A DNA stretch of 64,000 nucleotides from Mustelus asterias. Lineage: Eukaryota. Shown one piece after another: positions 1 through 64,000 of the stretch (the first letter of the stretch is position 1; every line of letters begins with the position of its first letter). The position numbers were made by a program, and so were the translations under genes. Location of the stretch: assembly GCF_964213995.1 (NCBI RefSeq), contig NC_135805.1:24242001-24306000 (forward strand), written 5' to 3'. A model generated the notes under the pieces. The model was not told where the DNA came from. It made no database searches and saw only the letters and a list, made by a program, of their open reading frames with translations.

Positions 1-898
1 GTGGTCTCTGTTCTCCAACAGTGCACAGACACAGGAATCAAGTTACAGAATACTAATTAGAATGCAAATCTCTACAGCCAGCCAGGCCTTAAAAGGTACA
101 GATAATGTGGTTGGAGGGAACATTAAACACAGGTTAAAGAGATGTGTATTGTCTCCAGACAGAACAGCTGGTGAGATTATGCAAGACCAGGGGCAAGCTG
201 TGGGGGTTACTGATAATGTGACATAAATCCAACATCCCGGTTTAGGCCGTCCTCATGTGTGCGGAACTTGGCCATCAGTTTCTGCTCAGCGACTCTGCAC
301 TGTCGTGTGTTGTGAAGGCCGCCTTGGAGAACGCTTACCTGAAGATCCAAGGCTGAATGCCCGTGACTGCTGAAGTGCTCCCCAACAGGAAGAGAACAGT
401 CACGGGCATTCAGCCTTGGATCTTCAGGTAAGCGTTCTCCAAGGCGGCCTTCACAACACACGACAGTGCAGAGTCGCTGAGCAGAAACTGATAGCCAAGT
501 TCCGCACACATGAGGACGGCCTAAACCGGGATGTTGGATTTATGTCACATTATCAGTAACCCCCACAGCTTGCCCCTGGTCTTGAATAATCTCACCAGCT
601 GTTCTGTCTGGAGACAATACACATCTCTTTAACCTGTGTTTAATGTTCCCTCCAACCACATTATCTGTACCTTTTAAGACCTGGCTGGCTGTAGAGATTT
701 GCATTCTAATTAGTATTCTGTAACTTGATTTCTGTGTCTGTGCACTGTTGGAGAACAGAGACCACTCCATCTGACGAAGGAGCAGCATGCTCCGAAAGCT
801 TATGGTATTTGCTACCAAATAAACCTGTTGGACTTTAACCTGGTGTTGTGAGACTTCTTACTGTGCTTACCCCAGTCCAATGCCGGCATCTCCACATC
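1..898. mobile_element. Penelope-like element (PLE) 3' fragment arranged as an inverted duplication (GIY-YIG C-terminus + pLTR); left arm runs off the window
   Basis: ORF 207..509(-) ends ...DCSLPVGEHFSSHGHSALDLQVSVLQGGLHNTRQCRVAEQKLMAKFRTHEDGLNRDVGFMSHYQ, typical of vertebrate PLE GIY-YIG C-termini. 1-366 is the reverse complement of ~400-764. Ends in the family terminus ...ccggcatctccacat. Confidence 0.85.
767..805 (+). ncRNA. Minimal type I hammerhead ribozyme in PLE pLTR
   Basis: CCAT-CTGACGA-A-GGAGCA(gca)TGCTCC-GAAA-GCT-T-ATGG: core boxes CUGANGA and GAAA, stem II GGAGCA/TGCTCC, palindromic AGCT replacing stem III, stem I CCAT/ATGG. Confidence 0.75.
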
Positions 899-1035
899 AT
901 TCTGTTAGATAGCCAGTTACCTATCCAATCGGCCAAACTTCCCTCTATCCCACACATCCTTACTTTCTTCATAAGCCGACCGTGGGGGACTTTATCAAAC
1001 GCCTTACTAAAATCCATGTATATGACATCAACTGC
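899..1035 (-). mobile_element. CR1 LINE reverse-transcriptase fragment
   Basis: Encodes VDVIYMDFSKAFDKVPHGRLMKKVRMCGIEGSLADWIGNWLSNR, matching the RT in the ORF at 20851..23175. Confidence 0.85.
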
Positions 1036-1059
1036 AAAATCTTCCAGTTTATCCATGCT

Positions 1060-1390
1060 TCTTTCATGCTTCTGAACTGTAATCACTGCTGTAATGTATT
1101 AAATGCATAAATTTGTGCATAGAAAGCTCCCACAAACAGCAATGTGATTCTAACCAGATAATTTGCTTTATATAATGTTGGTTGGGGTATAACAATTGGC
1201 CAAGAAACCAGGGATAACTTTCCTGCACTTCTTTGAAATAATGCCATGGAATCTCATGTCCACCTGAGACGGAGGTGGCATTGTTTTTGTCTCATCTAAA
1301 AGATGGGACTTCAACAGTGCAGCCTTGATTTTTGTGCTCAAGATCCAGGGTGGGACTTTCTGACTCGAGTTCTACCAATTAAGCCACAGT
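1060..1390 (-). mobile_element. Deu-domain SINE (SacSINE1/AmnSINE1-like), degraded
   Basis: Contains aagctcccacaaacagcaatgtga...accagataat...aataatgccatggaatc...tccacctgaga; same family as the copies at 9320, 41490 and 55435. Confidence 0.6.
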
Positions 1391-1682
1391 TGGTTACGTA
1401 AAAGTTTTACCAAGTTTTTACAGTTTTATGAATTAGCCAGTCAACTGTTGACAGGGTTAACATCAAGTGTTACAATTTTTGATCTGAGACTTGGTCAATC
1501 AAGAAATCATAAAAATAAAACTTGTAAAATGATATGGTTTTGCGCACAAGGTAACAACATAAATGTATCTGCAAATAAAGAAAACTTTTGTTCCTTCAGC
1601 ACTTACAATGAATCATTTCGGGCATGATGTCATTAATATAGGCATATGCCAAGTCATTCTGCACAGAGCACAAATTCACAAA

Positions 1683-2316
1683 CATAGAACAGTACAGCAC
1701 AGAACAGCCCTTCGGCTCACGATGTTGTGCCGAGCTTTAACTGAAACCAAGATCAAGCTAACCCACTCCCTATCATCCTGGTGTGCTCCATGTGCCTATC
1801 CAATAACCGCTTAAATGTTCCTAAAGTGTCTGACTCCACTATCACTGCAGGCAGTCCATTCCACACCCCAACCACTCTCTGCGTAAAGAACCTACCTCTG
1901 ATATCCTTCCTATATCTCCCACCAGGAACCCTATAGTTATGCCCCCTTGTAATAGCTCCATCCACCCGAGGAAATAGTCTTTGAACGTTCACTCTATCTA
2001 TCCCCCTCATCATCTTATAAACCTCTATCAAGTCTCCTCTCAACCTCCTCCGCTCCAAAGAAAACAGCCCTAGCTCCCTCAACCTTTCCTCATAAGACCT
2101 ACCCTCCAAACCAGGCAGCATCCTGGTAAATCTCCTCTGCACTCTCTCCAGCGCTTCCACATCCTTCTTATAGTGAGGTGACCAGAACTGCACACAATAT
2201 TCCAAATGTGGTCTCACCAAGGTCCTGTACAGTTGCAGCATAACCCCACGGCTCTTAAACTCCAACCCCCTGTTAATAAAAGCTAACACACTATAGGCCT
2301 TCTTCACAGCTCTATC
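1683..2316 (-). mobile_element. CR1 (HER1-like) LINE, 5'-truncated 3' end, young
   Basis: ORF 1753..2307(-) has RTLVRPHLEYCVQFWSPHY...TRGH...FFTQRVVGVWNGLP and a CR1 tail (gttctatg). Near-identical protein to the copy at 56225-57234. Confidence 0.92.
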
Positions 2317-2518
2317 CTAACAGCATGAGATTTTTGAACAATTAATCTGCTCAGTGGTTTTATTTGGTGAAAGATTGTTGACGGAAATAGTACTCCTAGC
2401 TCATTTTTGAATACTGCTAAGAAATATTTTCTGCACAACAAAACAGACTGACAATACCATCAATTCACAACTCAAAGAATAATTCACTACTTCATCAACA
2501 CTGCTAACAGGTTACTCT

Positions 2519-2867
2519 CATAGAAGAATCATAGAAACCCTACAGTGCAGAAAGAGGCCATTCGGCCCATCGAGTCTGCACCAACCACAATCCCACCCAG
2601 GCCCTACCCCCATATCCCTACACATTTACCCGCTAATCCCTCTAACCTACGCATCTCGGGACACTAAGGGGCAATTTTAGCACGGCCAATCAACCTAACC
2701 CACACATCTTTGGACTGAGAGGGGAAACCGGAGCACCCAGAGGCAACCCACGCAGACACGAGGAGAATGTGCAAACTCCACACAGACAGTGACCCAAGCC
2801 GGGAATCGAACCCAGGTCCCTGGAACTGTGAAGCAGCAGTGCTTACCACTGTGCTACCGTGCCGCCC
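2519..2867 (-). mobile_element. HE1-type tRNA-derived V-SINE, full length
   Basis: Reverse strand reads gggcggcacggtagcacagtgg (A box)...ggttcgattccc (B box)...V-domain (gtctgtgtggagtttgcacattctcc)...CR1-like tail gggccgaatggcctc...ctatgattct. Confidence 0.9.
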
Positions 2868-3179
2868 ACTCTAGATCATATGAACAAATTCATAAAAGAG
2901 CTTGAATTCACCCTTTAGTTCAGAAGTGTATCTTACCATCTAAGCCAATGTGGCGTTAAAGAGGGAGAATCCTACTGAAAACAGAATTCCATCCCACATA
3001 GGACATATAAAAAGAACAACTGGTCAATATGTATACTCAAACCCAGTGGGTTTGACAAATAAAATCATGCGTTCGTTTAAAATTTCTTAAACAATAAGAG
3101 GAAAATAAAGTTGCTTTTCCCATTTTCGAATTGGCATATTACACTGTATTGTCAATGGGACCCTTTCACATAATAAAAC

Positions 3180-3620
3180 ACAGGTCAAAAGTACCTGTGC
3201 AAAGTACAGGTAAAATACATTCCACTAAGGTAAAGTACACTCCACTCAACTGGAGAAGTGCAACAATCAAGAAGCTTAAACTATTCAGGCTAAACAATCC
3301 ACCTGATTTACAGCCCATCCAATACTTCAGCCTTCCATGCCCAACACATAGTAGGTGATTATCTACTATCTACAGCTTTACAGGAGCTACTCCCTAGGTT
3401 TCTTCAACATCACTTCTGAAACCTGTGACAGTGCCAAGGACAGGTGCCCAAAACATCATCACATCCAAGGTGCCTATTTAAATCTCACACCACTCCGGCT
3501 TGGTCACACATCACTATTTTCTCATCGTCAGTGATTCAGAAACATGGAACGCTGGCTAAAATCTGTCCACATGGACTACAGCAGCTTAAGAAGTCATCTC
3601 ACCAACACTTTCTTAATCCT
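3180..3620 (+). mobile_element. Degraded LINE 3' fragment (L2/Crack-like family also at 27.2 kb)
   Basis: YTPLNWRSATIKKLKL resembles YSPLTWMSAAPITLKKLD at 27255..27485; tail atggactacagcagcttaagaag resembles 29033-29055. Confidence 0.45.
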
Positions 3621-5849
3621 GCCTATATCTCTCAAATTAATTTGGAACTCTCAGCATTTTTTTTCACTCTTTCCTCATAGGTATCAACTCATTGGAATTT
3701 ACAGGTTTACAGTTGCTTGTTACCGTCCAGTATCTTGCCCAAGCAGCAATCCTTTCTTTCAGCCTCATTTGCAAGTGCCAACTGAAATGATCAGAATTGA
3801 GCAGAGGAGGGAAGAGGAAGGGGGCATGCAGGTCTTAGCAACCAGCAGCAGGAACTATGGCAGATCACTTCACAGAGATCTTCAGATATAATGGTATCAT
3901 TCTATGGCTTTGTCAGTTTAAATTACAGCCCAGAGATCAATGAGCCACTTGGAGAACTCTTGTTGACAATTTAGTTTGCCTACAACTTAAACAGAAGCAA
4001 TTCATTCCATTTAATACCATTGGTCCATCTAGCCCATCCTCTCAAACCTCCCATCAGCATTCTTGTGAGTTTGAAACATATTGTTTGTATGTACATTGGA
4101 CAAGAACAGGAACAACATGACTCCAGTGTCTCCACGGTCAGTAACGTACACACACTCATGAATAATGTCTAGTTGCCAAATTACTGGCACTTGTAGAATT
4201 GCATTGCAGCAATTAATCTACATATTCATTGGCAGGGATTTCAAAATGTTAATTTTAATGTTTCAAATTTCAGATTCAAAATAGTTTTTGCTTCAGTTGC
4301 TAGGATGCTTTCTGGAAGTAAGAGTAAATTGTGTGTTTCCTTTCAGCTGACAAAATAATCAAGCCATAACAAGCTTAGAAAATCTAGCTTAATGTGGCGA
4401 GTTACATTGCAATTTAATTAACAGATCCCGACGTTGCCATTATTTAGAACAAAGCATTATTCTTTAGGCGTAACAGCCGAATCCCTATTACAACATCCAT
4501 TACTCACTCTTAATCATCTACTTACTAATTGAATACAAAAAATAAGAAGAATGGGGTTGGAATGATCAAATATTGCAAGATGGTACAGAAGGGACCAGCT
4601 GGCATGAACTCAGGTGGGGCATAATAGGCATAGCATCTTACAGCAGGGAATTATATGCCTATGATCCTAAAACATCAAATTAGGTGTTCTAATTACTGGA
4701 ATTAGAAACATAGTTAAACACAATCACGGTGAAGTGTACTGCATGTGACTTCAGGAGCGCAACAAAATCAGCAGCTTGGAAGAAGACATCAGATGAAGTT
4801 CATCTGGATAAAGAATGAGATAACACACAAAATCTATGTTAAAAGTAGAGAGGCTTATGGGTTCATATAAATAAGTGTCAAAATTGAAGGCTTACTTGAC
4901 AAAACTGGAAAAATGGGATTTAGTTTCTGAGGTTTATATGTAAAGCAAAGTCCGTAAAAGCGAAGTGATGTTACTAAACCTGTTTCAGCCAGAGCAAAAA
5001 GGATATCAATGCCAGAGAAGGACTGCAAAATGAACTACTTGTATTATACAGAAGCACTGCAGATACCGGAAGTTTGAAATAAAAACATAAAATGTTAGAA
5101 ATATTCAATGGGTCTGACAGCATCTATGGTGAGAGAAACTGAGTTAACATTTCAGGTCACTGATCTTTCATCAAAACTGATGAAATTGTTAAATCTGTTT
5201 CCCTTGCTACAAATGCTACTTACATTATACCCAGTATGAGCTGTGCGAATTATGAGGCAAGAGAAAATTGGGCTGTCTTCATCAGAACAGAGTAAATTTT
5301 GAAGGTTTTATACAAATAAATCAAGAGCTATTACTCATGAATTGATTGGGAGCATAATTTTCCAGTCACCAAAAGAACTATGGAATATTAAAAGAACATT
5401 TATTTTTGAGTAATGATAAACAGGACATAAAAGGCCCCAGTAAAAAGTTGTGAACCCCTGAATTTGCAATACGTCTTCAAAAATGTAGATAAATATTTGA
5501 AACGGGAAAACAGAACTAATATGACAGTTCAAAGTTGAGGGGCCAATTACCAGCGCTTTAAAATCATGAGATTCTATTTCTTCCCTCATCCTTAAGAGTT
5601 GATCATTCACAAAGTCAAAGCACAGCCATTCACCCACCCATACAGTTCTTCTGTACTACTGTTTTTAGAAATTATTAAATTTTATGGGGTCTCCCATTTG
5701 CAAGCAAAACATTATATGCAAAATGGTGCTATGCATGCCACTAACATTTTTGGCATTCATATATCAATCTTTTTCAGCTGTCTTCTCACTTCTCCATCCT
5801 TCCTTAGTCAAGCCTTTTAGTTTTATTTTCTAATTTAGTTTATTTTCCT

Positions 5850-5929
5850 GTTTCTGTTCAAAAGATGAAAAGTCAGCAGATGAAAAAAGTTTCTGTTCAA
5901 AAGATGAAAAGTCAGCAGATGAAAAAAGT
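5850..5929 (+). repeat. Perfect 39-bp tandem duplication
   Basis: gtttctgttcaaaagatgaaaagtcagcagatgaaaaaa occurs at 5850-5888 and 5889-5927. Confidence 0.9.
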
Positions 5930-5997
5930 CAAGCCACAATGGAAATGAAAAGATCAAAACATTTTGAATGATAGCCTTTCAAACCATTTGACCTCAC

Positions 5998-6294
5998 CCT
6001 TGCAGAGTTAATAACTCCAGTTGCAGCATCTTAGATGAGTCCAATACCTAAAACACTCTTCTTTAGCATCCACTGTGTAAATAGATATTTCCCAACATCT
6101 GCTAAAATCATTCCTTATATGCATGACTCAAGAGTGCTATCGTCCTGTTATTGTGGTGTATATGCTTGGTTCACTTTTCCTAACTCAAAAAATATCAAGA
6201 TGGAAAACAAAACTATCAAAGCCATGTCCAGCCCAACCTACAGTATCAACAATAGCAGGAGTGGTGAAACCTATAGAAAAACTCTCCTCTTCGC
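5998..6294 (-). other. Putative 5'-UTR exon of the divergent minus-strand gene
   Basis: Minus strand: acceptor ...tattgttatcttcag| at 6295 (alternative ...tttttctatag| at 6271) and donor caagg|gtgagg at 5997. Non-repetitive, with no long ORF. Confidence 0.45.
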
Positions 6295-7865
6295 CTGAAG
6301 ATAACAATATAAAGAGGAATTTTAAAAAAGTCAAGTCAGTTTGATAAAAGCCTACTTTATTGTGTATATAAAATGACCACAAATATTTGGTGTATACCTA
6401 ATCACAACCAAATAATTCCTGAAAACCAGTTTCATTCCTACTTGGGAAAGTGTGTCAGCCACTTTTGTCCCCCAAAGGATACAAGTTAATAGGGCCAACA
6501 GGACAGTGCTAGAGCATTAATTGGCTGGTAAGTGATAAAATGCTGGTCTCTGTATAGTAATGTTAGTTGCGCAACCATAAGGAAATAGCTCGAAGTTTGT
6601 TAACTAAGCGTATGGAGCAAGAGTAGGAAATTGGTGATGGGGGACAGATCAACCATAGTTTGTCCAAGTGGAGTAGCAGGCCAGCGGGGTTGATGGGCCT
6701 GCTGCTGTCTACTGTAAAGCAGACTTCAGCACAAAAAGAAGCTAGGGAAAGAGAATCCTTTGTACGGTAGGGGAATTAGGAGTGAGCAATAAATACTGGC
6801 CTGGCCACCAACACCCACAACCGAATAATTAATTTTAAAAAACATTTTTGAGCATTCCATGGAAGTCTGGGAACAATCTGATCATCTGTTTAGCCAGAAT
6901 AGTACATAGCACATGAAGAGTGAAGAAAGAGGAATTGTCAACTTCAAAGTCAGATTGTTTCTGGTGTAAAGAAATAGAAGCATTCTAAAGGTAGTCTGAC
7001 AAGTTACTCTGCCCACCAGCACAACTGAGCAAATACCTATGTTATCATTATTGAAACATACTCATTGGAAACATTGGCAGTGCATGCTGAACAGCAAGAG
7101 CAGGTTCAGATTTGGTTGATGCCCATTGGCTATATAGCCTATCAATATTTAGCAACTCAACTTACTCAAAAAAGTAGCCACTTGGACAAGGTACGTACCT
7201 GAACTGACAGGAAAGGAGGACAACATTTGCCATAAAGAAACAATATGGGACATATAAAAAAGTGTGTGTATATACTACGGACATTATGCAAGAGTTGCCA
7301 TTCAAGACTACAGCTTCGTTAGCTGCAAACAGAAACTACAGAAATATATGGCTCAACTAGCTACTAAATATATATTAACTGTGGCCAAAATCCCACATTG
7401 CAGCAGGTTACTCGATTTTGAATGTAGTGGACTTACATGGGTTTTAGATATTCTGAAAGATAACCAGAAAAAATGTCTGGCCACAGCACATTTATTCCAT
7501 GCTACAAAAGAAGGTTGGTCAATTTTAAAACTCCAAGTGGTAAATCTCATTATTATTCCTAAAACCTATCTATACTTATTCATTCCACCTGTTGTATTAT
7601 ACATCTTCCACTGATAAACATTCACTAGACTACTCCTTTGTGACATTTTCTATTCAATCTCATTCAAAGATAAAACTAATGTCTAATATGATCATCTAAA
7701 CCGATGACAGGTTATATATACCCTTTGCAAAATGAAATGTCAACGTTGTTCACTTTTTAGTACTATACCACTTATATCTGCCAATCTCAGATCACGTTAC
7801 AAAAGCCTCCACTGGTAGTATTTTTATATCTATCTGTAATACAAAGCTCTGGCTCCATCAGTAAA

Positions 7866-8107
7866 CACAGTAAGAAGTCTCACAACACCAGGTTAAAGTC
7901 CAACAGGTTTATTTGGTAGCAAATACCATAAGCTTTCGGAGCGCTGCCCCTTCGTCAGATGGAGTGACAGATTTTCACTCCATCTGACGAAGAGGCAGCG
8001 CTCCGAAAGCTTATGGTATTTGCTACCAAATCAACCTGTTGGACTTTAACCTGGTGTTGTGAGACTTCTTACTGTGCTTACCCCAGTCCAACGCCGGCAT
8101 CTCCACA
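7866..8107. mobile_element. Palindromic PLE pLTR mini-insert with hammerheads on both strands
   Basis: ~100-bp inverted arms around a 9-nt spacer; TSD tccatcagtaaa (7854-7865 and 8108-8119); HHR(-) 7926-7962, HHR(+) 7980-8016. Confidence 0.85.
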
Positions 8108-9319
8108 TCCATCAGTAAAGTCAGGACAACTATACTCTATACATTTATGAACTTGCCTAGCACAATGAGTCCAAAGAGTTCAACAAACTCCTGCGCACTG
8201 CAAACTTAATTTGACATTGCATTGGAATTATCCTCTATTTAGTGTCAACCAACCCCTAAGGATGCAAGGGAGTTGTGCTAAATCTGCAGCACAAACACAG
8301 CCTTAAGAGTCCAATGGGAATGTTAAAAATATCCTATTGCTTTTGTCACATAGCACAAACAATTCAATTTCATAAACACCAAATAAAAATAATTAATGTA
8401 ATGAATCACGATCATTCTTATAGGGAAAAACAACAAAATCTAATTTTCTGGATTTTTAACAGATAGAATGGACAAATGAGAAGTGCTGAAGTAGTTTCTA
8501 AAACTTTTCCCACAATTTTTATTCCATTCGTCCCTGGAACTATTAAACTATATACCTAATAACGGGCAGATAGGATGCAAGTTTACAAGAAATGAACAAA
8601 CAAATCTGATGATAATACATTTCAAGGACAACTGTGGGGGTCAAAGGGAGTTTGATTAGCTGTTGCAATACCCACTTGTTGTTATCAAAGCCAGGCAAGC
8701 TAACTTGAAGCTTGGTATGCTGCGTTCCTAAAAATAGAACAAGCTTCAGTTTGGAATCTGAGAATAGAACAGCTGATGTACAGAGAAAAAGCAAACAGAA
8801 AAAGGAAGAACCAGTTGTAAGTGTCTGAGCAACACGTTAGAGGAATAAGGCAGGTTCCGAAATGAACAATGACAAGGAAAATAATCAAAAATTAGAAGAT
8901 TAAATGGTATAGCACTCAAACACAAGGCAGAAGGGTTTGTAACAAAAATGTGGAAGGACACCAGGTAAAAGAAAAAGTTGCACACTAGTGAAATGGGCTG
9001 GGGACAGATAGAGCAGCATAAAAGAAGAGAAAATATTGAGAGATTGAGGTGGCTACTGTAGAGACCAGAACCAATTTCACGGTGTCAAAATTATATCACT
9101 GACTTGGTTTCAGAAACCACATACAATTAACAACATAGAAACAGGCCATTCTGCCTAACCCGTCTGTGCTGGTGTTCATGCTCCCACCTTACTTCACCTC
9201 ACCCTATCAGCACATCCTTCTCTTCCTTTCTCCCGCTCATGTACTTGTCCATCTTCTCTTTAAATACTTCATGCTATTCACTCAGTTATTTCATGTGATA
9301 GTAAGTTTCACTTCCTGAT

Positions 9320-9665
9320 CACACCATAGTTGCGACTTCACGTCCCACTCCAAATTTTTGAACACAGAAATTAAAGCTGACACTCCAGCACAGTCCTGAG
9401 CGATTGCTGCTCTGTTGGAGGTCCTGTCTGCTCTATCATGTGGTCGTATGAAATGCCATGGCACTATTTCAGAAAATAGCAGTGAAATTCTCCCAGATAT
9501 CCTAGCCAATATTTCTATCTCTCAATCAATACAATTGAAACAGATTATCTGATTGTTATTACATTGCTGTTTGCCACCCATCCGACATTACAACACACTT
9601 CAAGTGGCTGTAATGTGCTTTGGAACATCCCACGGTCAAGAAAGGTGCTACATAAATGTAAGCCT
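9320..9665 (+). mobile_element. Deu-domain SINE, degraded
   Basis: ccatggcactatttcagaa...cctagccaatattt...aaacagattatctgattgttattacattgctgtttg...aaggtgctacataaatgtaag. Confidence 0.6.
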
Positions 9666-10339
9666 TTCACCAGAATTTATTAGATTTATTGATGAACATG
9701 TTATAGTGAACATGTATAAGTGTACAGTTGATATTAAATTAGGAGACAGTCAAATCTGGTGAGTTATCTCACGACCTACAAAATTAGTTAATACCCGAGT
9801 TGATGGAACATGGCAACGTAATGCAATGCAAGGGAGCAATGGACATCAAACCAAACAAGGTATTAAGAGTAGCCAAAAATTTGCTCTAAGTGGTGGATTT
9901 TAAGGAGAGCCAAATGGAAAAGCAGAGGAGACGGTAGATGCAACAAACCAAGCAGATTACAGATAAGGAGGGTTGAACTGTGATGAGCTTTAAGTATATG
10001 GGTGAGAATTTTAAATGTGACATGGGCAATCCAATATAGATCAATAAAGATAAAGTTCATTGGTAACTAGGATTTGATGCAGGTTGGACACAGGCAGTAA
10101 TGCTGCTCATCTGAAATTTAGAAAGAGAAAAATGAGGAAGTCAAGAATAATGGACTTCCCATATAGGATAAAGGAGGCCTAAAATTTATAACAGCCAGGT
10201 TATCAAATGTATTTCACTGATCAAACAGCTAGATTAATGAACTGGAATGGTCTTCCTCTGCCCTGCTTATCTGCAACAAGGGGAACAAAAATCTAAAAAA
10301 GTGAGAAATAGAAAAAAGAATAAGCCTGAAGAACGATAA

Positions 10340-10790
10340 TGGAACTTTTATCTATATAGTCTCCTTAATATAATAAAACATCCCAAGATGCTTCACAGGA
10401 GTGTTACAAGGAAAAATTTAACAACAAAGCCACATAAGAGACTATTAGGGCAGATGGCCAAAAGCTTGGTGAAAGAGGTAGGTTTTAAGGAGTGTCTTAA
10501 AGGAGGAAGGAGAGGCAAAGTGGTTTAGGGAGGGAGCTTTGGGCCAAGGCAACTGATTACAGCTGCTACTGGTGGAGTGAGTTATTAATGTAGGGAATGC
10601 ACAAGATGCCAAAATTAAAGGAGTGCAGAATTTTCAGTCTTTTAGAGCTGGAGGAGTACAAAGAAGGGAGGAGAGGGGCGATGGAGGGATTTGAATACAA
10701 TGATAAGAATTTTAAAATCAAAGTAATGCTTAAAAAAAAGAGCCAAAGCTAATCAGCAAATTCAGGTGTTATGGATCAATGGTATATGCA
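10340..10790 (-). mobile_element. L2-type LINE 3' end
   Basis: Tail tatatagtctcctt...acatcccaagatgcttcacagg followed by L2-like ggtaggttttaaggagtgtcttaaaggagg; the tail resembles the Deu-SINE tail. Confidence 0.5.
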
Positions 10791-11314
10791 AAGACACAGG
10801 CAAAAAAGCAAGCAAATAAATAACTAGACAAGGCCACAGGAAGGGGAAATGAAAACATTTATCTGTTCTTATTTGCGTCTATAAAGTCCAAACTGGTGAC
10901 ATTTGAAAGTGATTTCACAAAGCAAATTGTTTCTTTTTGTTTGGGGCTGGGGCTGCTTCAGTAGATATTTTGATTGCGTACTAAACACTGGTAACTAAAT
11001 TATATTTATTGCAACATGGTTATTCATAATTATGCAGTGTAATTTGGGGGAACACTAAACATTTTGTTTAAATTGTTACAATACAACACACAAAGAGCCT
11101 TCCAATATTGTATCAGTTGAAATAGAAATGAAAAAGTGACTTGTACAAAAAGCAAAATACATCAATGCAGAACGCATGCAAAAATAGTGTGTGTATATAG
11201 CTGGTGGTTTATGAAAGAACGGCTGGAGAAGGTGATCTAACATCATATCCTTGTGGATCAGTATGTCTACTCAAGTTAAATACTTACTGTGGCCAGACAT
11301 AGCTAACAAACAGC

Positions 11315-12668
11315 AAAGGTTTACCAGGGTGATTCCTGGGATGGCAGGTCTATATCATATGAGAGACTAAGCTGGTTAGTAAGTTTGCAGATGACATCAA
11401 GATTGGTGGCACAGTGGACAGTGATATCTAGGATTGCAATGGGATCTTGATCAATTAGGCCAGTGGGCTGACGAATGGTAGATGGAGTTTAATTTAGATA
11501 GATGCGAGGAGATGCATTTTGGTAGATTGAACCAGGGCAGGACTTACTCAGTTAATGGTAGGGCGTTGGGGAGAGATATAGAACAAAGAGATCTAGGGAC
11601 ACAGGTTCAGAGCTCCTTGAAAGTGGAGTCACAGCCGGATAGAGTGGTGAAGAAGGCATTCGGCATGCTTGGTTTCATTAGTCAGAACATTGAATACATG
11701 GGTTGGGACATCTTGTTGAAGTTTTACAAGACATTGGTAAGGCCACACTTGGAATACTGCGTACAGTTCTGGTTACCCTATTTTAGAAAGGAAGGATATT
11801 ATTAAACTAGAAAGAGTGCAGAAAAGATTTACTAAGATGCTACCGGGACTTGATGGTTTGAGTTATAAGGAGAGACTGGATAGACTGGGACTTTTTTCCC
11901 CTGGAGCATAGAAGGCTTAGGGTGATCTTATCGAGGTCTATAAAATAATGAGGGGCATAGATCAGTTAGATAGTCAACATCTTTTCCCAAAGGTAGAGGA
12001 GTCTAAAACTAGAGGGCATAAGTTTAAGGTGAGGGGGGAGAGATATAAAAGGGTCCAGAGAGGCAATTTTTTCCAGAGGGTGGTGAGTGTCTGGAACGAG
12101 CTGCCAGAGGTAGTAGAGGCAGGTACAATTTTGACTTTTAAAAAGCATTTAGACAGTTACATGGGTATAGAGGGACATGGGCCAAACGCAGGCAATTGGG
12201 ACTAGCTTAGTGGTTTTAAAAAAGGCGGCATGAACAAGTTGAGCTGAAGAGCCTGTTTTCATGTTGTAAACCTCTATGACTCTATTCACTGGAGTTTAGA
12301 AGAGTGAGAGGGGATCTCATAGAAACTTATAAAATTCTAACAGGGTAGATTCAGAAAGAATGTTCCAAATGGTGGGGGAGTCCAGAACTAGGGGTCATAG
12401 TTTGAGGATAAGGGGTAAACCTTCTAGAATTGAGGTGAGGAGAAATTTCTGGTGAGTGTGTGGAATTCACTTTCATTGAATGTAGTTGAGGCCAAAACAT
12501 TGTCTGATTTCAAGAAGAAATTAGATATAGCTCTTGGGGGCTAAAGAGATCAAGGGATATGGGTGGAAGGGGGATCAGCATATTGAATGTGAAAGTAAGC
12601 CATGATCAAGATGAATGGTGAGCAGGCTTGAAGGGCCGAATGGCTTACTCCTGCTTCTAGTTTCTACA
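11315..12668 (+). mobile_element. Nested CR1 LINEs (inner 3' fragment ~11376-12282 inside an older CR1 3' end)
   Basis: ORFs 11482..11805 and 11948..12205 are CR1 ORF2 C-terminal pieces with frameshifts. The outer element (tttaccagggtgattcctggg...) resumes at 12283 (tattcactggagtttagaaga). Confidence 0.85.
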
Positions 12669-15600
12669 TTGAAGCATTTAACTTCCAAATTGAAATGACT
12701 TTCATTGTAGATTTACAAATTAGTCAAGTATTCCAAAGGAAAAAAAATGGATTTTATGCATAATCCAAATGACCGAAAGTCTTTTAACAAATTTACTTCA
12801 AATTTCAAGGCTTGGATTTAATTTTCCTCTAAATAGTGAATTAAGTTTTAGTATGTCAACAGCATTTCTACAAGTGAACAAAACTATTTACAAATATTAC
12901 TGACAAAAAATGTTTTCATAAACTGCACTCCAAAGCTAAAATACAAATACACAAATATACTTAGAAGCAAATCATACTGAACAGTGATCACCGGATCAGT
13001 GTGTTTGACACTTCCTAGCACTGACACTACGAATGCAAGTTACCACTAAACTACCAGGTGGCACAAACTGCAACATTACTTACATCACAATGTGAGCAGG
13101 TCAATAGTACAACAGGGAAACAAAGCTATTGTTTTGCAGCTGTTAAAATTTATAGATCAAAGTAAAATTGCTAGTTATACATTTTTATTAACTCCTTACT
13201 ATAATGTGCATTAGGTTAAACTGTTGCACTGCCTATCCTGTGAAACTTAAAATATTTAACAAGCAAATAGCTTGAGAGCAAAGTAACAGTTTGAAGCAGT
13301 ATATTTTGTGCTTACAATCTTCTCATTTCTATAATTTTGTACTGCAGTTAAGATCTATCTATCTCAAGTACCTCTACAGATAAAAGTAGATTTGTGTGGA
13401 GTACAATTCCTGACATGCTGACTAAATTCCACTCTCTTTTCAAGTGACCTCTCTTCAAATAAGCTTTAACAGCAATTTTTGGCAGGTCAGTCATTGTTGG
13501 GGCCAGGAGGGTATTGGTTTCAACTAATCCTGTTTTGTTCAGAGTCCAAAGATGCCAATTACCAAAAGGGTTACTAGCAATAGGAATCAGAATTAGAACA
13601 TTGCTTCTAACCTAGAGAAGAGAGAAACAGAGGTGAAATGTGGTCCCTTCAAAAACCATTCAGCTGAGCTAAATTAACATACCAGATACATAAGATAGGG
13701 ATTTCCAACTTCTATAACTTAGTTTCAAACTGGGTGCAATGACTTTTCAAATGAGTCACTGGAAAGCATATTGCTTTCTTCCATTCAATCTTTGATATTT
13801 GTATTTTATTCCAAAATTTTCAACTGATCAGTATGATGATAGAGAAAGAATGTTAGGTAGTTTTTGCTAAAACAATGCAGGTCAAAATGTTTATGACCTT
13901 CCTGCTTTGTTGAAAAATTAAAAGTACAGCACACCTGTGCTCAGCTATTTTCCCTTGGGAAGCTAAGGGACTGTGGCTAATTGCTCCTGGGAACTTACAC
14001 TCCGAATCTACTCCCCTGATAGCACATTATACAAAAACAGGTGGAACAAGCTCATCACTTAAATCTATTACTATACTCAACCTGACGATAGCAACAAAGG
14101 CCACAGAGACTCGAGTAGGTTAGCAAATTTAAGAAAATCTTTGGGTTCATCAAGCACTGCTGGGGTTAGACTTTCCCATCTTGTATGCAAAATGAGCAAT
14201 CCCTAGCTGGGTATAGCATGAGACAGATAAAAAATGAAGCTGCAAATTGCTACTACGGTGTACCTTAACTTCAGGTTTAAATTGACATCCTGTACTGAAC
14301 AAAGTTGAATGCTCACTTAGTACACTATTTAACCTTACAGTCTGAATTTGCTCACTTATGCAGAATCCTGGATGATTACCTCAACACTAACTCTGAAACT
14401 GAAGGTTTAAAAAAAACTGATAAGTGGAAATTGTGGGTTTGAACTCAGTCAGGGTAATAGCTTAGAAATAAATGAAGTAATTTTGAAGCAAAAGGAAGCT
14501 ACTAAACAAAAGGCTAAACAGAACTTCTCAACATCGGGCCCTGTGCATTATTAGCATGCATGAACAGGTCACAAGCAGAATGCTATGCTTGGTTGACCAG
14601 TATTAAAGCATGTAGTCATACTATGTAGTTAAAATATGTGCCTGAACTAGGGTGGAACAAAGTTAAAGTCCATCCATACCGATAAATGGTGGGGGCCCAT
14701 GTCTGCCAATGCACAAGTATTGAGTTGCTCACATTTTAATTTAGATTATTACACAAAAGTATTTTAGAACCATGAATCACAGCCTAGCTCAAACTTAAGG
14801 ACAAGGTTTATAAATGGATAAATGATCAAGTAGTAAAAGTTTTAATTATTGTTTTACTACATACACATTAAGATCTTCAAATCAACATCTCACCATTTAT
14901 TTTGATAATAAAATGTAATTTATTAAAGTGCTGATGTAATGTTTGTATTAGCATGGAGGTACCACTGAAATCTGTGAAAAAGGTTCATGTTGGTTGTTAT
15001 TGCCATTAACTCAACATGAATTTCAATGTAAATGTAAAGTCTTGTGCAAATATATACAGAAAATCCTCAGACAGATCCAAGTGGAGCAGTATAAAGCAAT
15101 ATGAATAGGGAATGTTAATTAGTTTTTGTAGGTCCATGCTTTTTACAAGGTATATATTCATACAAGGCCTTCTTTGTTGGAAATTTTAAAAGTTATACTG
15201 CAGAAGTGTTTATCAGAAGGGCAATAACAGTTTATTCTAGTTCTCCAGGCTTACTAAAGGCTTACAAGCGCACCTCACAGTAACTTTTCTTCCCCCATTT
15301 CTTGATAACTAGCCTGAACTTGTTACTATCTCCCAGCAAAGGAGAATTCAGGAAAGGAAATCACACCCTGTCACTCAATACTACAACACACTCAGACTTC
15401 AGTGTACTCCACTATGACTTCACTCCAAAGACAAGTACAGTTCTAACATTTACATTAGCGAAGATCTACTGATAACTCCATGACATTGCAATTTTAAAAG
15501 GTTGAGCATTTCCCAGACATCCATTTGGTAGATTTGTATTAAAATCACAATACTTCCAAAGCATTCCTAATCCATAACAGGTCAACTTTTAAATTGCACA

Positions 15601-16289
15601 GGATCTCTAGCTACTTTTAGCCTATCTCAGATGGGGATGACTGGAAAGGGAGGAAGGGATAACATCCTTTCAAGTCTGTATCTGCATAGGTGCAATTAAT
15701 CCTCTTCTGCACTATAATTTCCATGCCTCCAATTCAACAAGCAATGGTTTCCTACTACACGTCCACCAATAATTTAGCTACAAGTATGAGTAGGAAATAT
15801 GGAGACAGAATATGATTTCCCAAGGTACCTTTACTCCCCTTTAACTTTACGAAGTGAGGCAGAATGACAGAGTACATAAAATTTGATAGGGATGCTTCCC
15901 CTTTATAAGTGAAACATTTGCAAAATGAAATCTGAACATTTGTTATATTGAGTACTGATGTTGATTACAAGAGAGCTTTAAAATGTCCCCCCCCCCCCGA
16001 CTTGAGATGTGGGAAAAATCACACTTATTTCCCAACTCTATCTTGACAACAAGGAACCTGCTAAGCCATATCAGAAGGTGTTAAGATTCAAATGCAAGGT
16101 GCTGGACTGGAGTGAAGCCAGGTAAGGGGATGGCATGCCCAGACATCAGAGGGCAAAAGAAAAAGTGAGCTAGTAAGTTTTTAATAATGATCTGGTGATT
16201 TTCCCAATCATTTTTGATGCTAGAAATCCAAGGGCTTTAAACTCATGATTTCTGGCTGATAGTTCAAATCCCAAAATAGCAAGATGGTA

Positions 16290-16970
16290 AGAAGTAGGAG
16301 TCAGCCATTCAGCCCGTAAAGCTAGCTCTGCTGATGGCCGATCTGATTGTGGCCTCAACTCCTCCGTGCCCCCACATTACCCTTGATCCCCTTGTTGATT
16401 AAAAATCCAACTCGGCCTCAAATGTATTCACTGACACAGTCTCCACCTCTCTCCAGGCAAGAGACCAACTAACTACTCCCACAGAAAAAAAATCCACCTC
16501 ATCTCCATCTTAAAAGGGAGACCTCATCTTTAAACTGTGCCCCCCAATTCTGAATTGCCTCACGAGAGGAAACATCCTCTCAGCTTCTACCATGTTAAGT
16601 CCCCTCAGAATATTTATTTCAAAAGGATCATCTCTCATTCTTCTAGACACCTCAACCTTTCTTCATAAGACAACCCCTTCATCCCAGGAATCAACCTAGT
16701 GAATCTTCTCTGAACCTCCTCCAACACAATTATATGCCTCCTTAAATAAGGAGACCAAAACTGTACACTAAAAGTAGTGCAGTCTTAGTTGTGCCTAGTG
16801 CAGTTGTAGAATGAAATCCCTAATTTAATGCTCCACCCCTCCCTCTGCTACTCAAGAGCCAATATTGCAATTACCTTCCTAATTACTTGCTCTACCTGCA
16901 TGCTAACCTTGTGATTCATGTGCAAGGACACCTAGATCCTTCTGTGCCGCAGCATTCTCTCCCCATTTCT
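16290..16970 (-). mobile_element. Degraded CR1 LINE 3' portion
   Basis: gagaccaaaactgtacac, cttttcttcataagacaacc-like and agtaggagtcagccattcagccc motifs typical of antisense CR1 3' ends. Confidence 0.7.
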
Positions 16971-18250
16971 ATTCTTCACCACCTCCACCCCCCCCAATCC
17001 AAAGTCATGAAATTGAATTGTTGAACAACTGTCAGGGTGCTAACTTATCACTGGATGATCAAATTCAAAAGTACAGTCATCATCAACACAAAACCTTATT
17101 CAGCTCACCACCCCCTGTTCACATTCTTTAGTTACCTTTCCAAGCTAGTAACCCAGAATGCAGGTGAGGCTTGCACTAAAATTATATTTTGAAAGCATGA
17201 ATAACTGAATGGGCACAAAAGGGTGACTCTTTTTCGACTGAATGTGCAGTTGACATATAGATTTTGTCACAGCTTCAAGATTTAAGTAAAAATCAACTAT
17301 CCTTACACAAAACTAATGGCCCATGATCAAATGCTTCAAGAAACTATTTATTGGCTGCTATATGATTATAGTGGAGCTATATTATTTCACCTCTAATCCA
17401 TTGGGAAAAGATTCAATATTTCAAATCTGTTCCCAACGTTAAAAATATCCACGATACCTCATATGTCTTCAAATATGGGTAAAGCGAGAAGGAAGAGAAA
17501 AGGGAAACTAAATTACTTTTGTGACTACACTGCCAAGGTCCCAAAAGGCTGCACTAACGTATTAATCAAATACAAAAGTGTAGTGAACAGTAGCTGGATC
17601 AAAGTGCAGAGGGCAGGGAAGATTTAAAAGCAAAAGCTCATCCGCAAATATATTTAAACAAGTAACGTGCATTATTTAAAGGGTGAAATGAATTTTTAAA
17701 AGTTACATTTTCGGCAACTTGGCTGTCTGCGGAGCTAGATTTCCTTGTACTTTGGAGACGAAGAAGTCTTAAGCAACGTTCTTGGGTTTTTAAGCGTTGC
17801 TATAAATACTCCAAGTGACAAGTTTATATAACAAGTCTGGGTGCAAACTTCTCATTTAAGAAAAAAAATCGAGGTGAAAGGAGAATGTTCCAATCGTTTT
17901 GGTTTTCCGATTTTTAAAAAAAATCCACGTGATGGTGCTTGTTTTTTTGGCAATTAAGCTTTTTTGGAAAGGGACTTCTTTGTTTTGTGCTCATGGGTAT
18001 TTCAGTGGTGGCAACAAACTGAACGTTAACATGTCGGTCACGCCATTGATTTACATAAAGATTCACTGCCAAAATGGAGGATCTAATCCGATGAGACGAC
18101 ATGAAACCGAATCCACCCTGACTTCAAGAGGAGGTTTCACGGACTCAAATTAAAACTAAACATTCAACCTCGCCACTACGTATATATCAAATGGTTTCCT
18201 AAGTAAATAAAAATTTGGTTTCCTCCCTACTTTTGATATATAAAACTTAC

Positions 18251-18397
18251 CACGTTGAACGGTGTTCTTTTTTTAAAAAAATGGACAAATGACTTTTTTC
18301 CCTTTTTTAAAAAGCCAAGCATGCACAAGTTTCAACTGTTGATTTTGGTTTTTTTTTAAAAAGGGCAGGTGAAAGCGTTACCCAGCAAAACATTTTA
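18251..18397 (-). other. Putative alternative 5'-UTR exon of the divergent gene
   Basis: Minus strand: long (CT)n polypyrimidine tract + tgtacag| acceptor at 18398; donor cgtg|gtaagt at 18250. Confidence 0.35.
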
Positions 18398-18601
18398 CTG
18401 TACAGACAGAGAGAGAGAGAAAAATACAAATTGTATAGTATTCACCTCCCATGAAACTGATTTTTTTCCGGAAGAAAAAAAAAGTTAAAAATTAAAACAG
18501 GCAAAGAGAGAGAGAGGAAAAGAGAGAAAGAGAGAGAATGGCAATGTTAAACTTATTTTTTTAAAGATAATTTTAGAATGGTTGATATATAAGAATGTTA
18601 C

Positions 18602-18765
18602 TCGACCTTTCGTTCCCTGCAAGCTCAGACTCTGTCATGTTTAGAACATCATTTTTGTCAACTGGGGTTGGGGGGTTGGAGAAAAGGCTTTCAAAAGCCA
18701 TTTTTTTCCCCACACAACAGTACAAGACTGAGAGAGAGTGTCTCACTGAGACGTTGCTGGTGTGA
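18602..18765 (-). other. Putative 5'-UTR exon 2 of the divergent gene
   Basis: Minus strand: T-rich tract ttttatttattttattttttatcaacag| acceptor at 18766; donor tcga|gtaaca (18601) or aag|gtcgag (18606). Confidence 0.45.
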
Positions 18766-18870
18766 CTGTTGATAAAAAATAAAATAAATAAAAAATCTCA
18801 CGGTAAATTTGATGAGAACAGTATTTTTTCTCTTTTTTTAAGAAAAAAACACAAGAGCGTTCAATCTTAC

Positions 18871-19080
18871 GCGAGTTCTTATTTGGTTAAACTGTTTGCG
18901 TATTGGTTCTAAAGAGTTTGATACCCCTCTTTTTCCGCCGGTTTTGTTCTTGGTGATTTTGGTTGGCGAGAGCAAAAAAAAGGAAAATTTTCACACGCTG
19001 TGGTTATTCCTCACAAACATGGCGCTCGATGCTTTCTAGTGCAGCGATGGTGACAGGGTTCTCTACCGATTTTACACAGA
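18871..19080 (-). other. Putative first (non-coding) exon of an unidentified divergent gene
   Basis: Lies just beyond the promoter; donor ctcgc|gtaaga at 18870; YY1-like CGCCATGTT at ~19016-19024. The 5' end is approximate. Confidence 0.5.
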
Positions 19081-19129
19081 GGAAACGAATGAGCCCTCGC
19101 AACGCGCCTCAACCTAACCTACTGCTCCC

Positions 19130-19270
19130 ATAATCCCGCCCCCCTCCCGCTCCTATTGGTTGCCCGCCTTTGACGGACAGTAGCCTGGTCCGCCGTACAT
19201 AGAACGGCTGCCCACTCCTGATTGGTGACTTGGCCCGTCAATCCGGAGAAGGCGGGCTACTCAGTTCCGG
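19130..19270. promoter_or_regulatory. CpG-rich bidirectional promoter (NF-Y CCAAT boxes, Sp GC boxes, PBX/PREP-like decamers, ETS site, Inr)
   Basis: ATTGG at 19155-19159 and 19221-19225; GC boxes tcccgccc (19134) and ggcgggc (19251); TGACGGACAG 19171-19180 and CCGTCAATCC 19235-19244; ctcagtt Inr-like at ~19260; TTCCGG 19265. Local CpG enrichment in an otherwise CpG-depleted sequence. Confidence 0.8.
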
Positions 19271-19411
19271 TCAGCAGGTTTGGTTGATGTCGAAATCAGA
19301 GGACGTTTCTGGAAGGCGAAGAGGAGGAGGGGGAAAAGAAATAGTGCGCGCGGGCGCAGAGGAGAGAATCGGCGCGGATTGATAATGGTGGGAGTGCTGC
19401 GGTCACTTTAG
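19262..19411 (+). other. OARD1: Putative non-coding exon 1 of OARD1
   Basis: Starts at the Inr-like site of the promoter and ends at a strong donor tttag|gtacgt (19411/19412). Linkage to the coding exons 22 kb downstream is inferred. Confidence 0.55.
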
Positions 19412-20399
19412 GTACGTGGGTGGGGTCAATTAAACTTAAATCGTCCTTTGGTTCATTCCTAAAAATGAGTTTTGATTTTTGTAACTTGTTTCTTACTGAA
19501 GGAGAAAACGCCCTATTGGCGGTTACATGATTTTGGCGTTTTGAAATAAATTGAGCGACCTCAATTTATGTCGAAAGAACATTCGAGACGCAGTGACAAA
19601 ATGGCGCCTGCAGGAAATGGCTTGGAAGGAGAAAAAAAAGAACGTTTACATTTTATTGTCCAAACTGAGAAATAGTGAACCAAATGTTACATTATTTACA
19701 AAACGAAAACCAACGTATCCTCTGAGATACCGTGTTTATAAACATTCTCCAAGATACATTTGCAATAATAAAATCAGGAAAGTGCTACTCAAATTACAAC
19801 TGTTCTTTAACATTTGCAGACGAATTTGGCTGGAATGTAAGTTGTGAATGATGCAATATGGTTCAGAGGATAAACGAGAAATTTTGGAACCCCCCCAAAT
19901 TTTTAATTATTTTCTCCTTGACCTTGCTGCATATGGAAAATTGAATGGCACCCTAATATATTGGTGCCTTTTTTATCAGCTGAATGATTGGGTGAGCTAA
20001 TTTGCCTATTTAGGATCAATGATAACAGAAAGTGGAAATGTGATGCAGAAGTTAGAAGCATAGAGGTAGCCTGAAGTAATTTTGAGGAGATTAAGGACGT
20101 GTTATCAAGAAAATTCAAGCTTGCAACAGGGAAAGAAAACTCAAAATGCGAAATTGTGTCTACTTTCCCGTATGTCTCAAAAACCAGGACAAAGATTTGT
20201 CAAAAAAAGGACCTTTGAAATGTGAATAATACATATGCTAAAATTTCCATATGCTGCCTGTAAGACAATGAATTGTAAGGACAAAAAGACATCCAGAAAA
20301 GAGAAAAACAATTTCAGCATTTGATGGGGGGTAAACAGTCTCAACAGATTGAGGGATGTAAAACAAAACGTAAAGTTGCCATTGTCCCAGATGATCATA

Positions 20400-23300
20400 G
20401 GCTGCCTTTCCTATTCCATTTCAAAAATATTCAGTGATCCTGCCTCCATTACTCTCTGATGGAAGAGAATTAGGTTGATGGCCCGCTGAGAGAGAAAAAA
20501 ATCCCTTCTCTCTGTCTTAAATGGCAGACTCTCTATTTTTATATACCATTCTGTTTGTCGGGCTTGCTATGCTCAAATTGCCTGCTCCATTTCACTATAT
20601 TACAACAGTTCTAGTCTCTTTGCTAAGACTAAACTTCTTTTTAGCAACCGCCCTGTCAGATCCTCGCAGATATTATATATTTCAATTAGGTCACCTCTCA
20701 TTCTTCTAAACTCTAATGGATACAAACCCAACCTGTCAAATATTTCCTCCTAACATAACCCCTTCATTCTAGATATAACCTCTGCACTGCTTCTAGTGCA
20801 ATTATATCCTTTCTGAAATAAGGAAACTAGAACTGTGCAGTATTCCAGATGTGGTCTCACCAACATCCTGTACAACTGTAGCAAGACATCCCAACCTTTA
20901 TGTTCTGTTCTGTTTGCAATCAACATTAATTTCCATTAGAGGTGAGGCTATATTGGATCTGGTGCTGGGAAATGAGCCAGACCAGGTGCTAGACTTGGAA
21001 GTTGGTGTGCATTTTGGTGATAGTGACCACAATTCGGTTACGTTCACCTTAGTGATGGAAAGGGATAGGCATGAACCTCGGGCCAGTGGTTTTAGCTGGG
21101 GGAAGGGTAATTATGAGGCTATTAGGAGAGAATTAGGAAACATAGGTTGGACTAGGAGATTACAGGGACTGGGAACGTCCGACATGTGGAGTTTTTTCAA
21201 GGAGCAGCTACTGCGAGTCTGTGATAGGTATGTCCCTGTCAGGCAAGGAGGAATTGGTAGGGCTAGGGAACCGTGGTGCACCAAAAAAGTTTCTTTGTTG
21301 GTTAAAAAGAAAAAGGAGGCTTATGTTCGGATGAGACGTGAGCACTCGGGTAGTGCACTAGAAAGCTTTAGATTGGCTAAGAGGGAGTTGAAGAGCGAGC
21401 TTAGAAGGGCTAAAAGGGGACATGAGAAGACTTTGGCGGATAGGGTTAAAGAGAATCCTAAGGCGTTCTATAGGTATGTCAAGAACAGAAGGTTGGTTAG
21501 GGCAAGTTTAGGGCCAGTTATAGATGGCAGAGGGAAGTTATGTGTGGAACCGGAGGAGATTGGTGAAGCATTGAACCAATATTTCTCTTCGGTGTTCACG
21601 CAAGGGGACATGAATATAGCTGAGGAGGACACTGGGTTGCAAGGGAGTAGAATAGACAGTATTACAGTTGATAAGGAGGATGTGCAGGATATTCTGGAGG
21701 GTCTGAAAATAGATAAATCCCCTGGTCCGGATGGGATTTATCCAAGGATTCTCTGGGAGGCAAGAGAAGTGATTGCAGAGCCTCTGGCTCTGATCTTCAG
21801 GTCGTCGTTGGCCTCTGGTATAGTACCAGAAGATTGGAGGTTAGCGAATGTTGTCCCATTGTTTAAGAAGGGGAACAGAGACTTCCCCGGGAATTATAGA
21901 CCGGTGAGTCTCACTTCTGTTGTCGGCAAGATGTTGGAAAAAATTATAAGGGATAGGATTTATAGTTATTTGGAGAGTAATGAATTGATAGGTGATAGTC
22001 AGCATGGTTTTGTGGCAGGTAGGTCGTGCCTTACTAACCTTATTGAGTTTTTTGAGAAAGTGACCAAGGAGGTGGATGGGGGCAAGGCAGTGGACGTGGT
22101 ATATATGGATTTTAGTAAGGCGTTTGATAAGGTTCACCATGGTAGGCTTCTGCAGAAAATGCAGATGTATGGGATTGGGGGTGATCTAGGAAATTGGATC
22201 AGGAATTGGCTAGCGGATAGGAAACAGAGGGTGGTGGTTGATAGTAAATATTCATCATGGAGTGCGGTTACAAGTGGTGTACCTCAGGGATCTGTTTTGG
22301 GGCCACTGCTGTTTGTAATATTTATTAATGATCTGGATGAGGGTATAGTTGGGTGGATTAGCAAATTTGCTGATGACACCAAAGTCGGTGGTGTGGTAGA
22401 CAGTGAGGAAGGGTGTCGTAGTTTGCAGGAAGACTTAGACAGGTTGCAAAGTTGGGCCGAGAGGTGGCGGATGGAGTTTAATGCGGAGAAGTGTGAGGTA
22501 ATTCACTTTGGTAGGAATAACAGATGTGTTGAGTATAGGGCTAACGGGAGGACTTTGAATAGTGTGGAGGAGCAGAGGGATCTAGGTGTATGTGTGCATA
22601 GATCCCTGAAAGTTGGGAATCAAGTAGATAAGGTTGTTAAGAAGGCATATGGTGTCTTGGCGTTTATTGGTAGGGGGATTGAATTTAGGAGTCGTAGCGT
22701 TATGTTGCAACTGTACACAACTCTGGTGCGACCGCACTTGGAGTACTGTGTGCAGTTCTGGTCCCCACATTACAGGAAGGATGTGGAGGCTTTGGAGAGG
22801 GTGCAGAGGAGGTTTACCAGGATGTTGCCTGGTATGGAGGGGAGATCCTATGAGGAGAGGCTGAGGGATTTGGGATTGTTTTCGCTGGAAAGGCGGCGGC
22901 TAAGAGGGGATCTTATTGAAACATATAAGATGATTAGAGGTTTAGATAGGGTGGATAGTGATAGCCTTTTTCCTCTGATGGAGAAATCCAGCACGAGGGG
23001 GCATGGCTTTAAATTGAGGGGGGGTAGTTATAGAACCGATGTCAGGGGTAGGTTCTTTACCCAGAGGGTGGTGAGGGATTGGAATGCCCTGCCAGCATCA
23101 GTAGTAAATGCGCCTAGTTTGGGGGCGTTTAAGAGATCCGTAGATAGGTTCATGGACGAAAAGAAATTGGTTTAGGTTGGAGGGTCACAGTTTTTTTTTT
23201 AACTGGTCGGTGCAACATCGTGGGCCGAAGGGCCTGTTCTGCGCTGTAATGTTCTATGTTCTATTAGTCTTCCTAATCACTTGCTGTACCTGCATACTAA

Positions 23301-23700
23301 CTTCTTGTACCAGGAAACTCTCGCCCCTTTGGACTGCAGAGTTGTGTAATCTCCATTTAAATAATGCACTGCTTTTCAATTCTTCCTGCCAAATTGGCTA
23401 TTTTCCCACATCATACTCATCTGCCAGATTTTTTTCCCATTCATTTTATCTATATCCCTTTGTAGGCTCCTTTGTATCTCATCTTCACAATTTACTCTCC
23501 TACCTATCTTTGTCTCACCAGCAAATTTAACATCAATATATTTGGCATCTTGAAACACTTTGATTTAGATTGTAAATAGTTGAGGCCCTAGCATTGATAT
23601 TCCACTTGTTCTGTATTACTAGCCTGTAAAAGACCCATTTATCCCTACTCCCTGCTTCCTAAAGCTAATCAGTCCTCTATTCTTGATATATTTACTCCCT
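20400..23700 (-). mobile_element. Old antisense CR1 fragment, split by the young CR1 at 20939-23262
   Basis: ...aatttccattag | tcttcctaatcacttgctgtacc... reads continuously across the insert and matches 16860-16910; attag is duplicated at both junctions. Confidence 0.65.
20939..23262 (+). mobile_element. Young CR1/HER1-like LINE, 5'-truncated, with uninterrupted ORF2 (APE endonuclease C-terminus + RT)
   Basis: ORF 20851..23175: RGEAILDLVLGNE...SDHN (EN end), [51 protein letters not shown]; tail gttctatgttcta. The first ~29 aa of the ORF come from flanking DNA. Confidence 0.95.
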
Positions 23701-23734
23701 ACACCAGAGCTCTTGCATAGAAACTTTCAATGTG

Positions 23735-23930
23735 GAGTTCTCTGTGTGCCTTAGTTAACAATTACCCCTCAACTAATGTAAGCAATGGTGAGTTATCTGA
23801 TCATTCATTGCAGCTTGTCGGGCTTGCTATGCTCAAATTGCCTGCTACATTTCCCTATATTACAACAGTGATTATGATTGAAGTATATGTGTGACATTCC
23901 TGAGATGTGAAAAGTGTGAATATAAAAAAA
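23735..23930 (+). mobile_element. Deu-domain SINE 3' fragment
   Basis: ttatctgatcattcattgcag...gcttgctatgctcaaattgcctgctacatttccctatattacaacagtga. Confidence 0.5.
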
Positions 23931-25696
23931 TGTTATTTTAATGGATGGAAGGACTGTATGTGTATGTAACAGTACCTCTGTGCAAAGGTTATCAAACAAC
24001 CATTAAATAATGTTTAGACCAGATCTAAACAGTGATAGCTAGGTAGCTGCCTCACAGCAAGTATCAACTTGGCTCAGTTGTTACCACTAACATTTGAGTC
24101 ATGTGTTTTGAGTACAGTGTAGCCTGTTGTAGTGCAGATGCATTAGTGTCGGAGCAGCTATCATTTGGATAACAAGGCCCCATCTGGCTTTTATTTGGAT
24201 GTTCCATTCCATGGTATCAATTACTGCTCCCAGTATCCTAGATATACGATGTGATATTTGAGGGTATTGTAGGATTGCCAAACATATCAGTGGTGGAACA
24301 AGAGGTAGCTTTATAGCAATAGTTTATCTCTCTGTTTAAAAAGAGTTCTCCAACTTGCCAGAACTGACACATTCACAAGAGCCACTGGAGATCTTTCACA
24401 AAAGCTGTTATCTCTGCCGAGGACATAATTTTTAGTATAGGCCTTTGAGCAGTCCTAGTCATGATAATATGAGATCTCGCGCCTCATATCTAAAAACTGA
24501 ATTAAAGTTTAATTATTTGTCCTTAAAAGATAAGCAGAGGGGTGGACTTGGGACTGGAGTAGGAGGGAACCTTGGGAACCTGTCCTCAGCCATTTGGCAA
24601 TCGTGAGAAATGTGATTGGCATGAAACATTTGCCAACCCCAGATAACGTAAATAAACGGGTACCCAGGAAGGGAAAGATGCAGTGGATGGAGGACACTTT
24701 CTAGGGTGGGTACATGCTATCTACAGCTTAGCACCATGGTCAGCTTGAGAGGCAAGTACATGGAGGAGGCTGTGCTTTTCCATTGGTCAGTTTGTCCAAT
24801 CTGAGACTGGCAAATCATCCTCCGCTGTTATGGGTCATGTGTATGCTTACTCTGGTCATGTCTTATGTGGGAACTACCATTGTTCAATTTCTCCAGCCTT
24901 AGTGATATCAACATTTGAGATAATAGATATGAGGGCTACACAAGCCTTGGTCCATGATAATCCAGAAAAGTTTGGGAAGATGTTTCAAGCGTACATGATA
25001 TTGATATTTTACAGGAAACAGATAGTGGATAGCTTGACAGAAAGCAGGCACACCTTAAAAAGAAAGATATCCAAATATGTTAGGAGAATGCAACGGAGCT
25101 GTTGATTACGCACTTGGTTAGATATTCAGAAGCAAAAGCTGAAGCTTAAAAAGTTGCTTGCAGGCCACGTATATATCTGGCAATTACATGAAAATGACAA
25201 ATTGAATAGGTGGGTAAGTTACTAAAGGAGAGCGTCAGTTGGCAGGCCAGCCTTCCAAATCAACTGCTGAGAACATGAAGCACTGAAAGTGTACTCAAGC
25301 TAGAGCAAATACTGGAATAGAATTATAATTAACATTACTCCCCAAAACGCAAATTAGTTGATCATTCATCTGATGTTGGTACATGATCATGGAAGTTGAT
25401 TGCAGAGTTTATCAACAACAGTGATCACCCTTCCAAGCTATTGATTGTGCAATGCATCCTTTTTCACACAAAAAAGTAGTATTGGAAGGTAGCTGTCACA
25501 CCGATTCGACTTAAGTTACAAAATAATTCAATTCAAACCAGTCTTGTGATTCTCCACTAATTGTGTATTGAAGTTCATTCCTTCATTTCTGAAAATTCCT
25601 AGTAAATTTTAAGAGAGCCTGGCATAGTCATATTCAGCTGTTCTATCCTGGGACCGTTGATTCATACTTGGATGAACTTTTAGGATCCTATGTATG

Positions 25697-25968
25697 ACCA
25701 CTGTCTATGTGGAGTTTGCACTTTCTCCCTGTGTCTGAGAGTTTCATCTGGGTGTTCCAGTTTCCTCCCACAGTCCAAAGATGTGTGGGTTAGGTTAATT
25801 GACCATGCTAAATTGCCCTTAGTGTCCCAAGATGTGTAGGTTAGGGATATTAGCCGGGTAATTACATGGGGTTATGGGGATAGGGCCTATGTAAGATGCT
25901 CTGTCAGAGAGTTGATGCAGACCCGATTGGCTGAATGGCCGCCTTCTACACTGTAGGGATTCTATGTT
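25697..25968 (+). mobile_element. HE1-type V-SINE, 5'-truncated
   Basis: actgtctatgtggagtttgcac...cacagtccaaagatgtg...ggctgaatggcc...gggattctatg. Confidence 0.8.
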
Positions 25969-26839
25969 TCTAAAATAATTTATTTCACTGGTTCCTGACC
26001 TTTACTGCCCTGTGAAACCATTCACAATGTTCTTGGATACTGAACTAGTTTTTTTTGAGAATTCTGATAATTGGGTAAAACATGTTAACAAATATAATGG
26101 GGAGTTCAGAGCACTATTGTGGAAGGCTACAAATTCCTTGCTTATTAATAGCATGGAAGTATACCACATTTATTCTCTTTGTTGAAGAGTATCAGTCACC
26201 CAGGGGTGACTTCCACCTAAAATTTAGAAAATAACCCAACAGTTCTGTGTCAGAACCTGTTGCAAAAATATAATGAGATATTCATTGAGCTTAACCAATC
26301 ACCATTGTGATTACTATTAGCCATTGTTTTTCTTTTGTGCAAAATATCACAATATTCAAGAATGGTACTTATCTAGGGAACAGTAAAGTAGATTTAGTTA
26401 AGAGCAACATTCATCAGTTTTTTTGATTTGTGCTTGTGCGTCATGGTTACCTGAATAGTGTCCTGTGCTTACTCCAGATTTAATTGTGCAGACTGACAGC
26501 ATGGTTACCATGGCTGGGCCTTTACGTACAAATGTACAAGTTATAGTGCGCAGACCTCTGCCTTCAAAATATTCATTGGGTGCGATTTAATGAAAAGCAT
26601 TCTAAATGCCAAACCAGCGAGAAAATGGGAGAGAATGGTGCGGTTTTTTCAGTGAGCTGTGAGTCACAATCTTATGGCACTTAGTGCAAGCCCGGATGTG
26701 ATTCTCACTGGGGGGGAAGGAGCCTAAGCTCGCCGATGAAGCCAGCTGCTGAGCTTTTGGTGATCTCCCAGTGAGATGGGAGATCTCCTGCCATCTCCCA
26801 CCCCACCAACATTGGGACCACACACTGCCAATTACCCCT

Positions 26840-27110
26840 CACGATCGCCATCCCTGCAGAGTTCCCCTTCCCTCCCTGATCGCCACCTCTGCAGAGTTCC
26901 CCTTCCCTCCCTCATCCTCACCACCCGCAGAGTTGCCCTTCCCTCCGATCGCCACCCCTGCCGAGTTCCCCTTCGGTCCCCGATTGCCACCCCTATAGAG
27001 TTCCCTTCAGTCCCTGATCGCGACCCCCCCCGCAGGGTTCCCCTTCCCTCCCCAATTGCCAGCACCCCGCGGAGTTCCCATTTCCTTCCCGATCACCACC
27101 CATCTGCAGA
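26840..27110 (+). repeat. C-rich minisatellite, ~33-34 bp unit (cgatcgccacccccgcagagttccccttccctcc) x ~8, within a GC-rich repeat element starting ~26578
   Basis: Repeated cgatcgcca...gagttccccttccc motifs; this explains the Pro/Arg-rich pseudo-ORFs at 26771-27282. Confidence 0.75.
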
Positions 27111-27682
27111 GTCGTTATATAAATTTTTAAAAGTCAAGGCCCCAGTCCTGATCCTTGTGGCACATCACACGTTACCAACCAGAAAATATCCCATTTCAAC
27201 GACCTTGGGGTTATCAGTGAACAGAAATTCGATTGTACTCGCCACAAAAACACAGTGGCTACAAGAGCAGGTCAGAGGCTAGGAATACTGCGGCAAGTAA
27301 CACCTTCTGACTCCCCAAGCCTGTCCACCATAAACAAGGCACAAGTCAGGAGTGTGATGGAATACTCCCCACTTACCTGGATGAGTGCAGCTCCAATAAC
27401 GCTCAAGAAACTTGACACCATCCAGGACAAAGCAGCCCACATGACTGGCACCACATCCACAAACATCCACTCTCTCTACTGTTGACGCTCTGTAGCAGCA
27501 GTGTGTACTATCTGCAAGATGCACTGCAGCAATTCACCAAAGATCCTTAGCACCTTCCAAACCCATGACCACTTCCACCTAGAAGGATAAGGGCAGCAGA
27601 TACATGAGAACACATGACCTACAAGTTCCTCTCCAAGCCACTCGCCGCCCTGACTTAGAAGCATATCGTGGTGTGGAAGCAT

Positions 27683-28022
27683 ATCGCTTCTCGGCCTTTT
27701 GGCGAAGATCAAGTGTAGTATGGATTGGATGCTGCACTTGGTTGAGGTCATTGGGTTACATTGAAGCTTCATATGTTTCATATGAAGCAATTTTTAAAAG
27801 CTGCATCCCGGCCTTTTGGCTAAGATGCAAATGAGCTCAAGTCTTGGAGGAGGTGTTGCTTTGCTGCTCCAATCAACTTGGCTCATGTAGATCAGGCCCA
27901 GGACAGGGTGATTTGGTCGCTCGCCCTGTCTTGTCAGCCTGGATCTGAAATGTCTCAACTTGTTGAGACTCTGAATTGGATTTGATTTGATTGAATTGGA
28001 AAAGTATATTTTTTAAAAATAT
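27683..28022 (+). mobile_element. U2 snRNA-headed, highly structured SINE-like insert (candidate SINEU / non-autonomous Keno-Utopia derivative)
   Basis: 27683-27721 = U2 nt 1-39 (one mismatch at 27704); second U2 fragment at 27809-27826; five hairpins; AT-rich tail; 15-bp TSD atatcgtggtgtgga (27663-27677 and 28023-28037). Confidence 0.7.
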
Positions 28023-28028
28023 ATATCG

Positions 28029-28943
28029 TGGTGTGGAGATGCCGGCGTTGGACTGGGGTGAACGCAGTAAGAGTTTTAACAACACCAGGTTAAAGTCCAA
28101 CAGGTTTATTTGGTAGCCAATACCATTAGCTTTCGGAACGCTGCTCCTTCGTCAGATGGAGTGGGAATCTGCTCTCAAACAGGGCACAGAGACACAAAAT
28201 CAAGTTACAGAATACTGATTAGAATGCGAATCCCTACAAGATACAGACAATGTGAGTGGAGGGAGCATTAAGCACAGGTTAAAGAGATGTGTATTGTCTC
28301 CAGACAGGACAGCCAGCAAGTCCAGGAGGCAAGCTGTGGGGGTTACTGATAATGTGACATAAATCCAACATCCCGGTTTAGGCCGTCCTCGTGTGCGCAA
28401 TTTGGCTATCAGTTTCTGCTCAGCGACTCTGCGCTGTCATATGTCGTGTAGGCCGCCTTGGAGAACGCTTACCCGAAGATCAGAGGCTGAATGCCCGTGA
28501 CCGCTGAAGTGCTCCCCCACAGGAAGAGAACAGTCTTGCCTGGTGATTGTCGAGCGGTGTTCATTCATCCGTTGTTGTAGCGTCTGCATGGTTCCGCACA
28601 CATGAGGACGGCCTAAACCAGGATGTTGGATTTATGTCACATTATCAGTAACCCCCACAGCTTGCCTCCTGGACTTGCTGGCTGTCCTGTCTGGAGACGA
28701 TACACATCTCTTTAACCTGTGCTTAATGCTCCCTCCACTCACATTGTCTGTATCTTTAAGATCTGGTTGGTTGTAGGGATTCACATTCTAATCCGTATTC
28801 TGTAACTTGATTTTGTGTCTCTGTGCCCTGATTGAGAGCAGATTTCCACTCCATCTGACGAAGGAGCAGCGTTCTGAAAGCTAATGGTATTTGCTACCAA
28901 ATAAACCTGTTGGACTTTAACCTGGTGTTGTTAAAACTCTTAC
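28029..28943. mobile_element. Penelope-like element 3' fragment with inverted duplication, hammerheads on both strands
   Basis: Same family as 1-898; arms ~28066-28400 and ~28592-28943; HHR(-) 28123-28159, HHR(+) 28851-28887; TSD acttagaagcatatcg (27653-27668 and 28942-28957). Confidence 0.88.
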
Positions 28944-29149
28944 TTAGAAGCATATCGCCATTCCTTTGCAGTCGCTAGGTCAAAATCCTGGAATTCCCTC
29001 CCTAACAGCATTGTGGGTCAACCCACAGCGTGTGGACTGCAGCATTTCAAGAAGGCAGCTCACCATCACCTTCTCAAGGGCAACTAGGGATGGGCAATAA
29101 ATGCTGACCAGCCAGTGACGCCCATGCCCCATGAATGAATTTTTTAAAA

Positions 29150-32100
29150 ATGCCTTTTCCTGTTCCCTGTTAGCTAGACAATCTTCTGTCCAGGCCAATG
29201 TGTTACCCCCTACATCACTTTAAGCAATAACCTTTGATGTGGCACCTTATCAAATGCCTTCTGGAAATCTTAAGTACAGCACATCCACTGGTTCCCCGTT
29301 ATGCACAACATGTTATTTCCTGAAAGAACTCCAATAAATTGCTTAAATGTGATTTCCCTCACAAAACAATGTTTATTCTGCCTGATTGCCATTAATTTAT
29401 TAAAGTGTCCTGCCATAACATCTTTAATAATAGTTTCTAACAGTTTCCCAATGACAGATGTTAAGCTGATTGGCTTATATTTTCCTGATTTCTATCTTTT
29501 TGAGTAAAGGAATGAAACCTGTAAATCGAGGGAATTTTGGAAAGTTAAAACCAGTGCATCAATTATTTCACTAGTCACCTCTTTTAAGACCCTGGGATGA
29601 AGTCTATCCTGGGGCCTTGTCAGCCACAGCCCCAACAATTTGCTCAATGCCACTTCTCTGGTGATTGTAAGAGTTCCTCCTTCCTTCCACTTCCTGATTT
29701 ACAGATATTTGTGGGATGTTTCTTGTATTCTCTACAGTGAAGACAATGCAACATACCTGTTCAATTCAACTGCCATCTCCTTATTTTCCATTATTAATTC
29801 CCAGACTTGTTCCTCTCGGACCAACATTCATGTTGTTGATTCTTTTCTTCTTTAAGTATCTACATATACTCTTATTATTGGTCTTTCTCTCGTAATCTTA
29901 ATTCCCCCCCGCCCCCATCATTTTAGTCATTTTTTGCTGTTTTTTTTTAATGCTCTATCCAATCTTTTGACCTGCCACCCATCTTTGCCATTGTATGGTT
30001 TTTCTTTAAGTTCGATACAATCCTTAGCCTTTTTAGTTAAGTACAGAAGATGGGTGCTCCCCTTGGATTTTTTTTCATTGGAATGTGTCTATACTGTGTA
30101 TTCTGAAATACCAACTGAAGTGTCTGTCACTGCATCTCTGCCCTACCTTTTAACCTAATTTGCCAATTCACTTTAGCTAATTCTGCTTTGATGTCCTCAT
30201 AATTTCAGTTTAAAATACTAGGCTTCGATACCCTTTTTGTCTCCCTTAAACTGAATGTATCACTGTTGCACTGTGGTGCCTTTAGTTTGAGGTCATTAAT
30301 TTATCCTGTCTTGTTGCACAACACTAGGCTGTCCTCTGGTTGGCACCAGAATGTGCGGTTCTGAGAAACTATCCTTAAAACACTGTATGAATTCCTCATT
30401 TAGGCTACCTTTTGCCTATCTGATTTTTCCAGTTTATATGCGGATTAAAATCCCTCATATTATCACTGCACCTTTCTGACGAGCTCCTGTTATCTCTCCT
30501 TGATACTCTGTCCTACCGTGTAGTTACAATTAGGCCTGTACACCATTCCCACAAAGTGACTTCTTGCCTTTATCATTTCTCATCGCTACTCAAATCACTT
30601 CTACATCCTGATTTCCTGATCTTAGATCATACCTCTCTATGTTAATACCATCATTAATTAATAGAGTCACCCCATCCCACCTTTTCCTAGTTTCCTGTCC
30701 TTCTTAAAGGTCATGTACACTTCAATATTCAGGTCCAAATCTTTGTCTCTGTAATGGCTATCCAGTTGTACTTAGTTATTTCTGTTGGCACTATCAGTTC
30801 ATCTGTTTTGTTTTGAATGCTATATGCATTCTGATACAGAGCATTTAGCTTAGTTCATTTATTATTTTGTAACTTCTAGCCTTATCTGCTGATTTAGTGT
30901 AATCTCTGTCCCTTCCTGTCAGTCTGTTTGTCATTTCCCATATTAATAGCTTTCATGTCTTTCTCTACTCTTTGGTTTACCGCGTCTTCCCAAATTTGAT
31001 CTCATACCCCTCTCAAGAGCAGCATGGTGGCACAGTGGTTAGCACTACTGCCTCAGTGCCAGGGACCCGGATTCAATTCCCGGCTTGGGTCACTGTCAGT
31101 GTGGAGTCTGCACGTCCTTTCCGTGTCTGCATGGGTTTCCTCTGGGTCCGGTTTCCTCCCAAAGACGTACTGCTTTGGTGCGTTGGCCATGCTAAATTCT
31201 CCCTCAGTGTATCCGAACAGGCACCGGAGTGTGGCAACTAGGGCATTTTCACAGTAACTTCATTGCAGTGTTAATGTAAACCTACTTGTGACAAATAAAT
31301 AAACTTTAGAAACTTTAAACGCCCTCCTGAGCTATATATATGGTATGATTTATATGGATAGCGCACAAAACAATACTTTTCACTGTATCATGTTACATAT
31401 GACAGTAAATCAAATCACTATTTAATTTAAAACTCCCTACTTCCCCAGCTACCCGGTTCACTAGAAATTTGGTCCCAGCACTGTTCAGCTATAGACTGTC
31501 CCAACTGTACATCCTCCACTTTCCCCAGTATTGGTGCCAGTGCCCCACGAACTGGAACCCATTACTCCCACACCAGTCTTCGAGCCATGCAATTGTCTCT
31601 CTAATTTCATTTACCATATGCTAATTTGCACGTAGCACAGGTAATAATCCAGAACCTTTTGAGGTTTTACTTTTTAATTTAGTGCCTAGCTCCTTATACT
31701 GACTATGCAACTGACTATGCCAAACCTCTTTCTTATATCTACCTATGTCATTGGTTCCTACATGGACCACAACAACTGGATCCTACCCTCCCACTGCAAG
31801 TTCCTCTCCAGCCCTGAACAGACATCCCATACCATGGCATTGGACAGACACCACAGTCTTCTAGATTTTCGGCTTCAGAGAACAGTGTATACGCCCTTGA
31901 CTATACTGTTTCCTACTACCACTGCACTTCTTACTCTCCCCAAACCCCCTGCTTGTACAGCTTTCTGTACCATGGTGCCATGACCAGTTTGCTCATCTAC
32001 CTTGCAGACCTCAAATCTGTTTGCCAATTGGAGAGTCTGAAGCTCCTTGACTACTGTCTGCTCGGTCCCTTTACCTGCCTCACTCATGATTACACCCTCC

Positions 32101-32290
32101 TGTCCCTCACTGCTGACCAAAATGGACGACACTTTTCTAAGAGGTGTGACTATCTTAGAAAGTACAAAGTGGCAAGCTATTCTTCCCCCTCTCTGATGTT
32201 GTGTAGTATCTGCAGTTTAGCTACTATATCTACTGATCCAGAATTCCTCTAGCTACTGACACATTCTGTAGCTGTTTTGTGTCCAGGAAC
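29150..32290 (-). mobile_element. Old, long CR1 LINE (degraded ORF1 esterase region, endonuclease and RT), with later SINE and Rex1 inserts
   Basis: Minus strand: LANRFEV...AVVVGNSIV (ORF1), GHWHQYWG, and RT remnants (gcaccttatcaaatgccttctggaaatc = DFQKAFDKVP). Confidence 0.7.
31019..31320 (+). mobile_element. V-SINE family 2 (HE1-like head, non-CR1 tail)
   Basis: tRNA head + V-domain, then ctccctcagtgtatccgaacaggcaccggagtgtggcaactagg...cagtaacttcattgcagtgttaatgtaa...aaataaacttt. Confidence 0.8.
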
Positions 32291-32454
32291 TCCCATATTT
32301 CACAGCTGTACTGCCATTGTTACTTTTGTTATCTATTTAATTTAATCACTTCCTTAATTAGCTTAGTTTTTTGTGTGTGCTGCAATCACAAAGCCAGGCA
32401 ATAGCTTCGGCAATAGCCAAATAGAGCTCTGAGCCCTCTGCTCACTTTTGTCAG

Positions 32455-33085
32455 TGATGTGAGTCATTGATTGGGGTGCATCACAGTTGCAGTCAGGGTT
32501 CCATGCAAAGCCCCATTTGTGTCAATTTGCTGCACAAAGGCCATAACCAGTGTGGAAACAGTTGAAGAGTGCCCAATGTTGACATGGCAGATTGAAGCCG
32601 GATGGACAGGCTGTGATCTGTGATGAGGAAGTGGTTTTTAATGATGACGTGTTCATTCCATTACTGCTGCCTTGGAGTCTCTGTTGTTATTCCTTGGCAT
32701 GGTGGTCTTAATGTGGAGATGCCAACGTTGGACTGGGGTAAACACAGTAAGAAGTTTAACAACACCAGGTTAAAGTCCAACAGGTTTATTTGGTAGCAAA
32801 AGCCACAAGCTTTCGGAGCCCTAAGCCCCTTAAGGCTCCGAAAGCTTGTGGCTTTTGCTACCAAATAAACCTGTTGGACTTTAACCTGGTGTTGTTAAAC
32901 TTCTTATGGTGGTCTTAGCCATACATTCTGGCATGATCGGAGGCAAGCAGTAGGCGGATTGGTACGGTCCTTGTGTAGCGGCAGGCTTGGGTTGATGTAA
33001 ACCTTCTCCAAGAGCTTTCTTGTTGCAATCTCCCTCTGTATGTGACGAGGTATGTTGCTGAGACTGGGAGCCAGGGGAGTTAAGT
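32455..33085 (-). mobile_element. Vingi/Ingi-like LINE 3' fragment, degraded, interrupted by a PLE palindrome
   Basis: Minus-strand translation with frameshifts gives LPVLSNIP...PLHKD..NPP and PSGFNLP..HWALFNCFHTGYGLCAAN.HKWG...PDCNCD, the Vingi C-terminal pattern. Confidence 0.55.
32711..32905. mobile_element. Palindromic PLE pLTR mini-insert (centre falls inside hammerhead stem II)
   Basis: Inverted arms 32748-32820 and 32834-32906; TSD atggtggtctta (32699-32710 and 32906-32917). Confidence 0.85.
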
Positions 33086-33334
33086 TGATTGGTAGGAACC
33101 CGAGATAATGTAAATTATGTTGAGTTGGGTATCTCCAATAATAATTTCCATGTGTACTATAATTTGAAGGTGGCGCTAAAAGTTATACATTTCTTAATTC
33201 CTCATTGGCTTACCAGTTACTCATCAATCAACTCTTTGTGCTGCACTGAAGTAAGAAAAAAGTAGAAAAGAGGGTGCAATTCCACCCCGTCACCAAACTC
33301 CCCACTCACCAAACAGGCAGCTGTGAGAGGCAAG

Positions 33335-34810
33335 GGAGAAGATTGCAGGCACTCTGACCCAAATTTTCAATTCCTCTCTTGTCACAGGGGAGGTGCCAGA
33401 GGACTGGAGAACAGTCTGGTTCCACTATTTACGAAGGGTTGTAGAGATAAGCCAGGGAACTATATCCAGTGAGTCTTAAGTCAGTGGTAGGGAAACTATT
33501 GGAGAAACATCTGAAGGAGAGCATTTATCACCACCTGGAGAGGCAAGATTTGACCAGGGATAGTTAGCATAGCTTTGTCAGGGGGAGATCATGCCTAATA
33601 AATTTAATTGAATTTTTTGAGGAGGTGACCAGGTGTATAGATGAGGGTAGTGCAGTTGATGTAGTTCATATGGATTTCCGCAAAGCCTTTGACAAGGTCC
33701 CACATGGTCCATATATAAAGAAGGCAAATGCATATGGAATACAGGGTAATTTGATAAGGTGAATTCAAAATTGGCTTAGTTGTAGGAGACAGAGGGCGAT
33801 GACAGAAGGCTGCTTGATTGGAAGCCAGTGTCCGGTGGCATACCACAGCTGTGGGCCCCTATTTTTCGTTATTTATGTAAATGACGTAGATGACTATGTG
33901 GTGGGTAGGATTAGTAAGTTTGTGGATGACACAAAGATTGGCTGAGTAGTTAGGTTGAGTGTCTTGGGCTACAGGAAGATATAGACAGGCTGGTCAAATG
34001 GACTGATAAGTGGGAGATGGAATTTAACCCTGAAAAATGTGAGATAAGTTTGGAAGGAGTAATTTGACAAGGAAATATTCAATGAATGGCATGACACCAG
34101 GAAGTTCTGAGGAACAAAGGGACCTTGTCGTGTTTGTCTATAGATCTCTGAAGGTGGAAGGGCATGTTAGTGGGGTAGTGAAAAAGGCATATAGGACACT
34201 TACCTTTATCACTCGACGCATAGATCACAAAAGCAGGGAGGTCATGCTGGAGTTGTTTAGAACTTTGGTGAGACCATAGCTGGAGTACTGTGTACAGTTC
34301 TGGTCACCATACTATAGGAAGGATATGATTGCACTGTCGTGGGTGTAGAGGAGATTCGCCAGGACGTTGCCTGGGATAGTACGTTTAAGTTATGAAGAGA
34401 GGTTGGATAGGCTTGGGTTGTTTTAGTTGGAGCAGGAAAGGCTGAGGGGCAACCTGATTGAAAGGTACAGGATTATGAGGGGCATGATGGGGAGCAGCTG
34501 TTCCCCTTAGTTGAAGGATCAGTCACAGGGGAGACATAGGTTCAAGGTGAGGGACAGGAGGTTCAGGGGGGATGTGAGGAAAAACCTTTTTACCCAGAGG
34601 GCGGGGTGGTCTGGAATGCACTGCCTGGGAGGGTGGCAGAGGCAGGATGCCTCACATCCTTTAAAAAGTACCTGGATGAGCACTTGGCACATCATAACAT
34701 TCAAGGCTCTGGGCCAAGTGCTGGTAAATGGGATTAGATAGGTCAGGTGTTTCTCGCATGTTGGCGCAGACTCGATGGGCTGAAGGGCCTTTTCTGTGTT
34801 GTGTGATTCT
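33335..34810 (+). mobile_element. Degraded CR1 LINE (RT + 3' end)
   Basis: DVVHMDFRKAFDKVPHG, SKFVDDTK, TLVRP and FTQR remnants with stops and frameshifts; CR1 tail. Confidence 0.85.
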
Positions 34811-34811
34811 T

Positions 34812-34996
34812 TTGGTAGCAAAAGCCACTAGCTTTTGGAGCGCTGCTCCTTCGTCAGGTAAGTGCCACTTACCTGACGAAGGAGCAGCGCTCCAAAAGCT
34901 AGTGGCTTTTGCTACCAAATAAACCTGTTGGACTTTAACCTGGTGTTGTGAGACTTCTTACTGTGTTTACCCCAGTCCAATGCCGGCATCTCCACA
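34812..34996. mobile_element. Palindromic PLE pLTR mini-insert inserted in a CR1 tail
   Basis: Perfect palindrome 34811-34919 (1-nt centre); TSD ttgtgtgattctt (34799-34811 and 34997-35009); both hammerhead copies carry GAAA>AAAA. Confidence 0.87.
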
Positions 34997-35099
34997 TTGT
35001 GTGATTCTTGTCAGCTCAATCTGCTTGCGATCTCCACTCTGTATTGTTGATGATGTTTGACGCCTAATTTCACATACGTTTCTTGAAACATGGAAACTA

Positions 35100-35255
35100 A
35101 TTTTTTTTTTATTTGACTCATTATTGCCACTTGTATTGGTACACAGTGAAAAGTATTGTTTCTTGAGCGAAATACAGACGGCATACCGTACATAGAGAAG
35201 GAAAGGAGAGAGTGCAGAATGTAGTGTTGCAGTCATAGAGTGTAGAGAAAGACCA
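35100..35255 (-). mobile_element. Rex1/Babar LINE 3' tail
   Basis: Reverse complement of the tail at 59200-59335 (cattctgcactctctcctttccttctc...aatacttttcactgt). Confidence 0.7.
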
Positions 35256-35349
35256 ACTCGATGCTATAGATATATGATGTATCTAAGAGCATCCGAGAGA
35301 ATTTCTCTTGAAATGTTTCCCTTTTATTAACTGACGGTGCCTACTCTAA

Positions 35350-35900
35350 GAAAACAAAACCAACAGGAATGGCACACAATGAGGAAATAAAACAGCCTGA
35401 GTTGTCCAATGGATTTTCAGCACTGGATTTGGGCAAGGATAGAACTGCAGGCCATCGTAACCATGGTGAAAACTGTGGCACAAGGTAGTTACTCACGTGG
35501 TACAGGAAATGTGTAAGATTAGAGGATGAGATGATGCAATTTAATAGGGAAAGTTTATATGGCACAAAGGGGAAAAAAATGGAAAGATTTGGGGAAAAAG
35601 ATAAAGGTAGAAATGTTACAAACAGCACAAAACAAAAAGGTTGATATTGTGGTAGGCGGTAATAACGAACATAAGTATCAAAATGCCAGTTGTAATCATG
35701 GGAATTTTAGGCAACAAATGGAACATACAGTGGGGAGGATCTCTATAACTGATAAGTTGAGTACTTCAGCAACTTTTTCTTATGCAACAGGTGAAGTGAG
35801 AAAACTTAAGGGGTAAGGTAATATTGGATTTGCCCACAGCTAATGAAGAAGTCTTGTGCCAAGTTAAAGAAATGGAATATTGAGAGTTAAGTGATCATTT
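35350..35900 (+). mobile_element. Very old CR1 relic (ORF1 and endonuclease remnants)
   Basis: ELSNGFSAL (cf. LxNRFxxL), VVIMGNF (cf. IMGDFN), GKVILDL...NEE...LSDH (cf. RGEAILDL..NE..SDH). Confidence 0.5.
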
Positions 35901-36494
35901 ACCTACTGCTGATGGTGGGTGGAGGTAATGTCTACTTCCCTATTTGTAATCCGTATATTTTTAAAACTAATGTATGGCCCATGGAAGAATTGGTTAGTTT
36001 TTCATGAAGACGCAGAATTTATTTTAAAAGACCCCTTAATGTTGGGATATAGGGCAAATTGACTTTTTATTTTAAGAATGTTGTGGGTTGTTTGATTTAG
36101 ATGTTGGTTACTTAGAATGTTGTGGATTATCTCAGTTGCCATGGTGGAATTTGTCACAGCTGACAAAATGTGAGCAGAGCTTTTGGAGCAGGTTATTGGA
36201 TATGGATCCAACCTAAAGCGTCCTCAGTGAGATGGAAATTCGTAATAAAAATATTTTATTTTTTCATCATTGTAGTTCTAGAACAACAACCAGGCAGGGA
36301 AGAGCTGCATAATTGTAGTAACAAAGTGTGGCGGAGGGATGTGCTCTACTGAGTGCTGTTTTCATTTGTTTTGTTACTGTTGAGGACTAAAATTGGATCT
36401 AATTTGGTGTTATACTACTGTCTCTCGAAGGTACAAGATAGAAATAGCAGCTGAAATATCCAAAAAAAAGAGTTCTCTATTCATCCACCTGGCC

Positions 36495-36746
36495 ATGCTA
36501 AACTGCTGCCTCACAACTGGGTTCAATTTTGGCCTCGGGTGACTGTGTGGAATTTTTGCATTCTCACGTGTCTGCATGGGTTTCCTCTGGGTGCTCCGGT
36601 TTCCTCCCACAGTCCAAAGATGTGCTGGTTAGGTTGATTGGCCATGGTAAATTGCCCCTTCGTGTTAGGGGGATTAGAAGGGTAAATTGTCAGTGCAGGC
36701 TCGATGGACCAAATGGCCTCCTTCTGCACTGTAGGGATTCTATGAT
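36495..36746 (+). mobile_element. HE1-type V-SINE
   Basis: ctgctgcctcac...gggttcaatt...gtgctccggtttcctcccacagtccaaag...aaatggcctccttctgcactgtagggattctatga. Confidence 0.8.
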
Positions 36747-37839
36747 AAAATGCCATTAGGCATCCAGATATATGAAAATACCAAGAACATAAGAATGTGC
36801 AAAAGTAGGCCACAGCAACCAAAACATCTTGAGTACAAAAGAGTAACCGAATCCAAAAGCTCATGGAGAGGAAGGAAAAGATGTGTCATTTTTTAACTGC
36901 TCATATGCTTCTCTTGGCTGGCTTCAGAGCATTGCTTGAAGTTGAGTGGCAGTGTGGCACAAGAAGACCAAGGAAGAATATGTATTACTGAGCTAGAGGC
37001 TAAACCATTCCCTCTGCAATTAGATTTTTGAGAAATTAAAGGTTTTGTGATTATGCTCAAAGAGAATGAAGAAACTTGCATTTATATAATGCCTTTCACA
37101 ACTCCAGGACATCCCAAAGTGCTTCACAGCCACAAATATTGTGCAAAAACTAAACATAAAGAATGTCTTGGCTTCTGTTAATTCCTATACAGTGCCATCA
37201 TTCTAATCACTTATATTTCCTATGCCACACTGGTTTCCAAGGATGTAGTTATGGCTTTTGCTTCAAGCACTGGAATGTGGAATTGTTCCCACACTCTTGG
37301 GCAAGAGCTCATTGTGTTTCTTTTTATACATTGATATTAGTGTTTTCTTTCTTGCTGTCTGCCTTTTTTTTTCTGAGCAAATGGTATTTATATTTAAAAA
37401 AAGCCAGCCAGTCTCATGTGGTGCTGCGAATGACAGCTGACTTTTCCATTAATGCTGCTCCATTTAAGGGGTGGTTTAAAGCTCTCTGTGATTGCCGCAG
37501 CTGTCCACCAAGCTTCAGATGTTTTGCAGTGCTCCCTGCTCTTAGTGTGACATTGCTCAGCGTCACTCAGGCTCTCTAAGCAGCTCCTTGACAACTGCAA
37601 CAATTGATTCAAGGCTTTCTGTAATTTTCTCTCCTGTGATGGGAGCGAATGCTTCAGAATCAACCATATTTTTATGATAAAATATTCAGACTGTAAAAGC
37701 TATGCTAGCTGCACAGCTGCTGATTTTTGGAGACTTTTCACAAAAATCTTGTTGGGCTTCCCAGTAATTCAGTTACTATAGACAGGTATCTGGAGAATGA
37801 ACAGAAAATGTTCCTTGAGCTCAGCAATTTTAACACCGA

Positions 37840-39000
37840 ACATACTTGGAGTAAAAGAGATTGATGCAAGGTTTAAGCAAAGTGGACAAAAAAAGTTGTT
37901 CCCACAATCTGATCATACAAAGACTAGTGGGCACAGACTTAAGGTTTTGGGCAAGAGATGTAAGGGTAGATGTGAGGGAAAATGTTTTGCTCTGTGATTG
38001 GTATGACCTGAAACGCACTACCTGTGTGGTGGTGGAAGCAGGCATTTATTTCAAAAGGAAATTGGTTGGGCATTTGAGGCAAATATACTTGCAGGGCTAC
38101 AAGGAAGAGCACAGGAATGGGGCTATCTGACTTTACCGAGAGTTGGCATGAAATTAATGGGCTAAAGGGCTTTGTGTTCTAATGAATCTGGATCTCAGGA
38201 CTAGGGCGCACGGGTGTTTGAAAAAGTGGGAACAAAAGTCATCATGAGATCACTGAGAGTTGAAAGCTGAGTATTGCTGCTGTGTTTCCCTTTCTCTGAA
38301 GTTAGTCTAAGCAGCTAAGAAATTTTAAAAATAGTAATTTAGGACCCCTGCTGTTGATAATTGGTGTACAGGGCATGATTTCAAATTTTGCGGATGATAC
38401 AAAACTTGCAGGTATGAACTGTGAGGAGGATGGTGAATAAGTTCAAAAGGACATAGGTTGACGGAATGGGTGCAAAAGTGACATAAAATTTAATGCGGAG
38501 AAGTGTGAAATAATTTAGTTTCTATTGTGTCTCCGCTTTCTTTGAGTACAATTCTAAAGGGAGTTCAAGAGCACAGGGCTGGGTGTTATATGTGCATAAA
38601 TAATTGAAGATTGAAGGATACATAGGAGCATAGAGAACAAAAGCGCATTAAACTTGTATAGAGCACTGGTTCAGTCTCATCTGACGTATTGTGACATTGA
38701 TGCATGGATCTGAAGGCATTAGAAAGGATGCAGAAAAGATTCACGAGAATGATTCCAGAGAGGAGGAACTTCAATAAACTTCAATGGATTGGAGAAGAGA
38801 AAGCCGAGTGGAGATTTATAGAAATGCTCCAAATCATGAGGTGTCTGATCAGAGTAGAAAGTGAGAAACTTCCAATTGAAAAGATCAAGAACCTGAGGGG
38901 ATAGATTTAAGATATTTGTCAAAAGAAGCAATGGTGACATGACAAAAAGCTTTCTTTTTCTTGCACGGAATGGTTAGGATTTGGAATGACTGCCCAAGGT
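37840..39000 (+). mobile_element. Degraded CR1 fragments
   Basis: TSGHRLKV; KFADDTK (aaattttgcggatgatac); ALERMQKRFTRMIP. Confidence 0.65.
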
Positions 39001-39604
39001 ATAGCTCAGAACAGTAAGGAAGGAAAGTGGACTAAATCGGATTGGAGATGGCAAAGGCGGAAATAGATAGTTTTATGTTCAAATGGACCATTTAGCAGGC
39101 TTGTACTCCATTTGCTGAAAGGGAGGAGAGTAACTGATAAGAGAATCTGTGATTTAGGGTATAACACATTAGGCTGTATATTGATAAACCAGGACATGTG
39201 TTCATAAAACGGTAGCTTTAGAAGATTGAACAGGGCATCAGTTTCAATGACGAGCATTGCCATGGTAAGTAGTATTTGTGGGGTTATAATCTGGTGAGAA
39301 GGGATAGGATGACTCTCCTTTTTTACCCATCCCTCTTTTTGACTCAGCAGGTTTTTTAAAAGGGATATGTTTGCCAATTCAATGAGTGTCTAATTGTTTG
39401 CACTTTGTGACTAAAAAATAAACAAACCGAACAGGTTTTCTTGAGTTTCAAAAAAGGAGACAATGGTTTTGCTGTGCTTAATCCGTTCAAAGTAAAATAA
39501 TAAAAACAGTCCAGCTTTCACACCCACTAAAAGTTAACACCACACACTAATAGTTTACAAAGTGGAGGAATTAAGCAACTTAGAGTTGTGTAAAATTAAA
39601 GTCA

Positions 39605-39915
39605 TTGAGTCATAGTCATACAGTACAGAAGAGCCCTTCGGCCCATCGAGTCTGCACTGACAAAACTGCACTAAATCTACACTAATCCCACTTTTCAGCA
39701 CTTGGCTCATAGCTGTGAAATTACGACATTTCAAGTGCTCATCCACATTCCTTTTTATAGGTTCTGAGGTTTCTGCCTCTATTACCCTCCCAGTCAGTGC
39801 ATTTCAGACCCCCCCCCCTCCCTTGGTGAAAAACCCCTTCTAAATCTCCTGCCTCTCACCTTAAAATTACACCCCCTCATTATTGACCCTTTAAGGGGAA
39901 CAGCATACCCCTCAT
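39605..39915 (-). mobile_element. CR1 3' tail
   Basis: catagtcatacagtacagaagagcccttcggcccatcgagtc...caagtgctcatcc. Confidence 0.7.
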
Positions 39916-40474
39916 GTTGTTCAAGTGATTATGTCTAATGATTTGTCCAATTATTTGTCTTCACCCAGGTGTTTGTCTGGAGGCTTTGCTAATGGGATAG
40001 GAGATGGCCCCCTTTTATATTCTTGCAGGGCAATTGTTGTGGTACAGTTTTGCAGACAGGGTGCCTCCATTTCAGTGGCTTTGGAATATAGAAGGTACAG
40101 TAATGCAAATATGCAGCCATATTTGACGGTAATCCCAAGACACTGGATTGTGGCTTTAGTCCATTTTAAATCAGTTGGGTGATTTCCAGCCAGTAAATTC
40201 AAAAATCAATTAAAAAAAGCATGGCTTCACAGCAGTGGAGTCATGTTCTCAGTTACAACTGTTGCCTTGCCTGTTGGAATATGATACATGCTGCAAACAG
40301 GGGGGTTTGTTGCTCGAATACAAGTGGGGGTAGGCATTGAAACCCGGGCAACTGTTGGGAAGAGAAACAGGAGGATGATAAATGGCAATGGAGCTGTATC
40401 ATAATAGTCTTGGCAGATTGGGCCAGCTGGGTGATGAAAATAGTAGGTGCAACAGTCCTGTCTACTCTACAGAG

Positions 40475-40702
40475 TGATGTGGAGATGCCGGCGTTGGACT
40501 GGGGTAAACACAGTAAGAAGTTTAACAACACCAGGTTAAAGTCCAACAGGTTTATTTGGTAGCAAAAGCCACACAAGCTTTCGAGGCTCTGAGCCCCTTC
40601 TTCTTCACTCACCTGAAGAAGGGGCTCAGAGCCTCGAAAGCTTGTGTGGCTTTTGCTACCAAATAAACCTGTTGGACTTTAACCTGGTGTTGTTAAACTT
40701 CT
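40475..40702. mobile_element. Palindromic PLE pLTR mini-insert, second subfamily
   Basis: Inverted arms; TSD tactctacagag (40463-40474 and 40703-40714). Confidence 0.87.
40610..40646 (+). ncRNA. Minimal hammerhead ribozyme, variant subfamily
   Basis: CAC-CTGAAGA-A-GGGGCT(cag)AGCCTC-GAAA-GCT-T-GTG; stems differ in sequence from the 767-805 copy but still pair. Confidence 0.75.
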
Positions 40703-41489
40703 TACTCTACAGAGACCATTTTGAAAGGTAACTAATGGCTAATTAAGTATGTAGGCAATAAAATAAGTGTTAAATAAGACACATCTAAAATTGTGATGCT
40801 GGAAATAAGCTTGTTAGGAAGTGGCTCTATTGTAGAACTGTTGAAATTCATATTTGTTTTAATGTAGGGATCGTAATAAAATATCTTCATAACTAAATAT
40901 GCCAATGCTCATACCTGTGTCTTGCTGTCGACACAGCCCCTGGACAGTTGTTATATTAAGACATTGGTAACCCAAGACAATTTGCTATTGTTATCATTCT
41001 TTATCCATACCTATAATGTCATTTGAGATTTTAAATTTAAACCAGTTTTTAGAAACCATTTAAAATAGTTTCCCCGTGCCTAATTTAGGCTGCAGGAAAA
41101 AATACACACGCGGTTTTGAATTTCAGATCACAACTTGTATTGACACATAGTTGCAAAAGTGGGAACAGATCGGGTGCCTTTAAAGGACTTTTAAGAGGAT
41201 GTAGACACATTAGCTGAGAAGTATGGGAGTATACAGTGAGTGGAAATATAGATGAACAGAAACCTAGGGGTTCAAATACATATTTGCTTGCAAGGTGTTT
41301 TGGATTGCTGCAGTCAATGGTTGGCACACCTCCATGAAGACTTTCCAATGCCAATTTGTTTTTGTGAGGATGGTCCAACTAGATTTAATTTCCTTATCGG
41401 AGAAAGCAAAAATTGGAGATCTGGTCAAAAAAGTATCTTTAACGTCTTTTGAGCAGGTAATTCAGAATAACTTTGATGCAGAATGAGAA

Positions 41490-41850
41490 CAGGAGCAGTA
41501 AGAATGAGTTGCATTTATATAGTGCCTTTCAGGACATCAGAGATATCTTTGCAGCCACTGAAGTACTTATGAAGTGTCATCAGTGTTGTAGAAAAAGTGA
41601 CAGGCATAATATTGATTGAGGGGTAAAGTGGGTAGGACGAAGAAGGGCCCCTTGCTCTTCAAAATTGTGCCATGGAAACTCTTACATCTATCCAAGAAGT
41701 TTACTGAGATCCCAGTGAAACATTTCAACTGAAAGGCAGTACCCTCGACAGCGCAGATCTCCCTCACTGCAGCCGTGCCAGTGCAGATTTTGAGCTGAAA
41801 TTTTTGGAGCGGGACTTAATCATATGAGAATGTTGACACTGAGCCTTAAA
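41490..41850 (-). mobile_element. Deu-domain SINE, degraded
   Basis: gttgcatttatatagtgcctttc...gctcttcaaaattgtgccatgg...gaaaggcagtaccctcgacagcgcag. Confidence 0.55.
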
Positions 41851-41935
41851 TAAGTGAATGTTACAGTTAACAGAATTTATTTTGCTGTTATGTTAGAAGA
41901 AGGAAGCACAAAGTAAATAGAAGAAAAGGAGAAAA

Positions 41936-41971
41936 ATGACGAGTTCCTCAGAGAAGCCACCAGAGGGCAAT
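41936..41971 (+). CDS. OARD1: OARD1/TARG1 coding exon 1 (exon 41897-41971): MTSSSEKPPEGN
   Basis: Acceptor gttatgttag| at 41896; aaaATG at 41936; donor AAT|gtaagt, phase 0. The peptide resembles the human N-terminus MASSLNEDPEGSR. Confidence 0.75.
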
Positions 41972-42119
41972 GTAAGTATGGGCCACACTGAGTATTTTAC
42001 AACTTTCTCATTTTCTCTCCATTGTTTTCTCCGTTAAAGCCAGAAATGGTCCACTCCTAATCATTCAAGTCCTTTTTGGAGCTAAATGAACTAATATTTT
42101 GAATTAATAAACCTAAATA

Positions 42120-44610
42120 ACAGGATGAAGTGTCACAGAATTGGTTACAGTGCAGAAGGAGGACATTCAAGTCCTCTTGTCTGCACTGGCTCTTCAAATG
42201 AACATTTTGGCTTAGTGCCATTCTCCTGCCTTTCCCCGTACCCTTTGCTTTTATTCAGATAATCAGAAAAAACAGTATACTGTTTAAAAGGAGGGCGATT
42301 GAAGAAGTCAGTGGTGCAGAAGGATCTGGGTGTACATGAATCACAAAGTTTAGGATGTAGGTACAGCAGGTGACTAGGAAGGAAAATAGAGTGTTTATAT
42401 TTATTGCAAGGGGAATAGGATATAAAAGTAGGACAGTTTTAATGCAGCTGAAAAGGGGTTTGGTGAGATCACATCTGGAATACTGTTTACAGTTTTGGTC
42501 TCCTTAGTTGAAGAGAGATTGAACAGCTTCTAACAATGAGAAGTTTCACCCTCCATCCTGGGATGGGAGGCTTATCTTAGGAAGAAAAGTTGAACAGATT
42601 TGGCCCATAGAATCACAAGAAGTATTACTTCTTGTCCAGAAACGATCTGGGAGAAATGCACAAGGAGGCAATTTGGCCACTTCATATTGCACTGGCTCTT
42701 CATACGTTCGTCGCAGTGCCACTGCCCTGCATTTTCCCCATGTCCCTGCACATTGTTTCTATTCAGTATCATCTAATACACTCTTGAATGCCTTGATTGA
42801 ACCTGCCTCCACCACACTTCCAGGTAGTGCATTCCAGGCCCCAACCACTCACTGTGTGCAAAAGTTCTTTCTCATGTCGTATTTGCTTCTTTTGCATATA
42901 ACTTTAAATCTTTGCCCCCTCATTCTCAGTCCTTTTATGAGCACGAACAGTTTCTCCCTATCTACCCTGTCCAGCCCCCTCATGATTTTGCACCTCTACC
43001 AAATCTCCTCTTGGCCGTCTTCTCTTCAAGTAGAATAGTCACAACTTCTCCAATCCATCTCATAGCTGAAGTTTCTCATAATTGGAACCATTCCTGTAAA
43101 TCTCTCTGCACTCTCTCTCTAATGCGTCCACATCCTCCCTGTAGTGTGGTGCACAGGACTGTACACAATATTCCAGCTGAGGTCTAACGAGTATCTTGTG
43201 TAAGTTCAGCAGAACCTCCTTGCTCTTGAACACTGCACCCTTATTAATAAAACCCAGGATATTGTATGCTTTAATAATTGCTCTATCCATCTGTCCTGCC
43301 ACCTTCAATGATCAATAAGCATATACCCTGGTCCCTCTGCCCCTGCACACCTTAAGAATTGTACCCCTTATTTTATATCATCTCCATGTTATTCCATTCA
43401 AAATGCACCACCTCCTACATCTGCCCACTCCACCTATGTCCTTTTGAAGTTCTGCACTGTCCTAGCAGCTTCCAAGTGTTGTATCATCTGCAAACTTTGA
43501 AATTGCCCCCTGCACACCATGATCTAGATATGGAAAAGCAAGAGTCCCAGTATAGGTCACTGGGCAATTTTACTACAAACTATCTGCCAGCCCTGAAAAT
43601 ATCCATTGACAAATACTCTGTTTCCTATTACTCAGCCAGCTTTGTATCCAAGTTGCTACTGTCCCTTTTATTCCATGAGTTATGGCTTTTCTCTCAAGTC
43701 TTGTGTGTATTGGATGTCTTTTGAAAATCCATGTACATGACATCAACAGCATTGCTCTCACTGACCGTTTCTGTTGTCTCTTCAAAATCTTCAGTATGTT
43801 AGTTAAGCACAATTTCTTCTTTAGAAATCCATGCTGGCTCTTCCCATTAAACCCACATTTTTCCATGTAACTATTTACTTTATCCAGAATTATTGTTTAT
43901 GTAAGCTTCCCCACCACTGATATTAAACTGACTGGTCTGTAATTGCTGGGCTCACCATTGCAAACTTTTTTGAACATGTCGGAATTTGATGTTTTCAAAA
44001 AAATATGACCTGATTATTCAAAGTCATTTTTGGAGTTTAAATGAACATTTCAAAGCTAGGAGCAGGAGTAGGCCATCCAGCCCTTCAAGTCTGCTCCACC
44101 GTTCAATAAGATCATGGCTGACGTGACTGTAACCTCCCACCCATGCCTGATAACCTTTCACCCCCTTGTTTATCAAGAATGTATCTAGCTCTGCCTTAAA
44201 AATGTTCAAAGACTGTGCTCCCACTGACTTTTGAGGAAGAAATTTTCAGACACACAATCCTCTGAGAGAAAAAAATTATCTCCATCTCTCTAAATGGACA
44301 ACCCCTTATTGTTGAGCAGTGACAACTAGTCCTCACACCCCTCAGGATTTTTTATGTTTCAATCAAGTCACCTCTTTCTTTCCTAAACTCCAGTGGATAC
44401 AAACCTAGCCTGTCCAATCTTTCTGCATAAGACAACTCGCCCAATCCAGATATTAGTTTAGTAAACCATCTCTGAACTGTTCCAGTGTACTTGCATCCTT
44501 CCTTAAATAAGGAGACCAATACAATGCACCATACCCCAGATGTGGTCTCCCAATGCCCTGTATAACTGAAGCAAAACCCTCCCTCCTTTTGTATTCAATT
44601 CCCATCTGTA
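42120..44610. mobile_element. Patchwork of CR1 fragments in both orientations
   Basis: CR1 pieces at ~42120-42260(-), 42270-42610(+), 42610-43980(-; LVRPQLEYCVQ, QHGFLK) and 44050-44610(-). Confidence 0.75.
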
Positions 44611-44745
44611 TAATATTTTGAATTAATAAACCTAAATGAGACAGTAAAGTAGGAATTTGATAGTTAAGAGCTTGTTTTAGCTAAGAAATTTATTTTAATC
44701 AAGAAACTTTGAATTGAGTGTAATACTTGTGGTATGTTCTCACAG

Positions 44746-44829
44746 GCAACTGCAACTCTACCTTGTCTGACTGGCCACATGAAAATGTCTGGTTCCAACC
44801 TTAATAAATGTGATCAAAATAGCATATGG
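44746..44829 (+). CDS. OARD1: Candidate OARD1 cassette exon (84 nt, in frame): ATATLPCLTGHMKMSGSNLNKCDQNSIW
   Basis: Acceptor gttctcacag|, donor TGG|gtataa; phase 0/0, no stop; contains in-frame ATGs at 44779 and 44785. Confidence 0.45.
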
Positions 44830-45034
44830 GTATAAATGAATGAGCAATCTTCAAGATCTTAATGTCCTTTTCCCATTTCTAATTTCTTGCCGTCTTTGTC
44901 CCTTTGAAAAACAGTTGTGAACTATATGGATGCTTTCAAATGAAAAACACACAACTATTAAAAAGACCAGTGGAAATAGCAAGTGTTCCATGTACTGTTA
45001 ACCTCTAAAAATGTCTTTTGATTGGGAATTGCAG

Positions 45035-45188
45035 AGCTTTGAGATCTGTTACTTGAAAGGTGACCTGTTCTCGTGCCCAGAGAAGGATGCATTGGCACAT
45101 TGCATCAGTGAAGATTGTGAAATGGAGGCAGGAATAGCTGTCTTATTCAAGAAGAAATACGGATGCGTTGAGGAGCTGCAGAATCAGA
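45035..45188 (+). CDS. OARD1: OARD1 coding exon: [51 protein letters not shown]
   Basis: Strong similarity to human [48 protein letters not shown]; acceptor ttgcag|, donor CAGA|gtaaga. Confidence 0.93.
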
Positions 45189-45684
45189 GTAAGAGAGTAA
45201 AATTACAGAAGTTATTTTTAATTGGCAAACCAACAGCATATCAATTTCTCTGGTGAAAGACAGTTTTTCAGATGCACCAAATCCATAACCCCTTTATAAA
45301 GCAAATCAAGCAGCAAGATCGTTCAGAAGCAATAGCGTGGCCTATTTGCTAACAAATCCATGTTCGTGTTTATACTTCACTATCTGTACTTCTCTCGTTC
45401 CATTCAATGGCCTTTAATTCTCTTTTCTTTGTCACCTATCTAATCTGTTCTTTAAATGTTTGCATGATTTCTGCTTCAAACACTTAACTTTGGTCATGTC
45501 ATCTATTTAAAACGTGTGCAAAAATCCTAAACCTTGGTCTTATATCTATGCCTGCTCTTGCACCCCACTTTTCATTCTAAATCAAGGGATTTTCACAGTA
45601 ACTTCATTCCAGTGTTAATGTAAGCCTACTTGTGACACAAACAAATGAAGCATAATGATTAGTAGTATAGTTCATCCCCAAACA

Positions 45685-45950
45685 TTTGGGAAAAGATACA
45701 AAAGTCTGAGATCACGTACTAACCAACTCAAGAACAGCTTCTTTCCTGCAGCCATCAGACTTTTGAATGGACCTATCTGATCTTCCTCTCCACCCTCCAC
45801 CCTATAGTACACTGACTAATACTATATTCTGCACTCTCTCCTTTCCTTCTCCCGTATGTATTCTATGAATGGTATGCTTTGTCTATCGTGCGCAAGAAAC
45901 AATACTTTTCACTGTATGCCAATACACATGAGAATGATAAATCAAATCAA
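45685..45950 (+). mobile_element. Rex1/Babar LINE 3' end
   Basis: gggaaaagatacaaaagtctgagatcacgtactaaccaactcaagaacagcttctttcctgc...aaatcaaatcaa. Confidence 0.8.
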
Positions 45951-46544
45951 AAAACATGCTTGAGTTCTCCGGAATCATGATAAAAAGAAATGCCAGGTTA
46001 GATGGAGGGATGTTCTTTGCTCAGAAGTTAAAAAGAGAACTTGGAGAGAAGAATTGAAATACTAAATACCGGAAACAGAAATAAAAACGAGAAATGCTGT
46101 AACTGGAAAGCAAGTCAGTCAGGTGCTGTGTTAAAATGAAATACTGCATCTGTTGGGACCTCAACACATTACTGAGGTTCTAATAAAGGATAGCACAGAA
46201 TATGATTGTAACATGGAGAATTCATAAGCTGAGCCTAATTTCGTTAACCTAAACCATAAGGCTAATTGCATAATTAAGTGAAATTGCAGTTAGTAATGTC
46301 AATTTTATGGTTGAAGTACTCCAGGAAGTTAGGTTGACTCAGGTTAATTAGGCAGTAGCCTTGTTGGTTTGGCATCAGAGCAGGTGGGAAGCTACAATAA
46401 TGTGTATGGATTCTGAATGACAGAGTGAGTTAGACTTTTGACCCTTTTCTCCATGATCACAGCATGGTATTGATGCTTATTTCAGAAAAATCCATACTTC
46501 ACACTTTGTCTCCTGGCTAGACAGGGTGCATGCTAGAAAAATAT

Positions 46545-46800
46545 GTGGCACGGTGACAAAATAGTTAGCACTGCTGCCTCAAAGCGCCAGACACCCAGGT
46601 TCGATTCCTGGGTGACTATGTGGAGTTTGCACCTTCTCCCTGTGTCTGTGTAGGTTAACTCTGAGTGCTCTGGTTTCCTCCCACAGTCCAAAGGTGTGAA
46701 GGTTAGGTGAAGTAGCCATGATAAAAGCGCAGGGTTATGAGGATAGGGCAGGATGGTTAGCCTGGGTAAGATGCTCTTTCGGGGAGTTAGTGCAAACTTG
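46545..46800 (+). mobile_element. HE1-type V-SINE (older copy)
   Basis: gtggcacgg...gttagcactgctgcctc...ggttcgattcc...ggagtttgcaccttctccc. Confidence 0.75.
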
Positions 46801-46815
46801 ATTTGGGGCGCTTTG

Positions 46816-47156
46816 GGGCGGCACGGTAGCACAGTGGTTAGCACTGCTGCTTCACAGCTCCAGGGTCCCGGGTTCGATTCCCAGCTCGGGTCACTGTCTG
46901 TGTGGAGTTTGCACATTCTCCTCGTGTCTGCGTGGGTTTCCCCCGGGTGCTCCGGTTTCCTCCCACAGTCCAAAGATGTGCAGGTTAGGTTGATTGGCCA
47001 GGTTAAAAATTGCCCCGTAGAGTTCTGAGATGTGTAGGTTAGAGGGATTAGCGGGTAAAATATGTGGGGGTAGGGCCTGGGTGGGATTGTGGTCGGTGCA
47101 GACTCGATGGGCCGAATGGCCTCCTTCTGCACTGTGGGGATTCTATGATTCTATGA
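46816..47156 (+). mobile_element. HE1-type V-SINE, full length and young, inserted into the tail of the preceding SINE
   Basis: gggcggcacggtagcacagtggttagc...ggttcgattccc...gggccgaatggcctcc...ttctatgattctatga; the host tail resumes at tgggccagacgg. Confidence 0.9.
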
Positions 47157-47559
47157 TGGGCCAGACGGCTTCCCTCTCCACTGTAAGGATCTGTTCTATG
47201 GATAGAATCTCTACCGTGGTGATGCAAGTACAGTAAACTTACAAGATGTTTGAACTCCTATTTTGCTGCAAGAATCTTACAATGTAACAACTTATTGAAA
47301 TCCAACACAATGCAGACTACTTCAAATCCAGCAACCCTGATATCAAGTTAGCGAAGGTTTTTGGAACTTGCCGGTTTTCAGGAAGAAAAATCAGATCGCC
47401 TTCAAATTTGGCAAATAGCAGATGCAGGAAAACCAACTGGTATGATTACAAAACACTTTAGGTTAAATGACCTTATAACAGCTGATATTAAATCCAATGT
47501 GTGATAAGTGAGTTAATAACTATTTCACACTTCCCTACATTGGTGTGACCTGTTTTTTC

Positions 47560-47710
47560 TCATTTATTCATTCATGGGATATGGGCACCACTGGCTAGAC
47601 CAACATTTATTTCCAATCCCCATTTGCCCTTGAGAAGGTGGTGGCGAGCTGCCTTCTTGAACTGCTGCAGTCCATGTGTTGTAGGAACACCCACAGTGCT
47701 TTTAGGAAGG
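47560..47710 (-). mobile_element. L2/Crack-like LINE 3' tail
   Basis: Reverse complement of the 29010-29140 tail (ttcattcatggg...gcccttgagaaggtggtg). Confidence 0.7.
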
Positions 47711-48006
47711 GTGAAAAATGGGAAAAAATTAATCAAGCTGAAATTATGTTAAAAATGCGTTATAGTTTTTTATTCATGTAAGATTATGTAGTACTGTTTA
47801 ATAACCCTGAACTGACTTGGGCTGGCTGCAAAAGACAACTAGTGTCCATGGAACTTGGACAGCTCTTAAGAATCAAGTGCAACGTTTGAATTTAAGCCTG
47901 TGGCCTTCTATTTGGGTGAACTTAATGGCATTGAAACTGAATGCAGGTACTCTGTACCGAAGCAAGATAGAAATAAGGTCTTAGCTAAAACAAGATAGAA
48001 ATAAGG

Positions 48007-48135
48007 TCTTAGCTAAAACAAGCTCTTAACTATCAAATTCCTACTTTACTGTCTCATTTAGGTTTATTAATTCAAAATATTAGACAGATGGGAATTGAAT
48101 ACAAAAGGAGGGAGGGTTTTGCTTCAGTTATACAG
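48007..48135 (-). repeat. 129-bp inverted duplicate of 44558-44686, preceded by a 28-bp tandem duplication (47963-48018)
   Basis: The reverse complement matches 44558-44686 with one mismatch; caagatagaaataaggtcttagctaaaa occurs twice at the junction. Confidence 0.92.
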
Positions 48136-49174
48136 TGCTCGGCAACTCCACAAACTTTTCTGAGCTGGATCAGGGAGAGTCGAGATTCACTGGTGCACAG
48201 TGAAAGAAATATCCTGTTTCAGACACCCCTATTTTTCATGTTGTCGAATTTGAGGTGCTCCACTTATAGCAACTTTTATTGCAGTGCAACTTGATGTCTG
48301 GGCATAGACCTTCCAGTATTTGGTAAAAAACATAATCACCAACATGTCGTATGCATCCCATCGTCAATTTTGACTACTTGATTCTACTTAAGGCATAAAT
48401 TAAAACCTTTCATCAGTGGTGTCCTGAGAAAGCCCTTAATTGCTCCCTATGAAAAATAGAACTTTGTGGTGGAGACTAACACCATACATGGAAATAAATA
48501 TCTTTTAGTAAAAAACCTAACATTAACCCAGGTCACCAGTTAGTCAGAGACCAGATGTATGACCCAAAATGCATGTCAGCAGACCCCTGGAAATTGCCTG
48601 GAAAGTTTGAACTTTCGATGGGCAGTTCTCTGTTCTCCAGGACCTTCCAAAAAAGATCTCAACTCTTGAGGTACAGTAGGAGATTTCAGACCTGGGTCGT
48701 CACCCAGGAAGCATTGGGCAGAGAAATCCTAGTCCAACTTCTGCTGCATCGAAGTCGGAGCCTTTTAAACATGTCTGGGTAAGTAAGTTTTCTGTCTGAT
48801 CAGCGTCAGCTGCAGTGCGAGCTGATCAGAAGATTTCACAGTAAATACCCTCTCCATACTTCATGTAGCGCCTATTCTACCTCAGTTTGCATTGCATCTG
48901 TTCACTGTTTTGATAGTCATTATTGTATTTGTTTTGAGAGCGCAATAAAGCTCTGGGCTAAGACGTGACCCATTAGAATATGTCAAACTGATAAGATAAA
49001 TGGAAAGTTTGCTGGATTGAAAATTATTAGTTTATACGTCATTATTAGTTCTCATTTGGTCTAGTTGACATAAAAATAGGCTTTCAGTTTCCTAATGTAA
49101 TGATTAGTTGAGTTTTATGCACCTTTTGTTTTAGATATGTGAATACAATTTAATTGGTGATTTTTTCTTTACAG

Positions 49175-49233
49175 AAAAGAAAACTGGGGAGGTGGCTGTG
49201 CTGCAGAAAGATCAAAGATGTATTTACTATTTG
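49175..49233 (+). CDS. OARD1: OARD1 coding exon: (K)KKTGEVAVLQKDQRCIYYL
   Basis: ttttctttacag| ... TTG|gtaatt; 59 nt; matches human [20 protein letters not shown]. Confidence 0.93.
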
Positions 49234-49347
49234 GTAATTGATCCAGCCATTTTGTAAATTGAGTTATGGGATCACGATTTACCATTTAAATTAAAGATCA
49301 TGGCCAATATAATTTGGGAAAAATATATTTTCACTTGGAAATCTTTA

Positions 49348-49555
49348 TCACAGTGGTTAGCACTGCTGCCTCACAGTGCCAGGGACCAGGGTTCAATTCC
49401 GGGTTTGGGTCACTCTCTGTGCAGAGTCTGCACCTAATTCTCCCTCAGTGTACCCGAACAGGTGCCGGAGTGTGGCGACTGGGGGATTTTCACAGTAACT
49501 TCATTGCAGTGTTAATGTAAGCCCACTGGTGACTAATAAATAAACTGTAGACTTT
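49348..49555 (+). mobile_element. V-SINE family 2, internally deleted
   Basis: cacagtggttagcactgctgcctcacag...tccctcagtgtacccgaacagg...cagtaacttcattgcagtg. Confidence 0.8.
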
Positions 49556-49718
49556 AATTTTTCAAAATACACTACACACGTTATTTTAGCAAGAATTGGA
49601 TATGCTCCCAAAAGATTAGTGAAGTAACTGCTATTCATCTTTTAATTTTGTTAATCAGAAGATAAACTCGATACAAATGTAGCACTCGGATCTCCATTTT
49701 AAAAATTGATGACTTACT

Positions 49719-49863
49719 GGCACAGTGATTAGCACTGTTGCCTTACAGCGCCAGGGACCCAGGTTCGATTCCCGGATTGGGTCATTATCTCTGGAGCTTT
49801 GCACGTTCTCACCGTGTCTGCATGGGTTTCCTCCGGGTGCTCCGGTTTCCTCCCACAGTCTGA
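49719..49863 (+). mobile_element. V-SINE head/body fragment
   Basis: ggcacagtgattagcactg...ggttcgattccc...gtgctccggtttcctcccacagtc. Confidence 0.75.
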
Positions 49864-50254
49864 AAGAGCTAAACTTGTGGAGGTTCATGCTCAAACTTGA
49901 TTATGAACCCATCACATCAGCCTTATCTTACACTCATGACAGATCTGCAAGAGAGTGTTTGTGCAAAGTTCTGTGTTGTCATTTTGGCATTGAATGCTTG
50001 AATGTTTAATTCTCACTTTTTGGTGCTTTTAGTTATTGACCTAATTCAAAGATGACAACTTTGCTGAGTAATGATTACAATATAAATAGTTTAAAGTTGT
50101 AATATTTTTCTTATCCACCTGATTTTTCTGACGTGCACATAAACCGAGTAATCCAGTGTATTTGAGAACCAGCCCAAGAAAATTGCCGTTTTAAATACCC
50201 CCTGGTCATTATTGTCTACCTTGTTGGCTGACAAATGATTTATTTCTTTTACAG

Positions 50255-50367
50255 ATCACTAAAAAGGTAGCATCAGATAAGCCAACTTATGCCGATCTGC
50301 AGAGCAGTCTCATGGCCATGAAGAACCACTGCCTGAGTAATGGAGTCTCGCGCATCTCAATGCCCAA
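50255..50367 (+). CDS. OARD1: OARD1 coding exon: [37 protein letters not shown](K)
   Basis: tttcttttacag| ... CCAA|gtaata; 113 nt; contains the catalytic Lys equivalent to human K84 (LITK). Confidence 0.93.
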
Positions 50368-52066
50368 GTAATAATGATGGAGAAGTTGAATTTTTTTGCT
50401 TTTACTGAAGTTTTATCACAATTACATTCTTTATTATTCCAATGTCCCGCTTTCTGACCTATCATCCTCCACTCTCCAAACTTCCAATTTTTCAAGAATT
50501 GAGGTTCCAGTACCCTGTCCCACACTCAATCTCACTCGTCTGCGATGCTTGTGCAAATTAATGTATACTAGCTTTTATGTTCTCCAGTTTACTACATTCA
50601 GTACCTCATCCTTATCAGATTTCTCGATAATCTTGCGCACTCAATTTTTCCAAATTCTTTCAGCCTTTATCTCCTCCCTTTCCCTTCCGACCCCCCCTCA
50701 ACAAACACAACTTCTATCTTCTGACTGTCGCTTGTGCATTTCCGTCACTTTCTTTTGCCTCAATCTTGATTGCAAAGCCTCCAGCTGTTTTTTTTCTGTA
50801 GTCTCTGAAGCCACTTCCCTAAACTTCTTCCTCTAAACGTTTCTGTAAAATGTATCTTTCTGACCAAACTTTGACATATTTTCTGATCCTTCCCTCAATG
50901 CTTTGGCACCCACTTCTCTGTTTATTTCCATGGGAAGCATTAAGAGTGAAGACTTGAAGGTGTACAGATCCCTTGAAAGTTGTAGAAGATTATAGGGATA
51001 GAGGAGGACAGGACCACGGGGAAATGTTGCAATGGGATGTGAATATTAGAGGCATCGGTGGTATGAGTTGTTACCAGGCTTGGAGGGGAGTTTTTCAATA
51101 TTGTTTGAATATAGTAGTGAAAGACCACTCTCATCACTTGAAATGACCTGTTGACTAAGCACAGTACATATACATATAGCAACCATCGAGAGATCTCCAG
51201 AACAAGCAATTCTATCATGGTCACTGGAGGATGATGGAGTCGACAGTAAGGAAAGTATATATTTTTAATAACTGGAAACATAAGCTGCTAGTTCTGTTTT
51301 ATACTGTCCGTGAGCACAGATCATGCAATGAGAAATCACTGTGGGTGAGAAATAGTGTGCTTGGACTGTCCTTCAGCTGTTATGTGATCGACTAGTTCAA
51401 AGGGAGTGGAGGCGATTTTATTTTTTAAATAAATGATTCGTCTTTGGTTCAGTTAATTTTTCACTAAAGTTGTAACTGCAGTTACAAAGGAGTTAGTGCC
51501 ATACAGAGAACCCATGAAATGTTTGCCACAGCAGTAACTGTTTTTAAGAGGATTGTCATGTATTACTGTAATTGAAACATAGATTTTTAATAGATCAGCG
51601 GGAAAGTATGTTTCAAGTCAAATCAGTCTACAGGACAGGACTATTAGGGTAATTGCATGTATATCATGTAGGCCTTTGGAACCCGCATCCTTAACAATGT
51701 AGATGGGTGTTTACTTTTGAGTTTCACTGATGAGTTAGTTTAATTTCTGCCTTGGACAGCTGGTAGCTTCAGGAAAACTCAGGAATTTGCGATGCCATTT
51801 GTTTATTCCTTATTCACTGGCTCCCACTCTGTGTGCCATGTATTACTAAAAGCTGCCTTTGTTACAGCTCGTTGAGACTCTCCTCTGAAGATCAGCCTAG
51901 TTGTCTTAATTTGCAAATAAATTACATAATTTATGCATGGCATAACAAGTGTTAAATCCTCACTATCCTATATAATTGGATTTAGCAGTTTTTCGATTTA
52001 ATTGTGCTTATTAACTCAAGACCTGGCTATACTTCGTTGTTATAAACAGTAATGTTTTCTCTGCAG

Positions 52067-52169
52067 GATCGGGTGTGGTCTGGACAACCTGGAGTGGGAC
52101 AAGGTTTCTGCAATAATTCAAGAGGTTTTTAAGGATACAAATACCACAGTCACTGTGTATTCTTTGTGA
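52067..52169 (+). CDS. OARD1: OARD1 last coding exon: [33 protein letters not shown]
   Basis: ttttctctgcag| acceptor; IGCGLD loop with the D125 equivalent; TGA at 52167-52169; matches human [33 protein letters not shown]. Confidence 0.95.
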
Positions 52170-52551
52170 GGATGCTTATTATGACTTAAAACACACAAGT
52201 GCGGGGACAGATGGATGCGCAATAATTACTTGGGTACTTTTTGTTATCTGTTTGATTCTCATCAGTTGGTTACTAATTGCTTCTTCTGTTGATACAAAAG
52301 GTAATTTATGTTTATGACATATGTATTACAATAAGTTCATAAGATCTGCGATGAAAGTCATCTCCTAATAGACTCGTGAGTCTCAGATTTGTGCATTCCA
52401 TAATTTCTATAATAGATTGTCAATTTTGGACTAAAACAAGTTGTTTCTATTTTATTAGGAGAATTTCACCTCTATGATTTGAAATAGAAATTGTGATTTG
52501 CCAAAATGTCAAGCTTACCATTTGAGTGAGCCTGTTCATGTGTCCTTACTG

Positions 52552-52557
52552 AATAAA
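52552..52557 (+). terminator. Candidate OARD1 polyadenylation signal AATAAA
   Basis: First canonical AATAAA I found, ~380 nt after the stop codon, followed by T-rich sequence. Confidence 0.4.
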
Positions 52558-52920
52558 TTCTTTCTATTACTCTCCAAATTCAAGTCTGTTACTGGGATGC
52601 TACTGCTGCCATGGAATTATTGTACCGATAATAATTTGATCTGTTATAATTTGACTTATTATTATTTGCTTAGAATTTCACAGGACTAAGGTTTACGTTC
52701 TGCATGTGACTTCTTCCACCTTAATTCATCTCACCTTATCAATTCTGACCTTTTCTTCTTCATGTACTTCTCTTCCCCTTAACTGCATCTATGCTGCAGC
52801 GCCTCCCTATTCTCACCATTCTGAGTAAAGAAGTCCTCCTGAATTCCTTATTGGATTTAAGAGTGACCAACTTGTATTTATGACCTCCAGCTCATACATG
52901 CTCACAAGTTGAAATTGAAT

Positions 52921-53220
52921 TTTATCTATTTGTCACAAGTAGGCTTACATTCACACTGTAATAAAGTTACTGTGAAAATCCCCTAGCCACCACATTCCAG
53001 AGCCTGTTCAGGTATACTGAAGGAGAATTTAGTATGGCCAATGCACCTGCCCAGCACATCTTTCGGACTGTGGGAGGAAACCGGAGCACCCAGAAGAAAC
53101 CCACGCAGACACAGGGAGAATGTGCAGACTCTGCATAGACAGTGGCCCAAGCCAGGAATCGAACCTGGGTCCCTGGGCCTTGAGGCAGCAGTGCTAACTG
53201 CTGTGCCACTGTGCCATCCC
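52921..53220 (-). mobile_element. V-SINE family 2
   Basis: Reverse complement of 31019-31320. Confidence 0.82.
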
Positions 53221-53519
53221 AAGTGGGAGCATCTATGGCTCCTTCAAAATTGTAACAATCTGGATCGAACCACTGCTCAGAACTCCAGCCTGTTGAGTTT
53301 TTTCTGTACCCTCTCATTTCTGGTGATCTCCATTCTCCAGTACTTCAGATCGTTTTTGTAATATGGATACCAGAACTGTGGACAGTACTCAAAATTGTGG
53401 TTCATCATCATTTTTTTGCTTTTGAATTTTATTCCTCCAAAAATAAAAAATGGATTTTTTTTTTGCTATCCTAAACTCTGTTCCTAAATTTACTTCTAAA
53501 TCCAAAATGCACTTCTACC

Positions 53520-53690
53520 CATGGCTTGGTTGATAGCATTCTCACCTATTGAATCAGAAAATTATGAATACAAGTCTCACTCCAGGACCTGAGCGCAACT
53601 ATCCAGGCTGCTGTCCAGTGCAGTACTCACAGGTGCTGTCTTTCAGGTGAAACATTAAACCGAGGTTGTGTCTGTTATCCTGAGTGGAAT
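53520..53690 (+). mobile_element. Deu-domain SINE 5' part
   Basis: tggcttggttgatagcattctcacc...caagtctcactccagg...gtgctgtctttcaggtgaaacattaaaccgagg. Confidence 0.55.
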
Positions 53691-53693
53691 ATC

Positions 53694-53760
53694 TGTAAGA
53701 AGTCTCACAACACCAGGTTAAAGTCCAACAGGTTTATTTGGTAGCAAATACCATAAGCTC
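53694..53760 (-). mobile_element. PLE pLTR fragment
   Basis: gtaagaagtctcacaacaccaggttaaagtccaacaggtttatttggtagcaaataccataagct. Confidence 0.8.
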
Positions 53761-53899
53761 TGTTGCCATGGCTTTATTTTGGGATTTGTTGGCTTTTTAC
53801 TCTGCTGGAGGCAATGGTCTTTTGTTCAAAAGGATTGTGTTTCTGCTAACCCTTTATAAAGTTAAATAAGACCAAGACATAACTGGAGTTACGTTCGTG

Positions 53900-54420
53900 A
53901 GATGTTTCACACTCATGTCCTCTCAATGAGCGACATCGCTTTGAGATAGCTCCTTATGCACATGCTCAGTATTTTCGGTTAATCCTTTACATCACCCCTG
54001 CATCTTTTTCCCATGCTATTATACACATGTTCCCCCAAAGTCTTCTCTTAAAGGGCAGTTCTTTTTGGTATGTTTTGCCAGGCTTCCTGATTGAACACAG
54101 AGCTCCTTCTGAGGTCAATGAGAACCCTGTTATTCTAGGGTCAGTTTGTGGAGGTTGTCACTCCTGGTTTCCCTCATTTCTGGTTCTATAAGTGTGACTT
54201 TCTTTTGAGGTTCAGTGTACTCTGCCTATGCTGTTAATGGTTGTCTGCCCATTGAAATTAGTGCCTATCCATTCCTTTGAATGATGTCTGACTGTGTCTT
54301 GACAAGGTACAATCTCGGTTGCTGTAACTTCTCAGTTACCACACCAGCTCAGGTCTGGTCTTTTGATCCAAATCTTTTCTCGCCTTTTTAAGAATCAAAC
54401 GGTCTTGAGCTCCATGCCTC
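53900..54420 (-). mobile_element. Gypsy-like LTR retrotransposon relic (integrase C-terminus, PPT, start of 3' LTR)
   Basis: Minus strand: RLYLVKTQSDIIQRN (cf. PRSYxVxT..xRRN), then a purine tract aagagaagactttggggga followed by tgt. Confidence 0.4.
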
Positions 54421-54444
54421 TGATTAATGTACAAGCTTGACTTT

Positions 54445-55065
54445 TTTTATTATTATTTATGGGATGTGGGTGTCGCTGGTAGGCCAGCATTTATGGCCAT
54501 TCCCTAGTTGCCCATGAGAAGATGGTAACGAGTGCCTTCTTGAACTGTTGTAGTTCCTGAGGTGTAGGTACACCAACAGTGCTGTTAGGGAGGGTGTTCC
54601 AGGATTTTGACCCAACAACATTGAAGGAACGGCGATTATATTTCCAATGGAGGATGGTAGCAGTCATGGGTTTAGAAGGTGCTGCCTAAGGAACCTCAGT
54701 GAATTCCTGCAGTACATCTTGTACACACTGCTGGCATTGTTCGTCAGTGATGGAGGGAGCGAATGTTTGTAGAAGGGGTGCCAACCAAGCGTGCTGCTTT
54801 GTCCTGGATGCTGACGAGCTTCTTGAGTGTTGTTGGAGTTGCGCTCATCCAGACAAGCAGAAAGTACAGTGGAGCCCCGTTGTAACGCGATTTAGCGCGA
54901 AATCGATATAACGCGATGAACCATTGGACCCTTTTATTTGCTCTTTCCAGTTCAGTGATTTAGCGTGACCCCGATAACATTCGCAATAACATTTTATGGA
55001 CCCCCAACCATCGCGTTACAACGGGGCTCCGCTGTATTCCACCACATTGTTGCCTGTATTTATCC
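54445..55065 (-). mobile_element. L2/Crack-like LINE 3' fragment, interrupted by a MITE
   Basis: Reverse complement of the 27300-29140 family; the host reads gcagaaag-TA-ttccacc across the MITE. Confidence 0.7.
54867..55034. mobile_element. Tc1/mariner (Tigger/pogo-type) MITE, 168 bp
   Basis: 25-bp TIRs cagtggagccccgttgtaacgcgat / atcgcgttacaacggggctccgctg (1 mismatch); TA duplication at 54865-54866 and 55035-55036. Confidence 0.88.
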
Positions 55066-55434
55066 AAATCATACACAGTACCATTGTCTTGACTTTTTTT
55101 TACAAATATGAGGCACAAAACCACTAATAAATACATTGCCAGTTAGAGAGGAACACTGCTGCAGTGGAGAAATGTTTACCATATTGTAAAGCAGATTAGA
55201 CATTGTTTTCTTATCCAGGGTGAGACTTCTACAATGGAATGTTTTGATTTGGCTGAACAAATTGGCAGAGACATCAAGCGATTCTTCAACTTCGTAGAAA
55301 TGTTCCTGTTACTTAACTGTAATGGAACACTGGTTCTTCAGGTTTATGCAGTCAACAAAATAAAATAAGCCACACGAGTCTGTGTTTTGGGCTTGCTATT
55401 ACAAGTGTCGATTTCAGTAATCGAGTTTGGAAAG

Positions 55435-55865
55435 AAAAGAAAGACTTGTATTTAGTGCCTTTCACAACCATTGGCCTTCTCAAAGCACTTCACAGCCAAT
55501 TAACAGCCAATTTTGAAATGTAGTCATGATTATGTCAATCAGTTTATATACCAAGCTCCTACAAATAGCACTTTAGTAATGACTAGGTAATCTGCTTTTA
55601 TAATGTTGATTGAGATATAAATGCGAGCATCAAGGATAACCCCTGCTGTTATCTGAAATAATGCCATCGGATCTTTTGCGTCCATATTAGAAGGCAAATA
55701 GTCCCCTGTCTATCATCTCATCTGAAAGGCAGCACCTCTGGCAGTGTTGTGCTCTCTCACTGCTGCACTGGGATGTTAGCCTTGGTTTCTGTGTTCAAAT
55801 GTCCTGAGGTGGTACTTGAACCCACAACCTTCCGACTGAGGCGAGGATGCTACTGACTGAGCCAG
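55435..55865 (-). mobile_element. Deu-domain SINE, near full length
   Basis: aaagacttgtatttagtgcctttcac...aataatgccatcggatcttttgcgtcca...cttgaacccacaaccttccgactgaggcgag...ctgagcca. Confidence 0.7.
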
Positions 55866-55999
55866 AGTTGACATGGACAAAAGAGCCTTATTACTTGCCC
55901 CATGTAGTTGTACATATGTTACGAACTTTTGATTGGGCTATGCAATTTTGTAACCCTGGTCAATCTTGCATCATTAACCTAATCTCTCTCCCTGGCCCT

Positions 56000-58117
56000 A
56001 CATTCAACCCTGGAACACCTAGATAACAAAGACACCTATGTCAGACTCCTATTTATTGACTACAGCTCAGCCTTCAACACCATTATTTCGAGAAATCTCA
56101 TCTTCAAACTCCATGGCCTGGGGCTTGGCTCGCCTATTCCCTCTGTGCCTGGATCCTAGACTCCCTAACCCACAGACCGCAATCAGTAAGGACAGGCAAC
56201 AACATGTCCTCCACAATCATCCTTTTCAGACTGGAAACCGGTTACCAGCGGAGTGCCACAGGGATCAGTGCTTGGTCCTCTGCTATTTGTAATTTTTATA
56301 AATGACTTGGAGGAGGGGGCTGAAGGGTGAATCAGTAAATTTGCTGATGACACCAAAATTGGAGGAGTAGTGGATGAGGTGGAGGGCTGTTGTAGGCTGC
56401 AAAGAGATATAGATAGGATGCAGAGCTGGGCTGAAAAATGGCAAATGGAGTTTAACCCTGATAAATGTGAGGTGATTCATTTTGGTAGGACAATTTGAAT
56501 GTGGATTACAGGGTCAAAGGTAGGGTTCTGAAGACTGTGGAGGAACAGAGAGATCTTGGGGTTCATATCCACAGATCTCTGAAGGTTGCCACTCAAGTGG
56601 ATAGAGCCGTGAAGAAGGCCTATAGTGTGTTGGCGTTCATTAACAGGGGGTTTGAGTTTAAGAGCCGTGGGGTTATGCTGCAACTGTACAGGACCTTGGT
56701 GAGACCACATTTGGAATATTGTGTGCACTTCTGGTCACCTCACTGCAAGAAGGATGTGGAGACACTGGAAAGAGTGCAAAGGAGATTTACCAGGATGCTG
56801 CCTGGTTTGGAGGGTAGGTCTTATGAGGAAAGGTTGGGGGAACTTGTGCTTTTCTCTTTGGAGCGGAGGAGGTTGAGAGGAGACTTGATAGAGGTTTATA
56901 AGATTATGAGGGGGATAGATAGAGTGAAGGTTCAAAAACTATTTCCTCAGGTGAATGGAGCGGTAACTACGGTGCATAACTATAGGGTTCATGGTGGAAG
57001 ATATAGGAAGGATGTCCGAGGTAGGTTTTTTACTCAGAGTGGTTGTGGTGTGGAATGGACTGCTGCAGGGATAGTGGAGTCAGAAACTTTAGGAACATTT
57101 CAGAAGCTATTGGATAGGCACATGGAGTACTTCGGGATGATAGGGAGGAAATAGCTTGATCTGGGTTTCAGACAAAGCTCAGCACAATATCGTGGGCCAA
57201 AGGGCCTGTTCTGTGCTGTACTGTTCTATGTTCTATCCTTAACATCAGTGCCCTGCAAGGCTGTGTCCTTAGCCCCTTATATACTCCCCTCCAACTTGAT
57301 TTTCAAGTTTGCTGATGACACCACTGTAGAGGGTCGGATCTCAGACAATGACAAGACAGAGTACAGGAAAGAGATAGAGAATCTGGTGAACTGGTACGAC
57401 GACAATAATCTCCCTCAATGTCAACAAAACGAAGGAGATTGTCATCGACTTCAGGAAGCGTAGTGCAGGAACGTCCCTGTCTACTTCAATGGGGACGAAG
57501 TAGAAATGGTCGAGAGCTTCAAGTTTCTAGATGTCCAGATCACCAACAACTGGTCCCTCCATGCGGACACTATAGTTAATAAAGCCCACCAATGCCTCTG
57601 CTTTCTCAGGAGACTAAGGAAATTCGGCATGTCCCCTACAACTGTTACCAAGTTTTACGGAAGCACCATAGAAAGCGTTCTTTCCGGTTGTATCACAGAT
57701 TGGTATGGCTCCTGTTCTGTCCAAGACCGCAAGAAACTACAATGGGTCATGAACGAAGCCCAGTCCATCACTCAAACTAGCCTACCATCCATTGACACAG
57801 TCTACACTTCCCACTGCCTCGGAAAAGCAGCCAGCATGATCAAGGACCCCACGTACTCTCTTCTGCCTTCTTCCATCGGGAAAAGGATGCAAAAGTCTGA
57901 GGACATGTACCAACTGACTCAAGAACAGCTTCTTCCCTGCTGCCATCAGACTTTTGAATGGACCTACCTCGCATTACGTTGATACTCTACACCCTAGCTA
58001 TGACTGCAACATTCAGCGCTGTCTCCTTCCCTTTGTCCTGTATGCTTTGTCTGTATAGCTCGCAAGAAACAATACTTTTCACTGTCTATCAATACATGTG
58101 ACAATAATAAATCAAAT
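56000..58117 (+). mobile_element. Rex1/Babar LINE (RT and 3' end), split by a CR1 at 56225-57234
   Basis: [60 protein letters not shown]; tail aaatcaaatc. Confidence 0.85.
56225..57234 (+). mobile_element. CR1 LINE 5'-truncated copy nested in Rex1
   Basis: [21 protein letters not shown]; atcctt duplicated at 56219-56224 and 57235-57240. Confidence 0.9.
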
Positions 58118-58219
58118 CTTTAAGCATTTTGTGGCACATCTGCTGGTATCCTCAGTGCCATCTGCTTGAGGGAGAAATTCAAAAATACAACCTTAGATTT
58201 TACAATTGAACACACAAAA

Positions 58220-58525
58220 CCATAAGGTATAGGAGCAGAATCAGGCCATTCAGCCCATTGAGTCTGCTGCGCCAGTCAATCACGGCTAATAAGTTTCTTA
58301 ACCCAATTCTCCCACCTTTTCCCCGTAACCTTTGATCCCCTTACCAAACAAGAACCTATCTATCTCTGTCTTAAAGACACTCATTGACCTGGCCTCCACA
58401 GCCTTCTGTGGCAATGAATTCCATAGATTCACCACCGCTGGTTAAAGAAATTCCTCCTCACCTTGGTCCTAAAGGGTCATCCCTTTATTCTGAGACTGTG
58501 CCTTTGGATCCTAGTCTCACCTACG
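58220..58525 (-). mobile_element. CR1 3' tail
   Basis: cataaggtataggagcagaatcaggccattcagccc...gaattccatagattcaccacc. Confidence 0.75.
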
Positions 58526-58812
58526 TGGCTGAATGTTATCTGCTATCATAATAAAATATATTTCTCATGTTTTGCATTCTTTTCCTGGAATGAACTGGCT
58601 AATTTTTTTTGGTGCTGCTGATTGATGGATAAAAGTTGTCTAATCTTGCCTAATTTAAAAAATATATATAATTGGGTCTTTTATCTTCAACTGACAAATC
58701 AGTTGAGGCATCAATTTAAAATCTTGTTTAGAATCCCTATATTATTTTAAGCACTATTGTACCCTACATGATTTTCTGGCAAATAATACTATGAAACAAA
58801 AGAAGGACCCTG

Positions 58813-59335
58813 GTGACTAAGGAAATTTGGCATGTCAGCTACGACTCTCACCAACTTTTACAGATGCATCATAAAAAGCATTCTTTCTGGTTGTGTCACA
58901 GCTTGGTATGGCTCCTGCTCTGCCGAAGACCGCAAGAAACTACAAGAGGTAATGAATATAGCCCAGTCCATCACGCAAACCAGCCTCCCATCTATTGACT
59001 CTGTCTACACTTCCCGCTGCCTCGGCAAAGCAGCCAGCATAATTAAGGACCCTACGCACCCCGGACATTCTCTCTTCCACCTTCTTCCTTTGGGAAAAAG
59101 ATACAAAAGTCTGAGGTCACGTACCAACCAATTCAAGAACAGCTTCTTCCCTGCTGCCATCAGTCTTTTGAATGGACCTACCTCGCACTAAGTTGATCTT
59201 TCTCTACACCCTAGCTATGACTGTAACACTACATTCTGCATTCTCTCCTTTCCTTCTCTATGAACGGTATGCTTTATCTGTATTGTGTACAAGAAAATAC
59301 TTTTCACTGTATACTAATACATGTGACAAATCAAA
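58813..59335 (+). mobile_element. Rex1/Babar LINE 3' end
   Basis: ORF 58832..59191 LTNFYRCIIKSILSGCVTAWYG...IIKDPTHPGHSLFHLLPLGKRYKSLRSRTNQFKNSFFP. Confidence 0.88.
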
Positions 59336-59344
59336 GCCAAGATC

Positions 59345-60300
59345 AAAGGTGTCACAATGAGGCTGCAGGATATTCTTTTGGGGGAGGATGAACAGCCAGA
59401 GGTTGTGATCTACACTGGAACTAATGACAGAGGTAGGAATAGGGATGAAGACCTGAAAGCAGATTTCAGGGAGTTAAGAAGGGAATTAAAAAGCAGAATC
59501 TTGAGCAGTAATCTCAGGGTTACTCCCAGTACCATGTGCTGATGAGCATAGGAATAGGAAGATTGAGCAGTTCAACACGTGGCTGGAGAAATGGTTGGAG
59601 TAGGAGGGAGAACTTTTAGATTTCCTAGGCATTGGACCCAGTTCTGGGGAAAGTCGGACATGTACAAGAAAGATTGGTTACACCTTGACTGGTACTAATG
59701 CCCTCATGGGGGGAGGATTGCTTGTGATTGTTGGAGGGTTGGTAAGGGGTGGGAATCTAAGGTGAAATTCAGAGTGGAAAAAAAATAGTGGTGGGAAGTA
59801 GAGAAGTATTAACTGATGAGGGGATCTGTCAGCAAGTAACATCAAGGTAAATAGAATGAGTGGAGAATTTGATAGATACAGTTAGATAGAATCTGGGTTT
59901 TAAAAAAACCTAAATCAGGGTTAATGTGCATGTATGTGAATGCACAGAGTGTGGTTAATAAGATTGGTGAACTACAGGCTCAAAGAAGGGCAGGACTGGG
60001 TGTTAAATATTCCTGGGTCCAGGTGTTTAGGAGAGTCAGGAAAGGAAAAAGGAGGAGGTTGGGTAGAAGCAGTATTGATTAAAAATGGCATTACTCGACT
60101 GGAGAGAGGATATTCAAGAGGGATCAAGGACTAAATCTCTGGCTAGGAGGAAGGAATGATCAGTGTAGTATATAGGCCACCCACGAGTGGAAGCAATGTA
60201 GATTTAAAAAATTTGCAAAGTAATTATGGCGAGGAGCAAGATTTATAGAATATAATGGCGACTTTAATTATCCAAATATAGAGTGGGTTAGGAATAGTAG
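59345..60300 (+). mobile_element. Degraded CR1 5' region (ORF1 esterase + endonuclease)
   Basis: RLQDILLGEDEQPEVVIYTGTND, KDWLHL, MYVNAQSV, WVLNIPG, GGGWV, VYRPP, IMATLIIQ (frameshifted MGDFNYP). Confidence 0.7.
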
Positions 60301-60929
60301 AGGGGGGCATTTTTGGCTGGAGGGTTAGATTATGCAACCCCTCTGAAGAATCTGGAGGATCAGGTTTACACCTGCCTATCTTTTAAAATGCTTATAGAGC
60401 ATCAGATGTTGATGGAGACACTGAAGGCTGGATTTCCAGCAGGTTGGAATGACTCGGAGCTGTATAAAAATGGCAGGATGGTCCCAATTCCAAGACTTCC
60501 AACTCCATTCCCGGGATGTCCGGTTTTCAGGTGTGCCTTTAAAGGGTGCAGGCTTTCGTGGAGTCAGGCCAAGTTTTTAAAGAGTCGTGGTTCACAGCCC
60601 TCAGAGGACTTGTGAATCATACTGTTCTGTAGGGACCTTTTAAAAGGTGAGTTCAAAATAGTCCTCCTTATTCATCCCATGCTGTGTATGCCTCCGCCCA
60701 CTCCCATGGCCCTTCATGTCTCCGTTACTGAGCTATGCCTCTCTGACCACACCCCGCCATGCCAAGCCATGGCATTTCCAGGCCCATTGACCCTCTCCAC
60801 TATATAGAACCAATGAACCTTTAGTAATTATAGGATATGTTTTTTTTTGAAAAGTCATTCATGCATTACTGTTTAAGTGATTTCGCTGTAGCCCAATAAA
60901 AATGCCAATCCAACCCCTTTTAAATATCA

Positions 60930-61425
60930 ATAATGGAAACTGCAAGCCCTGGGAACCTTGTGTAAATAAACATTGGTTCTCTGCAGTTAATTTCACAGAG
61001 CTATCAATCAAGCAATTAGAGAGCCAGAGCTGTCAATCAGTGTCTTCCCTGGGGCTCAGGAGTTTCGAAGTGGAGATGCCGGCTTTGGACTGGGGTAAAC
61101 ACAGTAAGAGTTTTAACAACACCAGGTTAAAGTCCAACAGGTTTATTTGGTAGCAAATGCCGTGAACCTGTTGGACTTTAACCTGGTGTTGTTAAAACTC
61201 TTGCTGTGCTCAGGAGTTTCACCAGAGTAATGGATGACTGGGCTCTCAGCCGAGAATACACAAGACTTGGCTCAGAGACCAGACATTCAGTATTCTCATG
61301 AAACACCTGAGCCCCAGAGAAGACACTGATTGATAGCTCTGGCTCTCTAACCTCTGCTGGCAATTTCACAATGTTTATTTGCACACGGTTAAGATATATC
61401 AAGCATTTGCAGTTTCAACTATTGA
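60930..61425. repeat. Imperfect long inverted repeat (probable DNA-transposon/MITE interior), interrupted by a PLE mini-insert
   Basis: 61016-61066 pairs with 61300-61350; 60962-60974 with ~61370-61383; 60932-60945 with ~61407-61423. Confidence 0.55.
61067..61207. mobile_element. Short palindromic PLE pLTR insert lacking the hammerhead
   Basis: Arms ...aacaccaggttaaagtccaacagg / cctgttggactttaacctggtgtt; TSD gctcaggagtttc (61054-61066 and 61208-61220). Confidence 0.83.
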
Positions 61426-61659
61426 AACTTCAAATGGTCAATCCAGGGTTGTAGTGAAATGACTTTTATAACAGTAGAAAGTGATGATACTGTCTTTTTA
61501 AAGTGCTTTTTAAACACATCCTAGTGTCCCTATAGGATTTGTTGGCTTTATAGTGGGTTATTGGGCATAGCTTAGCATCAATGAAGATCCCACATTTGCA
61601 AGCCACTTTCCCGAAGGTGGGTGGGCTGACCTGGGAATTTTCCTGACCCATAATGGAAA

Positions 61660-61778
61660 CAGTAAGAAGTCTCACAACACCAGGTTAGTTTATTTGGTAA
61701 CAAATACCATAAGCTTTCGGAGCACTGCTCCTTCGTCAGGTGGAGTGGAAATGTGCTCTCAAACAGTGCAAACAGACA
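61660..61778 (-). mobile_element. Single-arm PLE pLTR insert with hammerhead (61707-61743, minus strand)
   Basis: TSD ccataatggaaa (61648-61659 and 61779-61790); minus strand reads ccac-ctgacga-a-ggagc-agt-gctcc-gaaagct-t-atgg. Confidence 0.8.
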
Positions 61779-62876
61779 CCATAATGGAAATCCAGACCTA
61801 TGAGTTTGAGAGGAACACTAGGAAGGGCAGCTTGTGTGAAGGAATGTGCACAATATAGCTTTGCAACTCCTTTACCCACTTTAAAGCGTATCATTATTAC
61901 ACAGACATGTCAACTTGTAGCATAAACCACATCTCAGCAACAACCATCTTTTGTAAAGCATTGCTACTGCAGACAATTCTCTGGAAAAAAATGTAAGATC
62001 TCTCTTTTTACACTTTGTTAATGTACTTGGTGGATGGGTGAGTGCTGCGCACTTCTGATATTACCTGATTAATCTGGCATATTTCAAAAAGCAAAGTGAT
62101 TCAGAATTACCATAGGAAACCAGTTGTGCATTATGTTGACTTGGAAGGTGGAAAATAGTACCCCCAGAGCAAATAGCATAAAAGTACAGATATAATTCCA
62201 GCTTATTAGCCTAGATTTTCTGATTTCAGAGACTTCACCTGTAAACCTTCATCCCACAGAATAGTGACTGTGGAGTATTTCTCTCTGGGCAAGAAAGAAA
62301 GTTCCAGTCTGTCAGTAAAGATAATAAAACCAAAGCGAACATCCATTTGGTTTGCTAATCTGGTACTTGATATCATTTTATGATTGCCCCATTGAATCAT
62401 TTGTCTCCCTTATGAATTGCAAATGTCCCTCCCCAGCAAGATCCATGGCACAATTTTGGTAACTATATTCTCGATGGTTGTTTTTTGCAATTGTTTTTTC
62501 AAATTTCACAGCTCTGTTTTCACATATGCAACAGATCTCTCAGAAAGCTTACTGCATAGTTAGGGGTTTGTGATCCTAATGAAAGTTGGTTTACCAAACC
62601 TTGGAAGTATGTGAAAGTCTTTGTTTAAACTAGAAACCTTGAAAAACAAGTTTGGAAAAAAAAACATATGTAGCGTGCAATTTTCTGGCTCACTTTTCAA
62701 AACTCAGGGCAATAAGACATCTTCAGCAGCTGATGTCATTTCCCTTTGCAAACAAAAATACCATGATGGATTTGGCAAATGCAGACTGCGAAGCTTGCTA
62801 CAGGACTGGTTTCTGTCTTTGTCCAGTCATTGGACCAAAAGCATAATTCTGCTTTTTGATGTTGTAATGTTTTGAA

Positions 62877-63175
62877 GCTTATTTATTAGTGTCACAAGTA
62901 GGCTTACATTAAAACTGCAATGAAGTTACTGTGAAAATTCCCTAGTCACCACACTCCGGCGCCTGTTCGGGTACATTGAGGGAAAATTTAGCATGGCCAA
63001 TGTACCTAACCAGCACATAATTCTGATTGTGTGAGGAAACCGGAGCATCTTGAGGAAACACACGCAGACACGGAGAACATGCAGACTGCACAGAGGCAGT
63101 GACCCAAGCTGGGAATTGAATCCAGGTTCCTGGCGCTGTGAGACAGCAGTGCTAACCACTTTGTCACCATGCCGC
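62877..63175 (-). mobile_element. V-SINE family 2
   Basis: Reverse complement of the 31019-31320 type. Confidence 0.82.
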
Positions 63176-63299
63176 AAAGTGGGAACAGGCTGGATAGTAA
63201 AAGCTTCTATATTTCAAGAAGAGTTAAGCATATTTGGAATGATCTGCTTTGCATTTATACCAACAGAACTGAGGAGATTTGGGCTCCATAACTAAACGG

Positions 63300-63690
63300 T
63301 CTGCTTCTTCCCATTCTCCAATTCATTTTTATGGTGCTCTTTTGTCTTCCTCCCTCTCACTACACCTCTGTTTGATAGTTGCAGTTTTTGTACTCTGGTA
63401 TAATTGATATAATGTGTAAATAATTGAGGCCCAAGCATTGATCTTTGCGCTACCCCATTAGTCACGGCCTGCCAATGTGAAAATTACCCATTTATTCCTA
63501 CTCTCTGTTCTGGCTGGTAAACAATTCATAAAACGATTTTCCCTACTTCCATCAACTCTAGTTTTGTGTAGTTACTGTTTGTATGGCACTTTATCAAATA
63601 CTTTTTGCAAATCCAAATGCACTATACCTGCCGTTTTCTCCTTGCTAGTTACAGCCTCGAAAGCTCTACTAGATTTTTCAAACACCATTC
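63300..63690 (-). mobile_element. Degraded CR1 RT fragment
   Basis: ggcactttatcaaatactttttgcaaatcc (DxxKxFDKVP, antisense) and gaggcccaagcattgatc (SxLGP, antisense). Confidence 0.55.
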
Positions 63691-63696
63691 CTATAT

Positions 63697-63990
63697 GGGT
63701 GGCATGGTGCCACAGTGGTTAGCGCTGCTGCCTCACAGTGGCAGGGACCCCGGTTCGATTCTCAGCTCGGGTCACTGTCTGTGCGGAGTCTGCAGGTTCT
63801 CTCCATGTCATTGTAGATTTTCTCCGGGTCTTCTGGTTTCCTCCCACAGTCTGATTAGGTGCGTTGGCCATGCTAAATTCTCCCTCTGTGTACCCAAACA
63901 GGTGCCGGAGTGTGGCAACTAGGGGATTTTCACACAACTTTCTTGCAGTGTTAACGTAAGCCTACTTGTGACACTAATAAATAAACTTTA
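63697..63990 (+). mobile_element. V-SINE family 2
   Basis: gggtggcatggtgccacagtggttagc...ggttcgattc...gtacccaaacaggtgccggagtgtggc...taataaataaacttt. Confidence 0.82.
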
Positions 63991-64000
63991 AATTTATTTC

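Follow-up and report, generated by a model that had tools for sequence, protein, structure and literature searches.

Inverted Penelope-like element ends bearing minimal hammerhead motifs in the shark Mustelus asterias: probable one-event integration products of a Neptune-type element

The insertion unit described for EN+ Penelope-like elements (PLEs) consists of an inverted, 5'-truncated pLTR, a one-sided tail of 30-40 bp and a target-site duplication (TSD) (Arkhipova 2013, PMC3846280; Craig 2021, PMC8557442). Within this group, a CX2-5CxxC linker upstream of the GIY-YIG nuclease together with a CCHH motif is the mark of Neptune and Nematis (PMC8557442). The transcription start of the D. virilis Penelope lies in its 5' repeat region (PMC2377424, PMC8557442). 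For the minimal hammerheads of PLEs, low activity even as dimers was reported, as were dual motifs lying on opposite strands at a distance of 100-700 bp (PMC4209133). The Anolis Poseidon element PAc was studied in vitro, where two reverse transcription (RT) starts bound the tail, both strands are nicked and extended, and a dimer is predicted (Frangieh 2024, PMC11167929). The same study reports no RNA-seq reads ending at the cut, and names uncut RNA as the dominant template. Two questions are left open in the texts of PMC8557442, PMC4209133 and PMC11167929, namely how PLEs make one-tailed inverted units and whether minimal hammerheads cut in vivo.

The window, a 64-kb stretch of M. asterias DNA, holds several such units. 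They are read here as 5'-truncated head-to-head products of an abundant Neptune-type PLE, each of which probably arose separately in a single integration event, and the probability of this reading is put at roughly 0.8.

The insert at 7866-8107, its neighbours and the parent element

Insert 7866-8107: This 242-bp head-to-head PLE pLTR insertion has 107-nt arms, a 31-nt one-sided tail and a 12-bp TSD (Table 1). The inverted arms (7861-7967 and 7975-8081) are 97% complementary, and their outermost 5 nt fall in the TSD. Judged from the longer arm of the sister locus L005, the arms would overlap by 2 nt (GA) at the junction. The tail continues into an ATG in longer sister copies, and this ATG is likely the ORF start. 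No empty site was found in the four contig sets compared over 7400-8600, in which the flanks of the insert are present. The preliminary description had noted complete cores on both strands, and the pattern CUGANGA-N-stem II-GAAA-GCU-H is indeed found at 7926-7962 (-) and 7980-8016 (+). The stem II that it quoted, GGAGC/GCUCC, is absent from this copy, which has GGGGC/GCUCC on the minus strand and GAGGC/GCUCC, with the mismatch A7993.C8003, on the plus strand.

Other inserts: All eight inserts listed in that description are PLE ends (8/8). Its statement that most are head-to-head pairs of 140-240 bp holds for 5/8, at 141-242 bp. Its TSD length of 12-16 bp stands as exact duplications of 12-13 bp for six in-window inserts and of 13 bp for 1-898, and falls for 28029, which has no clean TSD. 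Two strict cores are present in three of the eight (7866, 28029 and 1-898), one core in 40475, and none in the other four.

Table 1. Coordinates of the PLE inserts in the window and of the parts of insert 7866-8107
Feature	Position	Strand	Remarks
Head-to-head insert, ~1 kb	1-898		Left end ~97 bp outside the window; arms extend to the endonuclease C-terminus; both cores intact; TSD 13 bp
Left TSD, 12 bp, TCCATCAGTAAA	7854-7865	+	Repeated at 8108
pLTR arm without tail	7866-7967	-	Inner end 9 nt upstream of hammerhead C3
Minimal type I hammerhead	7926-7962	-	AGCU present; stem I CCAU/AUGG and stem II GGGGC/GCUCC; cleavage predicted between 7930 and 7929
Head-to-head junction	7966-7974		Exact junction twice in the genome
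pLTR arm with tail	7968-8076	+	Inner end 16-18 nt upstream of C3
Minimal type I hammerhead	7980-8016	+	Stem II has an A.C mismatch; cleavage predicted between 8012 and 8013
One-sided PLE tail, 31 nt	8077-8107	+	Right side only
Right TSD	8108-8119	+	12 bp
Head-to-head insert, 915 bp	28029-28943		Reaches into the GIY-YIG domain; two cores; no clean TSD
Pair, 195 bp	32711-32905		Joined inside stem II; no core; 12-bp TSD
Pair, 185 bp	34812-34996		Same G12-to-A change in both cores (GAAA to AAAA); 13-bp TSD
Pair, 228 bp, CAC/GUG + GGGGCU/AGCCUC subfamily	40475-40702		Only the + arm has a core; junction found once in the genome; TSD 12 bp
Single short arm, ninth fragment beyond the eight	~53690-53759	-	Starts inside AGCU
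Pair, 141 bp	61067-61207		Arms meet 3' of the hammerhead; no core; TSD 13 bp
Single arm without tail	61660-61778	-	Short internal deletion; mismatch at first stem I pair; 12-bp TSD

Surroundings: The window contains 13 pLTR anchors (~200 per Mb), compared with 76 per Mb in the genome sample. Its ORFs of at least 150 aa, which we take to be LINE pieces or non-coding frames, include no identified host gene. A 792-aa open frame at 20797-23175 (+) encodes a LINE-like reverse transcriptase, presumably of CR1 type. A U2 snRNA-like copy at 27683-27878 (+), ~150 bp from the 28029 insert, scores 45.4 bits against the Rfam gathering score of 46; its 5' part is well preserved and its 3' part matches poorly. 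At 62871-63992 a repeat, presumably SINE-like, occurs twice in inverted orientation, ~0.8-1 kb apart and 87-89% complementary. Host sequence around the 61067 insert forms a 51-nt inverted repeat (94%; 61016-61350).

Parent element: By its sequence, 7866-8107 is the pLTR of a Neptune-type PLE. The PLE origin proposed earlier is supported by RT/GIY-YIG frames that adjoin the same pLTR. The longer arms in the window (1-898 and 28029) translate to a GIY-YIG C-terminus, and the endonuclease piece has 58,259 first-look candidates in the genome. Among eight long-frame loci fetched, several have RT-to-EN frames of 385-611 aa adjoining the same pLTR; no full-length intact copy was recovered among them. 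Pfam found RVT_1 in two of three proteins scanned (E 5e-9) and GIY-YIG in one (E 4e-4, below Pfam's cut-off). As in EN+ PLEs, a single ORF with RT and C-terminal GIY-YIG stands next to the pLTR, and the insertion unit likewise comprises an inverted 5'-truncated copy, a one-sided tail and a TSD. Two proteins (P0001 and P0002) have a CX4CxxC linker upstream of GIY-YIG and two Cys within it. An initial label of Penelope/Poseidon was replaced by Neptune-type on the basis of this linker before the nuclease. Another PLE inverted pair, at L142:1803-8651, has arms of ~1.4 kb with 95% identity and a LINE inserted between them.

Head-to-head pairs across the genome and how they may be made

Census: The sample comprised 131 evenly spaced 10-kb stretches, i.e., 1.31 Mb of the 3.68-Gb genome, in which arms were located by a 27-nt pLTR anchor that misses diverged copies. 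It yielded 99 arms. Successive arms were head-to-head in 31 cases, all within 1.6 kb, versus 10 tail-to-tail, two ++ and two --, and the head-to-head layout is therefore not due to chance. Extrapolation gives genome totals of ~278,000 arms and ~87,000 pairs, and sizes form a continuum from ~120-bp stubs to copies bearing RT/GIY-YIG. Exactly one tail is present in 30/31 sampled pairs, where independent choice by the arms would give at best 50% (P=1.5e-8). The same holds for 6/6 pairs in the window, 15/15 and 40/40 junction-selected pairs, 24/25 similarity-selected pairs and 13/15 EN-selected pairs. The two RT starts would therefore be coupled within an event.

Centres and inner ends: Inner distances range from 3 to 1,301 nt. 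Leaving aside the two-tail pair and four pairs with more than 60 unexplained nt between the arms, 26 clean pairs remain, and all 26 differ in centre. Their junctions show microhomology overlaps in 10 cases, blunt joins in two and insertions in 14. Many junction insertions (L212, L213 and others among the listed junctions) copy nearby sequence, a feature that we take to resemble polymerase theta-type end joining. Within a pair, the positions of the two inner ends are correlated (rho 0.81), with 15/26 pairs within 10 nt versus 5.0 after permutation (0/20,000). The stem II variant is the same in both arms of 33/39 pairs, compared with 5.9 in shuffles, which shows that the two arms mostly have a common source. 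The ends also pile up by position: 23/52 lie 0-20 nt upstream of C3, two in the next 21 nt and six in the 21 nt downstream. This pile just 5' of the hammerhead likely marks the RNA start.

Proposed route: The endonuclease would make a staggered cut of 10-15 bp. Both target 3' ends would then prime reverse transcription, one at the outer start (the tail end) and the other 31-40 nt further in. Most cDNAs would stop together at the RNA start, which probably corresponds to a transcription start located 0-20 nt 5' of the core, and a few per cent would stop at the hammerhead cut site. The two cDNA ends would finally be joined via microhomology or short templated insertions, with hotspots at self-complementary hexamers. 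Stubs would often keep a whole hammerhead per arm because the cDNAs run off at a start upstream of it. In a more specific form, a dimeric PLE protein would always begin at the outer start on one of the target strands and at the inner start on its partner, with both cDNAs running off the RNA 5' end, which is usually the transcription start and sometimes a hammerhead-made end. The chances for and against this form are evenly balanced. For the route as a whole, the data on two starts were obtained in vitro with a Poseidon element and not with a Neptune element. Time-coupled copying from two starts was rejected, since it predicts an inner-end offset of ~37 nt and the median seen is 1.5.

Matched inner ends are also predicted by fold-back copying or by later central deletion. 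One cDNA could fold back, self-prime and copy the second arm, with a later central deletion perhaps adding symmetry, and this route would also give arms from the same source. Self-priming was proposed for PLE palindromic junctions (PMC3846280), and in the 7866 subfamily a cDNA whose end lies close to the cut site is able to fold into a hairpin at that end. The route is nevertheless unlikely. The longer inner arm is the tailed one in five of the 26 clean pairs, the tail-less one in 11 and neither in 10, and a tailed cDNA that folds back cannot give a longer tail-less arm. Arms resembling different templates were found in 7/46 pairs (summed score 64 against a null of 41, maximum 50, this rough null ignoring mutation hotspots), which speaks against fold-back and is not explained by run-off from one RNA. 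A GAAUUC centre would probably need a 2-nt loop in cis, whereas it pairs over 6 bp in trans. Moreover, very short pairs with 0-1 arm differences exist, so shortness does not come only from late decay.

The question of a retrozyme-like family: The palindromes had been proposed to be a self-propagating, non-autonomous, retrozyme-like family, for which shared centres would speak. The census of centres came out against this: centres are largely different, with one centre common to many copies. In the 7866 group (CCAU), most of the first 50 junctions listed among 1,628 short-gap pairs differ; the 7866 junction itself recurs exactly at one other site, at a distance of 1.75 Mb and between unrelated flanks, and the 40475 centre occurs once. 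In a second group of 671 short-gap pairs, 16 of the first 50 listed have the GGGAATTCCC centre, which has 192 exact copies genome-wide. Three loci (L007, L009 and L012) also have a common centre. These repeated centres favour a family, as does the retention in the stubs of the tail region reported as a priming site for a PLE protein. On the other hand, 20 copies with the GGGAATTCCC centre (16 exact and four near-exact, out of 192), compared by their variants with 20 at other centres, carry six or more variants of stem II, most of which also occur at other centres, and have varied outer ends. The centre sits on GAATTC, a 6-nt palindrome already present in the long parental arms, and on this sequence evidence it is a microhomology hotspot, not a clone. 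A fixed structure inherited by descent was thus not found among the 20 of 192 hotspot copies examined. The census sample contains no head-to-tail tandem with at least two same-sense hammerheads; there are four same-strand neighbours, none within 1.6 kb. Because the hammerheads are of opposite sense, no retrozyme circle would be excised. The junction sequences have already largely refuted a retrozyme-like family, and its probability is very low.

Hammerhead motif, predicted folds and copy ends at the cut site

Motif: The core CUGANGA / GAAA / UH is present in 66 sampled arms, with T 35, C 17, A 13 and G 1 at H17, and T 26, A 23 and C 17 at N7; the strict core test was passed by 43/99 sampled arms. 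Stem cells are paired in 90%, over 36 distinct motifs. The covariation of stems between subfamilies claimed earlier is supported by 19 two-sided changes versus 4.7 in shuffles (0/500), a count that does not control for relatedness and, the subfamilies being related, represents only a few events. The first stem I pair is CG in 20 and UA in nine motifs, and stem II has A-U versus G-C between subfamilies. The AGCU palindrome is invariant and replaces helix III. As had been suggested, the motif agrees with the minimal hammerhead of PLEs with its palindromic AGCU (PMC4209133). Searches against the Rfam hammerhead families gave no match at E<=1; the only Rfam matches were to miRNA precursors, because the inserts form hairpins. 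The pattern CUGAUGA has 0 matches in the window, because the inserts there have C or A at N7. Eight similarity-ranked loci, the window copy among them, show a one-arm G-to-A 'hotspot' in stem II; it is absent from 15 junction-selected and 31 sampled pairs and was rejected as an artefact of ranking loci by likeness to the query.

Folding: If transcribed, the full 7866 insert is predicted to form the long RNA hairpin that had been expected, at -192 and -202 kcal/mol for the two strands. The accompanying claim of a cleavable ribozyme whichever strand is read is not supported. Forcing the hammerhead fold in the full insert costs 74 and 72 kcal/mol more, compared with 2-7 in an isolated arm, and there is no dimer partner in cis. 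Each strand has one sense hammerhead preceded by its own antisense copy, and the antisense arm is transcribed first on either strand. The inserts are predicted to be dead as ribozymes because each hammerhead pairs with its own antisense copy. A small hairpin lies directly 3' of the predicted cut (8014-8028 and 40644-40662), where it competes with stem I. After cleavage it would form a cap at the 5' end of the product, and it is missing in the shorter-spacer subfamilies.

A further reading is that the inserts serve the host from within introns, as ribozyme or dsRNA switches that work in either orientation. The stability of the predicted hairpins agrees with this, and ~56,000 short pairs, by extrapolation, would be a large source of dsRNA if transcribed. 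The energy penalty on the ribozyme fold speaks against it, as do the stem II mismatch in the 7866 plus core, the decay of the arms with CpG-type changes in G8 and G12, and the low frequency of two strict cores (8/31 sampled pairs, with none in 14/31). With no host gene identified in the window, such a host function is extremely improbable.

Copy ends at the cut site: Very short-arm pairs fall into three groups of 536, 1,825 and 41. In the cut-at-21 group (nt from the anchor), 46/77 ends between 18 and 28 lie at 20-22, counted by eye in the first 50 junctions listed, where one locus present in duplicate entered the tally twice, with both ends past 28. A scripted tally on 20 of these loci gave 19/33 (P=2e-4). 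The excess in this group is confounded by a cDNA hairpin that ends there. The cDNA end at the cut is not paired in the cut-at-23 subfamily, where ends at positions 23-29 number 15, 4, 4, 0, 2, 1 and 2 (by eye; P=1e-6); assignment to it needs an arm reaching 23, so that only the drop beyond 23 is shown, and the first 15 loci alone give little excess. The signal is weaker in the cut-at-14 subfamily, with ~16/82 ends at 13-15 by eye, and is given no weight here. Among sampled pairs, the cut-site-ending class accounts for 1/26. The odds that the excess is a trace of hammerhead cleavage in vivo are about even on these copy ends. If so, the copy ends would provide in vivo evidence for germ-line cutting by a metazoan minimal hammerhead and for the cut RNA serving as a template. 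A literature search covering article texts found no account of shark PLE stubs or of genomic copies ending at a hammerhead cut; Fig. S2 of PMC11167929, in which genomic copy ends are mapped, may be relevant here.

Comparison with known systems

The element itself is ordinary, with a known PLE layout and a known ribozyme motif. Like published EN+ PLE units, the shark units have head-to-head arms, one tail, a TSD, microhomology or a palindrome at the junction and the Neptune-type CX2-5CxxC linker (PMC3846280, PMC8557442). In contrast to the units described in those texts, most here consist of the pLTR end only and exist in tens of thousands of copies, and the one-tail rule and the matched inner ends are quantified here. 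The extrapolated set of pairs would be a record of PLE integration, and its ends allow start site, cut site and strand coupling to be predicted exactly.

The shark motif resembles the minimal PLE hammerhead in being type I, with an extra nucleotide after A9, G10.1-C11.1, a palindromic 15.2/16.2 and no helix III, and differs in having a stem II of 5-6 bp and a stem I of 3-4 bp (PMC4209133). The text of that study gives no in vivo evidence, whereas an excess of copies ending at the cut is seen here.

The non-LTR retrozymes (Cervera 2020, PMC7229834; Li 2026, bioRxiv 10.64898/2026.07.22.740005) are likewise small, non-coding, hammerhead-bearing and PLE-related. In retrozymes, however, two or more hammerheads of the same sense lie in a head-to-tail tandem that yields circular RNA (PMC7229834); the shark inserts are inverted, and each strand of a pair has a single sense hammerhead. 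PAc is similar in its two starts bounding the tail, its use of both strands and a product length set by the RNA 5' end; unlike the shark element, it is a Poseidon whose ORF starts inside the hammerhead (PMC11167929).
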